Made by a program: the position numbers and the translations under genes. Under the pieces are notes generated by a model that saw nothing but the letters and a program-made list of their open reading frames with translations, had not been told where the DNA came from and did not search any database. Shown one piece after another: positions 1 to 64,000 of a stretch of 64,000 bases of DNA; within the stretch, counting starts at the first letter, position 1, and every line of letters starts with the position of its first letter. Source of the stretch: Octopus vulgaris (Eukaryota); assembly GCA_951406725.2 (NCBI GenBank), contig OX597819.1, forward strand, positions 60,326,001 to 60,390,000, in the 5' to 3' direction.

Positions 1-49
1 CAGAGATTTTGGAATCCAAACATTTTACACAAAATGTATAACAACAATT

Positions 50-460
50 CTTTTACTCTTTTACTTGTTTCAGTCATTTGACTGCAGCCATGCTGGAGCA
101 CTGCCTTTAGTCGAGCAAATCAACCCCAGGACTTATTCTTTGTAAGCCTAGTACTTATTCTATCGGTCTCCTTTTGCTGAACTGCTAAGTTACAGGGACG
201 TAAACACAGCAGCATCAGTTGTCAAGCGATGTTGGGTGGGAGACAAACACAGACACAAACATAGACACACACATACATATATACATATACATATATACGA
301 CAGTCTTCTTTCAGTTTCCGTCTACCAAATCCACTCCCAAGGCTTTGGTCAGCCCGAGGCTATAGTAGAAGACACTTGCCCAAGGTGCCACACAGTGGGA
401 CTGAACCTGGAACCATGTGGTTCGTAAGCAAGCTACTTACCACACAGCCACTCCTGCACC
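50..460 (-). mobile_element. tRNA-derived SINE, family A (head + core + TA/TG microsatellite + GTAAAAGA tail)
   Basis: Minus strand has A-box-like TGGCTGTGTGG, B-box-like GGTTCAGTCCC, a CCTTGGGCAAGTGTCTT core and a tail shared with many other copies in the window. Confidence 0.85.
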
Positions 461-984
461 TATTCTGATGATCATTTAACAAGACATTTTACATGCAAAT
501 TTTTTATTTTTTGCTAATAAATTATTTTGTGAACAAAAATAAATAACCAAACAGTCCAAACATTGACATTTTGTTTTTTAATTAATCTGATCAATATTAA
601 CAGTGACATTTATTTTCTGTGAGTGTTGGGATTGAGTTGGCATCTTGCCTGTAGTGAACTTTAGTGATTTACTTGGTTCAGATCAGTTTTGCATCTCTAT
701 CATTCCTCAAGTCAGTGTTGTTATATTTAAGGCAGGGTGGGAAGGAGATGTCAGTACTTCTTATTCATGGACTGTCTGTCATTTTCATTGAATGACGATC
801 ATTTCACTTGACCATCATGAGCTTATTGTATACAGTGCTCAGGTGTGCTACTGCTTGTGAGTAAAAGTTAAAAGGGGAGTCAGAAAGCACAGAGATAAGT
901 CAAGTAAAGAACAACAGCAATAAAGGCTAGAAATACATTCACAGTTCACAGAATAAAACAAAAAACAGATAGAAAAGTGAATTT

Positions 985-1130
985 TCTTTTCTACTCTAGA
1001 CACAAGGCCCAAAATTTTTGTGGAGGGGGCCAGTCAATTAGACCGACCCCAGTATGCAATTGGTACTTAATTAATCGACCCCCAAAAAGATGAAAGGCAA
1101 AGTTGACCTTGGCAGAATTTGAACTCAGAA
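985..1130 (-). mobile_element. SINE family B fragment (central GCCTTTCATC...GGGGTCGAT domain)
   Basis: Matches fuller copies at 47830-48058 and 38330-38720, with CpG decay. Confidence 0.7.
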
Positions 1131-1319
1131 CTTAAATAATAATAATAATAATAAAAATGAACGAACTAGTGAGTTTAGTTTAATGGCCTACCAATGTATA
1201 CTATGAGTTTGTTTGCCCTAGGAGTCGGGAAGACACTCGGCAAGAAATGGAAGCAAATTTGAAAGAAGAAGAAAAACCCTCCTCAACAACAACAACAACG
1301 ATGACGACGCTGAAAAATA

Positions 1320-1485
1320 CCTTAGGAATGAGAACCCAGATTCGAAATTTCCCCAGGACACCTGATGAAGGCTGGAGGGTATATAAATGTTGTGTTAACA
1401 ACAAACAAGATGAGGACAAATATCCGTCAAATGTAAATAATGTAAATAATGTACATAATTCCTCATCTTTTAAATATAGAACTGT
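1320..1485 (+). mobile_element. Penelope-like terminal repeat fragment with damaged hammerhead core
   Basis: ACAC-CTGATGA-A-GGCTG...AAATGTT-GTGT: stem I and the 5' core are present, the 3' strand of stem II is missing. Confidence 0.45.
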
Positions 1486-1675
1486 ATTAAGTTTATTATT
1501 GGTTGATATGAATTTCTTTAAGCATGGCTATGAGTTTAAGATCCCCACTTCTCAATCACATGACATCAGGTTCAGTTCCTTGGTAAAATGTGATCTTCTA
1601 TAGCCATAGGCTGACCTAAGTCATGTAACTGTATTTAATAGACAGAAACTGAAAGAAGCCTATCATATACGTATA

Positions 1676-2078
1676 TCATCATCACTGACATTCTAACATT
1701 CGCTTTCCCATGCTTGCATGGGTGAGATGAAGTTTATTGAGGCAGATTTTCTTAGGCTGGATGCCCTTCCTGTCAGCACCCTTCACCTGTTTCTAAGCAC
1801 GGTAATTCTTTCCCATGGCCAGACATGGTTTTGCGGAATATTAGAAATGAATGAAACGACTTAAATTACAGTGTCACTCACAACTATCATGTGACGCCAG
1901 GACACACACACACACATCTATGATGTCTTCTTTCAGTTTCCCTCTGTCAGATCCACTCACAAAGTTTTTGATGTATCTGCAGCTATAGTAGAAGACACTT
2001 GCCCAAAGTGCTATGCAGTGGGATTGAACCTGGAACCATGTGGTGGGGAAATAAACTTCTTAGCCATGTCTGCACCTA
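1676..2078 (-). mobile_element. SINE with family-A head and RTE-type (GAT)n tail
   Basis: Head at ~1915-2078 matches family A. The tail contains GGCTGGATGCCCTTCC, shared with the RTE LINE 3' end at ~9457-9472. Confidence 0.65.
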
Positions 2079-2083
2079 TATGC

Positions 2084-2114
<31 letters not shown>

Positions 2115-2799
2115 GTATGTCTGTGTGTGTGTCTGTGTGTGTGTCCTTGTTTTGACATCATGTGCTAGATGTAAATGAGTGCCGCTGTCACAAACAGTGT
2201 CACTTATTTCCAGTATTTTGCACAAACATGTCTGGTCATGAGGAAACATTAGTTTGCTTAGAAACAGGTTAAGGTTGGTGACTGGAAGGGCATCCAGCCA
2301 AAGATCTACTTCAACAAATTCCTTCTGTACGGAAAAGCAGACATTAAAATGATGATGTTGATTATTATCAGCATCATGATGGTGGTGATGATGATAAGGA
2401 GGAGAATGATGATGACCATTCTACGAGCTGAAGATTGGAATTGCTGTTGATGTAACTTTGGAAAAACAAATTATTACATTTATCTTTCTTTCCTGCTTTT
2501 ATTTGAGAGTATGATTGTTTATATTTCAAAACTGTTCCAAATAATTTGTTCAGATTTTACCTTCTTGTCAACAAGCATCAGAAGAATGTCTTGGCCTGTA
2601 ACAACTTATATCCTTTGCACCTGTTGGAGACCAGCCAGTGCAATAATATCTGAGATGTTTGCTGACATCAGCTTCATTTATTATTTATTTTTATTTAATC
2701 TCTCTCCTCTTTTTTCCCCCTTCATCTGTCTATTTGGATGTAGAATCATGTCAGTAATTACCTGGATGTCATTGAAGTTCCCTTTGCAACCACCTGATT

Positions 2800-3088
2800 T
2801 CAAGTTCAATCCCACAGTATGGTGCTTTGTATAGCCCTTGTTCAACCAATGCCCTGTGAGTGAATTTGGTGGATGGAGACTGTGTGGATGCCTGTTGTGT
2901 GTGCATGAGCATATGTGTGTGTGTGTGTGGTGTGTTTATGTCCCTGTAACTTAGCAGTTCGGCAAAAGAGACCAATAGAATAAGTACTGGGCTTACAAAA
3001 AATAAGTCCTGGGGTCGATTTGCTCGACTAAAGGCGGTGCTCCATCATGGCTGCAGTCAAATGACTGAAGCAAGTAAAAGAGAGTAAG
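2800..3088 (+). mobile_element. SINE family A, internally deleted copy
   Basis: Degenerate head followed by the well-conserved 3' half (GAATAAGTACT...GACTAAAGGCGGTGCTCC...GACTGAA). Confidence 0.75.
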
Positions 3089-3989
3089 TATGTAAGAAGT
3101 AATGTTGGCAAATTTCTGAGTAAAAATTCTGTAAAAAATAGAAAAAAACATGATCATATACACCTTTGAAAACATATCTCTGCAAAATTTCATTAACAAA
3201 TATGCATTTTTAGTAAAGTTATGAGAAAACAAATAGAGGATGAGTTGTGGTGAGGCACTAAACTGTAGTTATACCCTGTTTTGTTGTTTAAAGTACGTCT
3301 GCTTAAACTGAAATATATGACAACAAAAGGTAACCAAGTAACTTGATACATAGTCAACAGATTCAAGTGTTGATAGTAACAATTGTCGAGTCATTTACTA
3401 GAAGACTACAGAGAGAGAGAGAGAGAGAGACAAAGTTAGAGAAAGATATAAGCCTATTTATAGCCGATATGGTCAGGTGTGGGGAACCATTCATCTGTGT
3501 CTTCAATTAGAATGACAGAGTGGTCAAGTTTATTTAGTTGATTGACGACTCTTCATTATAATTATCTTTCTGTACTATCTGACCATTGCACCATGCTAGT
3601 CATCTCTGAATTCATAGATAAGTTGGTGGTGGCAGGACAATTGAGTTATAAGAGTGTTGGATAAAATGCCTTGTGGTATTTATTCCAGCACCACCTTGTC
3701 TTCAGAGTTCAGATTCTGGTAATGTCAACGTTGCCATTTATCGTTCTGGGGTTGATAAATAAAATTTCTCTTGAGTTGAGAAACTGGTAGAAATGTTAGA
3801 GTTGGACAGAAGGTCATGTATTTACTCTGGGTCTTTGCATTTTGAGTTCAAATCCTGCCTTGGCTAACTTGCATGGAGAACTGGTAAACTTGACCTTGAC
3901 TTTTGATAAAGTCGAACAAACAATCCTAACCAGTTGAGATTCACAGAACAGGTTGTACTATTCATCCTTTTGATTTCTGAATACAAAAC

Positions 3990-4195
3990 ATGGCTTATGA
4001 GGCCTCTGTTTGGGTGATTTTCCTAAGTCACCATCTCAACCTTCTACACCAAGCCGTTGCAAGGTTTACTCACTTACAGATGAGTGGAGTGAAGCATTGT
4101 AAGATTAAGTGTTTTTCTTAAGAACACAGTGCACACCTAGTCTGGGAATCAAAACCATGGTCTTGCAATCTTGCAGCCACTAGATCATGCATCTG
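3990..4195 (-). mobile_element. Old tRNA-derived SINE (family C-like)
   Basis: Similar to 60815-61020 (GGACTGGAGCAA...TGCTCAAGAACA...GGAATCAAAACC). Confidence 0.5.
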
Positions 4196-4579
4196 GTAAA
4201 CTTAACCCTTAGCCTCATTTAACACCACCACATAGTCCTTAGTTGCCACTAGTAGTGTTCATTCTGTTGCTAGCATTTGAACTAGGTCTCTGTCTAAGGA
4301 TTTTTTAATGTTTTTCCCTCCCTTTTCCCCACCAGTCTTGGGAGGAGCTCTGTAAAGGATCATGGGCACTGCACTTTCCTTCTAAGAACTGAAGCTCAAT
4401 TACTATAAGGAATGAAGAATTGTCATTACTCAAATGAGAAATTAATTTGAGTGAAGAAAAGAGAGAAAGTGTTGTTGTTGTCTCCATTATAGCAACTGGA
4501 CTTAGTCAATTATTTCATCAACCCTCCTATACTATTGACCATTGTTAGTTTCCTCAGCTTCCATATTTTACCTCATATT

Positions 4580-5345
4580 GTTATATATGTTGTCCTCTGA
4601 AATGTAACATGAGCTCAGTGTGTAGAACACTCAGGTGCACTGCAACTAATTGGAAAAGGTTAAAAGGAAGCAGGTGCAGAAAGCAGTAATGAAAAACAGC
4701 AGTAATAACCTAATGTTCAGACATATGAAATATAACAATAGAAAAAGACAGAAAAGTGGACAGTAAAAGAGCCATAAAGAGGAAAGCATGCATAGGTACA
4801 TCAAGAGTAGTGTTGGTAAATTTCAGAAAGTATGGAATTTTTGAAGAATGCAGTGTACAGACAGCTAATATTTGACAAGTAGTTTATTCCATGATTTCAC
4901 AATTTCGAGAGCAAAAAAATCTTTATGAAAGTCATGGATTCTGCACTGTTTCTTACTATAAAAACATGCCCACAGGTTATCGAAATATTGATTTCAAAAT
5001 GTGGGCAAAAGTTGTAGCTGGAAAGATGGTGAATAATCTTGTTGGCTTTTACCAAGTCAGCTGCTAGACTTAGAAGCCTTAGTATGTCAATGCTCGGAGA
5101 AGCAAGATGTCCAAGATGTTATAAGTGACTGATGGAGGGTATTTGTTTGGTTGCATGACTTTGGACAGCTTCCAATAGATCAATATTCTGGACAAGCTGG
5201 AGATTCCAGATTGGAGATACAAACTGTAAGAATGGACATAGCGTAGCTGTATGTAGAGATTTATATGAATCTCTCTTATGTAGAATGATTTATTGAAATT
5301 ATAACAAATCTTAAATATATTTCTTACCATTAAGTTCTTCATTTA
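4580..5345 (-). mobile_element. CR1-like LINE 3' relic (RT C-terminus + 3' UTR)
   Basis: Minus-strand translation ...FVSPIWNLQLVQNIDLLEAVQSHATKQIPSISHL*...LAADLVKANKIIH resembles the CR1 motif W.P....DI..LE.VQRRATK.IP...RR...DL....KI. The downstream UTR recurs at 8760-8972 and 61025-61410. Confidence 0.75.
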
Positions 5346-6140
5346 CAGTGTATAGATGAACAGTGATTTTGAAATCTAGTTAAGAAAGTGAATGTCTTAT
5401 TAATGTCATTGTTCTTTTACTTAACAATAAAATATCAGATTTATGATACTCAGCACTGTTTTATTTTTTTTTCTGTTTGGTCCTTGATTAGTTCTGATTG
5501 AACAGACCTTTAATGAAAATGCATTCCAACGGGGCTGTCTTAACAGCTTTATTGGCTTGGAAAAATCAATGCACTGAGCTTTATGGTATTATTTATTGAA
5601 AGCAAGTCAGAGCATACATAGAATATAATTAGGGTCCTTGACCAATGAGGCCACCTGACAACTGCCCGGTAAGCCCATTGTGTACTTGTTTTAATAAGAT
5701 ATATAAGATTACACTACTTAATGTACCCTTTTCTTGTCTGAGATGATCCTTCAGAGTTTTGATGTTCACCTGTTTTCAGTCTATATAATGCATTCTACCA
5801 TTTTGTTCTGGGTTGTATGAGAAATAATACAATTATTAGCAAACTGTATGATTCATTTCTGAATCTGGTGCAAACAAACAAAATAAAATTAGTTGAGACT
5901 GGATGATTTCAAATTACTATAAAAAAGAATTTTAAGTATTATAAAAAGAAAAAGTTACTCCTATCTTCTCTCTTTGTACCTCAACAATAAGGGAATTTTC
6001 ATAAGTGGTAAACTTATGAAGTTTTCATAACCATGTGAAAAAAAGAATTGACTAAAAGCAAAGCAATATATAATATAATCATTAAAATTCAAGGAGACTA
6101 ATGATGCGTTGTGAGCTTATTGATTTAAGAGCATATTATG

Positions 6141-6270
6141 TCTGTGTGTGGTGTGGTGTGTGCATGTGTGTCTATGTATATATGTATGCATGCATGTATG
6201 TATATGTAATTATGCATCTATATATATAAGTTGATGAACCACCTATTATTCTCCTCCATTTTCTTATTTG

Positions 6271-6356
<86 letters not shown>

Positions 6357-6361
6357 ATATG

Positions 6362-6430
<69 letters not shown>

Positions 6431-6453
6431 GTATATATTTGTATGTGTATATA

Positions 6454-6487
<34 letters not shown>

Positions 6488-6643
6488 CATACATATATTT
6501 ATATATATGTATATATATATATGTATGTAGGAATGTATGTATATATATATATATACATACATACATATATATATATACACACATATATATGTATATATAT
6601 ATATATATATTTAAATATATATATATATTTGTATATATGTGTG

Positions 6644-6686
<43 letters not shown>
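6141..6686. repeat. Compound (TA)n/(TG)n/(TATG)n microsatellite
   Basis: Directly visible. Confidence 0.98.
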
Positions 6687-6688
<2 letters not shown>

Positions 6689-6890
6689 AAAAGTAACATA
6701 CTTAAAATTTATGCAGTTGAGGGAAGCAATGAAAAAAATTTTTTTTCAGAAAAGAAATACAAAAAAAAAAATTATAATAAAAGAGAAATAACAGAATTGT
6801 TTAGTTGAGATACTAATGAAGTTGGTGTTTATTTGCCAATTTTCGCTATAACTCTTGCATCCAATATCAATTGGTCACCTTGACTTTTAG

Positions 6891-6940
6891 ATTTTCACTG
6901 GATCTTGATGTTTCTGCTAAACGGGATGCGGATGGAGAAG
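6891..6940 (+). other. Candidate 50-nt internal coding exon (FSLDLDVSAKRDADGE)
   Basis: Pyrimidine-rich TTTTAG acceptor, AG|GTAAAA donor and an open frame in unique sequence. No partner exons identified. Confidence 0.25.
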
Positions 6941-8759
6941 GTAAAAGGAAAGACAAAGTGGGATGTGCATATGCTTTAATATTCATAAGTATCTTCAATA
7001 GGAGAAAAAAAATAAAACAAAGCAAAAACAAAAACTAATGAAGCTCTTCTAATTATGATGAAGCATCTTTTGTTCCACGGCAACTAGAATTATCATTTTA
7101 AAGATTGATTTAACAAATAAGCAAACCAAGGATGCAAATGTGGGATGTAAATAATCAATTACATCAGCAGTGTTTTATTACTGCAAACCAGTCCTGATTG
7201 TCTGAGTCTCTCCACTGCAGTGTATGAATGAATTATCATTGGATGTGCAGCTATTTGTCCTTCATGAAAGGGTGATGTCTGTAAAGTTCTTTTAATCAGT
7301 ATTCACGTTTTGATATCAGCTATTTCAGCCCATCATATTTTCCTAGCAACACCAAACAGTTTTCATACTTTCTTATTTTATTTTATTGTATTTTACTTTA
7401 TTTTATTTCTTATGAATTTGTTGATATCTTTAACAGTGGTGAATGTTCTTTCTGTATCTACTGAATGGAAAAAAAGTTTATTTTGGCAACAGGAAAGAAT
7501 AAAAATATGCTTAATCTCAGTGGCAAACGAGCATTGTTGTGTAGGCCGTAGGTTATCAGTAAATCTAGTCTGTGACCCAGTTTCAGTTCTTGGTTGCAGC
7601 CAATGCTTCACTCATGTTGCTGGTGCCTTCAGAATAGGCATGAATGCCACAACACACAATTTAGCTTGCATCTGAAGTCAGTATGGCTAATTTCCCATTG
7701 ATGAACATATATCAAGTTACAAAAAGGTGAATAACATCTGTTCTTTTTTTTTTTTTTTTTTTTTGCAAGAATCAAGTAAAACACAGATTTGTATGTTTGG
7801 CACAATGCCACAAATTATGTGAGTGAGTGGATGCAGTCAGGTGTATCGCCCCCTCCCACTTCTTCCTCAATATGTTACTGGTACTTGGGCCAATAATGGA
7901 ATCTCTATGTAGTCACTCAACCAGCAAGAAATAGCAGCCAATTCTTCTTTAGATCCTAACCTTACTAGCTTAAAAAAAGGTAAGACACATTGAATAAAGA
8001 AGTGCCAAATATACAGACAGGATGGTCATGGCTGGAATGTCTCTCTTTTTAGGAATGACTTGGAAACTAAACAACAGCAACAACATTACTGGTACTTATT
8101 TCTTTGATGCCTGGACAGAGGTGGAAGACCCACCACCACCACCAGCCCCCCCCCCCCCAATGAGATTTGAACACAGAGCATGGTAAACGACTAAACAGTA
8201 TAAAGAATTTTGTCTGGTATTCTACCATTTATGCCATTACTCCCTGCCTTTGCTACTTACCTTCCACCAGTCTTTGAAGTGTTCAAATTGAATATTTATT
8301 GATTACTTGTAACCCTGCCTTCATCAAAATATAGATAGTCATTCTAATATGACAATAAATTTTTTATGATTTTGAAATTTAAAAACAAAAAAAAAGTAGA
8401 TAAATAAATAAAGCAGGCGTAAAAACTAACAGTTAATATTTGTTTTTTGAAGTTAGTGTTTGTGAGTTGTTAATATTTTGTTAATTATATTAACCATAGA
8501 AACGCCTACATCATCAAATGGCTGTAGAGAATATTGACTGCTACTTATAACATTTGCAAAACTGCTGCATGGTAGTGAAGACATAATTGAAAACTCATTG
8601 ACCACCATGTTACAACACATGCACAAACAGAAGGATGACGTTCTTGTGGATTGGATGAAAGGGATTGCTTGTTCTGACACAAGCTACAGGCTGGTGGAAA
8701 TGTTAGTAGATTGTTCTAAGAAAGCATAAATGAAATGGAAAAACATTTATAACAACAAC

Positions 8760-8800
<41 letters not shown>

Positions 8801-8972
8801 AATTATTGTATACAGTGCTTTGGTGCACCACAACTTGTCAAAAGTGCATATAAAGCATGTCTGGAAAGTAAACAGTGTATGAGTCAGATACATGCTTGCG
8901 TGTGTATGGAGAGGAGAAAATTAGGTGAAGTGTTGGCGAATCTCAGGAAGCACGGAAGTTTTGAGGGATGCA
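8760..8972 (-). mobile_element. CR1-like LINE 3' end with (ATT)n tail
   Basis: Reverse complement matches 62330-62537. Confidence 0.7.
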
Positions 8973-9339
8973 GAAATATAGTGACAAAAGAGTGAAAGTA
9001 TTAATGCATATACCCATGCCCATTCCCTCTTTTTTTAGGATGGGGTAGCCACAACAAGACACACACCAGGCATTCCATTCATTTCCCAGTCTTGTATATG
9101 ACTATAAACTACATCCAGTAGTGGGACCCTGGGGCCCTGGTTTCTCTTAGCCACTATTGTTCCCAGATCTACTTTAGCCTGGAGTGGTAGCACCTGTAAG
9201 GGTCCCAGCTATGGGTTAACTAGCAAGTGCTCCTGCAACTGGGAGGTGGGAATCAGTAGAATGCAGTTGCCATATTCTCTGCGTGGCGTAAGAGGTGACT
9301 AAAAGGGGTAGGAGTGAGGGGACTAGAAATCCTCTCCTC

Positions 9340-10590
9340 CATCATCATCATCGTTTAGTGTCTGCTTTCCATGCTAGCATGGGTTGGATGGTTCAACTGG
9401 GGTCTGGGAAGCCAGAAGGCTGCACCAGGCCCAGTCTGATCTGGCAATGTTTCCACGGCTGGATGCCCTTCCTAACGCCAACCACTCCGTGAGTGTAGTG
9501 GGTGCTTTTTACATGCCACCGGCACAGGTGCCAGATGAGGCTGGCAAACGGCCATGATCGGATGGTGCTTTTTACATGCCACCGGCACGGGGGCCAGGCG
9601 AGGCAGGCAACGGCCACAAATGGATGGTGCTTTTTACGTGCCACCAGCACGAGGCCAGTCGGGGCGGCACTGGCAAGGGCCACATTCGGATGGTTCTCTT
9701 ACGTGCCACCAGCACTGGTATCACAGCTGCAATTTCCATTGATGTTGATCGATTTCAATTCTCACTTGCCTCAACAGGTCTTCACAAGTAGGGTTTTGTG
9801 TCCCCAGAAGGAAAGGTATGCATAAGTGGACTGGCACATCCCGGGTTATGGTCTCACTTGTCCTGCCGGTACTTCTCATGCACAGCACACTTCCAAAGGT
9901 CTCGGTCTCTAGTCATTTCCTCAGTGAGACCTAAAGTTCGAAGGTCGTGCTTCACCGCCTCGTCCCAGGTTTTCCTGGGTCTGCCTCTTCCACAGACTCC
10001 TTCAACCGCTAGGGTATGGCACTTTTTCACACAACTATCTTCATCCATTCTTGCCACATGACCATACCAGTGCAAACATCTCTCTTGCACACCACAACTG
10101 ATGCTTCTTAGGTCCAGCTTTTCTCTCAAGGTACTTACACTCTGTCAAGTATGAACACTGACATTACACATCCATCGGAGCATACTGGCTTCATTTCTTG
10201 CGAGCTTACGCATATGCTCAGCAGTCACGGCCCATGTTTCACTGCCATGTAGCATGGCTGTTCGTACACACGCATCATACAGTCTGCCTTTTACTCTGAG
10301 CGAGAGGCCTTTTGTCACCAGCAGAGGTAAGAGCTCTCTGAACTTTGCCCAAGCTATTCTTACTCTAGCAGTTACACTTTCAGCACACCCGCCCCCGCTA
10401 CTGACTTGGTCATCTAGGTAACGGAAGCTATCAACTATTTCTAGTTTTTCTCCCTGGAAAGTGACAGAAGTTGGTCTCAGAGCATTTTCAGTGTTTATTG
10501 CTCCTGAGCATCTGCCACATACAAAAACTATCTTCCTAGTTAGCCTTCCTTTGACATTGCTGCACCTCTTATGTGTCCATAGCTTACATG
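9340..10590 (-). mobile_element. 5'-truncated RTE-clade LINE (RT C-terminal half, 3' UTR, (GAT)n tail)
   Basis: Translation CKLWTHKRCS...CGRC...LEIVDSFRYL...RVRIAWAKFRELLPLL...LYDACVRTAMLHGSETW...WYGHVARM...GRGRPRKTW, with one in-frame stop. Confidence 0.92.
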
Positions 10591-10856
10591 TAAATCCATA
10601 TTTCTAAAAATACAGCAAATTTTATGATCGACATTATGAGGTACATTTAGTATGTAGGTATCTTCTTACCAAAAGCTGTGAATTGAAAGAAACATAAGAA
10701 TATTGGATACACAGCTCATAGTATTTGTACCAACTCTCTGCTCCCAGAGTTCAAATTCTGCTGAGGTCAACTCGCAATTGAAACCATCAGAAAATTGATT
10801 ATCAATCATTTGATAATTAAATGAGAATCTCCAGTTACATGGTTTCAGTTGCAAGT

Positions 10857-11024
10857 TGCTGCTGCTGCTGCTACTGCTGCCTCTCTTGTTGTTTTTGTTG
10901 TTGGTGCTCTGGTTTGTATTGATGCTGTTGATGTTGCTGCTGGGTTTTTTTTTTTTTTTGTTGTTCTTGTTACTACTTTTGCTGTTGTTGTTGTCAGTAT
11001 CATTGATGCTGGTATTGTTGTTGT
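10857..11024. repeat. Degenerate (GCT)n/(GTT)n low-complexity tract
   Basis: Directly visible. Confidence 0.9.
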
Positions 11025-11504
11025 TAAGCTTCAAGTCAGACCTGTTAGATCTTTACTTTAAGACATTGCATCAATGACAAATCCATTTCTTTTGAGATAT
11101 TTACAACTAATCTAATGTGCCCTTCCTTTTATTAAGAATTAAGTTGTAACAAGGGAGACATTTAGCTGCCATTTCTAGCAGTTCATGCTTTCCATTGGCT
11201 CATTAAATATAATTTGAACTTGTAGTTTTGTCTAAAATCAATGTAAAAGTTTAATTTACCTTGCAGCATTTTGGTAACTGACCAAGTTTAATGATTAAAG
11301 CACAGTAAACAGCATAACTGAAATGAATCCTTATATATCAACAAACAAAGCTAAGTTGAATGATGGCAACCACCAAAATGGTTGTTAAGCCTTTCTTTAT
11401 CATATTTCCGTTGAAATTCTACACTGTTTCAATTCATTTTGAAAATACAAGAATTTACTAAAACAATTTTGTTATTACTAAGCTGTTTAGAATTCAAAAT
11501 TGAA

Positions 11505-12055
11505 TTCGAAATCGAACCAAATTCGACGACTGGCACCCATGCCAACCTTCCTTCATTGGACACTAAACTCTGCTTGCGAAGACCTGTTGGGACAAATGAA
11601 ATTGAAATTGAACCAAATTCGATGACTAGCACCCATGCCAGTGGAGCACTAACAGCTCCATCTGAGCGGGATCTCTGCCAAAGCAGCTGTCTGGCTTCCG
11701 TGCCGGTGGCATGTAAAAAGCACCATTTGAGTGTGATCATTACCTGCGTTGCCTTACTGGCACTTGTGCCAGTGGCATGTGAACAAAATATTCGAGCAAG
11801 GTTGTTGCCAGTGCAACTGGAACTGACTCCTGTGCAGGTGGCACGTAAAAAACACCATGTGAGTGGCACGTAAAAGCACCCACTACACTCTCTGAGTGGT
11901 TGGCGTTAAGAAGGGCAGCTAGCTGTAGAAACTCTGCCAGATCAGATTGGAGCCTGGTGCAGCCATCTGGTTCGCCAGTCCTCAGTCAAATCGTCCAACC
12001 CATGCTAGCGTGGAAAGTGGACGTTAAATGATGATGATGAGGATGACGATGATGA
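11505..12055 (+). mobile_element. RTE LINE 3' UTR fragment with (GAT)n tail
   Basis: Reverse-complement similarity to 9340-9790, with repeated GTGGCAYGTAAAAAGCACC units. Confidence 0.85.
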
Positions 12056-12496
12056 AATTTTGATGGCAGATTTTAATTTAAATCACTTCAACCCTTTTTC
12101 ATACATGCAAACTTTCCATTTTAACAATTCAGTTACCATGTTCATGTTGAAAGTACTACACTGCCTTTGTTTCAATAAATTATGAAAACATTGAGTTTAA
12201 TAAAATATCTTTGTCCTTATTAAATTAGTGTTTAGAATATAAAACAAAATTAAATTTTGAAGGAAGATTTTAATTTAACTCTTTAACATTCAGATTATTC
12301 TGTTAAATGTAATGCTTATTTATTCACAATGTTTTGAATTAATTATGCATTATCTTGTAAGTTTGAGATTTTGATGATGGAGTCGTTTATTTTTAGAATA
12401 CTTTATAAGATAGGTGTGAGGGACCAGATCTGGCCTGTTCAAACATAAAGCAAGTAGAATATTTTGATTGGATATGGCCATTTTAAATCATTTTGG

Positions 12497-12785
12497 CCCT
12501 TTTTGATACCAACCTGTCTCAGATTTCCTCTGGTTTTATGATGCAAATTTCCTATTTTAACTCTTCAGCTACCATACTTATGTTGAAAATACTCCACTGC
12601 TTTTGTTTCATTTAATTGTGAAAATATAGAAGAATTTAGTAAAATAACTGTCTTTATTAAGTTTAAGTTTGGAACATGACTCAAAACTAATTTTGATGGA
12701 AGGTTTTAATCCAGATCTCCTTAAAACAGAAAGTTTGCATCACAGAATCAGGGGACTATTTCAGGTGGACTGGTATCAAAAGGGC
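12497..12785. mobile_element. Degenerate piggyBac-like MITE
   Basis: CCCTTTTTGATACC...GGTATCAAAAGGG termini and interior similar to 14835-15055. Confidence 0.6.
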
Positions 12786-13539
12786 TCAAGTGGGCAAGAT
12801 GATGTTAATTTTCAGAAGAGACAACCATGGAGTAATATACCAACATGTATGTGTTATAGATAGAAGATAGTAAAGAAATATAGTATACATATAGGTTCAC
12901 ATTATCCAATATGTCCTTCCATCTTTTTAAGACAGTAGCATCTAATCTGAGAGAGATTTGGTTCCTATTTATAGCAGGCTGAGAAACCATACAGAGGTTT
13001 CTTGATGGCTCACACCAGTTTAATAATTTGGTTCAGTTAAATAGAGTATACGCCTACTTCCAAATTTGTGGCTTCATACCAAGGTTATAAATCATTATGT
13101 TATAATAAAGCTGTGTATATTGTGTGTACCATTGACAGAACATTGGATTGGATGTTTTACAGTCTCAGGTTTATTGACTTTCTGTTTCCATGTTCAATAC
13201 AGTCAACTTGAAATTGTTATCCTTCTTAGATTGATAAAGTGAATTTGCCACTGATATTTGCAATAAAAATCATAAAAATTATATTTCATCATGTCTGTGG
13301 ATTCCTCTCTCTCTTTCTCATTTTCTCAAGTATACACATATACATACATATATGTATGTATTTTATATATATATATATATAGTTTATTGCTAGCTTATTT
13401 GTGTCTTTGTCTTTTCTCCTGGTGCTGTATGAATTACTTGATGTGGTTTTAGATTCAAGTTTTGACTGCTATCTCTAGCATGGTGGTATCTTTTAGATAC
13501 CCTTAATTATAATTTTAATAATAATTATTTACATAACAC

Positions 13540-13626
13540 ACTCACCGGTAAAATTTCCACTTTTCAAAACTATTGAAAAGGTTGCAAGACGCAACGAAAA
13601 TTTTAGGACAATAAAAATTATTTACA

Positions 13627-13630
<4 letters not shown>
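13540..13630 (+). mobile_element. Penelope-like fragment containing a minimal hammerhead fold
   Basis: CTA-TTGAAAA-G-GTTGC-AAGAC-GCAAC-GAAA-AT-TT-TAG at 13570-13606. Confidence 0.5.
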
Positions 13631-13656
<26 letters not shown>

Positions 13657-13663
<7 letters not shown>

Positions 13664-13965
13664 AAAGTAGAAGTTGAAAATGCACAGAGAATAGTTAAAA
13701 TATTTGTTATTAATATATTTAAAGCTTTAACCGGTTTCACAGTTTACACTGATTTTCAAAAAGTTCAAATAGAAAGATGCGGCTTATGTCACAAGTGTCT
13801 TGCTTCTGACTAGTGTTTGAAGTTTGTCCTATTTTTATAAGCCATCTTTCTATTTGAACTTTTTGAAAATCAATGTAAACTGTGAAACCAGTTAAAGCTT
13901 TAAATATATTAATAAAAAATATTTTAACTGTTCTCAGTGCATTCTCATCTTCTATTTCTTCCTAT
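13657..13965. repeat. ~130-bp inverted repeat (13657-13787 / 13836-13965), Penelope-like inverted terminal repeat
   Basis: Arms are near reverse complements, each carries a hammerhead-like fold, and (TA)n tracts lie on both sides. Confidence 0.8.
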
Positions 13966-14834
13966 ATTTCTACCCGTGTGGAATAAAATAAATTTTGTTT
14001 GATATATATATATATATATATATATATCTTTGGGATAATACATCTTGAAGCACACAGTTGTAAATATTGGGTTATAAAACCCTTTTGGATAGAAAATGTT
14101 GAAGATTGCACGCACACATACATACATATATGCATACAATACATACACATATGTACTTATACACATATATACACATACGTACATGTTTAATTGTAAAAGA
14201 GAGTAGAGAACAGAGGAGCTGAAGAGAAAGGAATGGTGCCAATCAATCAGAATTTGTTGAAAATTTTCTATGGCCAGATGCCCTTCCTGTTGCCGACCCT
14301 CACTTGTTCTCTTTCCAAGTAAGATATTATTTCCCCATGCTTGGATATGTTTTTATGGAAGATTGAAATACACGGCACCTTTTGTAAGACAATGACACTC
14401 ATTTACAACTATCTTGCGATGTCAAGAGAAGGAGAGACACAAACAATGGACATCTTTCAGTTTCCATCAACCAAATCTACTCACAAAGGTTTCATTGGCC
14501 TGGGGTTTTAGTAAAAGATACTTGCTCAAGGTGTCATGTAGTGAGACTGAACCTGAAACCTCATGGTTGGGAAGGGAACTTCTTAACCTCACAAGCACCA
14601 TTCCTGTGCCTTTATATCTCATAAAATTTTGAAGTATAATTTTTTAAAAATTTCTACCATTTCTGTAATTAAATGATTAATCTGGCACTGAATTTGAAGA
14701 TAAAAATGAGGTTGTTCCACCACTTTCTATTGTAATTCAGAATAGTAAAGTCAGTAATTTATAATTACAAAACAACATGCTATCCAAATAAAACCAAGAT
14801 TAACTGTTTCCTACCACATATCATGGTTGATTAA

Positions 14835-15055
14835 CCCTTTCGTTACTGTATTTATTTTGAGATGCTCTGTGCTTCTTCCAATTATTTTAAATATAACAAA
14901 GAATTTAGTAAAATAACATGGATATCATTGAGCTAGTGTTAGGAACATAAATTTTGACTAAGGTTTGGTGGAAGATTTGAATTCAAAACTTATGAAAACA
15001 AGACATTTATACTAAAGAGCCAGAGCCGGTTTCAGTCGGGTTGGTAACAAAAGGG
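14835..15055. mobile_element. piggyBac-like MITE
   Basis: TTAA|CCCTTTCGTTAC ... GTAACAAAAGGG|TTAA (TTAA TSD, CCC/GGG ends). Confidence 0.85.
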
Positions 15056-15944
15056 TTAAAGAATGAAAGCTGCAAGAGGAATACTGTGGCCCAAGTAAAA
15101 GAGGCTGACAATTTTGAACATGTCAATAATTTTGAAATATTTTGTAGAAACAAACCACCTAGCTGCAATGCTGCAATATGGAGTCTTTTGCCTGCAGACA
15201 ACTGTCTACCTTTGAAGCTATCTTGTGAAAGTGGTATCAGCAATGAAATCTGTTATCTTTTGTTGTAAAACCTGTTAGCAGAAGAAATCCGACTGATAAT
15301 AGGAATATTAATGGCTGCATTTATATCATTCTAATTGAAGCAGATGTGAGAAAAGAGAAAAGAATATGTGAGATGTGAGAAAAGAATAAGGAGTGGCTGT
15401 CTGGTAAATTTAGCATTTGTTTCATTAAAATAATTGTGTAAAACTGCAACAGTGTTATTTATGCATGTCATGTATCAAGACTTTTCATTATTAGAAGCTT
15501 GGGCCAATAAACGTCAAATGAAATTTAATATCTTAAAATATGTCATGGTGATTGTTGGACATGACTAGCCATATAAACTCAGTATTGTGCCAATTTAGAT
15601 ATTTTGATGCTACTACTACCCATGACCAAAGATTTAACATAATACCTAAATAAAAAGAAAAACATGATAAAATCTTTGATATACTCTGTAAGTCTCTCAG
15701 GAAAAAAACTATCACAAAACCAAGACCTACTTATACAAAACCATTTCATTTGTAGAATAGAACATGGTGAGTTTGTATGGAACCCATAAACAAAATAACC
15801 ATTGAAATTTAGAATCAATAACAAGAAAAAGGCTTTCGATTGGCACACAAGTGATAGAATGGAGGTTGAAGTATTTGTGTTCTTCAGAATGAAGAGACAA
15901 GCTAAAGAATTTAATATTTCTGGCAAAATATCATGTGCCGCTAC

Positions 15945-16095
15945 TTTCTAAGTTCAAATTCCACCAAGGTCAACTTTGCCTTTCATCCTTTCAGGGTCAA
16001 TGAAATAAGTACCAGTTGAGTACTGGGGGTTCATGTAATTGACTTAGCCCTTCCCCCGAAATTGCTGGCCTTGTGCCAAAATTTGAAACCAATAT
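15945..16095 (+). mobile_element. SINE family B 3' part
   Basis: AGTTCAAATTCC...GCCTTTCATCCTTTCAGGGTCAA...AAGTACCAG...GGCCTTGTGCCAAAATTTGAAACC. Confidence 0.75.
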
Positions 16096-16233
16096 TACTT
16101 GCAAAATATTTCAGAGCAGACTGTCAGTGGATCATGAACATCACTGGAAACACAATATGGTATAGAATACTAGGACTAAACCTGCTCGTACTTGTTCAGA
16201 CATAAACTCGCTGGGAAGTATCTGACTGAGCAT

Positions 16234-16628
16234 GCAGGAGTGGCTGTGTGGTAAGTAGCTTGCTTAACAACTACATGGGTCTGGGTTCAGTCCCACTGCA
16301 TGGCACCTTGGGCAAGTGTCTTTTACTATAGCCTCAGGCCAACCAAAGCCTTGTGAGTGGATCTAGTAGACAGAAACTGAAAGAAGCCTGTCGTATATAT
16401 GTATGTATATGTGTGTGTGTGTGTTTGTGTGTCTGTGTTTGACCCCCCAACAATGCTTGACAACAGATGGTGGTGTGTTTATGTCCGTGTAACTTAGCAG
16501 TTCGACAAAAGAGGCCGATAGAATAAGTACTAGGCTTCCAAAGAATAAGTCCTGGGGTCGATTTGCTTGACTAAAGGCGGTGCTCCAGCATGGCCGCAGT
16601 CAAATGACTGAAACAATTAAAAGAGTTA
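16234..16628 (+). mobile_element. SINE family A, full length
   Basis: A/B boxes, core, microsatellite and tail all present. Confidence 0.88.
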
Positions 16629-16941
16629 AAAAAAAAAGGTAGTCCACACTCGTAGCTAACAGTTGTATGCTGTCCTTCACTTCCAGATTGTGGAAACTTA
16701 CCATAATATTTCATCTAAATACAGTGAAATTTTTTATGGGCATATATGGGTTAACACTGAGCTTATTGAATATATATAGTGCTGAGAGTAAACACCAACA
16801 TTAAAAAAGATTTTAAAATACTCATACTTTAATTGCTTACATAAAAGCATACCAAAGTGCAGCAAACAACCAAGTACTGGTTCAAAAGCAGTATGAAACT
16901 GGAATAATAGCAGACCCATCAAATACACAAATTCTTGAGTT

Positions 16942-17158
16942 CAGTAATCCCTCGTCATATCGCGGTTCACCTATCACAGTTTATTATTTAAGCTTACGTT
17001 GATTTCTCCATGGTGTTGTTTTGCATTTATAATAAAATAAATATGTACAAATTATAAAAATAATAGAAAAAATATACAGTACTGTTTCTACTTCACAGAT
17101 TTTCACCTATTGTGGTGGGTTTTGGAACGTAGCACCCACGATAGTCGAGGGATTACTG
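16942..17158. mobile_element. Tc1/mariner (pogo/Tigger-type) MITE
   Basis: TIRs CAGTAATCCCTCG / CGAGGGATTACTG followed by TA. Second copy at 61658-61882. Confidence 0.8.
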
Positions 17159-17471
17159 TATAACCATTCCCAGAAAGACATGGAAGCTAGAGAGTCCGGC
17201 TGACTATAAGACATCCAAGATGTGAATGGAATTATAACAGAAGGATTTGGGACTGCAATAGCTTAGTATATGTAGATTTTGAACAGGCCAATAGAAAGTA
17301 GTCTTTCAATAGCATCATTCTTAATCAGAACAGACAGAATTGCATGCATGTGTGTGGTGGGGTGTAAATTTATATATGTTCAGGTAGTGGGTAATATACC
17401 AAATGGTGAATGTAAAAAGTTCAAAATGAATTGAAGTTTGCCTTTTAGTTGGGGCAAGAAAAAAATTTTGT

Positions 17472-17748
17472 GACAAATGTTAGTGACTCTCAAAGAAAAA
17501 GGGTGATAATTTCAAGCATAAGGATAAATGTAACAGAAAATTGAATTTCTTTATTTAGTGGAATAAAATCTTATCTTTGTTAACAAGCAAAGCAACAAAT
17601 ATATTTCATGCGGCAGATGTTAGCGACTCTCTAAGAAAAAGGGAGATAATTTCAAGCATAAGAATAAATGTAACAGAAAATTGAATTTTCATACTTAATG
17701 CAATAAAATCTGATCTTTGTTAACAGTTAAAGCAACAAATATATTTCA
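17472..17748. repeat. Two-copy tandem duplication, 140-bp period
   Basis: The unit CA(A/G)ATGTTAG(T/C)GACTCTC...GCAACAAATATATTTCA occurs twice with scattered substitutions. Confidence 0.9.
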
Positions 17749-18591
17749 GTCTCCTGGGATTCCTTTTTTTAGCACTCTTTGACTGGGTAAGATGAAGCAA
17801 GAGGAGTTTCTAATGACAAGCCAAAGTGCCTCAGATGGATAAATCACTAATCAGAATTGAGTGTAGATGGTGTAATGTCCAATTACACCATCTGGTTACT
17901 GATTCCTCCAAAGTTTCACTTCGATGTATTGACAATCGTTGTCCTATCATCATCACTCATTTAATGTCCACTTTTCTATGCTTGCATGGATCAGACAGAA
18001 TTCATTGAGGCAAATTTTCTACAACTTGATGTCCTATTATGATTTTTCTGTTGCCAACCCTCATTGGTTCTCAAGCAAGGCAATAATCCACCAGACTATC
18101 AAGCAACTAACAATCTAGACATAGTTACACCGTGAACTGAAAACAAATAACAACATTGTTTACAAAGATGGTGCAACATGCCAAGACATGTTAAGAAGTC
18201 CAGACATGCTTTCGCAATTGACTGCAAGCAAATGACACCCTTTACATATACACTCAGCAAACACACATGAAAATGAGAGGAAATCAAACACAATCACACA
18301 AATGCACACAGGAATTGATTTATTGATTGATTGATTGATTGATATAGACAGACAGACAGACGGATAGACATAGGTAGATAGACAGAAAGATAAATAGATA
18401 GACAGGTATGACAGGCTCCTTCAGTTTCTGTCTACCAATCTTTGCTCACAAGGGACTGGTAGACCCATGGCTATATCATAGAATGTCAATTGACAATAGT
18501 CACACAGTGGAACTGAACCCTTAGTCACAAGGTTCTGAAGCATACTTCTTGACTACACAACCAAACCTGCACCTATGTATAATGAATACGT

Positions 18592-18828
18592 ATCTATTTC
18601 TTTACTACCTACAAGGGGCTAAACACAGAGGGGACAAACAAGGACAGACAAACGGATTAAGTCGATTACATCGACCCCAGTGCGTAACTGGTACTTAATT
18701 TATTGACCACTAAAGGATGAAAGGCAAAGTCGACCTCGGCGGAATTTGAACTCAGAACGTAACTGCAGACGAAATACGGCTACGCATTTCGTCCGACATG
18801 CGAATGTTTCAGCCAGCTGGCCGCCTTC
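18592..18828 (-). mobile_element. SINE family B, young subfamily with GTAAAGAAATAG end
   Basis: Near-identical to the reverse complement of 47830-48058. Confidence 0.85.
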
Positions 18829-20434
18829 GTATCATTACACAATTTCATTTTCAGTGTTCATGCTAGTCTACTTCATTTATGCTGAAATAAGCTCCTTGGA
18901 AAAGTATGAGTGCCACTACTTCTCCTTTTCTTTTTACTCTGAATCATGGGACTTTCATACTTTGTTGAAAAAAACTAACACAATTTTTTTACATCTGATA
19001 CTATTGTTTCTCTTGAATGATATTGCTTTCTTCCTGTACAAGGCACAAAGCCAACTTTTCTAGTGAGATGTGTGATCAGCTGAATCTTCTCTTACGCGAA
19101 TCTGTGTGAATCTTTGTAATTCATGAAAGAACAAACTAAATTTTCCATCTGCTAATGCTATATCATTTAATGCTTTTACCAGATTGCTCATAAAGATCTT
19201 TGTGGGATCATCATCATCATTAACGTATTAACAAGTTGTGGGATCATCATCATCCATTAACGTTTTATCATGTCTGCACAGGCCAGACAGAACTTGGATG
19301 ACAGAAAAGGCATCCAATGTAGGAAATCAATAGACAGATTTTCTGTAGCTGGATGTTCTTCCTGTCACCAACCTGTCCTTGTTTCCATACAAGGTAATAT
19401 TTCCCCATAACCAGACAGGTTTTCATGGAAGCATGATAAAGAATGACACCTCTTGTATGACGGCCATACTTGTCTTACAACTACCATAAGATGTAGCTTG
19501 GTGCAGTCCTCTGGCTTGCCAGCTGCTGTCAAACCATCCAACCTATGTCAGTACAGAAGATGCATGTTAAATGATGATGATGATGTTTCATCTATTTTAT
19601 TCAGTCATCTTTCAAACATGCAATGTTCTTATAGTTATGTTAAGACTAAGACAGAGATAAGAGCATCAAGAATTCAGAGGTAATTAAATACCAGTCAAGA
19701 ATCAGTGTTATACCTATAATACAGCAGATATTTGTATGGAATCATAAAAGAAGATTTATCAAATATAGCTGATTGGATTGTAGAAAATGATCGATTCATT
19801 TTTCTGGTTATTGAACTCGCAGAACTCACCGTTGTTCATGACAGGTTAAAAAAAAGAAAAAGCAAACAAACAAACCAAAAAAATTCAGCCAAACAAACTA
19901 TGCCTGTTATATCAGTTTTCACTTCTCATCTGTTCATCTTCAGAAGCAATCAATGAAATACTTCTGAAAGCTGACTGAATGACGGTACAGCACGTTAACA
20001 TTATTGTTGAAGACGTTTATTGATTGAATATATTTTCGTTCACTATGGTCTTAAGTTAGTAGAGTATTTAATTTTGACTTCGCTAACATCAGAACAATCG
20101 CATTTCTTTTTTTTTTTCGAACTAATTTCATTAATTCTTTTTCCAAACTTAATGCACAAACTCAAATACACACATTCACCTGTTTACACACACAAACACA
20201 ATACATTATCACCATCATCATCATTATCATCCACTTTTCCATGCTTGCATGGGAATTTGTTGAGGTAGATTTTCCACAGACAGACAGCCTTCAGCTGTTT
20301 CCAAGTAAGGTAACATTTTTCCATAGCCAGACATGGAATATTTACACCGCTTGTATGATGATGCTGTTCATTTACAAGCATCATGTGTTGTCTAGACAAG
20401 AACACACACAAACATACATACACTAAAAATATAT

Positions 20435-20850
20435 ATTCTTTTACTTGTTTCAGTTGTTTGACTCCTACCATGCTGGAGCACCACATTTAGTCGAACAAAT
20501 CGACCTCAGGACTTATTCTTAGTAAGCCTAGTACTTATTCTATCAGTCTCTTTTGTCGAACTGCTAAGTTACGGGGGACTTAAACACACCAACATCAGTT
20601 ATCAAGCGGTAATGGCAGGACAAGCACAGACTCACAAACACATATATATATGTATACATATATACATACATATATATATATATATATCTACAATGGGCTC
20701 CTTTCAGTTTCCGTCTACCAAATCCACTCACAAGGCTTTGGTTGGCCCAAGACAATAGCAGAAGATACTTGCCCAAGGTACTATACAGTGGACTGAACCT
20801 GGAATCATGTGGTTGGCAAGCAAGCTTCTTACCACACAGCCATGCCTGCA
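20435..20850 (-). mobile_element. SINE family A, full length
   Basis: Same structure as 50-460. Confidence 0.85.
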
Positions 20851-20870
20851 CTTATATATATATATATATT

Positions 20871-21190
20871 GCCGGTGGCATGTAAGAGAACCTTCCGTTT
20901 TGCGACTGTTGCCAGCGCCGCCCCGACTGGCCTCATGCCGGTGGCACATAAAAAGCACCATCTGTTCGTGGCCGTTTGCCAGCTCTGTCTGGCACCTGTG
21001 CGGGTGGCACGTAAAAAGCACCCACTACACTCACGGAGTGATTGGCGTTGGGAAGGGCATCCAGCCGTACAAATACTGCCAGATTTGACTGGGCCTGATG
21101 AAGCCTTCTGGCTTCACAGACCCCAGTAGAACCGTCCAACTCATGCTAGCATGGAAAACGGACGCTAAACGATGATGATGATGATGATGA
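20871..21190 (+). mobile_element. RTE LINE 3' UTR fragment with (GAT)n tail
   Basis: Matches the reverse complement of 9340-9715. Confidence 0.85.
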
Positions 21191-21330
21191 TATATATATA
21201 TCAGTGGTATATGGTGGTTGTTGTACTGGGTGTGCTGCCACACCCAATGTCATCAAATTTCAAGCAGGGGTATCAGAAAAGTTTTCCATTAAGAGTTGTA
21301 ATTAAATGAATGAGTGAGGAATATACACCC

Positions 21331-21388
<58 letters not shown>

Positions 21389-21900
21389 TTGATATTTAGC
21401 AGAAGCAACAGAGTAACTCAAAAAGTCCGAGAGTCACTCAAGCTTACACTCTTCGACAGAAAGGATAAAGAGGGGAAAAAATGGGAAGAGAATGAAAAAA
21501 ATTAATATCTATGTTTGTGTATGTGTTTGCATTAGGCATGGCTGTGTGTTATGAGATTTGTTTGCCCACATAGTTCTGGGCTCAATCCCACTGCATACCA
21601 CCTTGGGCAATTGTCTTTGATAAACAAATGATATCTTCAGGCAGTCAACCAATCAGAATGCTGAACAATAATAACTGACCAGAACATATGATAAACAAAT
21701 GATATACTCAGGCAGGCAGTAACCACAATAGTAGACCACAGGCAGACAAAAGCAAGTGATGTAACTGAGTAGGTAACCAATGAGGACTTGATCCTCTCTT
21801 AAAACCTATATATACAAAGCAATATCAGCTTGAATCGTGGCTCAAACAAGTGAACAATTCTCCTTCACTCACTACTAAAGAACTTGTAAAATAATTCCCT

Positions 21901-22323
21901 AGGAGTAGGAGTGGCTGTGTGGTAAGTAGCTTGTTTATGAACCACATGGTTCCAGGTTCAGTCCCACTGTGTGGCACCTTGGTCAAGTGTCTTCTACTAT
22001 AGCCTCGGGCTGACCAAAGCCTTGTGAGTGGATTTGGTAGACGGAAACTGAAAGAAGCCTGTCATATATATGTATACATATTGGTATGTGTGTGTATATG
22101 TTTGTGTGTCTGTATTTATCCCCCACCCTCCAACATTGCTTGATAACCGATGGTGGTGTGTTTACGTCCCTGTAACTTAGCAGTTCGACAAAAGGGACCA
22201 ATAGAATAAGTACTAAGCTTCCAAAGAATAAGTCCTGGGGTCAAATTGCTCAACCAATGGCGGTGCTCCAGCATGGCCACAGTCACATGACTGAAACAAT
22301 TAAAAGAGTAAAAGAGTAAAGAG
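21901..22323 (+). mobile_element. SINE family A, full length
   Basis: A/B boxes, core and (GTAAAAGA)n tail. Confidence 0.88.
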
Positions 22324-22769
22324 TTACTCTTTAAAATTTTCATTGTATGTAATTGCTAATATAATTCATAACTTTGAAAGCTATTGAACTTTCAGTCGTC
22401 TACCATGTATTATTGGTATGAAATTTATTGAAAATTTAAAATTATATCATCCCCTATTGCTGTGAAACTTGTTGATACTTGAATTTTAATCCTTGAGCAA
22501 AATCCTTCATTTCATATTGCTCCAGCCTATTCAGTTGAAAATAAGTACCAGCTGAGTGCTAGTGTAACTCTCTCTCTCCAGCTGTCACATCCTCAATATG
22601 ACACTGCATCAAAGGGTGGGAGAGTCAAGAAAATGCCTATGTCCACTGGTTCTGCATAAACAATTAAGAAAAGCATGTACATAGTACATGTTACTAAAGC
22701 CACATTTGTTCAGAGGTGGCAGCTGGTTCTGTTTAGCCTCTTTCAGCCCTCAGAGACCAAGTATTGGGT

Positions 22770-22880
22770 GGATTTATACAAAAACCAGTAGCGGTTCATA
22801 AATTTATTGCCTGCTACAAGAAAATATATGAAGAAAAGAAAATTATTTAAGAGACCTCTTGACTGGCTTTTCAAGGGGTC
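22770..22880 (+). pseudogene. Possible pogo/Tigger transposase C-terminal relic
   Basis: ...IACYKKIYEEKK... followed, after a frameshift, by LDWLFK resembles the Tigger C-terminus. Short and degenerate. Confidence 0.25.
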
Positions 22881-23467
22881 ACAAGAGGCAAGATGAACAA
22901 GAACAAATGCATCTATATCTACAGGAACTTCCAAGCCATTCTTAAACCCTGTTCCTCAAATAGAGATCGACTTTGTGATGATGTTTTAGCAGATACTTGG
23001 TCAAGTACTATGAATGAGACACCACAGTTTTTCCTGATTGGTCTGTAAATGAACCAATCAGTGTGAGGCTGTGGTGTGATATGGTTTCCTTGAATGTTCT
23101 ACAATTTAACCTCTAGTCCCTTACAAAAATATATTTTGGCACTTTAACTCATTGTCGTGTGTGGAAAGCAGCTGACTGATCCATGTGTCTCCTCTCTTGG
23201 CATGCGGATGGTTCTAGACATCTGCGCAGACAACTCCAAGTTCTCAGACAGACCTATTTTGAACATTCACACATCTCATAAGTAATTTCTATGGATGCAG
23301 TGCAATTTTTCTCTTTGTCCCATTCAGTATTAATATTGTTCATTGTAAATACTCAACACCAGATATCATTATGTCCAGCTATAAATATCAAATTAAATAT
23401 CACAAGGTCTGCTTGTTCTTTGAGTGGTGGGGAATGATGATATATTTCATTGTCTGCGTGAATAATA

Positions 23468-23979
23468 CCGTAAATCCTCAAGTATAGTCTGCCCTTGCGT
23501 ATAATACGCAGTGGATATTTAGGGGACTGTACCTCTGAAAAACCTAAACCTTGTGTATAATATGCACCCCTTCTCTAACTTGAGTCAAGGAGGTCTATAT
23601 AACGTCCTTGGTTTGTAAAAATGTATACGGTAACTTCCTTTATTATTATTGTATATATAACATAATGCAAACGTGTAGCTTTTTTGTGCATTTTGTTTGC
23701 AGAAAATAAAGAAATAACAGTAATAACGTTTAATAAATGTTGCTAACTGCAAGTTATGGATGATTCTTTTATGACTTCATTGCTTTCAGGCTTAGCTTAA
23801 GGTATTTTCGCACCTGACATCACAAAATGCAACTGAATAAACATTGCCGGACAGCAAATAGAGACTCGGACCTTGCTTAGAAAATAATTTTCATTTTTAA
23901 CCTTGTATATAGTACGCACTAGAGATTTTGACCTTTAAATTTTTGGGGGAAAATGCGGATTATACTCGAGGATTTACGG
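23468..23979. mobile_element. pogo-like non-autonomous DNA transposon
   Basis: TA|CCGTAAATCCTCAAGTATA ... TATACTCGAGGATTTACGG|TA (TIRs with TA TSD). Confidence 0.85.
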
Positions 23980-24501
23980 TAACTGAAATAAACTCTGATG
24001 TGGAAGCTCTTTAATTTTGTTATGTGGCCTCACCAGGAGGGTTGAGGTCACGAAAATAGTACTCAGTTCTTTCTATAAAGTGATTAGCATTATGAAGGGT
24101 AGTTAGTCGTAGAAACCATGAAACATCGGTGCAACACATTGGTGTACACCGACCAGTTAGATCCAGTCGAAATGTCCAACCCATATCAGCCTAGAAAGCG
24201 GACGTAAAATAATGATGATCATGGTTGCATACACACACACGGGAGTTTGTACATGGTCACTGAATCTGTTAGTAATAACTGCCAAATCTCTCTCAAATTT
24301 ACAACCCTACTGTTTCCAATAAGGAAGAGAAATATTGGACAATGTATTCTAGATTGTCCTAAAAAGGAGGGATGGTTACATCTAGAACGGTTTTGATCAT
24401 GAGTCTGTTCAATCAGGACTAGCCTGCCACTAAATATCAATAACATCACTACACATGAAGAAAGGTGTAACTGTTTTCTTAAATAACTAGCACAAAACAG
24501 C

Positions 24502-24734
24502 GGTACTACTTAAGAAGAGTGGTCCCGGTGCGCACACTCGCGTACTCGCGCTAGCTAGTCGTGACTAGTCGATCCTTACTTTGTGTTTTTGTTTTATTTA
24601 CTTTGTGTAAAAAAAAATATTTATTTTGTGTTTTATTTACTTTGCTAGGTAGTCGTTGTAGGGTCGACTAGTCACGACTAGCTAGCACGGATGCGCGAGT
24701 ACGCGCACCGGGACCACTCTTCTCAAGTAGTACC
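24502..24734. mobile_element. Hairpin MITE with GGTACT termini and degenerate 9-bp TSD
   Basis: ~75-bp TIRs GGTACTACTTAAGAAGAGTGGTCCCGGTGCG... / ...CGCACCGGGACCACTCTTCTCAAGTAGTACC. Flanks CAAAACAGC and CGAAATAGC match at 7 of 9. Confidence 0.85.
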
Positions 24735-25411
24735 CGAAATAGCTACACGTACCTATTGTCCTTAACTGAAAGAAGCTAGTATTTTAAAGCTTTCTAAAAA
24801 GTTGCGAAAATAAAATATTATTGTCTCAGAAACATAAGCGGATACTTTGAAGACATTTAACATTCAAAGCAAAGAAATATGATACCCATTGCGGCAAGTT
24901 CTTTTATTTCCTTTTATTTTTTCTAGACTATGGGCTTATGGTTTAATATCGGGGTACTTGTCAATTGTCGTGGTCCCGGTTTTGCACACGCGAATTCGCG
25001 CGCGCGCGCGCGTCAGACGTAGGTACTCGATACTCGAGATCCTACGAGGTGACTTGCGCATGCGCAGTGCAGAATTCGCGCGTGCGCGTTAACCCCCTCC
25101 CCCCAAAAAAAAGGTGTTGGATTTCACTAAAAATATATGTGTGTGTGTGTGTGTGTATATATAACATTTTCAATTTTACACAAAAAATTACATAGTCGCT
25201 TTCCTCGCGGATTTACAGAGAAATGAATTAATTACTATTTTACAGAATAAAATTAATGAATTAATTATATAAATTAAATAATTCTTGAAAATTAATTAAT
25301 ATTAATAATATTTTTTGAACAAAGTAAATAATTTATAAAACTTGGTTAATAATTTTTTTTACACAAACGCGAACGTATATAATTTGGTAAACTTAATGAA
25401 TTAATTTCTTC

Positions 25412-25830
25412 TCATCATCATCATCGTTTAACGTCCGTTCTCCATGCCAGCATGGGTTGGACGGTTCGACCGGGGATCTGGGAAGCCAGAAGGCTGCACC
25501 AGACTCCAGTCTTATCTGGCAATGTTTCTACAGCTGGATGCCCTTCCTAACGCCAACCACTCCGAGAGTGTAGTGGGTGCTTTTTACATGCCACCCGCAC
25601 AGGTGCCAGGAGAGGCTGGCAACGGCCACGGTCGGATTGGTGCCAGTCGAGGCGGCTCTGGCATCGGCCACGATTCGGATAGTGCTTTTTACGTACCACC
25701 AGTCCAGGGGTCCTGGCATTTGCCGGGTGCCACACTTGCCCCAACATGTCTTCGCAAGCAAAGGGGTTGGCATGGGTGCCTGTCGTGGGATGAGGTTCGA
25801 TATCAACTTCGCTTGCCTCAACAGGTCTTT
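25412..25830 (-). mobile_element. RTE 3' UTR fragment nested in the left foldback arm
   Basis: (CAT)n start and similarity to 9340-9790. Confidence 0.85.
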
Positions 25831-26263
25831 GTGTATAAATGTATAAATTTTTCGCACTAAATTCTTTCCGTAGAATTTATAAAAAAACGCGCAAAATTAT
25901 TCCGTAGACTTTATCAAATTAAAAAACGCAAAATTAATATATTTTTTGAAATTGCAAATTATTTAGAATATAAAACAAATTAAGTTAAATTTTAAAAATA
26001 AATGTCATATACTTATACTCTGTAAGGTGCTGTGTTCACACTTCAATTTACTATTTTCTAGAAATGTTGCTTTTCTAATTGAAACAATTTTTCTCAATCT
26101 CCATTTAAAAGTCCATAATGCCTCTTGAGCCATATCAAAATGAACAACTTTGAATTACCCGGTGGTGGTGGTGTGAGGTTCTAATTTTTTTCTGATCTCT
26201 CTTTGCCCCCCCTAGATGGAGGTGTGGTGGGGAGACAGATGAAAGATGTTTCATTCTCTACTA

Positions 26264-26332
<69 letters not shown>

Positions 26333-26907
26333 CTTAAACCTACACGATATAGTCTATAAATTTGGGATGTTTTTGAAAGATAATATATTTTGTCATCAGA
26401 ATATATATACTTTCTCACACTACAATTAAGATATATTTATTTTAAATCGTTCATCTTTTCCCGCGACAACAAAAATTGGGCGCGAAAATTTTTCTAAATA
26501 TTAGCTGAATGAACAACTGAGATAAAGAGGGGGCAAAGAGAGATCAGAAAAAAAATTAGAACCTCACACCACCACCGGGTAATTCAAAGTTGTTCATTTT
26601 GATATGGCTCAAGAGGCATTATGGACTTTTAAATGGAGATTGAGAAAAATTGTTTCAATTAGAAAAGCAACATTTCTAGAAAATAGTAAATTGAAGTGTG
26701 AACACAGCACCTTACAGAGTATAAGTATATGACATTTATTTTTAAAATTTAACTTAATTTGTTTTATATTCTAAATAATTTGCAATTTCAAAAAATATAT
26801 TAATTTTGCGTTTTTTAATTTGATAAAGTCTACGGAATAATTTTGCGCGTTTTTTTATAAATTCTACGGAAAGAATTTAGTGCGAAAAATTTATACATTT
26901 ATACACA

Positions 26908-27325
26908 AAGACCTGTTGAGGCAAGCGAAGTTGATATCGAACCTCATCCCACGACAGGCACCCATGCCAACCCCCTTTGCTTGCGAAGACATGTTGGGGC
27001 AAGTGTGGCACCCGGCAAATGCCAGGACCCCTGGACTGGTGGTACGTAAAAAGCACTATCCGAATCGTGGCCGATGCCAGAGCCGCCTCGACTGGCACCA
27101 ATCCGACCGTGGCCGTTGCCAGCCTCTCCTGGCACCTGTGCGGGTGGCATGTAAAAGCACCCACTACACTCTCGGAGTGGTTGGCGTTAGGAAGGGCATC
27201 CAGCTGTAGAAACATTGCCAGATAAGACTGGAGTCTGGTGCAGCCTTCTGGCTTCCCAGATCCCCGGTCGAACCGTCCAACCCATGCTGGCATGGAGAAC
27301 GGACGTTAAACGATGATGATGATGA
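26908..27325 (+). mobile_element. RTE 3' UTR fragment nested in the right foldback arm
   Basis: Mirror copy of 25412-25830. Confidence 0.85.
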
Positions 27326-28298
27326 GAAGAAATTAATTCATTAAGTTTACCAAATTATTATACGTCTGTAAAAAAAAAAAAGTTTCACAAATTATATACG
27401 TTCGCGTTTGTGTAAAAAAAATTATTAACCAAGTTTTATAAATTATTTACTTTGTTCAAAAAATATTATTAATATTAATTAATTTTCAAGAATTATTTAA
27501 TTTATATAATTAATTCATTAATTTTATTCTGTAAAATAGTAATTAATTCATTTCTCTGTAAATCCGCGAGGAAAGCGACTATGTAATTTTTTGTGTAAAA
27601 TTGAAAATGTTATATATACACACACACACACACATATATTTTTAGTGAAATCCAACACCTTTTTTTTTTAGGGGGGGGGTTAACGCGCACGCGCGAATTC
27701 TGCACTGCGCATGCGCAAGTCACCTCGTAGGATCTCGAGTATCGAGTACCTACGTCTGACGCGCGCGCGCGCGCGAATTCGCGTGTGCAAAACCGGGACC
27801 ACGACAATTGACAAGTACCTAATATCGGTTTATTGTCAAACTTAAAGGTTTTACAAATACTTGCATTTTAACGTTATTGCAAAGCTTTAAAATGGTGATT
27901 GTTTTAGAAACAGATCGCATGTAATTTTTTAATGAACTGACATATTACTATGAACTACAATTTTTCAGCCACAGAATTCGTCTGTTTTAACTAGATTTTA
28001 TTGATCTCTATACCAAATTCGTCTAGGCCAAATTATCATTCGTATTTTCTTTAGTTGCTTTTCCATCATAAAACGAAAATTAGGAGGCAGAGGACATTAG
28101 TAAGTGACTGGGTGAAATGAGATTTTTTTTACTTATTTTTAATTTACTTGATATACTGTTCTTATTCTTAAATTTGCAGCTGTTTTATCGATATTACATT
28201 CTTATTTAAACCTTATTAAATGTTTAATATAACAAAAATATAAAAACAATAAAAAAAAACTTAGTGTCTGAACTTGATTCATTTCAATATATCTATCA

Positions 28299-28411
<113 letters not shown>

Positions 28412-30035
28412 TTCCCCTTGCATAAGTTTTGTTGTATTACTAATGTAAATATCGTATATTCAGAAATGTCTTTCTAAGTACCAAATTCTGGATATACATT
28501 CAAACCCACGACTCTCCTCATAACAGAAAGGGAAAACAAACGTTTGCTACCGCCACTACTATCTACTACAAGGCAATCTACAATTGCCGCCACACTCACA
28601 CAAATTACTCCTACCCCTTTAACAGGCTGTTAACTATGAAAATCGATCTATAAGCAATGACCTAAAATTGCCTTTATGCAGTGTTTCTTCATCGATGGTA
28701 AGCACATCACCAACCCATCACTTATTCATCCATTCTATTAACCCTCACATAAATGCGAGAATGGAAGGTCTTCCGACTTTTGCAAATACTATAATCTTAA
28801 CAGTGATACTCAGACAAGGCGTGTTTTTCTGAGAGTAGATGAACTTTCTGATTAAAGGAATTTTAATCTTCAACAAAAAGTCAAAAATAGGTGCTGAATA
28901 GGAGAGATTATGACTCACAAGCAGGAGGCATTCATCTCTTCTACTTCGCTTTCCAAGACACTTTCAGCTTTTCCGAGGCGAAATTCTTAGCTCTGATCTT
29001 CACCTCTGTTAATTTGAAAGTCATTTGATCGAATGAAAATACCAGCAATTTTAACCCAGCGATCAGTCCGGCAACAAAACAGTTAGCATGAACTTGTCGG
29101 TTTAAAAGTTTACAGATGTGTTGTCCAATTTTTCACTCTTACTTTTCCACTGGTTTCATGAGGTTAACACCGTAACCACGAAGTCCGCCAAGCAGGTATC
29201 CCAAGCTGAAATGGGTGGGGAATTAATCACGAAGTAGATGCAATTACTTTCACTTAAGGTCAGATACTAAATTCCATGTGTCAACCTTCAGCAAATTTAT
29301 GTTTGAAGAAACTAAGAACATTGTATCCTGGAATTTGATTTTTTCGTCTCTCGAAAAGAATATATATTGTGCGGTTGTGACCTCAGCTCTTCAGTGAAGT
29401 CATATCTTCCCGTAAATTATTAGTGTCGGGTCTTATATTGGAGGCTTCCTTATTAATGTCTGCAGAATGTTTGATTTCATTATAGGTGTTCTTTTACCAA
29501 TATATTTCTTTCTTTTTTTTTTTAATCTCTAACCACTCGTTTGTCTTGGAAACCAGACCATGTGGTTGGGAGGCAAACTTCTTACCACTCAACCACACTT
29601 GTGTCTATAGATAAACGTTTTATAATATGGACATTTTATTTTTCAAAGTCTATCGCGTATCACTTATAAATGTGAGATGTGAGACAGCTAACTTGCGTGT
29701 CACAGTTTCGTCATTACTGGTGTAGCGGTCCTTGTGGTTAATCTTTGTGGCTAACTGGCTTTTCAAGGAATGAGCATCCTCTGTTATTCCATAGTACAGC
29801 GAAGTGCCAGGTTCAAACTCGTCTTCTGGTCATTTGAAGCAACTTGTGGGACCTCCACAGTACAAGAGTCCTACTCTTTATGCAATTACTGTAATTAATT
29901 TTGGGGTCGAAGGTTATGTTTTTAATCTTGTTTTAATGTGATCCAAAATGCTTATTTTACTAGCTGTTGCTGTTGTGGTTGTTGTTCTTCTTTAAAACAG
30001 TATACCCTAAAATGAAATTAACTACTTTTACTCCA

Positions 30036-30418
30036 TCTCTCTCTATATAAACGGCAGTTTGTCTGTGCGTGTTTCTGTGTGTCTGTTTGCTTGTACCCTC
30101 ACCCTGACCACGGCTTTCAACCGATTCTGATGAAACTTGACACACACATAGCCCAATGTCATAATTCAAAACTAACGCAGCGAAAATTTTGAAAAGTTCC
30201 CCCAGTTCTGAAAAAATCCATAAATTCGACATGGGGTCGAGAATCAGAAACACAAACCGCAAACTGTCTAGGGGACGCAACTCCACCTTTTTTTACTCTC
30301 AAAAAAAATTTACCATCGTTTTTTTCCATTTTTTTGCTATTTTTTGGCTATAACTCTCTAAAAATGCTTTATAGTTATTTCCCTTACAAACCTGAGCAAC
30401 GCCGGGCGATACTGCTAG
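30036..30418 (+). mobile_element. Non-autonomous Helitron
   Basis: A|TC 5' end, CTAG|T 3' end, subterminal GC-rich hairpin CCTGAGCAACGCCGGG, internal (GTCT/GTGT) tract, no TSD. Confidence 0.75.
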
Positions 30419-31279
30419 TAAGTTATATTATCAAAGCCACCATATTGCCGAAGACTATCTTAGGCTTTCTTTGTGCTAGATTCTCATTAATTCCTTTGAG
30501 ACTTACAGCTTCAGGAAACTAAGCAGACCAGAATATGAAGCTGTCGCAAATGAAAAGTTTTAACTGTTTGAACAAACCAACCATCTGAAAGATTAATAAA
30601 TAAAAAAAATGTTACTGTGCATAGCATGGGTGTAGCCAGGATTTTTGACCGAGGGGCTTCTCGGTGGTTAAAAATGGATCCACCGTTAGCCGTCTAATTT
30701 ATGGGAAAACACCCTTGGCTACATGTGTGAATATTATCAACAGGAGGAAACAGAGACTGTTGTTAAAATGACTTTTACATCTTGAAATATTTTGGGAAGT
30801 TTTGGTATTCAGAACCGAGTCAAGTGTACTGTTGTTTGGTGGTTTGCCAAATAAACCTGAAATGAGTCTAAAATAAGTTAAAATACAAAAGAAATATTGT
30901 ATGAGGCATATCCAGGAATTAGAGGCAGAAAACTTATATATACAAAATTCCAATTTGAAAGAAATAATGCATATATAAGAAAATAGAAGAAACCATAAAT
31001 GTATTAGCTGTTTCTGTTTTTTTAAATATTATAAATACCCCGGAAACTAAATAAATAATGCAAGTGTCCGTTCAACAGACAAAAGAACACATTGTGTACG
31101 TAGATTGTTATCCTGTGGGTAACAATCTTCGTACACATACAAACAATAGGGTAACATTTAATACAACCACTGTTTATTATGGACATCTTGTTGAACAATC
31201 AGAGGACTCTGAATAAATTTGATACTTAAATAAGCGAGAATCCTTTGTTTTATTGATACTTGTAAGTACTACAACAAAA

Positions 31280-31500
31280 TATTGGTTTCAGATTTTGGCA
31301 AAAGGCCAGCAAATTCGGGGGAGCGGGTGTCGATTGCATCTATTCAGCCGGTACTTATTCTGTCGGCCCCGAAAAGATGAGACTTTCATTGAAAGGCCAG
31401 GTCGACCTCAGTGGAATTTGAACTCAGAGCGTAAGGACGGACGAAATACCAGTAAGTATTTCACCCGTCGCTCTAATGATTCAGCCAGCTCACCACCTTA
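31280..31500 (-). mobile_element. SINE family B, degenerate
   Basis: GGTCGACCTCAGTGGAATTTGAACTCAGA...CAGCTCACCACCTT. Confidence 0.7.
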
Positions 31501-31799
31501 CTATAACTACGTATTAAGAACTTTTATAAATCTTTTCTGTTCTTGAACAAGCAAAGAACTTTAAAAAAAAAGTACATTCTTATATTCTTTGACCTATTTC
31601 AGTCATTGGACCACGACCATGCTGGGGCACTGCGTTGAAAAGTTTACTCAATCAAATCAACCCCAGTATTTATTGGTTTGGTACTTATTCTATCAAGCGT
31701 TCTCGGTTGGACTGTTATTGATCAGAAGTCTGTTCAATCAAGACAGATTTCAGGCTATACTAATATCCCCTACTGATGATCATCTACACTGGTCCGACC

Positions 31800-32890
31800 C
31801 ACCAAGTTTTCTACAACGCGTCTTCACCCCTGACCCATCTTCACCTCCTTTCCAGCAGGTTCTGGCGCTGGGATCGATGGCTTACGACCTCATCATCTCA
31901 AGAATGATATCTCCCTGTCAACTGGTGATGCTGGGCTCGAACTCTTGGAGAACCTAACACAGTTCATAAACTTGTTCTCGTCCGAGAGCGTCCTTGCCTA
32001 CATTTGTCCCCTGTTCTTTGGACCAAACTATTTGGTCTCACCAAGTCCAACGGTTGCCTTCGCCCCATAGCTGCTGGTTGCACTCTGTGACGGCTCACAG
32101 CAAAATTGTGCTTGTCCTCAGTTTCTAATTGCCTGAAGAATTTTCCCCTATTCAGCTAGGAGTGGGTACTAAGCTAGGTTGTGAGACTGCTGCTCATGCC
32201 ACCAGGATTTTCACCAACTTGCTCTCTGAGTCCCCAAAGTTCATCCTCAAACTTGACTTTAAAAATGCTTTTAACTTCATCAGTCGAGACGTCATTCTCC
32301 GTGCAGTAAGGGAGAATTCCCCACCATTTCATCACTTTGCTGGGCAAGCCTATCGGGAGCCCTCCTACCTCTCGTTTGGTGATCACCTCATCCCATCTGC
32401 TTCTGGAGTCCAACAGGGTGATCCACTTGGTCCTGCCTTATTCGCATTGTTACGAAGATGGAAGACGACATACACATAAATGCCTGGGACCTCAATGATG
32501 CTTGTTTGGGGGAAGGGGGCTCCTGACAGGGTGCTTGCAACTGCGAGACGATGTTCGAGATGCTTGGTCATAGAGGCGTTAGTGTTAACAGCTCCAAATG
32601 CAAGCTCTGGCTCCTCAACCACTCAGTTTTGCATGAGCACACTACTAAACTATTTGTTGACTCCTTCCCTTCAATCGTGATTCCTCCTTCACCAGCATGG
32701 TGTTCCCTTGGAGCCCCAGTTACTGACCTAGCTTTCGAGTCCATCTTTAGATCCAAAATGGCTAACCTCGAACAACTTTAAAAAAAAACCTTGAAGTAAT
32801 TGAGGCCCACCAAGGTTTTTTTATACTTAGGAATTACTTCTCTATTCCTAAGCTATTGTATTTTCTGAGGGTTAGTCCATCTTACAGATT
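31800..32890 (+). pseudogene. CRE-clade-like non-LTR reverse transcriptase relic
   Basis: SFPAGSGAGIDGLRPHHLK, LRPIAAGCTL*RLTAK, QLGVGTKLGCETAAHATR, LKLDFKNAFN, GVQQGDPLGPALF. The catalytic motif has decayed to WDLND; stops and frameshifts are present. Confidence 0.8.
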
Positions 32891-33075
32891 CCTGTCGTCC
32901 CTTCAATACTTTGACGACCTGTAACAGGGACTAACTCGCAGAAAATACAATAGCTTAGGAGTAGATAAGTAATTCCTAAGTATAAAAAAATACTTGGTGG
33001 GCCTCAATTACTTCAAGGCTTTTTAAAAGTTGTTCGAGGTTAGCCATTTTGGATCTAAAGGTGGACTCGAAAGCT
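32730..33075. repeat. ~158-bp fold-back inverted duplication (32730-32887 / 32918-33075)
   Basis: AGCTTTCGAGTCCA...TTAGTCC.T.TTACAG is mirrored by CTGTAACAGGGACTAA...TGGACTCGAAAGCT. Confidence 0.9.
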
Positions 33076-33250
33076 TGACAACCGGTGTTGATGTGTTTAC
33101 GTCATTTTAGCGGTTCGGTAAAATAGACAGATAAAATAAGTACTAGGCTCAAAAATAACTCTTGGCATCAATTTGTTCGACTAAAACCCTTTAAGGCAAT
33201 GTTCCAGCATGGCCGCAGTCAAATGACTGAAACAAGCAAAAGAATAAAGA
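33076..33250 (+). mobile_element. SINE family A 3' half
   Basis: TGACAACCGGTG...AATAAGTACTAGGC...CCAGCATGGCCGCAGTCAAATGACTGAAAC. Confidence 0.75.
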
Positions 33251-34074
33251 AGCCTTCGTTGTTACACCCCAGTAATTACATCTCGGATGATGACGAACTG
33301 GCAGAGTCGGTAGAGCGTCGGATAGAAAGCAATATTTGTTCGAACTCTACGCTCCGAGTTCAAATACCACCGAGGTCAACTTTACCTTTCATCCTTTCCA
33401 GGTGGAAGATTTGCGAAAATGTAAGAATGTCGGACCGGATACCTCACGGGTTTTTGTCCCGCTCTTTACATTCTGTGTTCAAATCACGCCATGGCTTTCA
33501 GGGGTGATAAACTTTAATAAACTTAATATGTTCATCTGTCCCCCGGATTAACACCACTACCTGGCACCTTGAGTACCTTTGGCGAAGATTACTTTGTTGC
33601 AAGTATTCGGGCCTGGTCTCTAGTTTGGGGATAACTTCCTCCCAGTCTCCTTCCCACCCACCAAAGATGTTCTGTGATGAGTCATGGATGATGCCTTCCC
33701 TTCCGACTAAAAGGGAAGAAAAAAAACGCTTTAGTTATGCAAAATAAGACTAAAACTAAAAATAAAATAAAATATAATATTGCCCAGTATGAAGAAATGT
33801 AGGGTATAACTGCTTTATCAGTGTTGGAAAATCTCCAATGATTTTGATAGTACTGATAGCCACATTCATTGAAAAAGATGCCGATATATATATGCAACAA
33901 CGAAGCATATACGAACTTCTATTTTAACTAAGTTAGAAGCAGCCATAGACAATAAGAATTTCATTTTTACGCACTGCGTTAGTTTACATTACTGACATTT
34001 ATTTATGAAAGCTTGAGAAGCGAATAAAAGGCAAGCACATCTCCCTTTGTAAAGCAACAACAATAATAATAATA

Positions 34075-34772
34075 AATGTCCTGATGCAGTACCAGGCATT
34101 GGTTCTCATGGTTCTTGATCTTAACTGATTGGAAGTGTTATCATGTACATTATTTTGTCTTGGTATAAAAAAGATGGGCTACAGCAAATATTCTGCTCGA
34201 TACCAGAGTTTTGCTTGTCACTTGCTTGACTGTAACCAGTTGAGCATGTCCCTTAGTGACTAACGGTATGTGCATCTCTGACTTTCGGGGTCGATAAAGT
34301 AAGCACCAGTTACGCACTGCGGTCGATGTAATCGACTTAATCCGTTTGTCTGTCCTTGTTTGTCTCCTCTGTGTTTAGCTCCTTGTGGGTAGTAAAGAAA
34401 TAGGTATATGCATCTCTGATCACGAGCAGGAGTAGTGGGGGAGCATCATAGCCATGTGTCGAGAGGAATTCTTAGGGGTGTGAATAATTCACCTCTGGAA
34501 ACATGGGTATTTCGTTCATCATCCTTAAACAAGACTTACTCAGGGACATTTTGAGAGAGATGGACTACTCAACCTGAAGAAAATTCTAACTGAGCCCACC
34601 TGCAAGGTCATGTGCTGTTTATCTTGATATAAGATCACCATGTCGCGCACATATGGTTGTGGTGCATGTGCCTCGTGTATCCTTATCAGACGAGTAGTCA
34701 TGATGGGTATATTGAGCTTCGTATATTTGTTCCCTAGTGTCACTTTGATGGCGTGCATTGCTCTCTCACTCA
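34075..34772. mobile_element. ~580-bp interspersed element flanked by (AAT)n on both sides, interrupted by a SINE
   Basis: (AAT)n on both flanks. Recognised from memory as a common octopus repeat; family assignment is uncertain. Confidence 0.45.
34282..34402 (+). mobile_element. 5'-truncated SINE B insertion with 17-bp TSD
   Basis: GGTATGTGCATCTCTGA (34265-34281) and GGTATATGCATCTCTGA (34403-34419) flank the SINE 3' end. Confidence 0.85.
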
Positions 34773-34969
34773 ATAATAATAATCCTTTCTACTAAAAGCA
34801 TAGGGCCTGAAATAGCTGGAATAAATAGCACAAGGCATTTTGTCCGACGCACTATTATCAACAAAAAAAAAAAGAAAAGAAAAAACTGCATCCGACAAAA
34901 GCTTTCTTTGTACCCATTTCTCCTTTTGCTTTTATCTCTTCCTCGGGTTTTTTCTCTGCCCTTTACTAC

Positions 34970-35205
34970 TTCTCCCTGTCTGTCTGTCTCTCTCTTTCTC
35001 TCCGTCTGTTTCTTTCTCTCCATCTGTCTCTCTTTCTCCATCTCTCTCTCTTTTTCCATCTATCTCTGTTTCTCCATCGCTCTCTGTTTCTCCATCTCTC
35101 TCTCTTCCTCCATCACTCTCTCTATCAATTTCTATCTCTCTTTCACTCCCCCTCTCTCTTTCTGTCTTTCTCCCTTTCTTTCTCTCTCATCTTCTCCTTT
35201 CAGCT
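34970..35205. repeat. CT-rich polypyrimidine tract
   Basis: Directly visible. Confidence 0.92.
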
Positions 35206-35409
35206 TCCTGGTTTTTCGCTTCACCGCTGACCTGTTTAATCACGCATCTCCTGGCTCTTCTTATCTCCTCTACCTTCAGAACTAATTCGTTTTTTCTTCT
35301 TCCACGTTTCGTTCTATCTATCTTTCCACCTTTTCATCTCCACTTTCTTTTTCCAGTCCTATAGGACAACATTTTCCATTGTATTACTTATACACATGTC
35401 TTGTTTTAA

Positions 35410-36150
35410 TGCTGTGTCAGAGCCGTAGGGCCTGTAACGAACTTCGTGTGAGTGAATATCTTGTCTTGTACTTTCGGGGTACAAGAAAGCAATCACTCAC
35501 TAGCCGTTGCTTTAATAATCCAGAATTCTACTAGTCAGAAACAACAAGACGCAGACGTAAAATATATATATACTACTTTATTCTCTTTCTTGGTAACAAT
35601 AACAATAAGTGTGTTATCTGATGTCCTTGGTTCTGGGCGCGCAAGGCTGAAAGTTAATCGATTGTAATATTTACAATATTCAGCCGCAAAAACAGAACGG
35701 GTTCAAGATGGCGTCGAACAATGGAGACGATGTTGGTCTGCAACAATTTTGGTTAAAGGCCTTTTGGTAAGGACTGCTAGAAGCAAGTTCGAACGGAGAG
35801 AAAATATGCGTGACCGTTGCCTTCGATAGCCATGTCTCAAAGTCCCCGCTGACTGCTGCTAGTGGTCAAACGTTCTACGATCCCCCTGCCTTGGCCAGGG
35901 TCGTGCTTCCGGTGGTTCGCGCATGCGCGAGAGGGCCCTTCCTTTCTGTGCCTTGGTGAAGGCACCAACACGCGCGAAATACAAATGGACAGTGCGCGAG
36001 CGCGCGCCGTTATAGTATCACTACAGGCCTTTATTTTGTTTGTATATTCATTCATATTTGTACCAACTACGTGTATCGTGTTTATTTTCGTTACCGTCCT
36101 TCATGTTCGCTCAGTTATTCCCAGCAGCTTTTTGCTGTTGACGCCATCAA
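35410..36150. promoter_or_regulatory. CpG-rich promoter-like island
   Basis: Unique CpG-rich sequence with YY1-like CAAGATGGCG (35704-35713), ETS-like CTTCCGG (35906-35912) and NRF1-like palindrome TCGCGCATGCGCGA (35917-35930). Confidence 0.55.
35708..35766 (+). CDS. Candidate first coding exon (MASNNGDDVGLQQFWLKAF...)
   Basis: Strong context AAGATGG, 19 open codons, then a TG|GTAAGG donor. Downstream exons not found. Confidence 0.3.
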
Positions 36151-36589
36151 AATGAACAATATTATCGTTAAAGGTGTGACATTGTGATGATTTCTGGACG
36201 ATAACTGACGAGAAAAGAGCATGTCCATGTCTTGTGTGTAAAATTTCCGTCTGTTCCTTTGTCGTCCTTCTGTTCAATTTTTAGATGTATGAGTGTGAGT
36301 GCGTGTGTGTGTGTATGAATGTGTGTGCGCGCACATGTATGTATGTGTGCGTGCGTGTGTATGTATGTATGCGTGTGTGTGTGCTTTTAATTTCCGTCCA
36401 CCAAATCCACTTATAAGGCTTTGGCCGGTTCGCAGCTAAAGTATAAGATATTTCCTTAAGGTGCCACACAGTAGGACTGAACCCAGAACCAAGTAGTTAG
36501 GAAATAGACTCCTTACCACATACACAGGTGGAGGAGGTGGGGTGGTCTAATCAATTATCTGACTGGTACTAATACAAGTAATTCTTTCT

Positions 36590-36645
36590 TTGTCAAGCGA
36601 TGTTGGGGGTACAAACACAGACACACAAACATATACACACACACA

Positions 36646-36689
<44 letters not shown>

Positions 36690-36853
36690 CACATATATAC
36701 GACTGGCTTCTTTCAGTTTCTGTCTACCAATTCCACTCACAAGGCTTTGGTCGGCCCGAGGCTATAGTAGAAGACACGGGCCCAAGGCGCCTCGCAATGG
36801 GACTGAACCCGGAACCATGTGGTTGGTAAGCAAGCTACTTACCACACAGCCAC
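36590..36853 (-). mobile_element. SINE family A, 3'-truncated
   Basis: Head, core and microsatellite; CpGs retained. Confidence 0.85.
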
Positions 36854-37537
36854 TTTATGTGCATCCCTTTATTTATAATTTTTTTTAGGTTGGGGGAGGG
36901 GCAACGTAAACGTTTTGAACATACTCCTAAAAACATGGGTTTGCACCCTCGTAAGTAAACTTCGTTTCCACACTTATGGTTTGATCGCAGTCTCTGTTCG
37001 ATCTGGCTTTACCTGGAGCTAAACAACGAGTGTGCTTATTTTAAAAGTAGTCATTAACCCCCCCCACACACACACACACAATTGTCGACCCCAGTAGAAG
37101 AGTATGACGCTATCCTTATTACGATGATGGTGATGGAGATAATAATCATGGTGGTGGTGATCGTAATGACGACAGCAACGATTTCTGTGTTTATTTATTA
37201 ATTCATTTTATTATTATTTTTTTTTAACCTAGGCAGTCAGCCAAATATTGTAAAAGTAGCGATAGTGACCAACTTTAATGTCTTACTAATACCTATTTCT
37301 TCGACTTCCGTAGGAAGAATGGTAAGAATCAATATTGGCGTAATCTGTATTCCCGTCAAACACCGAACTAGATACTAAACTTCCTGCAATTGCCTTCAAT
37401 TCACTGTTCTAATTACAGTTACTATCATTATTAGCACATGGCCACGAATTTATAGAGGAAGAGGCTGCGCTTGAATTTACACAGTTCATGACTGGTACTT
37501 ATTTTAATCACACCTTCCTACGTACATTCACACACAC

Positions 37538-37572
<35 letters not shown>

Positions 37573-37587
37573 ATAAATAAATAAAAT

Positions 37588-38038
37588 TGTTTGTTCCTTC
37601 TCAAGCCATGCCTGGCTCATAGGGCCAGTTTCCCGGTTTCCTTGGCGTATGGGTTCCGCACCTGGACGGGATGCCGGTCCGTCGCAGGTGAGAGAAAGTT
37701 GTGGCGAAAGAGTCAGCAGAAGTTCGCCATTACCTTCTGCCGGAGCCGCGTGGAGCTTAGGTGTTTCGCTCATAAACATACACATCACCCGGTCTGAGAT
37801 TCGAACCCACGATCCCTCGACCGTATGGGTTCCGCACCTGGACGGGATGCCGGTCCGTCGCAGGTGAGAGAAAGTTGTGGCGAAAGAGTCAGCAGAAGTT
37901 CGCCATTACCTTCTGCCGGAGCCGCGTGGAGCTTAGGTGTTTCGCTCATAAACATACACATCACCCGGTCTGAGATTCGAACCCACGATCCCTCGACCGC
38001 GAGTCGGCTGCACTAACCACTAGGCCATGTGCCTCCAC
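37588..38038 (-). mobile_element. tRNA-derived SINE family D with internal 176-bp tandem duplication
   Basis: Minus strand has A box TGGCCTAGTGG and B box GGTTCGAATC. Units are 37646-37821 and 37822-37997. Related copy at 62969-63280. Confidence 0.88.
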
Positions 38039-38109
38039 GAATAAATAAAGAAGTATGATTTAACACGATTTGAACTCCCAGTATAAAATAGAAAGACGAC
38101 TACTAAATA

Positions 38110-38720
38110 TTAGTTTCAAATTTTAGCACAAGGCCAGCAAGATCGGAAGGTGGCAAGTCAACTACATCGACGCCAGTGCTCAAATGGTACTTATTTTATT
38201 GACCCCCGAATGGATGAAAAGCAAAGTCGACCCCGGCGGGATTTGAACTCAGAAAATAGAGACGTTCGAAATGCGGCTAAGCATTCTGCCAGCTCGCCGC
38301 CTTACAAGACCTAACTGAATATTCTTTTCTCCTCTAGGCACAAGGCCCGAAATTTTTGGGGAGGGGGCCAGTCGATCAGATCGATCTCAGTCAGCAACTG
38401 ATACTTAATTTATTGACCCCGAAAGGATGAAAGGCAAAGTCGACCTCGGCAGAATTTGAACTCAGAATGTAGCGCCAGACGAAATACCTGTTTCTTTACT
38501 ACCCACAAGGGGCTAAACACAGAGAGGACAAACAAGGACAGACAAACGGATTAAGTCGATTATATCGACCCCAGTGCGTAACTGGTACTTATTTAATCGA
38601 CCCCGAAAGGATGAAAGGCAAAGTCGACCTCGGCAGAATTTGAACTCAGAACGTAGCGGCAGACGAAATACCGCTAAGCATTTCGTCCGGCGCGCTGTTT
38701 CTTCCAGCTCGCCACCTTGA
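38110..38720 (-). mobile_element. Cluster of tandem/nested SINE B copies
   Basis: Three GGATGAAAGGCAAAGTCGACC-like units in the same orientation. Confidence 0.85.
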
Positions 38721-39739
38721 CATAACTAAATATTGTAAAGCAAATTGTCTGGCGATATCATTTCTATCATAAAATCCTAATAATTCTTCCAAATTTTGGT
38801 TCAGCAATTTTAGGGCTAAGGGATTAATTGATTACACTGACCCTTCTATGTAACTGGTATTTTATTTTATCAAGCCTTTAAGGATAGAGGTAAAGCTGAC
38901 TTCGGTGGGATTTGAACTTTGAATGTAAACAACGGGAAGAAATGCAAATTGGCGTTTTGTCCGACGCACTAACGATCCTGCCATTCGCCGCCATACAAAT
39001 AGTAATTATAATGGTTTCTGATCGACGCAAAAGGCAGCAATTTTTTTAGGGTAAACAATCGACCCCAGTACTTGGAGATATGTCCTTGACTTAATGGATT
39101 CTGTCCTGAAATATTTCAACTTTAATTCCAAAAAGACCAAACTAACTAACTAGACCTAGAAAGAAAATTAAAATTAGGTTATTCTGGTATTCGAATTGAA
39201 TATTTTATAAAAGTAAATATATGAATAAATTGGGGACGAAATTTCGCGCCGTCCTTGAAGGTCATCAATATACAAAGAGAAGGACAGGGAGCTGGCAGAA
39301 TCGTTACCGCATCGGACAAAATGCTTAGTGGTATTTCTAACGCCTTTACGTTCTGATTTCAAATTCAGCCGAAGCTGACTTTGCGCTTCATCCTTTCGGA
39401 ATCGATAGAATAAATGCCAATCAAGTACGGGAGGGGGGTCAATGTAATCGACTTCCCCCTTCTCTCAAAAACCGCTGGTCCTGTACCAAAATTTGGAACC
39501 AAAGTATGAAGCCAATGGTCAATGAGAATCGACTTTTGCAAGGATATGAGTATTTAGTATGCAGGATCTCCCCTGAAGTATTTTCTCTCCACAGTATTGT
39601 TGATATTCATTAGCGACACTGAATCCCATCCATCCATCCATCTATGCATGCATGTTTGTTATTTGCCTCTTTTATAGAATAAAGATTCAGATGTTCTAAA
39701 ACCTCACAGCTGCTTTTCAGAAGAATTTGCGATGACAAC

Positions 39740-40430
39740 AAGAAGAGGAACCGTTAAGTAAAGATATTCTAGCTGGGGCGAATTACCTTCCTACTCTCTA
39801 TGTGCTGAAAGAGGGACACCTTCAACATTTCAGTAGCTATCATAAAATCTCAGCTGATGGTTACCACTGCTGACGTCATGACCAGATGCTTAAGGCAGTT
39901 ATGGAGCTGATAACAGTTGTGCAATCCATTAAACATCACCTCAAAAAGGAAACTATGCCTTTTCTGAAAACTGGAGAGAAGCTCTATATTGTCAAAGATG
40001 AAAACTTGCCTACTTTACGTGGCCCCAGACTCGTAGCTGAGAATAGATCTTGCATAACAAAAGTTTCCTCGTCACCTTTTACAAACAACACCCCATTCAG
40101 ACTTAATCGTTTCCTCCGATTCCACCAAGCAAGTAACCGCGTGAGAAACTGACTGTGCCCTGGGAAGAACACATGGAGAAGGCATATCAGAGAAAACTTA
40201 CCAAATACCAGGAGCTGGTAAGAGAAATGCGAAAGCTGGGGCTGGCGGCCTCAATGCGTACTAGCTAAAGTGAGCTGCTGTTGTTTGTGGGATGCTCACT
40301 CTGCAAAAGTTTGGTTGAGTTGGAATCACTGGTACAACAAGAACCGAGAATACACGTCTTCTCATTGAAGCCACAGAGTAAGCTACTATATTTCTTTGGA
40401 TGAAGAGGGTAGGCCCATGGTTAGTTGCTG
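39740..40430 (+). pseudogene. HERO/NeSL-like non-LTR retrotransposon 3' relic (zinc knuckle + restriction-like endonuclease)
   Basis: Fragments LCAERG..QH, RHDQMLK, LTVPWEEHMEKAYQRKLTKYQELV and EATE*ATIFLWMKR occur in the expected order. Confidence 0.7.
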
Positions 40431-41226
40431 CTAAGATGCAAGGAGGGGCTTGATCAACCCTGGCTGATTGATCGAGCCCGCATTGAAAGGGCCTGATATT
40501 GAAACCCCACAAAAAAAACCCTACGGCCTCTGAAACATCGTTGATGACGCAACCCAGAGTATTGAAAGATTTATCTTGAAACTTTATTTTATTTTGATTT
40601 ATTTCCTTTACACAATTGATTTAAAAAAACAAATAATAACATGCCTAATCTACTTAGCATTAATTCAATGTCCTAATAATCTAGTCTGAATGCACGTGGC
40701 TTCATGATTAGATTTATGGGGTGGCTATCATCGTGTTCGATTCTTGGATCTGGTAACGTGTAGTGTTCTTGAGCAAAGCACTACATGTCACCTTGCTACA
40801 GTCTACGCTCTAGAAATAAGTATCAGCGGGTTACTGGTACAGCCGTCTCCCTATTCTCCAGCGGTCACATCCTCGATGTTTCGCTGGAGGAGCCGGAAGG
40901 ATGTCATGTCAGCGACTGTGCCGGTACCTAAGACAATTAAGAAAAGCATGGTACATTTTGTTAAGTCATGCCGACGAGTGACAGCTGTGGGTCTAATAAT
41001 ATTCAACGCGCGTGTGTTTCTCTCTCTTAGGCTTACTCAGCACAAATTTGAAATTTAAACTTAGATGATAATTACATTCGTGTAGTTACGCATATCAAAG
41101 AAATTCAGCGTATTGATCAATTCAAATACATGTTATTTATAGTCACAGTGCAGGCTATACAAATAGAAATCACATTAGTTTGAAGTGGGAGTGAAAACAT
41201 TATGAAGAATATGAAGTTAATGCACA

Positions 41227-42377
41227 GGAGTCCAAATCAGGCCGAAATACAATGTCTGGCGATCACTGACATTCTGAACGAAGCTCTTTTATAACGCATA
41301 ATTCTCTTTGAGAAGTTTTCCCGATTCAAACTATTACAGCCAGTGTTGTTCCACGTTTGTATACACATGTTATATACACCGGTACAAGAATATACTTAGT
41401 TTCGTTGTTAACCATTTTTTTTTTGTCCAAAATATATTTGAAAAATATTAGAAAATCAAACAATGACATGGGTAATAAATATATCTTGTGTTTATCCAAT
41501 GTTCTAATATCTAGTTGCATCAGTTATAATAGGAGTGTAACAAATTGCCATGTCTTTAGGCAAGAAGGAGTATATAACAACGAAAATAAATACATTCTTC
41601 GCAATTTTATTCTCTTTCACTCTAAACTAATGTGATCTCTATGACAACGTTATGACGACAAATAACATCTTTTCAAAGTAAACGCTATTCTCAGCATGTG
41701 TGAAGGACATAACTTATCAAATGCAATTTTAAAATTGCATTAACGAAATCTAAGATTGAAACGCTTAGGTGATAATGGATATAAGAACATTGACTAAACA
41801 TAAAACTGAATAACCGTGTGGGTATTTGTTTTCAAATTTCCCGAAGAAAATAAATATTTAGTTATAAAGAATAAAGATACAAATTATTTTCATTCTGTAA
41901 AAGAGGTGATTGACAAATTCGGATGAATCGAACAAAGTGGTTTTAATCATAACATAAGACATTATTTACGTATGATGTATGCAGTTATCTTAGAATCCAA
42001 GCAACTAGCTTTATGTACATGAACAGAGCCACATTTCTGTGCGAGACTAATTTTTTAAAAAGCCATAAATCCTATCTCCTTGATGGTAGGAGTTTAATAA
42101 AGTGAGGAAACTGCCATGTTTTTTTTTTAGGCAAAATGAAGAATAACGATCAAAATATGTACATTCTTCATCATAATCAATTTACGCGTTTCAGTTAACA
42201 TTAGACTAAACGATGCGTATAACACTTTTAATCTATATACAAATATAGAACAGAGCAAGCTGTAATATTTTGTCTGAGGGACACTTCTCTTGAGGCTATG
42301 TTTTAAAAACACAGAGCTCTCTCAGAATGTCGTCAGAAGATCGTCAGTCACTGATATTTCGACCTGATTTGGACTCC
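41227..42377. mobile_element. Old non-autonomous TIR element (~115-bp imperfect TIRs)
   Basis: GGAGTCCAAATCAGGCCGAAATA... is mirrored by ...TATTTCGACCTGATTTGGACTCC. AT-rich interior; no clear TSD. Confidence 0.65.
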
Positions 42378-42479
42378 GCAGTGATGAGCGTGCCCGGACA
42401 TTCTTATTTAGGTTGAAACTTTCGCTCCAATATAGAAATCAGTCAAAAAATATCCGCTTTCCAGGCTTATAAATGCTAA

Positions 42480-42800
42480 ATAAATCATTCTAGCTTCCAC
42501 ACTTCTAGCTCGCATATTCCATGTAGGATTCTCTATGGTTAGTTACACTACAGTCAACACCTGACTGAAGGATGAAAGAAGCCGTTTAGAGATCAACTGA
42601 TGATCACTTTGACGAAAAGCAACATCAACCCTTCAAGTATGGAAGACATTGTTAAGCACTGATTACTTTGTCGGTGACGCTGTTGGAAGAATATTGAAGA
42701 TATGACGGAGAAACGTACAAGGGAAACGAGGATAAGAGGCATACCCGTAAAGTAATGCCTGGTGTCTCCGACCAAAACATGTACACGTCTGTCTACAGCC
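42480..42800 (+). pseudogene. RTE/BovB-like RT C-terminal relic
   Basis: HIPCRILYG*L...G*KKPFRDQL...INPSSMEDI resembles IPK.LLYGEL..G.R..GG.KKR.KD.L...I....WE. Confidence 0.55.
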
Positions 42801-44349
42801 GAAGCAGTATTTCAAGGTTTGAAATGTAGTCAGTAAAGAGTATTGTAACGAGATTCGAAACTGAGTTCAAGCCACGACATCGCTCAACCCTATTCACATG
42901 AAAGACCGAGCTATTAGCCAAATAGCGGCCGGTTTTCAGGTGATAGAATATTCCAGACCCTTCTAGAATATTCGATACAAGGGTTATTAATAGGGTTTGA
43001 GTGCCGACTTTCAATGTATACCAAATTGTGGTCCGTTTCACACACTCCCTTGCTGTTAACATAGTCGTTTTAGCGACTCCATGCGCAATCTGGATATGTG
43101 TTATAATCTGGCAGATATAAATCAATGTGTACAGCTAATGTTTTAATCAAGCTCCAGTACCAAGCCTTTGCATCCAGCTTAACATGCATGTTACAATACA
43201 GTCGTGTTGATTTGATTTGAAGATTGGTATAATCCTTGATCATCTAGAAATATGACTTACGCGGTGTAAATAAAATCATAATTAATTGTTCGTATGGTGT
43301 TGTTGCCTCATTACACGCAACTTCCCCCACATCATCAGCAACAACCACTACATGACAGTATACAAATAAAGGATGATCATTATCAGATTTCAGGGACAAC
43401 CGTAAACAAGCCAGTTTATGTATAGGCACGTTGCTATGTATGTGAGTGTAAGGGTTGGTATCTTTGTATATATGTACACCTGCAAAATACATGTATGTGT
43501 GTCTGTGAGTGTGTATGTATATGTATGCTTTATATATGTATCTATAGGGATGTGTCCCTACGTTTGTGTATGTGCGTGGGAGTACCATAGATTAAATTAT
43601 ATGTAAGCTTTAACGCCATCCAAAAGAACAAAACCACCCGGAAATTACATTCCTAATGTTTATCCCTAATCAGAACTCGGTCTCTATCCTCAGACCATGT
43701 ATGTCGTGTGTGTGTGTGTGCGCCTGCATTTGTGAGTGCGTGAATGAATAGTTACCTACGTATTTATTCATCCACATAAATTTGCTGCACCCGTAATTGC
43801 CACTTAATTAGAATCTGCTGAAATTCTTAATCATTCTTTTCCGTTTGTTTTTCTTTTTTTTTATGATTTCTCATCCGTGTCTTCTTCTTCTCCTCCTCCT
43901 TTTTCCTCTTCTTCTCCCCCTCCCCCTCCTTTTTCATGTACCCTTATTGTTATTATTTTCTTTTCATTCATTTCTCTTCTTTTTTTTCTCTACACAATGG
44001 CATTTGCCTACGTAATTTAGTCAATGATCCCGGCAAGGTTGGTTTCGGAATCACCCGATCAGCATCAGCCTATGCGCACACACACACACACACACACACA
44101 AGTTTGAAAAATTACGGCACCCGTCATCTGAGGATCGGAAATGCGAAACGCTGAACAGCGACTCACACAGACACAGCTTTGAATATATTAGTTTCAAATT
44201 TTGGTTGCAAGGCCAGCACGTTCGGGGGGGGGGGGGTGCTCTACTGCTACTTATTTTATCGATCCCGAAATTATGAAAGGCAAAGTCAGCCTTGGCCGAA
44301 TTTAAACTCAGAACACGAAGATGGAGGAAATGCTGCTAAGTATTTTGCC

Positions 44350-45930
44350 CGGCTTTGAATATATTATGCGCGATTATGTCTGTATCGTTATCACCATGAT
44401 GCTCTGTTTGGATTTCTGGCGGAACATAGTCTCTTCTCAACAGTCTTTCAACGCGGTCTTTCTTGTGCTTTCCTTTTTCACTTGGTTCAATGTCACCCCC
44501 TCCTTTAATTCCTACACGACTGGACCTCTCTCGAGCGCTCCTCGGCTGCCCTCCTGCCTTTTCTATCTTACATTCCAATCTAAGTATTGCTTTACCAAAT
44601 TTCTCCCCGGTTTTCTTAACCTATGACCAACCCTGCTCCGCTTGCATCTCGTTAATTTTTGGCCGATGGGTTTGTGGCTGTTGGTTGTGGTTACCACTTG
44701 TACTTGAGCTGATTGACTAACTGCTAGGAGCTGTATTTGATTGCTGACGTTGGGAGCTGACTGTGACTTCTAGCGTCGGAAGTCAACAGCTGTACCTAGA
44801 AGAAAACGACGAAATCTGTTGAGGTTTTTGCGAATAATTTTATTTCATGAGAGAGTTTGGATGTTATTGTTCTTTGTGAAATTGAAATAGCATTTGTAAA
44901 GTTATTGATCGTCGTTGCGTTGCTGCCGGTAGTTCATATGATGACGTTGTCCGTGTCTGTTAGCCATCCGTCTGCCATACTGTCTATGCTACATACTAAA
45001 GCTCTCTGGTTGCTGGTCGCGTATGTGTCATTTTATACCTATTGATGGGCTCAGAAAGGAGTGCACCAAAAGTTGAAATTGTTGTTGGAACCTGTTCCAC
45101 ATCGAATCGTAATTGGCCAGATTTTGTTGAGCATGTGTGTAATACTCTTTCTATGCAAAGTTGCGATTGGTTAGATTTATTGATCATGTGTGTCATATTC
45201 CAACGAATCGCGACATTGGGTGATTGCTGAATATTCCGCTACAGGTTTCCTTTTGGATGCCGCCCAAAGGTCTTTATTGCTCACAATTTTTGCGTATATA
45301 GTGTTTAAGATTCTTCTGAGACACCTGTTCGTGAATGTTTAGAGCCCTTTAAGGATGTCCCTGTCCATTTGCCATGGCTCAGCACCATAAAACAGGATGG
45401 ATTTGACGTCGTTATTGAAAATCCCCAGTTTCCCACTTTAACCTGAAGTTACGCTAGACTTACCAGGTTTATGGGTTTTACCTACTGTAGACAGTCTCAG
45501 TTTGTAGGCAACTAGGTGGTGATTGCTGCCAACACGTACATTGAAATGTGCTTGTAGGACAAATGACTCGGTTTTAACTACGTCTAAAGATGTTAGGGAA
45601 TTACATCTACTGAACGATTTGTATTTGTCCTCACCGTTTCGTGCATGTACTTGCAACATCCACAGCAAGCCTTCCTTCAGCCTAAGATTCAGAAAGCAAA
45701 TCTTCCTATCTACTGGGATCCACTCCTTAACACCTTGTGCGATTCACGCTATAACACAATCTGACAGCCAGGGGGCTTGTGGCTATCCCCATTTCCGTCT
45801 GTGAAGACATAGTTGACACCACTCCTGTGTAGGAAAATCTCAATCATCCATCCAAATCAACGGTACCAGAGCCACTGGACCTTGTAGAGGAGACACCCAT
45901 AATATGTTGCCAGTAGCGTTTGACCTCTCC
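44350..45930 (-). pseudogene. Highly degenerate RTE-like LINE (endonuclease to pre-RT region)
   Basis: FVLQAHFNVRVG resembles the APE motif GDFNARVG, and RDYVPPEI resembles G.D.IP.E. Composition differs from the flanks. Confidence 0.45.
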
Positions 45931-47829
45931 CGCTAGTTCCTGCTTTTCACCTGGCTCATTGGTTAGAACTCTTTTGTTGTTATTTTTCATTAGGTTTATA
46001 GTGTGGGTTAAATTTCTTTGTTTATAAATTCAAAGCAATGCCTAAATAGCTATAGTAAGATCAACATCTATTTTACAAAGTAGCTCAATCAAATCTTTCT
46101 TTAAACAAACTACCTTATGCCAACTCATATTACGTGAGGCGAAAAAATCATCGTCTCCATAAAAATTTCTATAAATACTGGATGAACTACTTTATGCAAC
46201 CGATCTAGTATACATATATTCCTATTAATTACTGTACAATTCAGCCCTTAAAAAATAACGGTTAGAATTATCAAAAATCAAGAGGGATTTCTTTATTATA
46301 TTAGCTCAGATTCCTAACTGGTGCGATTTTATTTACTAAGAAGAAATCTTTGAAAAGAAAGAACTTTGGTGATAAAAAGATAAAAGTCAGAAATGTCAAA
46401 TGAGGTAAACTTACATTGCTGCTTATTGTGGACTCCACGGAAACATTCTTATTCTGTTGTTCCATTTTAGAAAGAATATCGTATTATTTCTACTCTAAGA
46501 ATAATCGTTTCGAGAATTTATTTGCTAACCATTCCAAATAAAGGTTTTCCAGGATTAATTAATCTACATTTCGGATTGCTAGTGAAGTTTTAGTTTGCTG
46601 TCCGTAAGCGTAATATGATGCGTTTGTGGAGAATTGCTTGCTATTCTACTCTGTCATCTATACTAAAGATGGTAGAAATTTCTTTAGCTTCTAGATTTAT
46701 ACAAGTGTTTGCGCCAGTATTTGATTTTTTTTTCTTTTATATATGTTAGTGTTATTATTAGATAACAGCCTATTACATTTGTCTTTGTCTACGTTGTAAG
46801 GTCATCAGGATAAACATGTATTTCCTCAGAATTATGCAACTATGCCAAGTTCTTTTAACGAGCAGTATCTGATTTTTTTTTTTACTTTACACGGTTACAA
46901 AGATTCGTTTAAAATGGTTCTGTACCTTTGTTTGATGGTTGATTTTTTTCTTTTTCTCTTTTTTTTTTGGATAAAAAATGATTGGCAGTTTTCAGTTACG
47001 GCTTTTACATTCTGAGTTCAAATCACGCCATGGTCACCTTTGTCTTTCTAAGTACCGGAATGATAAAATAAAGTACAGAGTCGATCTATATGTCTCAGAT
47101 GTGGATTGAATTATGATAGAAAAAGGAAAAGACCGATCTTTGTCTGCAAGAAAACTGAAGAAAAAGAGCCAAGCTTCTTGGATATGATGCGCCAAATTGT
47201 TAACAGACATTCTGGAATGATAAGCAAAGGAAAAATAACGCAGGAGCTCTAGATTAAACTCGTTACAATTATTCGCTTCATCCTTGTATTTTCAAAGTTC
47301 AACTGAAATCCTGCTGGAGACAAATTTACATTTCACCTCCTCAGGTTCGATCAAATAAACAGGTTTCTTTCGATGACACTTTTCTTCTTCAATAAATTTG
47401 TACCTTCCGCCAGTGCGAGAAAGCAATATACCATACACTAACATTCATACATGCTCGTTTGTCTGATTAAACAATCATTATTCACATTGTCCAAAGGAGA
47501 TGTTATGAAAATCATGTATACATAATATATAAGTAGCTTTTCGCCAGCTTTTCTTAGCGAGACAGAAAAAGTGACAGCAATATAAATAAATGCTTTGTTT
47601 TAAGTTAACGAAAAACAACGCATGTAATAAGGATATTAAATATAGAGCGTGAACTGAGAGTTCGGTATTTCATTAATTCGGTCATTGCGATAGGACTGTG
47701 AAGATCTTCGCTCACGCATTCCTGTACTATCGTTCTATCATGCCGTATATCTACTTGAGTTGTCCCTACAGTAATTTTATACGCTTGATGTACGGTTATA
47801 ATAGATGTTGGCATTATTTAGACCCTGAA

Positions 47830-48240
47830 AGGCGGCGAGCTGGCAGAATCGTTAGCACGCCGGGCGAAATGCTTAGCGGTATTTCGTCTGCCGCTACGTT
47901 CTGAGTTCAAATTCCGCCGAGGTCGACTTTGCCTTTCATCCTTTCGGGGTCGATTAAATAAGTACCAGTTACGCACTGGGGTCGATATAATTGACTTAAT
48001 CCGTTAGTCTGTCCTCTCTGTGTTTAGCCCCTTGTGGGTAGTAAAGAAATAGGTATTTTAAGGCGGTGAGCTGGCAGGGCGAAATGCTCAGCGGTATTTC
48101 CTCTGTCGTTACGTTCTGCGTTCAAATTCCGCCGAGGTTGACTTTGCCTTTCATCCTTTCAGGGTCGATAAAATTAGTACCAGTTACGCACTGGAGTCGA
48201 TGTAATCGACTTAATCCCTTTTCCCCAGAATTTGAAAAAA
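47830..48240 (+). mobile_element. Head-to-tail pair of SINE B copies
   Basis: AAGGCGGCGAGCTGGCAG head at ~47830 and again at ~48060. The first copy ends GTAAAGAAATAGGTAT. Confidence 0.88.
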
Positions 48241-48304
48241 TAATCCTTTCCAGTAGAAAGGATTATTTAGACCCAGACTACTCTCTCTGTGTGTGTGTGT
48301 GTCC

Positions 48305-48682
48305 CATGTGCAAGCGTGTCTGTATAGTAAGAAGTTTGCTTCCCAACCACATGGTTCAAGGTTCAATCCCACTGCATGGCACCTTGCGCAGGTGTCTTCT
48401 ACTATGTCCTCGAGCCGACCAAAGCCTTGTGAGTGGATCTGGTGGACAAAAACTGATAGAAGCCCGTTGTATATGTGTGTGTGTGTATATATATATATAT
48501 AATGTATGTGTGTGTGTCTTTGTATATATGGTTGTTCCCCACCACTGCTTGACAACCCGTTTTTGTATATGTATATCCTCGTAACTTAGCAGTTCGGCAA
48601 TAAATCTCGGCGATCTTCTCAATAGTACTAGGCTTAAAAAGGAGTCGATTCAGCACAGCCGCAGCCTAATGACTGAAACAAG

Positions 48683-48685
<3 letters not shown>
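48305..48685 (+). mobile_element. SINE family A, degenerate
   Basis: B box GGTTCAATCCC, core and partial tail. Confidence 0.75.

Positions 48686-48776
<91 letters not shown>
48685..48776. repeat. (TA)n(GA)n microsatellite
   Basis: Directly visible. Confidence 0.97.
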
Positions 48777-48779
<3 letters not shown>

Positions 48780-50938
48780 TTTGCTTTTCTGTGTAAGCTT
48801 AATTGTTTAATTGTTTTTTTTTCCTTTCATATCTCAGTGTATTCGGTTAAATGCCCATGATCAAGGAAACTTGCGACCAAAGCCGTTTGAGTCCTCGCTA
48901 TCTCAGCGTTTTTGATAAAATAGGGACTTCATATTCAAGGTGGCCCTCTCTTTCTTCTTTCTTTTTTTTCTTTCTGCTTTGATTTTCAATTCGTTTAACT
49001 CAACTGGGTGTGATTTGAAGGAGATTTACCTCCTATTTCTAGTAGGTCTGTGATCGATCACATACTTGATCTGTATTTGACTTGAAAACAAAGTTAAAAA
49101 CAATCGGTGTTATGTCTCAGTGTTTGAATTAAGACCGCGTTTAAGTCTCTCAGTCAGAATAGTACTTCATTCAAAATCGGTGCCTGTGAGTAGAAGTAGT
49201 AGTTATAACGACAGTATAAACACAGTATTGTTATTTCATATTGATCTCTAGCACAGGCTTAAGGACTCACATTTTTAGAGGAGTCATTCTATTACTATTT
49301 CTATCATAATTCCATTCGCTTCACTTCTATAATGCTTTTTAGCAGTAGTTCGATTCGCCGTAATGCGGGTAGTATCTAAATGCATCACAGGTTTTTAAAA
49401 ATATAATTTAAAACTTTAGAAAATACATATTAATGCTTGAACGCCTTGGAAATTCATTTATCAATAATTCTGTTATACAGAAGTAAGAAAACAAAATAAG
49501 CAATAGGTCTCTACAATTTCCCCCCAAAATATATAACTTTAAAACGGTTATATTTCCCGTGCAAACTTAGTAATTTTTTTTATTTGGTCTCCGTTTTATT
49601 TGATCGATATCTAGAAGGATAAAAGGCAGCTCTGGTCATGATAGGATTTGAACTCAGAACAGAGAGATGTAATTAAATACTGCAATGCGTTTTTGTTTGT
49701 CACTCCACCGATTCAACAAATCCTCCGACTTCGTTTATAGTCATTGAGCGCACAATTGAACAATAAAGAAAGGAAGGAGTCAGTTCTCGAGATCGACTTT
49801 TCCTTTATTTCGTCGAGGTCAATCCAATCTACAAGTCGTATTATTACGAAATGCTGTCGTAAAGTTAATTTCAAAGAGAATTGTTTCGAGAGAATCACAA
49901 TTATTATTGAATAGCAAGGTGAAATGTCTCAACGACCATAAAGCATTTTCTAATTTTATCTTTTAATTTTATTTTGTTCTATTACAACAGCAAATAGTTT
50001 GCCAAGATAAGCAATCAAGGTTTCGATTTCCAGTTGAAACTATTCCAGTTTTTTTTTTTTTTTTTCCTTGAAACATAATAAAACTAAATAAAACTGATCA
50101 GCTGAATGGTGAGAACATCGGACTTTAGTGGTATTTACTCAGTCATGACCCTTTCTGTCCAGCGTTCAAATCTTGCCGAAGTAAATTTTGAATCTCGTTC
50201 TTCTGGAAGGTGATAAACTAAATTACTAGTTAAGTGCAGCACTGACTTAATATTCCTTTTTAAAAAATGTGAATGGAATTACAGTGGAAGATGAAGGGTT
50301 AATAAACTCAATGTTTTCTTTGCGTACGTGCGTGTGTGTGTTTTATAAGTTAACATAGCGAACTGGTTTCGGTTTCCGCTGGCAAACTGTTGTTTTCATT
50401 TCACTGTTGTTTTAAGAGACATACATGATCACCACAATAGCAATTGTTTTTCTCTCTCGATTCAAAAGAACTCGATATTTAACGTGCTAACAATCAAGTA
50501 AATATTTTGGGAGCAATGTGTGTAAGTAGTATGTTTAACGCAGTGAATTGTACGAAACACGCAGCTTTCAGTGTTGTGTAGTTATAGAAATTCCATTAAG
50601 AAATTTCTGTTGTAGTATTTCGACAAATGTTATGTGTCTGTGTGAGCGTTTGAATACACATGGTCGCTGTGTTGCGCATCATATCTATTTATCTATCTAT
50701 CAGATAGGTAGAGAGATTCACACATCTATACCGCTGTGTGTGTGTGTGTGTGTGATCACCTTGTTTATGTTCTGCAAATATATTTATTGTATTATATTAA
50801 AATTTAGTGATAATTCCAAAGTGTTGGAAATGTTTTCCGTTCCTCCTATCTCAGTCTTAATGCAATATAATAAATATCTATTCCTTTTCTTTTTCTTTCT
50901 TTGCTTCCCTCTCCTCAATAAAATACTGTATCACTGAA

Positions 50939-50969
<31 letters not shown>

Positions 50970-51057
50970 GTACGCAACATTTGAGATAAAACTATGCAGC
51001 TACAAGAAGTACACTTTCCTCCCACTTGTATTGTTTTATCGATATTGTTATAACGTT

Positions 51058-51480
51058 ATGCATCAAAAGTGAAAGTTAGGATGCTTTCGGCTTTATTGCC
51101 AAATACTGAGTGGCAACTATAGATATCAGCTGGTTGCGGGTCACGTGATCACGGCAGACAAGCTTGGGCAATTAAGAGAAGCTGAAATCTCGAAGAGAGA
51201 GGATATACGGAGGCAAAGAAGAAGCGAGAGAGAGCAGAGAAGAAGCAAGAGCAACTTCTGATGGAACCGAACACAATGCACCAAAAGTGAAAGTTAGGAT
51301 GCTTTCGGCTCTATTGCCAAATACTGAGTGACAACTATCAGCTGCTTGCGGGTCACGTGATCACAGCAGACAGCTTGGGCAATTAACTGAAGCTGAAATC
51401 TCGAAGAGACGGATATACAGAAGGAAAGAGGAAGAGAGAGCAGAGGAGCAGAAAGAGCAACTTAGATGGGAACCGAACAA
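51058..51480 (+). promoter_or_regulatory. Tandemly duplicated (218-bp period) promoter-proximal unit, each copy with a GGTCACGTGATC E-box
   Basis: Units start at 51058 and 51276. CACGTG at 51142-51147 and 51354-51359, directly upstream of a strong splice donor. Confidence 0.65.
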
Positions 51481-51598
51481 ACCGCATTTCAGGTCTAATT
51501 GCTGCTTTGCTAAATGCCAAAAAAAGACACGGATATTGTGCGGTCGCCGTTGTCACCGTTAAACATGCGACATTATTTACCAACGAGAAGTGCCCTCG
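51480..51598 (+). other. Probable 5' exon of the CBM21 gene (start uncertain); intron 51599-52625
   Basis: CG|GTAAGT donor at 51599. Long T-rich tract with TTTAG acceptor ending at 52625, 26 nt before the ATG. Confidence 0.55.
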
Positions 51599-52011
51599 GT
51601 AAGTAACTGAATTTTGACAGTGCATTCAGTTCCAGTTAGTAATCGAATCTTGCAGTAGATTTTTTTGTTGTTGTTTTTTTCCTATGCGTGCTCTCTCTCT
51701 TTCTCTCTCTCTCTTCGGGTAGATATATGGCATTTAAAATTTTTTTTATTTTAATGAGTTTTTGGTCAGTGTCTGAAAGACGAAGGGTTAAAATGGTGCA
51801 GTGAGTGTATAATGGATTGTGCCGCTACAAGTGAATCTAGAACTCATCTCACGTAAAAAAATAAAAACCGACTCTATACCCATATCTCTTTTAATGTCGC
51901 CCCACAGTAATAACGTTGCTTGTTTATATTACTGCATGTATGATTGCATGTATGATTTATTAATTATAATCTCATCACGGTCATTGATAGAAGAATGCTA
52001 GAGAGTGTGTG

Positions 52012-52048
<37 letters not shown>

Positions 52049-52651
52049 GACTGGGTATATTAGTAGGTAAAGCTATACGGGTACTCAAGAGGAATGTGTT
52101 AAGGAATCTACTAATTATGATAATAAAAACATTGCTTTACATAATACTAACAGGTAAAAAAAAATTGACAGTGACGGAATGTAAAATTAAAACTAAAACG
52201 ATATAATTAGAGAGAGAAAAAATACGCTTTTATGTACGTAAATTGTGGATCGAACAATTTCCGTTTCACATTTTTTATCGATTACTTTTCCGTTTTCAAG
52301 GTAGTAATTTCATTGATAAAATTACATTATCGTTATTTCTTATTGGATATGATGTTTCCCCCTCTTCATCATTATAATATTCATCAAAATTTTAATTTTA
52401 ATTTTGTGGGAAGGATGATTGTGTCTACTGGTGCCGTTCAACAGGTCTATTATAAACACATGTCTGCGCTAGCGATGCTGTGTTAGTGTTGTAGAGAAAA
52501 ACATCAGTGACCTTGACGTTGCTTCCTGGCAGTGTAGTTTACCTCAAGGACGTTTATTTTCGGCATTGCCGAACGTGGTTTTTGTTTGTCGCAAAATTTT
52601 TATTGTGTTTGTTTTATTTTTTTAGATTCTTCTGTGTAATAATAAAGAAGA

Positions 52652-55600
52652 ATGGGGAATTATTTCTCTCGTATGGGATGTTGTCATGCTGATGACGATG
52701 AACACGGTGACTTTTCAAAACCCGCGGCGAAGCCCCTGGAGGAGAAGACACCGATCGCTGCTTCGTTAAAACCTCACGATCTCCATATTATTGAAAGACA
52801 GCCTGAATCGAGTAATGAAGAAAAGACGCACAGTTTTGAGAAAATTAACGTGCTCCTTGCTTCGCCGACAAAAATTTGTGCACATTCTAATAAAAACTCC
52901 AATGCAAATCCACTAATTCATCCGGTCTACACGAAACCTCCAACTGCTATTGCAGGATATAGCGAGGATCCTATGATAAAAGAGCTCAAAGAACGATTTA
53001 AAAACAGATCTCTTTCCAAGTCTATTGAGGATGGCAGCCCTGATATCAATGACCGTCAACCAATCCTTTCGAAAAAGTGTGGTGGAACACCATTGAAAGC
53101 TTATGTATCTTATACAACTGAACAAGGACAATTAGACCAACCAGATTTCATTAGAGAAAAGACACCAAATGATGAATTTTGTACCCGTTTTGCCAGAGAG
53201 GAGACCCCTCCTTTTATCGAAGTAAGGTTGTCACCTGTTATTGAACTTACTCCCACAGTTGCTAAAATAATAGAAACGAAGCCTGAAGTCTCACAAAACT
53301 GTGTCTGTTTAGAACAGCCCAAACGTCTCAACACTGCCAATGTTGATCCACCAGAGAAGATTCATGAATCAGTCCTTGTTGACATTGCAAATGGAAGTGT
53401 ACTGGATAGTCTCCGAAATCAATCTTTCACTTTTAAAGAAGATGAAACCAATGATAAACCCAAGGTATTAGATTATATTAACGAGGGTTTTAAACATAGC
53501 TCTGGCTCACTGCATAAAGAAGAGATGACAATTATTAAAAGAGATTCAAATGGAGGTTATAAGGTTTTCAAGGAATGCATTGTTTCTACTTTGGTACACA
53601 ACAATGAAGCATTTACAGACAGTTCTCAGTCCCTGACAGATAAATGGGATATGACTCCAGGTTATGATGATTATCCATATCACAAATCAGCTAATAATAG
53701 AGGCGAACCAAAATTCCAAATCAGCACAGACAGTTCTTATACAGCATTAGATGAAGACAAAATGGTCCAAGTGCGTGTTGTGGACAATCCACTTTCAGAG
53801 GAATCTTATGATCTTTGTTCTTTTGATGGCTATCATAATGTCCCAGAAAAACAACAATTACTTCCTCAAGACTCACGTACTTACCTTTGGGAAGATGACG
53901 ATGAACATGATGCTGATGATGAAGAAACATTCCTTGAGTCTACACCACCTATACAAAGTAAAAGAAATTGCCAGCTATCTACTGATTCAGAAACTGTGTG
54001 TTCTACAGACCTTTTCCTTCCTGATTCTGACAGTTCCCATGATTCCCTGACACCAGAGAATAAATTGATGGAATTTTCTTCTCCAACAAATATATCAGAT
54101 TTTGCAGATAAGACTGTGTCAAGCTGCATTGACAATGCTCAAAAATGTATTTCTCAAAATGAAACAACCCAAGAAAGTTTCAGAGAATATCCACTGAAAT
54201 CCTTTGGAAAATATATTCTTGATAAAAAAGTGTCATTTGAAGATGAACTAGCAAATAATAATGCTTCCACTAATTTTGACACCACATCTGATTCAGTTGA
54301 CCTGCCCCCAGAAGAAGAACAGATCCAGAGAGAGACATCATTTGAAAATGATGCCCCATCTTTTTCACCCAGTGAATGCTCTTCTTCTACATTTCCATAT
54401 GATAATGATGGAGATGTAGAAAAAACACAGGATGACAGAAAAGATAGTCAAAATGGGAACCATTTAAACAGAGCTACACCAGATAATAACGATCAACGAG
54501 AAAATGAAAACGATAACGAATTTCCGTCCCCTCCTGAGGAATTTCTTGAATTTCGAGAACTTCTTGAAAAAGAAGGATTCAGCAAGGAAGAGTTTATGAG
54601 TGTCAGTGAAACAGGAGGTGAATTATTGGATCTGAATGAAGAAAATATTTATTTCCAGAGAGATGGTTCTCATTCTTTAGATATTAGTGAAGACACTAAT
54701 TTGCTTGCAAATCTGAATGAGTCACATTTCCTGGAAGAAGCAATATCTCATTCATCTGGTTACGATGATCGTTCCGTAGAGAATGAGCGAATTTCCCTCC
54801 TAGACAACAATGAACAACTTCTTGCATCTTATGACAGTGATTCCTTCCAGCATGGAGGACATGTTTCATATGATAATGATTTATTAGATCAATCAATTAC
54901 AAGTGATTATTATTCATCTGGTGATAGAGATCAACATTTTTCTGAATTTTCTCAGTTCTCTTTGAAAGGCAATGAAAAAAGATTTGCAGTTTTAGAAGGA
55001 TCCAGTGGTCACAGTAGCCAAGACGAAGTAACAGATGCTGATGTTAAAACTGGCACAACACATCCATCGTTTAAAAAGAAACCTCAAATACCACACTCAG
55101 CTCCAATGATTAACAGGAGTGGATCCTTTGAATTTGAAGACATTGCTAAAGATTTATCGACATTTAAAAGAGATATTTCCCTCAATAGTGATACTGATGC
55201 CTCATGTTCATCACCTGTATCAGACGTAAGAGTTGATTTGTTGAGTAAAGTCAGGCACCCTTCATCTCAGAAACAAAATAATTCAAATAATGAAAACAAA
55301 ACTGAAAGCAAATTACCTCGAATGATGTCACACGAACTTGAATGTTTCAGCTTAAGTGATCCCGAAGAGAAAAAAGTGATACTTGAACCTGATTTTGGTT
55401 ATCCTATTGCCAAAACTGATGCATTACAAAGGCAAGAATCAGAGTCAGAGAAAGGACCAACGAAAGCAAAGTCTGACAATGAATTACCAAGTGATGAAAC
55501 CACAGACAATATCAAACATGAATTCACTGAAGAAAATATTCTAGATTCATCAACGGATTCTACCAGTGACCCTTCATGTATACAGCTTCAAGACCCAACA

Positions 55601-56980
55601 ACTGAAACCACACTGTCAGAAAATAAAGACAAAGAGGCTGAAGACAGTGGTTGTTCAATAGATAAAAGTTCCAAAATTAAAGAGGTTTTAGAAACAAAAG
55701 AAATTCTTGCTAAATCTTTGAAAGAAAATGAAAATCAAATTGAAACTGATGACAGTGAACTTTTGCCATCACCAAAGCTTAGACGTCAGTCAACATTGAA
55801 AACTAGTGAGATGTTTTCAATGGCTTTAATGGAGGAATTACAGGAAGAACTCAGCTCAGATGCTCAATCAGATCGATCCAAATGTTCCATCAGTTCAGAT
55901 ATTCCAAAGATTGTAATGACATCACCAAATGGATCCACAACATCATCATCATCACCTAGAAGTTCTCAGATAGATTTGTCCAGTTCAAATGATAAAGAGG
56001 CGCCGGCAACTCAACAAATCTTTTCTCTACGCTTCCGTCAACCAGCTGCTGACTATGTCACATTTCGTAACAGACTTGAAACGACATATGTTTCACTTGA
56101 AAATGTTCTCCTTCGAAATAACATAATTCTTGGAACTGTGAAAATAAAACCAATGGGTAATAAGAAATCTGTTTTTCTCCGTTGCTCATTTAATCTTTGG
56201 GAGACATCCGTAGATATTCCTGCCACACATACCCCTAGCAGCTTCCCGAATCAATATGAAACTTTTAGCTTTGCCTTAACCATGCCAGTGTCCTTCGAAG
56301 AAATCATGCATGTTGTTTTTGCAGTTTGCTACAAAAGTGATGATCAGACTTATTGGGACAATAACGACAATAAGAACTATGAAATAGTATCAACCCATAC
56401 TATTCAGCAAGAAATGCTTTCCAAATTCCGTTCAAGTGAAACTGAAGCTGTGTTACCAAAATGCTACCCAAGTGTGTTGAAGAAAGGTGTGACATCTTTC
56501 TCAAGTAATTCCTCTTGGGATGTGGCTTCATCTATAAAAGAAACCAAACATATTAGAAAATCAGCTATTTGCTTGAATGTTTCTAAACCTGCTGCTGATT
56601 ATGTCACTTTTAAAAGCCGCCTTGAGAGAGACTTTGTAGCTTTAGAACACGTTTTTAATAAGGACTTCATGTTAACTGGTAGCATCAAAGTTAAAAATTT
56701 AAATGTAAAGAAAACCGTATTTATACGATGCAGTTTTGATGGATGGAAGACTTGCATAGATGTACCTGCTAGCTTGTCTAATACAGAATACACATATCCA
56801 TATGAAACGTACACCTTTGAAATGAATGTACCAACAGTTTTTAATACTAAAATGCAGTTTGCGGTTTGTTATCAAGCTGGTGATAATGTCTTTTGGGACA
56901 ATAACGGTGATAAAAACTATCAAATTTGTTTTTTCGATATGTATGCTAAAATGCAAGTTGACCCCTGGAAAGGACAGTAG
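52652..56980 (+). CDS. PPP1R3-like glycogen-targeting protein with two tandem CBM21 domains (1442 aa)
   Basis: Uninterrupted 4.3-kb ORF. Two repeats (aa ~1124-1245 and ~1306-1425) carry CBM21 hallmarks (PAADY..F..RL....V.LE, G.(V/I)K(I/V)K...KK.VF.RCSF..W, FAVCY.....(Y/F)WDNN..KNY). RVxF-type KKVSF at aa 525-529. Confidence 0.93.
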   Translation: MGNYFSRMGCCHADDDEHGDFSKPAAKPLEEKTPIAASLKPHDLHIIERQPESSNEEKTHSFEKINVLLASPTKICAHSNKNSNANPLIHPVYTKPPTAIAGYSEDPMIKELKERFKNRSLSKSIEDGSPDINDRQPILSKKCGGTPLKAYVSYTTEQGQLDQPDFIREKTPNDEFCTRFAREETPPFIEVRLSPVIELTPTVAKIIETKPEVSQNCVCLEQPKRLNTANVDPPEKIHESVLVDIANGSVLDSLRNQSFTFKEDETNDKPKVLDYINEGFKHSSGSLHKEEMTIIKRDSNGGYKVFKECIVSTLVHNNEAFTDSSQSLTDKWDMTPGYDDYPYHKSANNRGEPKFQISTDSSYTALDEDKMVQVRVVDNPLSEESYDLCSFDGYHNVPEKQQLLPQDSRTYLWEDDDEHDADDEETFLESTPPIQSKRNCQLSTDSETVCSTDLFLPDSDSSHDSLTPENKLMEFSSPTNISDFADKTVSSCIDNAQKCISQNETTQESFREYPLKSFGKYILDKKVSFEDELANNNASTNFDTTSDSVDLPPEEEQIQRETSFENDAPSFSPSECSSSTFPYDNDGDVEKTQDDRKDSQNGNHLNRATPDNNDQRENENDNEFPSPPEEFLEFRELLEKEGFSKEEFMSVSETGGELLDLNEENIYFQRDGSHSLDISEDTNLLANLNESHFLEEAISHSSGYDDRSVENERISLLDNNEQLLASYDSDSFQHGGHVSYDNDLLDQSITSDYYSSGDRDQHFSEFSQFSLKGNEKRFAVLEGSSGHSSQDEVTDADVKTGTTHPSFKKKPQIPHSAPMINRSGSFEFEDIAKDLSTFKRDISLNSDTDASCSSPVSDVRVDLLSKVRHPSSQKQNNSNNENKTESKLPRMMSHELECFSLSDPEEKKVILEPDFGYPIAKTDALQRQESESEKGPTKAKSDNELPSDETTDNIKHEFTEENILDSSTDSTSDPSCIQLQDPTTETTLSENKDKEAEDSGCSIDKSSKIKEVLETKEILAKSLKENENQIETDDSELLPSPKLRRQSTLKTSEMFSMALMEELQEELSSDAQSDRSKCSISSDIPKIVMTSPNGSTTSSSSPRSSQIDLSSSNDKEAPATQQIFSLRFRQPAADYVTFRNRLETTYVSLENVLLRNNIILGTVKIKPMGNKKSVFLRCSFNLWETSVDIPATHTPSSFPNQYETFSFALTMPVSFEEIMHVVFAVCYKSDDQTYWDNNDNKNYEIVSTHTIQQEMLSKFRSSETEAVLPKCYPSVLKKGVTSFSSNSSWDVASSIKETKHIRKSAICLNVSKPAADYVTFKSRLERDFVALEHVFNKDFMLTGSIKVKNLNVKKTVFIRCSFDGWKTCIDVPASLSNTEYTYPYETYTFEMNVPTVFNTKMQFAVCYQAGDNVFWDNNGDKNYQICFFDMYAKMQVDPWKGQ

Positions 56981-58571
56981 GTTGTTAATTTATTTTGTTT
57001 AGAATCACATTCTTAATTTATCTTGGTTATAGGGGCCCAATACATTAAACATGAAAGGAAAAAAAAAAGACATTTTCTTTCAAAACTAGAAGAAAACAAA
57101 ACCATAACAAAAACTATATATATTGCTTGCTTTTTTTTTTTTAAATAATTAAGATTATGTTTATTATTAAAAGTTTATTTTTTGCAAACTATCTGTGATT
57201 ATGTAACTTATGTAAACCTAGTATTTTAGCACCAAGCAGACATTTAAAGCAGCTTCACCATTGTTACCGAAATAATATTTCTCCCATCCCACCACAAATT
57301 CCTTTACATATTTATTTTTCACATTTTGAATATTTATTTCTTTTTGTGCTGTTTCAATCCCTGTTGTTTTACTTGATTCAACTCTCTGCAAAACATAAAT
57401 GTTTTATAACATTGAGCTGCAACAACAGTAAGAGACATGATCTGTGCAACTTACAGATTCAATCAATCAAGTTTTATTCATAGCTACCTCTAAAGTCTAC
57501 ATTTAATCTTTCATTTAATTTTCAATTATTATATACCTTGGATTACTGCATATCTTAGAATAACGCCGATTGTTCTTTTATTAAAATACTATTTCAATGA
57601 AATGTGCAAAATGGATAAGAAAAAAGAAAAAAAAAACAAAACAAGTAAATTAAGTTATCTTTGAAATTGCTTAAACCAGAATGCTATTTTGTGATCTAAA
57701 TTTCAAACAGAAGTCTTGTTTCTTCTTTTAATAAAAACCAGTTTTTAGCATATCGCTAAATGAAAATCAAAACAAAGAAAATTTGCTAAACTTGTTAAAT
57801 GGTAAAAATGAAATAATGACATCTAGTATGGTAAACCCCTTTCCAGAAATATTTGGTTCCTGGATTAAAATAATTAAAATAACTAATTGTTTTACAATTA
57901 AAAGATTGCTGGATTTATACAGCATTTATACAGAAATATTAATAATGTCTCACAAAAGTGAATAAGCAATCACTCTTGATTAATGCTAATTAATTACTCT
58001 ATAACAAACCCAAACAGTGAAAAATGAATCCATAATAATAATAATAATTATAAAAACATGGAATTTTTCTGGACAAATAACTTCTGCAGAGAAAAAGCTC
58101 TCACTATTTATACACACACACACACGTATGTATGTATAAATTCTATATACCAGAGTATGTTCAAATAATTCACATATTTCATCAGTAAGAATGCCTTCTT
58201 TGAAATATTTTTGCGATTCTTTTAGGGGAACAAACAAGAAATGATAGACGAACATAAAATCAAATCCCGTTCAACTGAATAACTGATGTAAATAATCAGC
58301 AAATAAAATGTAGCCATTCTGGAGTAAAATATAATTTCTGTCATGAAGGGAAAAAGGTGAAAAATTCTCTTTAGAAGCTGCTCCTGTCAGAGAAACAAAA
58401 ATTTCAAACCAAGAGTAGCAACTCCTGCCAATAATAATTTAAATGGTGAGTTTAAATCGAGTGAAGGATAAAAACTTCGATGGAAGTTAAGGTAAACAGC
58501 ACAAAATGTTATTTAAATTATGTGTGATTATGTGTATATACATATATGCATTACATATATGTGTGTGTATG

Positions 58572-58610
<39 letters not shown>

Positions 58611-59480
58611 GTATGTGTATGTATATAAATATATGTATGTATAAGTATGTGTATATAACTATGTATATAAGAAAAACAATAATACATAATATAAACACCA
58701 CTCATCTATTAATCTACTGAGCAGGAGTGATATATCTGCATCAAGGTTTCAAATCTGAGTTCTTGCAACTTACCAATGCAAAAAAAAAAAACAAAAAAAA
58801 AACAACAAAGTTTTGTATTGTAAGTTGCTCCTCAGAGCCATATTCTTTGATGGGGAATTTGTATAGAATGCCTTTCAATCTGTTTTGAGGCATGATCCTG
58901 CTTTTGTGGAGTTCACTTACACTCTTACACTACTGTCTTTCAGGAACATTTGAAAGCATGTATTCACCTTGAAAATAATCCTTTTGTTAATCCAAATTAA
59001 AATTTGATGAGCTTTTTTGGGTAATTGCTCATCAAACAAGTTACTCACTACATATAATATATATATGTATATATATATGTATGTATATACACATATACTC
59101 ATGCATACATAAACACATACTTTGTTTGTTAAGTTGTTGCCACTGTTGATTCAAATTTAGATTGTTCTTCTAAATAAATTATATTTCTTAAAAGGATGTT
59201 AATTTTATCTATTTTATATTGTTTCTACAGTGATTGGGGAAAGGGGGATTATTTTACATTCATGTTACTAAATTATTAATTTTTACTTTTAACAGTTTGT
59301 TACACATTTTTGTCACACATCATAAATAAAAACTTATAATGTTTGCTTGTTACTTTTTTTTCCCTATGTCTGACTAGTGAAAGTACTGTAAATAATTTTC
59401 CTCTCAAAATAAAATTGCAAAATAAACATAATTTTTAAATGTTTATGAAAATGGCTTTATTCTGTATACAAATAAATTAT
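56981..59480 (+). other. Probable long AU-rich 3' UTR
   Basis: SINE-free AT-rich stretch after the stop, with AATAAA hexamers clustered near 59325-59476. True end unknown. Confidence 0.35.
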
Positions 59481-60375
59481 ATGTTTATAGTTGAAAAAAT
59501 TTGGTTGATTAATACCATAAAAACTACAAGCAAATGCTGTCAGGATTAACTTCTTTGTTACCATATTACCATGTTCAAATATACCTTTGTTTTTAATCAA
59601 TTTTGTAAATAATGATAAATAACTGTCGTATTTAACACCTTTTCAAACAAACCATTTTAAGGTAATCTAAGTTAAAACCTTTCATTAAATTTCAATGCCA
59701 GTTTAAGTTCCAGACAAATTTACTTTACTGACATATTTCAATGGAAATATAAGAAATGGGTTAAAGCGGATGTTTGAAGCATAAATTAAGAAATTTTGAT
59801 GGAAGGTTTTAAATCTTGATCACTTCAAAATAGGAAATTTGTGTCAGAACAAAGGAAATCTCAGGCAGGATGGCATCAAAAAGTTAAAATATTCGACTCA
59901 GAAAGGGAAAACTTGGTCATACAATTATTACTGACATATCTCAGACATGGTTTTGGTTAATTTGAGATTGCGGAACTTAAAAATCATTTAGATTTTCACC
60001 CCATTATATCAGTTTTTGTTTTACAACATTTTCCATTTTATTAATAATTATCTTTGAAAGTACCCAACTGTATTAATACTGTCCTGTAACACAACATATT
60101 TTAGTCCCTTAGATATTAATCCTATCTTTCGGTACATTTTAGGTACCATCAGTCCTATCCTATCAGCTCTAGTTTTGTAGATACAGCTTACATCTTTATA
60201 TGCTGAAGTATCTAATCTTATGTTGAAACTGGAGACTTCAGTTGCACCTTGCATTCAGGGACCTTAATCTATTCTTGAGTAAATTTTTAGACATTGATTC
60301 CAAAAATGTCATCAATTTTGCCGTATTAACTCTAAATAATTAATGATATACTACTTTGATACATAAATAGCAATA

Positions 60376-60745
60376 GGCATAGGAGTGGCTGTGTGGTAAG
60401 TAGCTTGCTTACCAACCACATGGTTCCAGGTTCAGTCCCACTACGTGGCACCTTGGGCAAGTGTCTTCTACTATAGCAAAGCCTTGTGAGTGGATTTGGT
60501 AGATGGAAACTGAAAGAAGCCCGTCGTATATATGTATATATGTGTGTGTGTATGTTTGTATGTCTGTTTGTACCCCCAACATCACTTGACAACCGATGGT
60601 GGTATGTATAAGTCTCCATAACTTAGCAGTTCGGTAAAAGAGACTGATAGAATAAGTACTAGGCTTACAAAGAATAAGTCCTGGGGTCGATTTGCTTGAC
60701 TAAAGGCAGTACTCCAGCATGGCCACAGTCAAATGAGTAAAGAGT
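60376..60745 (+). mobile_element. SINE family A
   Basis: A/B boxes, core and tail, with a small internal deletion. Confidence 0.87.
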
Positions 60746-60814
60746 ATGAATTATTAAAATTTGGATAAGATGGACAAATATCATCCTAAATATTGCTGTC
60801 TCAAGTCTTAGGAC

Positions 60815-61020
60815 TCATGGAGCTGGTTTCCATGTTGCACAAGTGACTGAGACAACAACTTTCTCCCTGAATGGGGCACCACTTTGTTGCAGGGTTACTC
60901 ATTTACAACTGGGTGGACTGGAGCAATGAAGTGTATTGCTCAAGAACATAATGCACCGACTGGTCAGGGAATCAAAACCATGATCTTGTGTGCAACACCT
61001 TAACCACTAAGCCATGCACC
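60815..61020 (-). mobile_element. tRNA-derived SINE (family C-like)
   Basis: Minus strand begins GGTGCATGGCTTAGTGGTTAAGG, followed by a B-box-like GGTTTTGATTCC. Confidence 0.65.
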
Positions 61021-61024
61021 AACA

Positions 61025-61410
61025 ACCACCTTGAGCACCTTTTTGAGTTCTATGTGTCTAACACATGTGGGCATGCCTAAAAAGTCAGAAAACAGAACAG
61101 CTTCCATGACTTTCAGAAACACTTTTTTCACACTCAGAGTTGCTGAAGCATGGAACAAACTACCTGCATCAATTATTACTTGCTGAGACATTGCATCCTT
61201 TAAAACCTCCATGCTTCCTGAAATTCGCCAACACTACACCTGATATCCCCCCCCACCTCCATACACATACACACATGTATATCATAACTCATACACTGTT
61301 CACTTTCCTGACTTTTGTACATAATTCTATGTACTATACATGCACCTTGGATGAGTTGTAGAACACCTGAACACTTTACACAATAATTTCATTATATTTA
61401 TTATTATTGA
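61025..61410 (+). mobile_element. CR1-like LINE 3' end
   Basis: ...FRKHFFTLRVAEAWNKLP... is the typical CR1 terminal motif, followed by UTR and ATT-rich tail. Confidence 0.8.
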
Positions 61411-61657
61411 ACTATTACATACTACTAAAACCATTTATTAATATATCAGTTTATTTTCAGCAGTAAATTCCATAGACTGACCCACAGAAAAATTTGAAAC
61501 AATGTTTTTTGATGGTGCCATATAAGAGATGTTATAAAAAATTCATATTTCATATATTCAGTGGGCAATACTGAGAGTCCTGAGTTGATATACTGGCACA
61601 TAAAGGGGTATGCTGCATCTTCAAAACTAGAATTGATAGAACAAGGCTGATGGTTTA

Positions 61658-61882
61658 CAGTAATTCCTTTCCATATCACAGTTCACCTATCACGGTTTAT
61701 TATTTAAGCCTACATCAATTCCTCTGTGATGTTGTTTTGCATTTATAATAAAATAAATACATACAAATTATAAAAATGATTTTAAAAAATATACAGTACT
61801 GTTTCTACTTTGCAGATTTTCACCTATCGCCAGTGGGTGGGGTGGGTGGAAAGTAACACCTGCAATTATTGAGGGATTATTA
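61658..61882. mobile_element. pogo/Tigger-type MITE (second copy)
   Basis: Colinear with 16942-17158. Confidence 0.75.
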
Positions 61883-62264
61883 TATTTGGAATCATCAGCT
61901 AAGAGACATCCAAGAGTATATTTAACATTCAAGGCAATGGAATTTTCTTTCTTTCTTTTTTTTTATATGTTTTGGCCCTGTATAATATGATTGAATCACA
62001 TATAAGTCCTCAAAACAAATCAATTAGTAATTAGCATATTGCTATAATAAATGAAATACAGTTGTATGATATTCCTATTATCAGTTGCATAATGATGAAT
62101 GGGACCAAAGCCAAAAAAAGAAAAAAAAAGAACATGTATTTTGATAGATGTAGCTAATGAACACCAGACCACATGCAATCATCTATTGGTAGAAAGTGTT
62201 AATTTTATATAATGATAATAATGAAATTGTTGTGTATAGTGTTCAGGTGCACTACAACACATCA

Positions 62265-62537
62265 AAGTTGCTGAAGTATGGAACAAACTGCTGGCATCAG
62301 TTGTTAGTTGTCAGAGCACTACATCCTTCAAAACTTCCATGCTTCCCAAGATTCGCCAACACTACACCTGATTTTCTCTCCTCCATACACATGCAAGCAT
62401 GTATCTGACTCATACACTGTTCACTTTCCAGACATTTGTACATTACTGCATATGCTTTATATGCACTTTTGACAAGTTGTGGTGCACCTGAGCACTGTAT
62501 ACAATAATTTCATTATTATCATTATTATTATTATTAT
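62265..62537 (+). mobile_element. CR1-like LINE 3' end with (ATT)n tail
   Basis: Colinear with 61135-61410. Preceded by a short inverted copy of the same terminus (~62210-62258). Confidence 0.78.
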
Positions 62538-62968
62538 AAAGGTGCATGTACAGAATTATGTACAAAAGTCAGGGAAGTGAACAGTGTATGAGTTATGATA
62601 TACATATGTGCATGTATTTTTCTATTGCTTTATAAGTAATAGGTAAGACAATGCCAAAAAATATATACACACAATAAATGCTCAGATCAGACCAATGTTA
62701 AGTGAAGGAATACAGGATTTGTAGAAATAAGAATTGACTGTAAGCAATGTACAGGTCAAGCTGATGTAGGTGTAACAGAATAAAAGATGTACAAACAGTT
62801 GCAAGGCATCAAATCACTTATAACATGTTTATATAGAAGAGAGTACAAGAATACATAAATTTAGCCAAATTTATATATTTTTATACTCTTTTCCTTATAA
62901 ATATGTTTTAAATGGCTTCATGCTTTGCAACTGCTTGTTCATATTTTATTCTATTATATTTACTGCTG

Positions 62969-63280
62969 TGCAGGTGCAATGGCTCAGTGGCTAGGGCAGC
63001 GGACTTGCGGTCATAGGATCGCGATTTTGATTTCCAGACCAGGCATTGCGAGTGTTTATTGAGCGAAAACACGTAAAACTCCACAAGGCTCCGGCAGGGG
63101 GTGGTGGCAATCCCTGCTGTACTCTTTTCGCCACAACTTTCTCTCACTCTTTCTTCTGTCGGCCTGCTCGCTTAGCCAGCGTGGCGGCGTCATTTGAAGG
63201 CTAAATCAATGCAAAGCGCATTGTGACCAGCGACGTGTAACAACATGTGATAGCCTGGTCGGTCACGGTGATCACATGAT
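62969..63280 (+). mobile_element. tRNA-derived SINE, family D-related
   Basis: A box TGGCTCAGTGG. Body GCTCCGGCAG...TTTCGCCACAACTTTCTCTCAC is shared with 37588-38038, but the tail differs. Confidence 0.8.
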
Positions 63281-63556
63281 ATTTACTGCTTTATATTCAT
63301 TTTTTTTTTATCCCAGTATACGTGGTATGTTTTACACATTTGCTTGGAAGAGTAATTTTTTTATTTTTACATCTTGAGGTTACTAACTAATCAAATGATA
63401 AATAAAAGTAATTAATGATAAAGAGAGTTATCCCCCTCCTTGCCAGACTCACACACACATACACTCATATGCAAGCCAACAAAAAAGCCTCTGCATGGTT
63501 ATTCAACCTACTAGAAGTAGCAGTTCAATCTTCTTCAAAACCACACTCTGCCACCT

Positions 63557-63785
63557 TAACCCTCTTATTACCATATTTCTGTTGAAAAACACACTTCCTT
63601 TGTTTCAATTAATTTTGAAAACAATGAATGAAGAATTTAATAAAATAACTTTGTCACTATTAAGCTGGTATTTGGAAAATAAACATGAAATTTTAATGGA
63701 AGATGCAAACTCGAATTACTTTAAAACAGGAGGTTTGTATGATGTAACCAAGAGCATCCTTAAGCATGTTGGTATCAAAGGGTTG
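63557..63785. mobile_element. piggyBac-like MITE, degenerate
   Basis: TTAACCCTCTTATTACC ... GGTATCAAAGGGTT; interior similar to 14835-15055. Confidence 0.65.
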
Positions 63786-64000
63786 GATAAGGAATGGACA
63801 CATTGGATAAGGTAGTCATAGACATAATTCTTAAGAGTGAAGGACATAATTTCAACTGGGTATAAAAAGTGACCTCAAGAAAACTACATTCCACCAGACA
63901 TCCATCACTAACATAAAACAATACAAAAAAATCAAAATGCTGAGCAATACCTTTGTTTTATTACACATGTACATTTATATGTATATGTATTTAGAAATTT

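What the first reader, a model, noticed from the sequence alone, without database searches (positions are those of the whole stretch)
24953..27819. Young 2.87-kb foldback transposon that is almost entirely inverted repeat
Seen: arms of ~1258 and ~1291 bp that by eye differ mainly in homopolymer or short-repeat length plus a ~35-bp insert near 27359-27395, a ~320-bp (TA)n-containing spacer, GG...CC ends, a perfect TAATATCGG TSD and no transposase. Established: 9-bp TSDs with long TIRs fit Mutator/FB-type elements, and Merlin elements have GG ends with 8-9-bp TSDs. Inference: a recent, possibly undescribed non-autonomous family able to form cruciforms, or >1.2 kb of dsRNA if transcribed, which matters in animals with extensive ADAR editing.
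Basis: partly seen in the sequence, partly recalled or inferred. Interest (0 to 1): 0.75.

Follow-up and report, generated by a model that had tools for sequence, protein, structure and literature searches.

The report
Young octopus foldback DNA transposon
This 2.9-kb non-coding jumping element, made almost entirely of two mirror-image arms, belongs to a multi-copy family in an octopus genome, is missing from this spot in the four sequencing runs that cover it, and is likely moved by a Merlin-type transposase encoded elsewhere; long-armed elements of this build are already known from zebrafish and flies.

Summary
Observation confirmed. 24953-27819 has arms of about 1.26 and 1.29 kb (1250 matches, 5 mismatches, 6 indels), GGTAC...GTACC ends and a perfect 9-bp TSD; 0 of 44 open stretches hit Pfam. 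Host: Octopus of the vulgaris/sinensis group. New here: (1) an empty site with one TAATATCGG in 4 of 4 contig runs laid on the right flank (both flanks matched in 2); the filled junction was not seen in any run; (2) arms and spacer-arm junction are multi-copy (single contigs 25-250 times flank depth); (3) both arms carry the same 418-bp LINE 3' end in mirror position, so one arm was likely copied from the other; (4) a 233-bp sister MITE with related ends lies 218 bp away. Ends and TSD fit Merlin (about 0.6) or Mutator (about 0.3); no transposase partner could be searched. Kilobase-TIR non-autonomous Merlins are in Repbase (zebrafish), and a 2026 O. vulgaris library, not viewable here, lists recently active Merlins averaging 2.6 kb, so it may be catalogued. 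The dsRNA/ADAR idea is untested.

The parts
24944..24952 (.). Left copy of 9-bp target-site duplication TAATATCGG
   Evidence: single copy at the empty site
24953..26213 (+). Left arm (terminal inverted repeat), starts GGTAC
   Evidence: multi-copy in runs X1, X5
25412..25829 (-). 5'-truncated LINE 3' end (or SINE sharing it) with (TGA)n tail inside left arm
   Evidence: 74-87% identical to copies at 9333-9782, 20955-21193, 11858-12043; the 9333-9782 copy continues into an RT/PHD-type frame at 9854-10603
25866..25936 (+). Two-copy 34-bp tandem repeat in left arm (mirror at 26801-26871)
26214..26525 (.). Asymmetric non-coding spacer with (TA)34 at 26262-26330
   Evidence: spacer and spacer-arm junction contigs are multi-copy
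26526..27819 (-). Right arm (terminal inverted repeat), ends GTACC
   Evidence: multi-copy in X1, X2, X4, X5
26908..27325 (+). Mirror copy of the same LINE 3' end in the right arm, same truncation point and tail
27359..27395 (-). 37-nt unit present in right arm only, bounded by short direct repeats
   Evidence: present in a contig of depth 1525 against flank 11.6 in X2
27820..27828 (.). Right copy of the 9-bp TSD
24502..24734 (.). Sister 233-bp hairpin MITE with related ends (19 of first 27 nt identical) and a decayed 9-bp TSD (24493-24501 / 24735-24743, 7 of 9 identical); older insertion, filled in X1 and X5

Best explanation
It is a non-coding member of a multi-copy terminal-inverted-repeat DNA transposon family that inserted here recently, likely by cut-and-paste using a Merlin-type transposase encoded elsewhere in the genome. 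Shown: intact symmetric ends, 9-bp duplication of a target that is single at the empty site, no coding remnant, family-level copy number. Inferred: the transposase binds the outer ~30 bp (GGTACT...GTGGTCCCGG, shared with the sister MITE), excises the element and inserts it with a 9-nt stagger. Inferred: the kilobase arms arose because one arm, after picking up a LINE 3' end, was copied onto the other end in a founder copy (template switch or conversion during repair of a break), as proposed for Galileo TIR extension; the founder then amplified, so the near-identity of the arms is inherited from a young master copy. Merlin rather than Mutator is an assignment from ends, TSD and host context only.
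For: Empty site: X1's 736-nt contig matches 24706-24952 (record 490-736) and 27820-28290 (record 28-498) with 0 differences, sharing exactly one 9-mer; X5's 1902-nt contig does the same in another labelled organism; X2 and X4 contigs stop matching at 27820 and run on by 238 and 245 nt, the length of the left flank. Positive control: at the sister MITE, flank contigs of X1 and X5 run 26-30 nt into the element. Family: single contigs on arm-specific DNA at depth 2033-2908 against flank 11.6 (X2) and 4673 against 54.5 (X5); spacer-arm junction 923.6 (X2) and 1412 (X5); arm to spacer ratio about 2-3.4. Several arm differences are real family variants in multi-copy contigs (26547, 27369, 27660, the 37-nt unit). 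Merlin: TIRs with 5'-GG-3' and 8- or 9-bp TSD (PMC8101967 passages); Repbase Merlin-1_DR and non-autonomous Merlin-N5_DR listed with TIR 1000 (its S1 Table); Merlin found almost only in cephalopods among molluscs in automatic libraries (PMC10294476 passage); recently active Merlin in O. vulgaris: 2 families, 11 insertions, 28,998 bp, mean 2.6 kb, against Mutator mean 0.9 kb (PMC13282606 Table 1). TIR extension by copying internal sequence: PMC3573991 Discussion.
Against: No contig or read showing the filled junction at this locus was listed in any of the 6 runs laid (tables were cut). No autonomous partner was found or could be searched (no genome held). GG ends and a 9-bp TSD also fit Mutator-like elements, which have long TIRs as a hallmark and 21 recently active families in O. 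vulgaris. The arm is far longer than the 24-462 bp first described for Merlin. The recently active Merlin count (11 insertions) is below my rough copy estimate (about 25-120 elements). Whether the shorter subfamily lacking the LINE piece is ancestral or a deletion product is unresolved.
Confidence: 0.6

Rival explanations
1. Same young non-autonomous element, but mobilised by a Mutator-like (Phantom/Rehavkus/FB-type) transposase.
For: MULE TSDs are 8-11 bp and long TIRs are their hallmark (PMC6446971 passages); Tm1 of nematodes is an animal Mutator/Foldback family with 9-bp TSDs (PMC3169594 abstract and passages); 21 recently active Mutator families in O. vulgaris.
Against: Both local families start with exactly GG, the stated Merlin hallmark; arms lack the long arrays of short repeats of FB/Tm1 TIRs (only a 2-copy 34-mer and degenerate 37-nt units); mean size of recently active Mutator insertions is 0.9 kb.
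Confidence: 0.3
2. The family is real but this insertion is not a germline allele: a mis-join in the assembly, or a somatic/mosaic insertion caught by long reads.
For: All 4 runs that cover the site show it empty, two of them (X1, X2) with flanks identical to the window over the stretch laid; no filled junction listed.
Against: A mis-join or fold-back read would not duplicate exactly 9 bp of target and resume collinear flank; both spacer-arm junctions and the asymmetric 37-nt unit exist in short-read-type contigs; contigs drop rare variants and the tables were cut.
Confidence: 0.06
3. A one-off fold-back: two short elements head to head, or a local inverted duplication (such as the inverted Penelope ends noted elsewhere in this genome), not a unit that moves as a whole.
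For: Arms are nearly identical and contain a retroposon piece; inverted retroelement stubs were reported by other agents in this genome (unchecked).
Against: One TSD encloses the whole 2867 bp; ends are symmetric with no tail; the spacer and its junction with the arm are multi-copy (25-80 times flank depth); the ends are shared with an independent MITE.
Confidence: 0.04

Closest known systems
Zebrafish Merlin-N5_DR and Merlin-1_DR (Repbase; seen only as rows of S1 Table of PMC8101967)
   Same: Merlin elements listed with TIR size 1000; Merlin-N5_DR is non-autonomous, about 4.3 kb, with mirrored internal repeats
   Different: Sequence not compared (not available); no LINE fragment in both arms is reported in the table; different host
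Merlin superfamily (Feschotte 2004, not read; definition from PMC8101967 passages)
   Same: 5'-GG ends, 9-bp TSD, non-autonomous derivatives with internal repeats; present and recently active in O. vulgaris (PMC13282606, whole main text parts 1-2 of 3 and supplement row)
   Different: TIR about three times the longest in the original description; link to a Merlin transposase not shown
Galileo 2-TIR elements of Drosophila (PMC3573991, passages and whole Discussion read)
   Same: Non-autonomous copies of 1.7-2.2 kb made almost wholly of TIR, arms up to 1.26 kb, arms extended by copying internal sequence, unequal repeat units between the two arms
   Different: P superfamily with 7-bp TSD; here 9 bp and GG ends; here the copied segment includes a LINE 3' end
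Tm1 / Phantom Mutator-Foldback elements (PMC3169594 abstract and passages; PMC6446971 passages)
   Same: Animal elements with composite TIRs and 9-bp TSDs, mostly non-autonomous
   Different: Tm1 has asymmetric 7-bp ends outside the TIR and arrays of a 14-bp motif; this element has perfect symmetric ends and few internal repeats

Membership tests
Merlin superfamily | Terminal 5'-GG-3' | tested here: met
   GGTAC...GTACC, boundary fixed by the empty site; same in the sister MITE
Merlin superfamily | 8- or 9-bp TSD | tested here: met
   9 bp at 2 of 2 loci in the window (one perfect, one 7 of 9)
Merlin superfamily | TIR length in the known range | tested here: inconclusive
   1.26 kb exceeds 24-462 bp but two zebrafish Repbase entries are listed at 1000
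Merlin superfamily | Same termini around a DDE_Tnp_IS1595 transposase, or match to Merlin termini profiles | not testable with these tools
   No genome held; Dfam termini profiles and Repbase sequences not on hand; element itself non-coding
Mutator/MULE (incl. Phantom, Rehavkus) | 8-11-bp TSD | tested here: met
   9 bp; range from PMC6446971
Mutator/MULE (incl. Phantom, Rehavkus) | Long TIRs | tested here: met
   1.26 kb; the paper's set spans 14-500 bp
Mutator/MULE (incl. Phantom, Rehavkus) | Same termini around a MULE transposase | not testable with these tools
Foldback (structural class) | Long TIRs making up most of the element | tested here: met
   2555 of 2867 nt
Foldback (structural class) | TIRs built of arrays of short tandem repeats | tested here: inconclusive
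   Only a 2-copy 34-mer, a degenerate 37-nt unit and microsatellites
Galileo / P superfamily | 7-bp TSD | tested here: not met
   9 bp here; 7 bp from PMC3573991 passage
MITE | Length usually under 600 bp | tested here: not met
   2867 bp; criterion from PMC3573991 Discussion. The sister element (233 bp) meets it

The most novel reading that the evidence does not exclude
Octopus carries a Merlin transposase that is active now, moving a foldback family whose two arms are kept identical by copying, so that a captured LINE end is mirrored and every new copy drops a ready-made 1.25-kb inverted repeat (a preformed dsRNA/ADAR substrate if it lands in a transcript). The copy here could even be a de novo or mosaic insertion, since its flanks are identical to empty alleles. 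That would give a living animal Merlin system whose jumping can be assayed.
Probability: 0.2. Interest if true: 0.6.

Novelty: new member of a known kind. Interest (0 to 1): 0.3.

Why it matters
Modest. It is a clean example of a polymorphic, very young DNA-transposon insertion in octopus, which implies a working transposase in the recent lineage and offers a marker family. The mirrored LINE fragment is a natural tracer for how kilobase TIRs are built and homogenised. If the mobiliser is a Merlin enzyme, it points to a candidate active Merlin in an animal. None of the architecture is new in kind, and a role in RNA editing has no support yet.

Tried and rejected
Whole genome not held, so no genome-wide copy or partner search. 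Raw-read runs X22 and X23 laid only 16 and 36 reads, none on element-specific sequence and hardly any on the abundant retroposon; dropped as uninformative. Rfam: 0 matches in the window. Terminal motif scan: 0 in viral contigs; 29 loci in metagenome contigs, none with a matching inverted partner at an element end (best 19 of 24, in 2 of 29) and none similar to the element beyond the motif; 7 of 29 fall inside an unrelated dispersed repeat of another eukaryote: chance. Motif search in the 11 supplements of PMC8101967 gave scattered hits, of which 9 passages were shown and none was a similar terminus. PMC10294476: only 12 of 33 supplements were searched, no hit. PMC13282606 supplement holds no sequences; its library is on Zenodo and could not be seen. 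PMC3845634, PMC10045372, PMC5753468, PMC7805219 (passages) gave no terminal sequences that separate Merlin from Mutator. Ten literature searches showed no paper describing this family; that is weak, as repeat libraries are not indexed as text. ORFs in the arms (122-142 aa) are open frames over the retroposon 3' UTR, with no Pfam hit. Galileo/P rejected on TSD length; inverted Penelope stub rejected for lack of tail and for symmetric ends. Summed depths were not used as copy numbers; only single-contig ratios, as rough figures.

Full report
1. The observation. The element runs 24953-27819. A local alignment of the left end with the reverse complement of the right end gives arms 24953-26213 and 26526-27819, with 1250 matches, 5 mismatches and 6 indels; all but one mismatch and all but one indel lie in homopolymer or microsatellite runs, the exception being a 37-nt unit at 27359-27395 in the right arm. 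The ends are GGTAC...GTACC and are flanked by TAATATCGG on both sides (chance about 1e-5). The spacer holds (TA)34. None of 44 stop-free stretches of 25 aa or more in spacer plus right arm matches Pfam, nor do 3 long frames in the arms; Rfam finds nothing in the window.

2. Host. The 1442-aa CBM21 protein at 52652-56980 is 1441 of 1442 identical to the O. sinensis entry and 97% to O. bimaculoides: an Octopus of the vulgaris/sinensis group. No whole genome was held.

3. Positions 25412-25829 and, in mirror image, 26908-27325 are a dispersed repeat with several other copies in the window. It aligns to 9333-9782, the tailed 3' end of a LINE whose broken frame lies at 9854-10603 (the Atlas places one piece with PHD/RVT_1 clusters; the RTE-clade label is my recall). 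Both arms carry it with the same 5' truncation and the same tail. Two independent insertions cannot explain that; one arm was copied from the other after the insertion (inference). A second element, 24502-24734, is a 233-bp hairpin (z = -15.9) with related ends: 19 of the first 27 nt identical, pattern found 4 times in the window against 0 in 100 shuffles, and a decayed 9-bp TSD (7 of 9). Two families with the same end motif and TSD length point to one transposase lineage that binds the outer 30 bp (inference).

4. Empty site. I laid one arm plus one flank per call. In X1 a 736-nt contig matches 24706-24952 (record 490-736) and 27820-28290 (record 28-498) without a difference; the overlap is exactly one copy of the 9-mer. 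X5, labelled as another organism, shows the same with a 1902-nt contig and a slightly different flank haplotype. X2 and X4 were laid on the right side only: their contigs stop matching at 27820 and run on by 238 and 245 nt, as the left flank would. So 4 of 4 runs covering the site show it empty, 2 of them matched on both flanks. At the sister MITE the flank contigs of X1 and X5 do run 26-30 nt into the element, which shows what a filled junction looks like and dates that insertion earlier. Against: no filled junction of the large element was listed in any run; the tables were cut, contigs drop rare variants, heterozygosity is not excluded, and one run may be the assembly's own sample. Two raw-read runs were uninformative.

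5. Family. Single contigs on arm-specific DNA have depth 2033, 2848 and 2908 against 11.6 for the flank in X2, and 4673 against 54.5 in X5; the 2908 contig crosses the edge of the LINE piece, so the piece is part of the family's arm. The junction of spacer and right arm stands at 923.6 (X2) and 1412 (X5), the spacer at 1365 (X5). Ratios are 175-250 and 86 for arms, 80 and 25-26 for the spacer side: roughly tens to a hundred elements, two to three arms per spacer. These are rough, since contig depth is no true copy number. A C-run variant at 26206 (depth 893 and 1030) likely marks the left arm-spacer junction as multi-copy too. Several arm differences (26547, 27369, 27660, the 37-nt unit) occur in multi-copy contigs, so they are not all assembly errors. 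A shorter subfamily, seen in 2 of 4 runs (X2, X5), joins 27421 to 27735 and 26849 to 27392 and lacks the LINE piece; whether it is ancestral or deleted is open.

6. Mechanism. Shown: symmetric ends, target duplicated on insertion, no coding capacity, many copies, recent insertion. From established transposon biology: such elements are excised and reinserted by a DDE transposase supplied in trans, the stagger of the cut giving the TSD. Inferred: arm extension by repair copying in a founder, as argued for Galileo, whose non-autonomous copies are 1.7-2.2 kb of nearly pure TIR with arms up to 1.26 kb (PMC3573991, passages and Discussion). Which enzyme: Merlin elements have 5'-GG ends and 8- or 9-bp TSDs (PMC8101967 passages); Repbase lists zebrafish Merlin-1_DR and non-autonomous Merlin-N5_DR with TIR 1000 (S1 Table, part 1 of 2); Octopus Merlin-like proteins are in that paper's supplement; automatic libraries found Merlin almost only in cephalopods among molluscs (PMC10294476 passage); O. 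vulgaris has 18 Merlin families, 2 of them recently active with 11 insertions averaging 2.6 kb (PMC13282606, parts 1-2 of 3 and supplement row). Mutator-like elements fit the TSD and the long arms as well (PMC6446971 and PMC3169594 passages) and have 21 recently active families there, averaging 0.9 kb. I put Merlin at about 0.6 and Mutator at about 0.3, and do not file it as a member of either, since the defining link to a transposase could not be tested.

7. The dsRNA and cruciform ideas. A full transcript is predicted to pair 1249 of 1261 left-arm bases, with a longest perfect helix of 394 bp. Nothing here shows that it is transcribed; the only intact gene recognised in the window starts 25 kb away. 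A 312-nt spacer makes cruciform extrusion of the long arms unlikely, while hairpins on single-stranded DNA remain plausible (recalled, not tested). An insertion absent from the other runs is unlikely to have a fixed host role at this site.

8. Novelty. New member of a known kind. Interest 0.3: a real, young, well-supported element whose one unusual trait, the mirrored LINE fragment, has a precedent in mechanism.

Noticed in passing
window 24502-24734: 233-bp hairpin MITE with ends related to the large element; very abundant in runs X1 and X5 and filled in both; other contigs also start exactly at 24502, confirming the boundary.
   Followed up: yes
window 52652-56980 +: Single 1442-aa frame with two CBM21 domains, a PPP1R3-like glycogen-targeting subunit (name recalled); annotated as uncharacterized in O. 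sinensis and O. bimaculoides.
   Followed up: partly
window 9333-10603 -: 5'-truncated LINE with RT C-terminal/PHD-type frames and a 3' UTR holding 63-bp tandem units and a (TGA)n tail; source type of the fragment in the arms.
   Followed up: partly
window 23600-23981: Another very abundant repeat ending in TACGGTA, probably a Tc1/mariner-type MITE (recalled signature); about 1e6 summed depth.
   Followed up: no
family variant of 26849-27735: Shorter arm subfamily lacking 542 nt (with the LINE piece) and 313 nt (replaced by 18 nt), depth 529 in X2 and 1645-1948 in X5, not listed in X1 or X4.
   Followed up: partly
window 27820-28290: X4 (labelled organism A) has the same flank haplotype as X5 (organism B), while X1 and X2 match the window exactly; labels and haplotypes do not agree.
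   Followed up: no
window 37646-37999: Perfect 176-bp tandem duplication (100% identical).
   Followed up: no
window 32129-32479 +: Reverse transcriptase fragment (RVT_1, E 1.5e-5).
   Followed up: no

Follow-up and report, generated by a model that had tools for sequence, protein, structure and literature searches.

We analyzed a stretch of 64,000 nucleotides of the Octopus vulgaris genome (contig OX597819.1, positions 60,326,001 to 60,390,000; hereafter the window). Its sole ORF longer than 200 amino acids occupies positions 52652-56980 on the + strand, is intact and encodes a PPP1R3-derived protein of 1442 amino acids. The locus is composed of the following features:

51166..51598, +, non-coding first exon (3' end shown, 5' start estimated only)
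51599..52625, +, intron of 1027 nt, GT...AG, with polypyrimidine tract (transcript ends; donor GT at 51599)
52652..56980, +, one coding exon for the PPP1R3-derived protein of 1442 aa (ORF scan, transcript contigs, clustering)
52652..52684, +, MG...MGCC, predicted N-myristoylation and palmitoylation (pattern match, conservation)
52685..56014, +, acidic, Ser-rich low-complexity spacer with conserved islands (composition, Pfam, AlphaFold2)
54224..54238, +, KKVSF, aa 525-529, candidate PP1-docking RVxF with PKA-type serine (pattern, conservation)
54884..54937, +, conserved island aa 745-762, phospho-FFAT-like core DYYSSGD (orthologue conservation)
55115..55159, +, conserved island aa 822-836, Atg8-interacting-motif-like core FEDI (orthologue conservation)
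55778..55816, +, invariant LRRQSTLKTSEMF, putative PKA-type site (orthologue conservation)
56015..56395, +, CBM21 repeat 1, aa 1122-1248 (Pfam, own profile, model)
56396..56560, +, linker of 55 aa, low model confidence, 55% invariant
56561..56935, +, CBM21 repeat 2, aa 1304-1428 (Pfam, own profile, model)
56981..58500, +, probable 3' UTR, minimum extent (end of the examined stretch; RNA reads)

The gene is spliced and transcribed. Two transcript contigs (X1 and X2) span the whole coding sequence with no internal joint, in agreement with the single coding exon proposed in the preliminary description of the locus. In both contigs and in four reads of a raw RNA run (X22), the loose ends before position 52625 match sequence ending at 51597/51598. 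The splice of the first exon onto the coding exon was found in three runs, and a large run that is probably DNA (X17) goes through 51599-52625 unspliced. The 5' start of the first exon at 51166 was estimated from 432 additional letters of contig X1, assuming that there is no further intron. Downstream of the coding sequence, the X22 RNA reads fill 30 out of 30 bins between 56981 and 58500 and are deepest at 58080-58500, in a library that does not resolve the strand. The depth of this run is low, with 155 reads among 12.9 million records.

The carboxy-terminal part of the protein hosts two CBM21 domains. When each repeat was scanned separately with Pfam CBM_21, repeats 1 and 2 scored 83.4 and 86.8 bits, respectively, over profile columns 2-112/113 (cut-off of 28.9 bits). 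Our own profile, made from 142 non-cephalopod domains, returned 145 bits for repeat 1 and 128 bits for repeat 2, and placed them at aa 1122-1248 and 1304-1428, in agreement with the coordinates of the preliminary description. Structure modeling and fold search also assigned the CBM21 fold to both. The only other domain match in the protein is an overlapping CBM53; CBM20 does not match. The two repeats share 43% identity and are 77-79% invariant in the orthologue comparison. Their mutual orientation is undefined in the two-repeat model (pTM 0.48), where the linker has pLDDT below 50 (model residues 140-186). The most conserved block of all, aa 1301-1350 (92% invariant), lies outside both known sugar sites, a position that hints at a new partner. 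Within it, residues that are nearly universal elsewhere are changed in repeat 2 (F to V, Q to K, N to H).

Seven cephalopod records of at least three genera, with lengths between 1423 and 1594 aa, show that Octopus, Argonauta and cuttlefish have orthologues. The 90% cluster includes O. sinensis XP_029637411.1 (LOC115212818) and O. bimaculoides XP_014778619.1 (LOC106875140), both genes being annotated just as 'uncharacterized' or 'CBM21 domain-containing'. Two full CBM21 domains are present in all 7 cephalopod records and in none of the other 151 proteins scanned. Outside these cephalopods, no tandem CBM21 was detected in the best 150 of 2109 matches or in 80 metagenome loci. The searches made thus support an architecture limited to coleoid cephalopods, as the earlier proposal of a lineage-specific arrangement had anticipated. 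With both repeats being CBM21 domains, the tandem not widespread in these searches and a transcript found, that proposal stands on each of the three points at which it could have failed. The low depth of the single raw RNA run could be taken as a sign of an artifact, a misassembly or a decaying duplicate. This is very improbable and largely refuted by the ORF, which is intact and alike in architecture across the 7 records, the invariance of the repeats and the splicing seen in three runs.

The origin of the repeats was addressed with several trees. FastTree pairs the two repeats (0.88), and so does a quick LG+G4 tree, whose support labels were possibly shifted by re-rooting. In a mixture-model tree of 36 chosen domains the repeats do not resolve and 0 out of 1000 bootstrap trees pair them, and the pairing is not rejected by the AU test (p=0.545; the constrained tree is better by 1.5 log units). 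The two repeats have 4-5 rare states in common, and up to 8-10 are shared with some single domains. Internal duplication as the source of the repeats is therefore not established, since the trees conflict and the rare states are not in excess. Descent from the short cephalopod paralogue is likewise not settled by the trees. Argonauta retains a normal short PPP1R3B of 304 aa (GAB1604902.1), so the twin-CBM21 gene is an extra paralogue.

To describe the sugar sites we used the residues of PTG and GM as reference. The cyclodextrin-binding site of both proteins is site II (PMC6235537, PMC9582199): cyclodextrins were bound at site II only in GM, binding was 1:1 in PTG with site II termed primary, and the residue that sits buried within the sugar ring is F180 of PTG. 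The aromatic clamp of this site (PTG F180/Y203) is absent from both octopus repeats but from only 5 of the 161 single-domain relatives. Repeat 1 bears a remodelled site II (P1167, N1170, K1171, K1172, H1193, E1203), as does repeat 2 (N1349, V1352, K1353, K1354, L1375, E1385). Overall, repeat 1 retains 0-1 and repeat 2 retains 2-3 of the six site II residues (VxNxxFEKxV, Y203 and D214), 5-6 of which are found in 147 out of 161 single-domain relatives. Site I is intact in repeat 1 (R1177, W1183, W1235, N1237, N1242) and in repeat 2 (R1359, W1365, W1415, N1417, N1422), and all five residues of site I / WDNNxGxNY are kept in the 12 cephalopod domains examined. Across octopod and decapodiform-type orthologues, 10 out of 10 site I positions are invariant, and site II is invariant at 5 out of 12 positions compared to 182 out of 230 for the remaining domain positions (Fisher p=0.007); constraint on site II is thus relaxed, and site I is under selection. 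In the site II loop, 3 out of 12 positions are invariant among cephalopods.

The IKPM of repeat 1, the VKNL of repeat 2 and the WDNN..KNY of both occur where they had been described. The VKNL of repeat 2, however, is no sign that its glycogen site is intact, as this repeat is also devoid of the clamp aromatics, and the bivalent glycogen binding with one intact repeat put forward in the preliminary description is not supported. It is unlikely that repeat 2 binds glycogen in the conventional way and that repeat 1 is specialized in enzyme binding. Repeat 2 does retain N1349 and K1354 of site II, giving it more of the site than repeat 1, and in PTG the loss of one clamp residue (Y203R) has little effect. 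However, repeat 2 lacks both clamp aromatics and the Asp (V/G at F180, L at Y203), including the residue that is buried in the sugar ring, and among orthologues N1349 is replaced by His in one case and the acid by Lys in another.

The role of site I is disputed. In GM it has been described as the surface that recruits glycogen synthase (PMC6235537), whereas in PTG it was reported to bind sugar (10.1101/2021.11.12.468446); another study holds that it may be ancillary or a crystal contact (PMC9582199). Dephosphorylation of glycogen synthase requires N228 of GM, a site I residue (PMC6235537), and WDNND of R6 binds synthase and phosphorylase (PMC4482762). In PTG, maltoheptaose binding drops strongly with W246R (site I) and hardly at all with Y203R (site II), and W246R is around 10 degrees less stable (10.1101/2021.11.12.468446). 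The invariance of the site I Trp may thus partly reflect folding, because that residue is structural too. Should the cyclodextrin and PTG results on site II also apply to glycogen, both repeats would be poor sugar binders. Since the clamp is lost in both domains and the second site is kept, the protein is likely a membrane scaffold for glycogen-bound enzymes rather than an ordinary glycogen binder. The possible absence of good sugar binding counts against such a scaffold, as do the possible structural role behind the site I invariance and the hint of a new partner at aa 1301-1350.

The same domains could have left glycogen metabolism altogether and now bind a new protein partner specific to cephalopods, in a membrane-anchored signaling scaffold with or without PP1. 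The stem branches of the repeats are long (1.35 and 1.31 changes per site) and are followed by slow change, as expected of remodelling and then new constraint. The loss of site II in both repeats, the strongest invariance at aa 1301-1350 where repeat 2 departs from near-universal residues, and the many conserved islands of the spacer point in the same direction. On the other hand, the 12 domains examined all keep the full site I surface unchanged, down to the Arg and Asn outside the core, and cephalopods differ from each other in the site II loop, which is therefore not fixed for a new ligand. We consider this repurposing a real but minor possibility.

The preliminary description also proposed a membrane anchor, which here is a motif prediction. 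No transmembrane helix was found in the whole protein, where the top 19-aa hydropathy (1.45) is located within repeat 1. The anchor is instead likely to be the predicted acylation-type motif at the N-terminus, with myristoylation at Gly2, or at Gly9 if the second Met is the start, and palmitoylation at Cys10/Cys11. Both possible starts fit the myristoylation pattern. MGCC is invariant in 5 out of 5 aligned orthologues and the first MG is present in 4 out of 5; the N-terminal MG/CC and KKVSF are kept amid poorly conserved surroundings.

The region of about 1100 acidic and Ser-rich residues that had been noticed is borne out by composition, with D+E at 13-24% and S+T at 14-29% across blocks of aa 1-1120. 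Residues 1-1119 have no Pfam family match, and the spacer is likely disordered in the model: AlphaFold2 of aa 1-420 returned no fold and a pLDDT of 31, which is weak evidence of disorder because the alignment has 6 rows only. Invariance among orthologues is 46% at aa 1-400 and 25% at aa 401-1030. A separate source gene for the N-terminal region was sought among 1708 candidates of 30-792 aa with no match, and an Atlas search with aa 230-400 gave no usable match. Remnants of the canonical N-terminus, linker and tail that seemed visible by eye (~aa 68-72, 1084-1093, 1273-1289) are not supported by the canonical profile. Among the conserved islands, LRRQSTLKTSEMF fits the PKA consensus. DYYSSGD is phospho-FFAT-like by an unscored resemblance to the consensus and to the description in PMC7705450. 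FEDI matches the [Y/F]xx[L/V/I] pattern (PMC12913940), and such cores commonly occur by chance.

These islands raise the alternative of a convergent STBD1-like glycogen receptor or contact tether, in which a lipid anchor, Atg8 and VAP motifs and C-terminal carbohydrate modules would bring glycogen to autophagosomes or ER contacts. The order of the predicted parts equals that of vertebrate STBD1, which has an N-terminal anchor, a linker with Atg8-interacting motifs and a C-terminal carbohydrate-binding module, and the FEDI, YT(A/T)L and DYYSSGD islands are conserved within a variable spacer. STBD1, however, carries a single CBM20 behind an N-terminal segment that is hydrophobic, whereas the cephalopod protein has two CBM21, no such segment and a candidate RVxF-type motif. 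Mouse Stbd1 is an N-myristoylated glycogen binder (PMC5358331), which is also a precedent for the membrane scaffold. The lack of a membrane anchor in molluscan STBD1 speaks for this alternative, and the existence of an STBD1 in molluscs, in a source text that does not mention cephalopods, speaks against it. Moreover, short motifs are frequent by chance, the motif matches are unscored and glycogen binding is itself doubtful, and we regard this alternative as improbable. Equally speculative is an organelle tether combining the roles of R3F and STBD1 by convergent fusion. Here a site-I-only CBM21 pair would read synthase-loaded particles, and an arm with phospho-switched PP1, VAP and Atg8 motifs would bring glycogen granules to contact sites between membranes, where they would be switched from synthesis to autophagic disposal and back.

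KKVSF (V527, F529) is the sole RVxF-pattern match of the protein and lies ~600 aa ahead of repeat 1, as previously described. It is kept as KKVSF/KMVSF in 5 out of 5 aligned orthologues, and 8 of the 11 residues at aa 520-530 are invariant compared to 21% over aa 480-620. When the spacer was shuffled, 52% of the shuffles contained the loose RVxF pattern and 0.3% the strict form, which was picked post hoc. KKVSF is followed by ED/EE and not by the AD found after the motif in 107 canonical relatives, and the full-length canonical profile detected no RVxF-AD..G..L cassette before either repeat. The AD..G..L/phi-phi extension supplies extra PP1 contacts; its lack in KKVSF, together with the frequency of the loose pattern in shuffles, counts against the membrane scaffold. 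So does the 600-aa gap, which is without counterpart in 126 relatives (median 50 aa, range 39-118).

Compared to known systems, the closest are PPP1R3B and PPP1R3C (GL, PTG, oyster CgPPP1R3B and Argonauta GAB1604902.1), which share the CBM21 subtype (2EEF E=2e-28, PTG E=3e-24), the fold (TM 0.91 to PTG CBM21), the intact site I / WDNN..NY and, as a candidate in the cephalopod protein, an upstream RVxF-type motif. The closest single domains by identity include P0159 (49%, sister to the Argonauta subunit) and P0017 (45%). Unlike these proteins of ~300 aa with one CBM21, the cephalopod protein has 1423-1594 aa, two CBM21, no site II clamp, no RVxF-AD..G..L cassette beside the CBM and an acylation-type N-terminus, and the terminal PY(W/Y) is not recognizable as such. 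PPP1R3F (R3F) and PPP1R3A (GM) are also long PPP1R3 proteins, with an N-terminal RVxF, one CBM21 and a C-terminal transmembrane anchor. In GM, this is a C-terminal sarcoplasmic-reticulum helix. The cephalopod protein is their mirror image, with the predicted lipid anchor first, the tandem CBM21 last and no transmembrane helix. GM has 1122 aa (PMC9582199), and R3F offers a precedent for a membrane-anchored PPP1R3 (PMC13759716). This precedent, the loss of the site II clamp in both repeats and the position of the gene as an extra beside a normal short PPP1R3 were not part of the preliminary description. The binding partners of the short subunit of oyster include PP1, synthase, phosphorylase and glycogen (PMC6396720), which indicates that the pathway exists in molluscs. 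No paper on PPP1R3 in cephalopods, on PPP1R3 and glycogen in octopus or on LOC106875140 was found in a search of the main texts of non-subscription literature. No animal tandem CBM21 appeared in the tandem-CBM21 literature, judged by title and start of abstract among the matches listed. Two CBM21 are known in a fungal glucoamylase.

From the sequence evidence, the reading that we favor, at about even confidence, is that this coleoid PPP1R3 paralogue may be a lipid-anchored scaffold whose two site I surfaces hold glycogen-synthase-bearing particles near PP1. The acylated N-terminus would put the protein on the membrane, and PP1 would dock at KKVSF until phosphorylation of the serine lets it go, in the manner of GM and GL. 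Site I would bind glycogenin-primed glucan, glycogen synthase or both, with two weak surfaces giving the avidity that replaces the lost clamp, and the ~600-aa flexible arm would allow PP1 to reach the enzymes of the captured particle. Together, these parts would create a kinase-switched local pool of glycogen synthesis at the membrane, complementing the soluble short subunit.

The protein is a variant of known parts and involves no new chemistry. Its two CBM21 domains are natural, strongly conserved cases in which site II is remodelled while site I remains intact, and it therefore makes the question of CBM21 site I directly testable without destabilizing mutants. If the membrane scaffold is correct, it would be a mirror-image membrane-anchored PPP1R3 that converged on the vertebrate R3F, and a novelty in the way coleoids handle energy.

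The window contains a single long ORF.

52652-56980, plus strand: ORF of 1442 aa encoding the giant protein (P0001), a tandem-CBM21 relative of PPP1R3
37646-37999: tandem repeat, period 176, two identical copies
17477-17748: tandem repeat, period 140
9501-9669: tandem repeat, period 63

The three tandem repeats sit in repeat-rich sequence without a long ORF. P0001 has an identical entry in public collections, clustered at 90% with uncharacterised proteins of Octopus sinensis and O. bimaculoides, which places the window in an octopus. We compared positions 52060-58500 with four sequencing runs: X1 and X2, whose contigs are at least 99% alike to the window and whose RNA nature is a guess; X22, raw RNA-seq of a related organism, mostly 95-99% alike; and X17, a large run that is probably DNA. 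Contigs of X1 and X2 begin at 52625 and cover the entire ORF without a joint, in agreement with the preliminary description, which had placed all 1442 aa in one coding exon. Four raw X22 reads break off at that position too. The unaligned ends of X1, X2 and X22 correspond to sequence ending at 51597/51598, followed by GT in the window; the acceptor AG lies at 52624-52625, and X17 is continuous through the intron. In-frame stops separate the acceptor from the ATG, so no coding sequence comes from the first exon. RNA coverage is thin, with 155 reads among 12.9 million records. With spliced sequence in X1, X2 (RNA by guess) and X22, the ORF is expressed and is a real gene; that it is an artefact is extremely improbable. 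Position 53526 is T in the window versus A in all four runs compared, and Met293 of the window's protein is Lys in O. sinensis and the other orthologues; the T may be a rare allele or an error in the assembly.

A 15- or 32-codon upstream ORF (51514/51565-52639, spliced) spans the splice junction in the frame of the main ORF and ends 12 nt 5' of its ATG, at the first of three consecutive TAA codons. Four further short upstream ORFs lie more 5', and translational control of the giant protein by these elements is possible. A tandem duplication of ~215 bp (51058-51280 and 51276-51486, copies 76-95% alike in blocks) covers the presumed promoter and first exon. Both copies carry GGGTCACGTGATCAC, and no further TCACGTGA site occurs on the plus strand of the window; the element is an E-box of the type bound by TFEB/MITF or USF factors.

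Scanned singly, the two repeats (aa 1122-1248 and 1304-1428) each matched Pfam CBM_21 over columns 2-112 of the 113 in the profile, at 83.4 bits for repeat 1 and 86.8 for repeat 2 (cut-off 28.9), which yields the two hits expected of two full CBM21-like repeats; aa 1-1119 had no match in the Pfam scan. AlphaFold2 (37-row alignment) likewise predicted two beta-sandwiches, with block pLDDT of 72-95 in repeat 1 and 62-85 in repeat 2 and a low-confidence linker between them. The top Foldseek matches were the CBM21 domains of PTG, GL and GM (TM to target 0.91, rmsd 1.3-1.5, for one or other repeat). The giant protein is a PPP1R3 homologue by descent.

A word-index search of long proteins returned 7 matches among 1279 candidates, namely the Octopus cluster, three single-domain proteins and the following.

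P0005, Argonauta: two CBM21
P0006, close to cuttlefish: two CBM21
P0007, Acanthosepion (Sepia) pharaonis: two CBM21

Every cephalopod record had two CBM21. An exhaustive search of 1.84 billion representatives of 50% clusters, which hide members, gave 2109 matches. Among the best 150 of these, below which strongly diverged tandem forms may rank, only two, at 697 and 573 bits, spanned both repeats. Each is from a cephalopod, and the next match scored 123 bits. Among 158 rescanned proteins, two full domains occurred solely in 7 records of coleoid cephalopods; in four other proteins an insertion interrupted the single domain. No two-domain locus was found among the best 80 of at least 392 metagenome loci, many on short contigs. 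Since Argonauta also encodes P0017, an ordinary PPP1R3B-like protein of 304 aa that carries the canonical cassette and has site II intact, the giant protein is an extra paralogue there. A separate group (P0008-P0010, P0105, P0117 and P0150; 621-872 aa) has a single CBM21 with internal insertions, a long N-terminal extension and a canonical RVxF cassette. In the tree, each repeat formed its own group with full support, a long stem (1.35 and 1.31) and a short crown, as would fit remodelling ahead of the octopod-decapodiform split, ~270 million years ago. Our literature search, with supplements and subscription journals outside its scope, found no description of the giant protein. PPP1R was absent from the accessible passages of a flying-squid genome paper (PMC10225486), and a short oyster PPP1R3 subunit is already characterised (PMC6396720).

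Two sites are defined in PTG: site II (N177, F180, E181, K182, Y203, D214) and site I (R187, W193, Y196, C235, W246, N248, N253) (PMC9582199). We transferred these positions by alignment and counted them in 12 cephalopod domains and 161 single-domain relatives, after excluding 5 of 166 that were partial or split. At the six site II positions, repeat 1 has P/S, N/G, K, K/R, H and E, and repeat 2 has N/H, V/G, K/E, K, L and E/K. Both clamp aromatics are absent from both repeats, as in just 5 of the 161 relatives, 147 of which retain 5-6 of the six residues. The preliminary description was right that repeat 1 departs from the glycogen-binding motif; the VKNL that it saw in repeat 2 does not amount to an intact site. 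All five site I residues counted (R, W, W, N, N) are retained by each of the 12 cephalopod domains. Invariant positions across five aligned, non-independent orthologues number 5/12 in site II (Fisher p=0.007 versus the rest), 10/10 in site I and 182/230 in the rest of the domains; it follows that site II is relaxed in both repeats and the domains overall are under strong constraint. Five short single-CBM21 proteins (P0099, P0118, P0122, P0128, P0153) also lack both site II aromatics and retain site I and an RVxF-type motif; P0118 and P0153 group together, apart from the cephalopod repeats, which suggests that other animals lost site II independently.

The role of site I is disputed across published work. 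In GM, cyclodextrin binds at site II alone, and the site I mutant N228A no longer boosts dephosphorylation of glycogen synthase (PMC6235537); the WDNND motif of R6 binds synthase and phosphorylase (PMC4482762). In PTG, W246R removes most maltoheptaose binding, Y203R hardly changes it, and contact with synthase runs via the glycogenin glucan (10.1101/2021.11.12.468446). A site-I-only pair would still engage the glycogen-synthase particle under two of these three readings. That the pair was repurposed for protein binding is a minority reading, somewhat unlikely in our view.

KKVSF (aa 525-529) is the sole match to the PP1-docking RVxF pattern, and the distance of ~600 aa to repeat 1 reported earlier is borne out; 126 relatives have a median distance of 50 aa (39-118). 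Its region has 8/11 residues invariant versus 21% locally; the loose pattern occurs in 52% of shuffles. A profile built from 47 canonical subunits of the invertebrate type, all full-length, found no RVxF-AD..G..L cassette before either repeat of P0001, its only other match being KKVSF (3 bits), without the AD..G..L extension. Phosphorylation of the RVxF serine frees PP1 in GM and GL (PMC9582199), and KKVSF has the corresponding serine. Both decapodiform-type orthologues carry a second motif, KRVSF, ~35 aa further (P0006 aa 633-637, P0007 aa 642-646), where octopods have RETSF or REMPF (54329-54343, aa 560-564); the two positions look like a short internal repeat. Whereas canonical PPP1R3 subunits combine an adjacent PP1 cassette, site II and a single CBM21, the giant protein departs from all three, and we therefore leave it outside the canonical members. 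The conventional tether first proposed is an unlikely reading.

Sequence analysis found no transmembrane helix, and of the membrane anchor proposed earlier a predicted, conserved acylation-type N-terminus stands. This fits a myristoylation pattern from Met1 and from Met8, with an adjoining Cys pair, and MGCC is invariant in 5/5 aligned orthologues. The acidic, Ser-rich spacer holds 14 conserved islands. A phospho-FFAT-like core (PMC7705450), Atg8-motif-like cores (pattern from PMC12913940) and a PKA-type site occur in these islands, as leads only. An STBD1-like receptor or contact-site tether is improbable; with vertebrate STBD1 only the order of parts is common (PMC12913940, PMC5358331). The well-conserved spacer stretch 53492-53788 (aa 281-379) includes aa 287-313, predicted weakly as a beta-hairpin (pLDDT <50), and may fold upon partner binding.

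The giant protein probably works like membrane-anchored R3F (PMC13759716). The most likely reading, to which we give about an even chance, is a lipid-anchored scaffold with two site I surfaces and a remote, kinase-switched RVxF. N-terminal lipids would hold it on the membrane, the two site I surfaces would capture glycogenin- or synthase-bearing glycogen by avidity, and the RVxF, under kinase control, would bring PP1 on a flexible arm.
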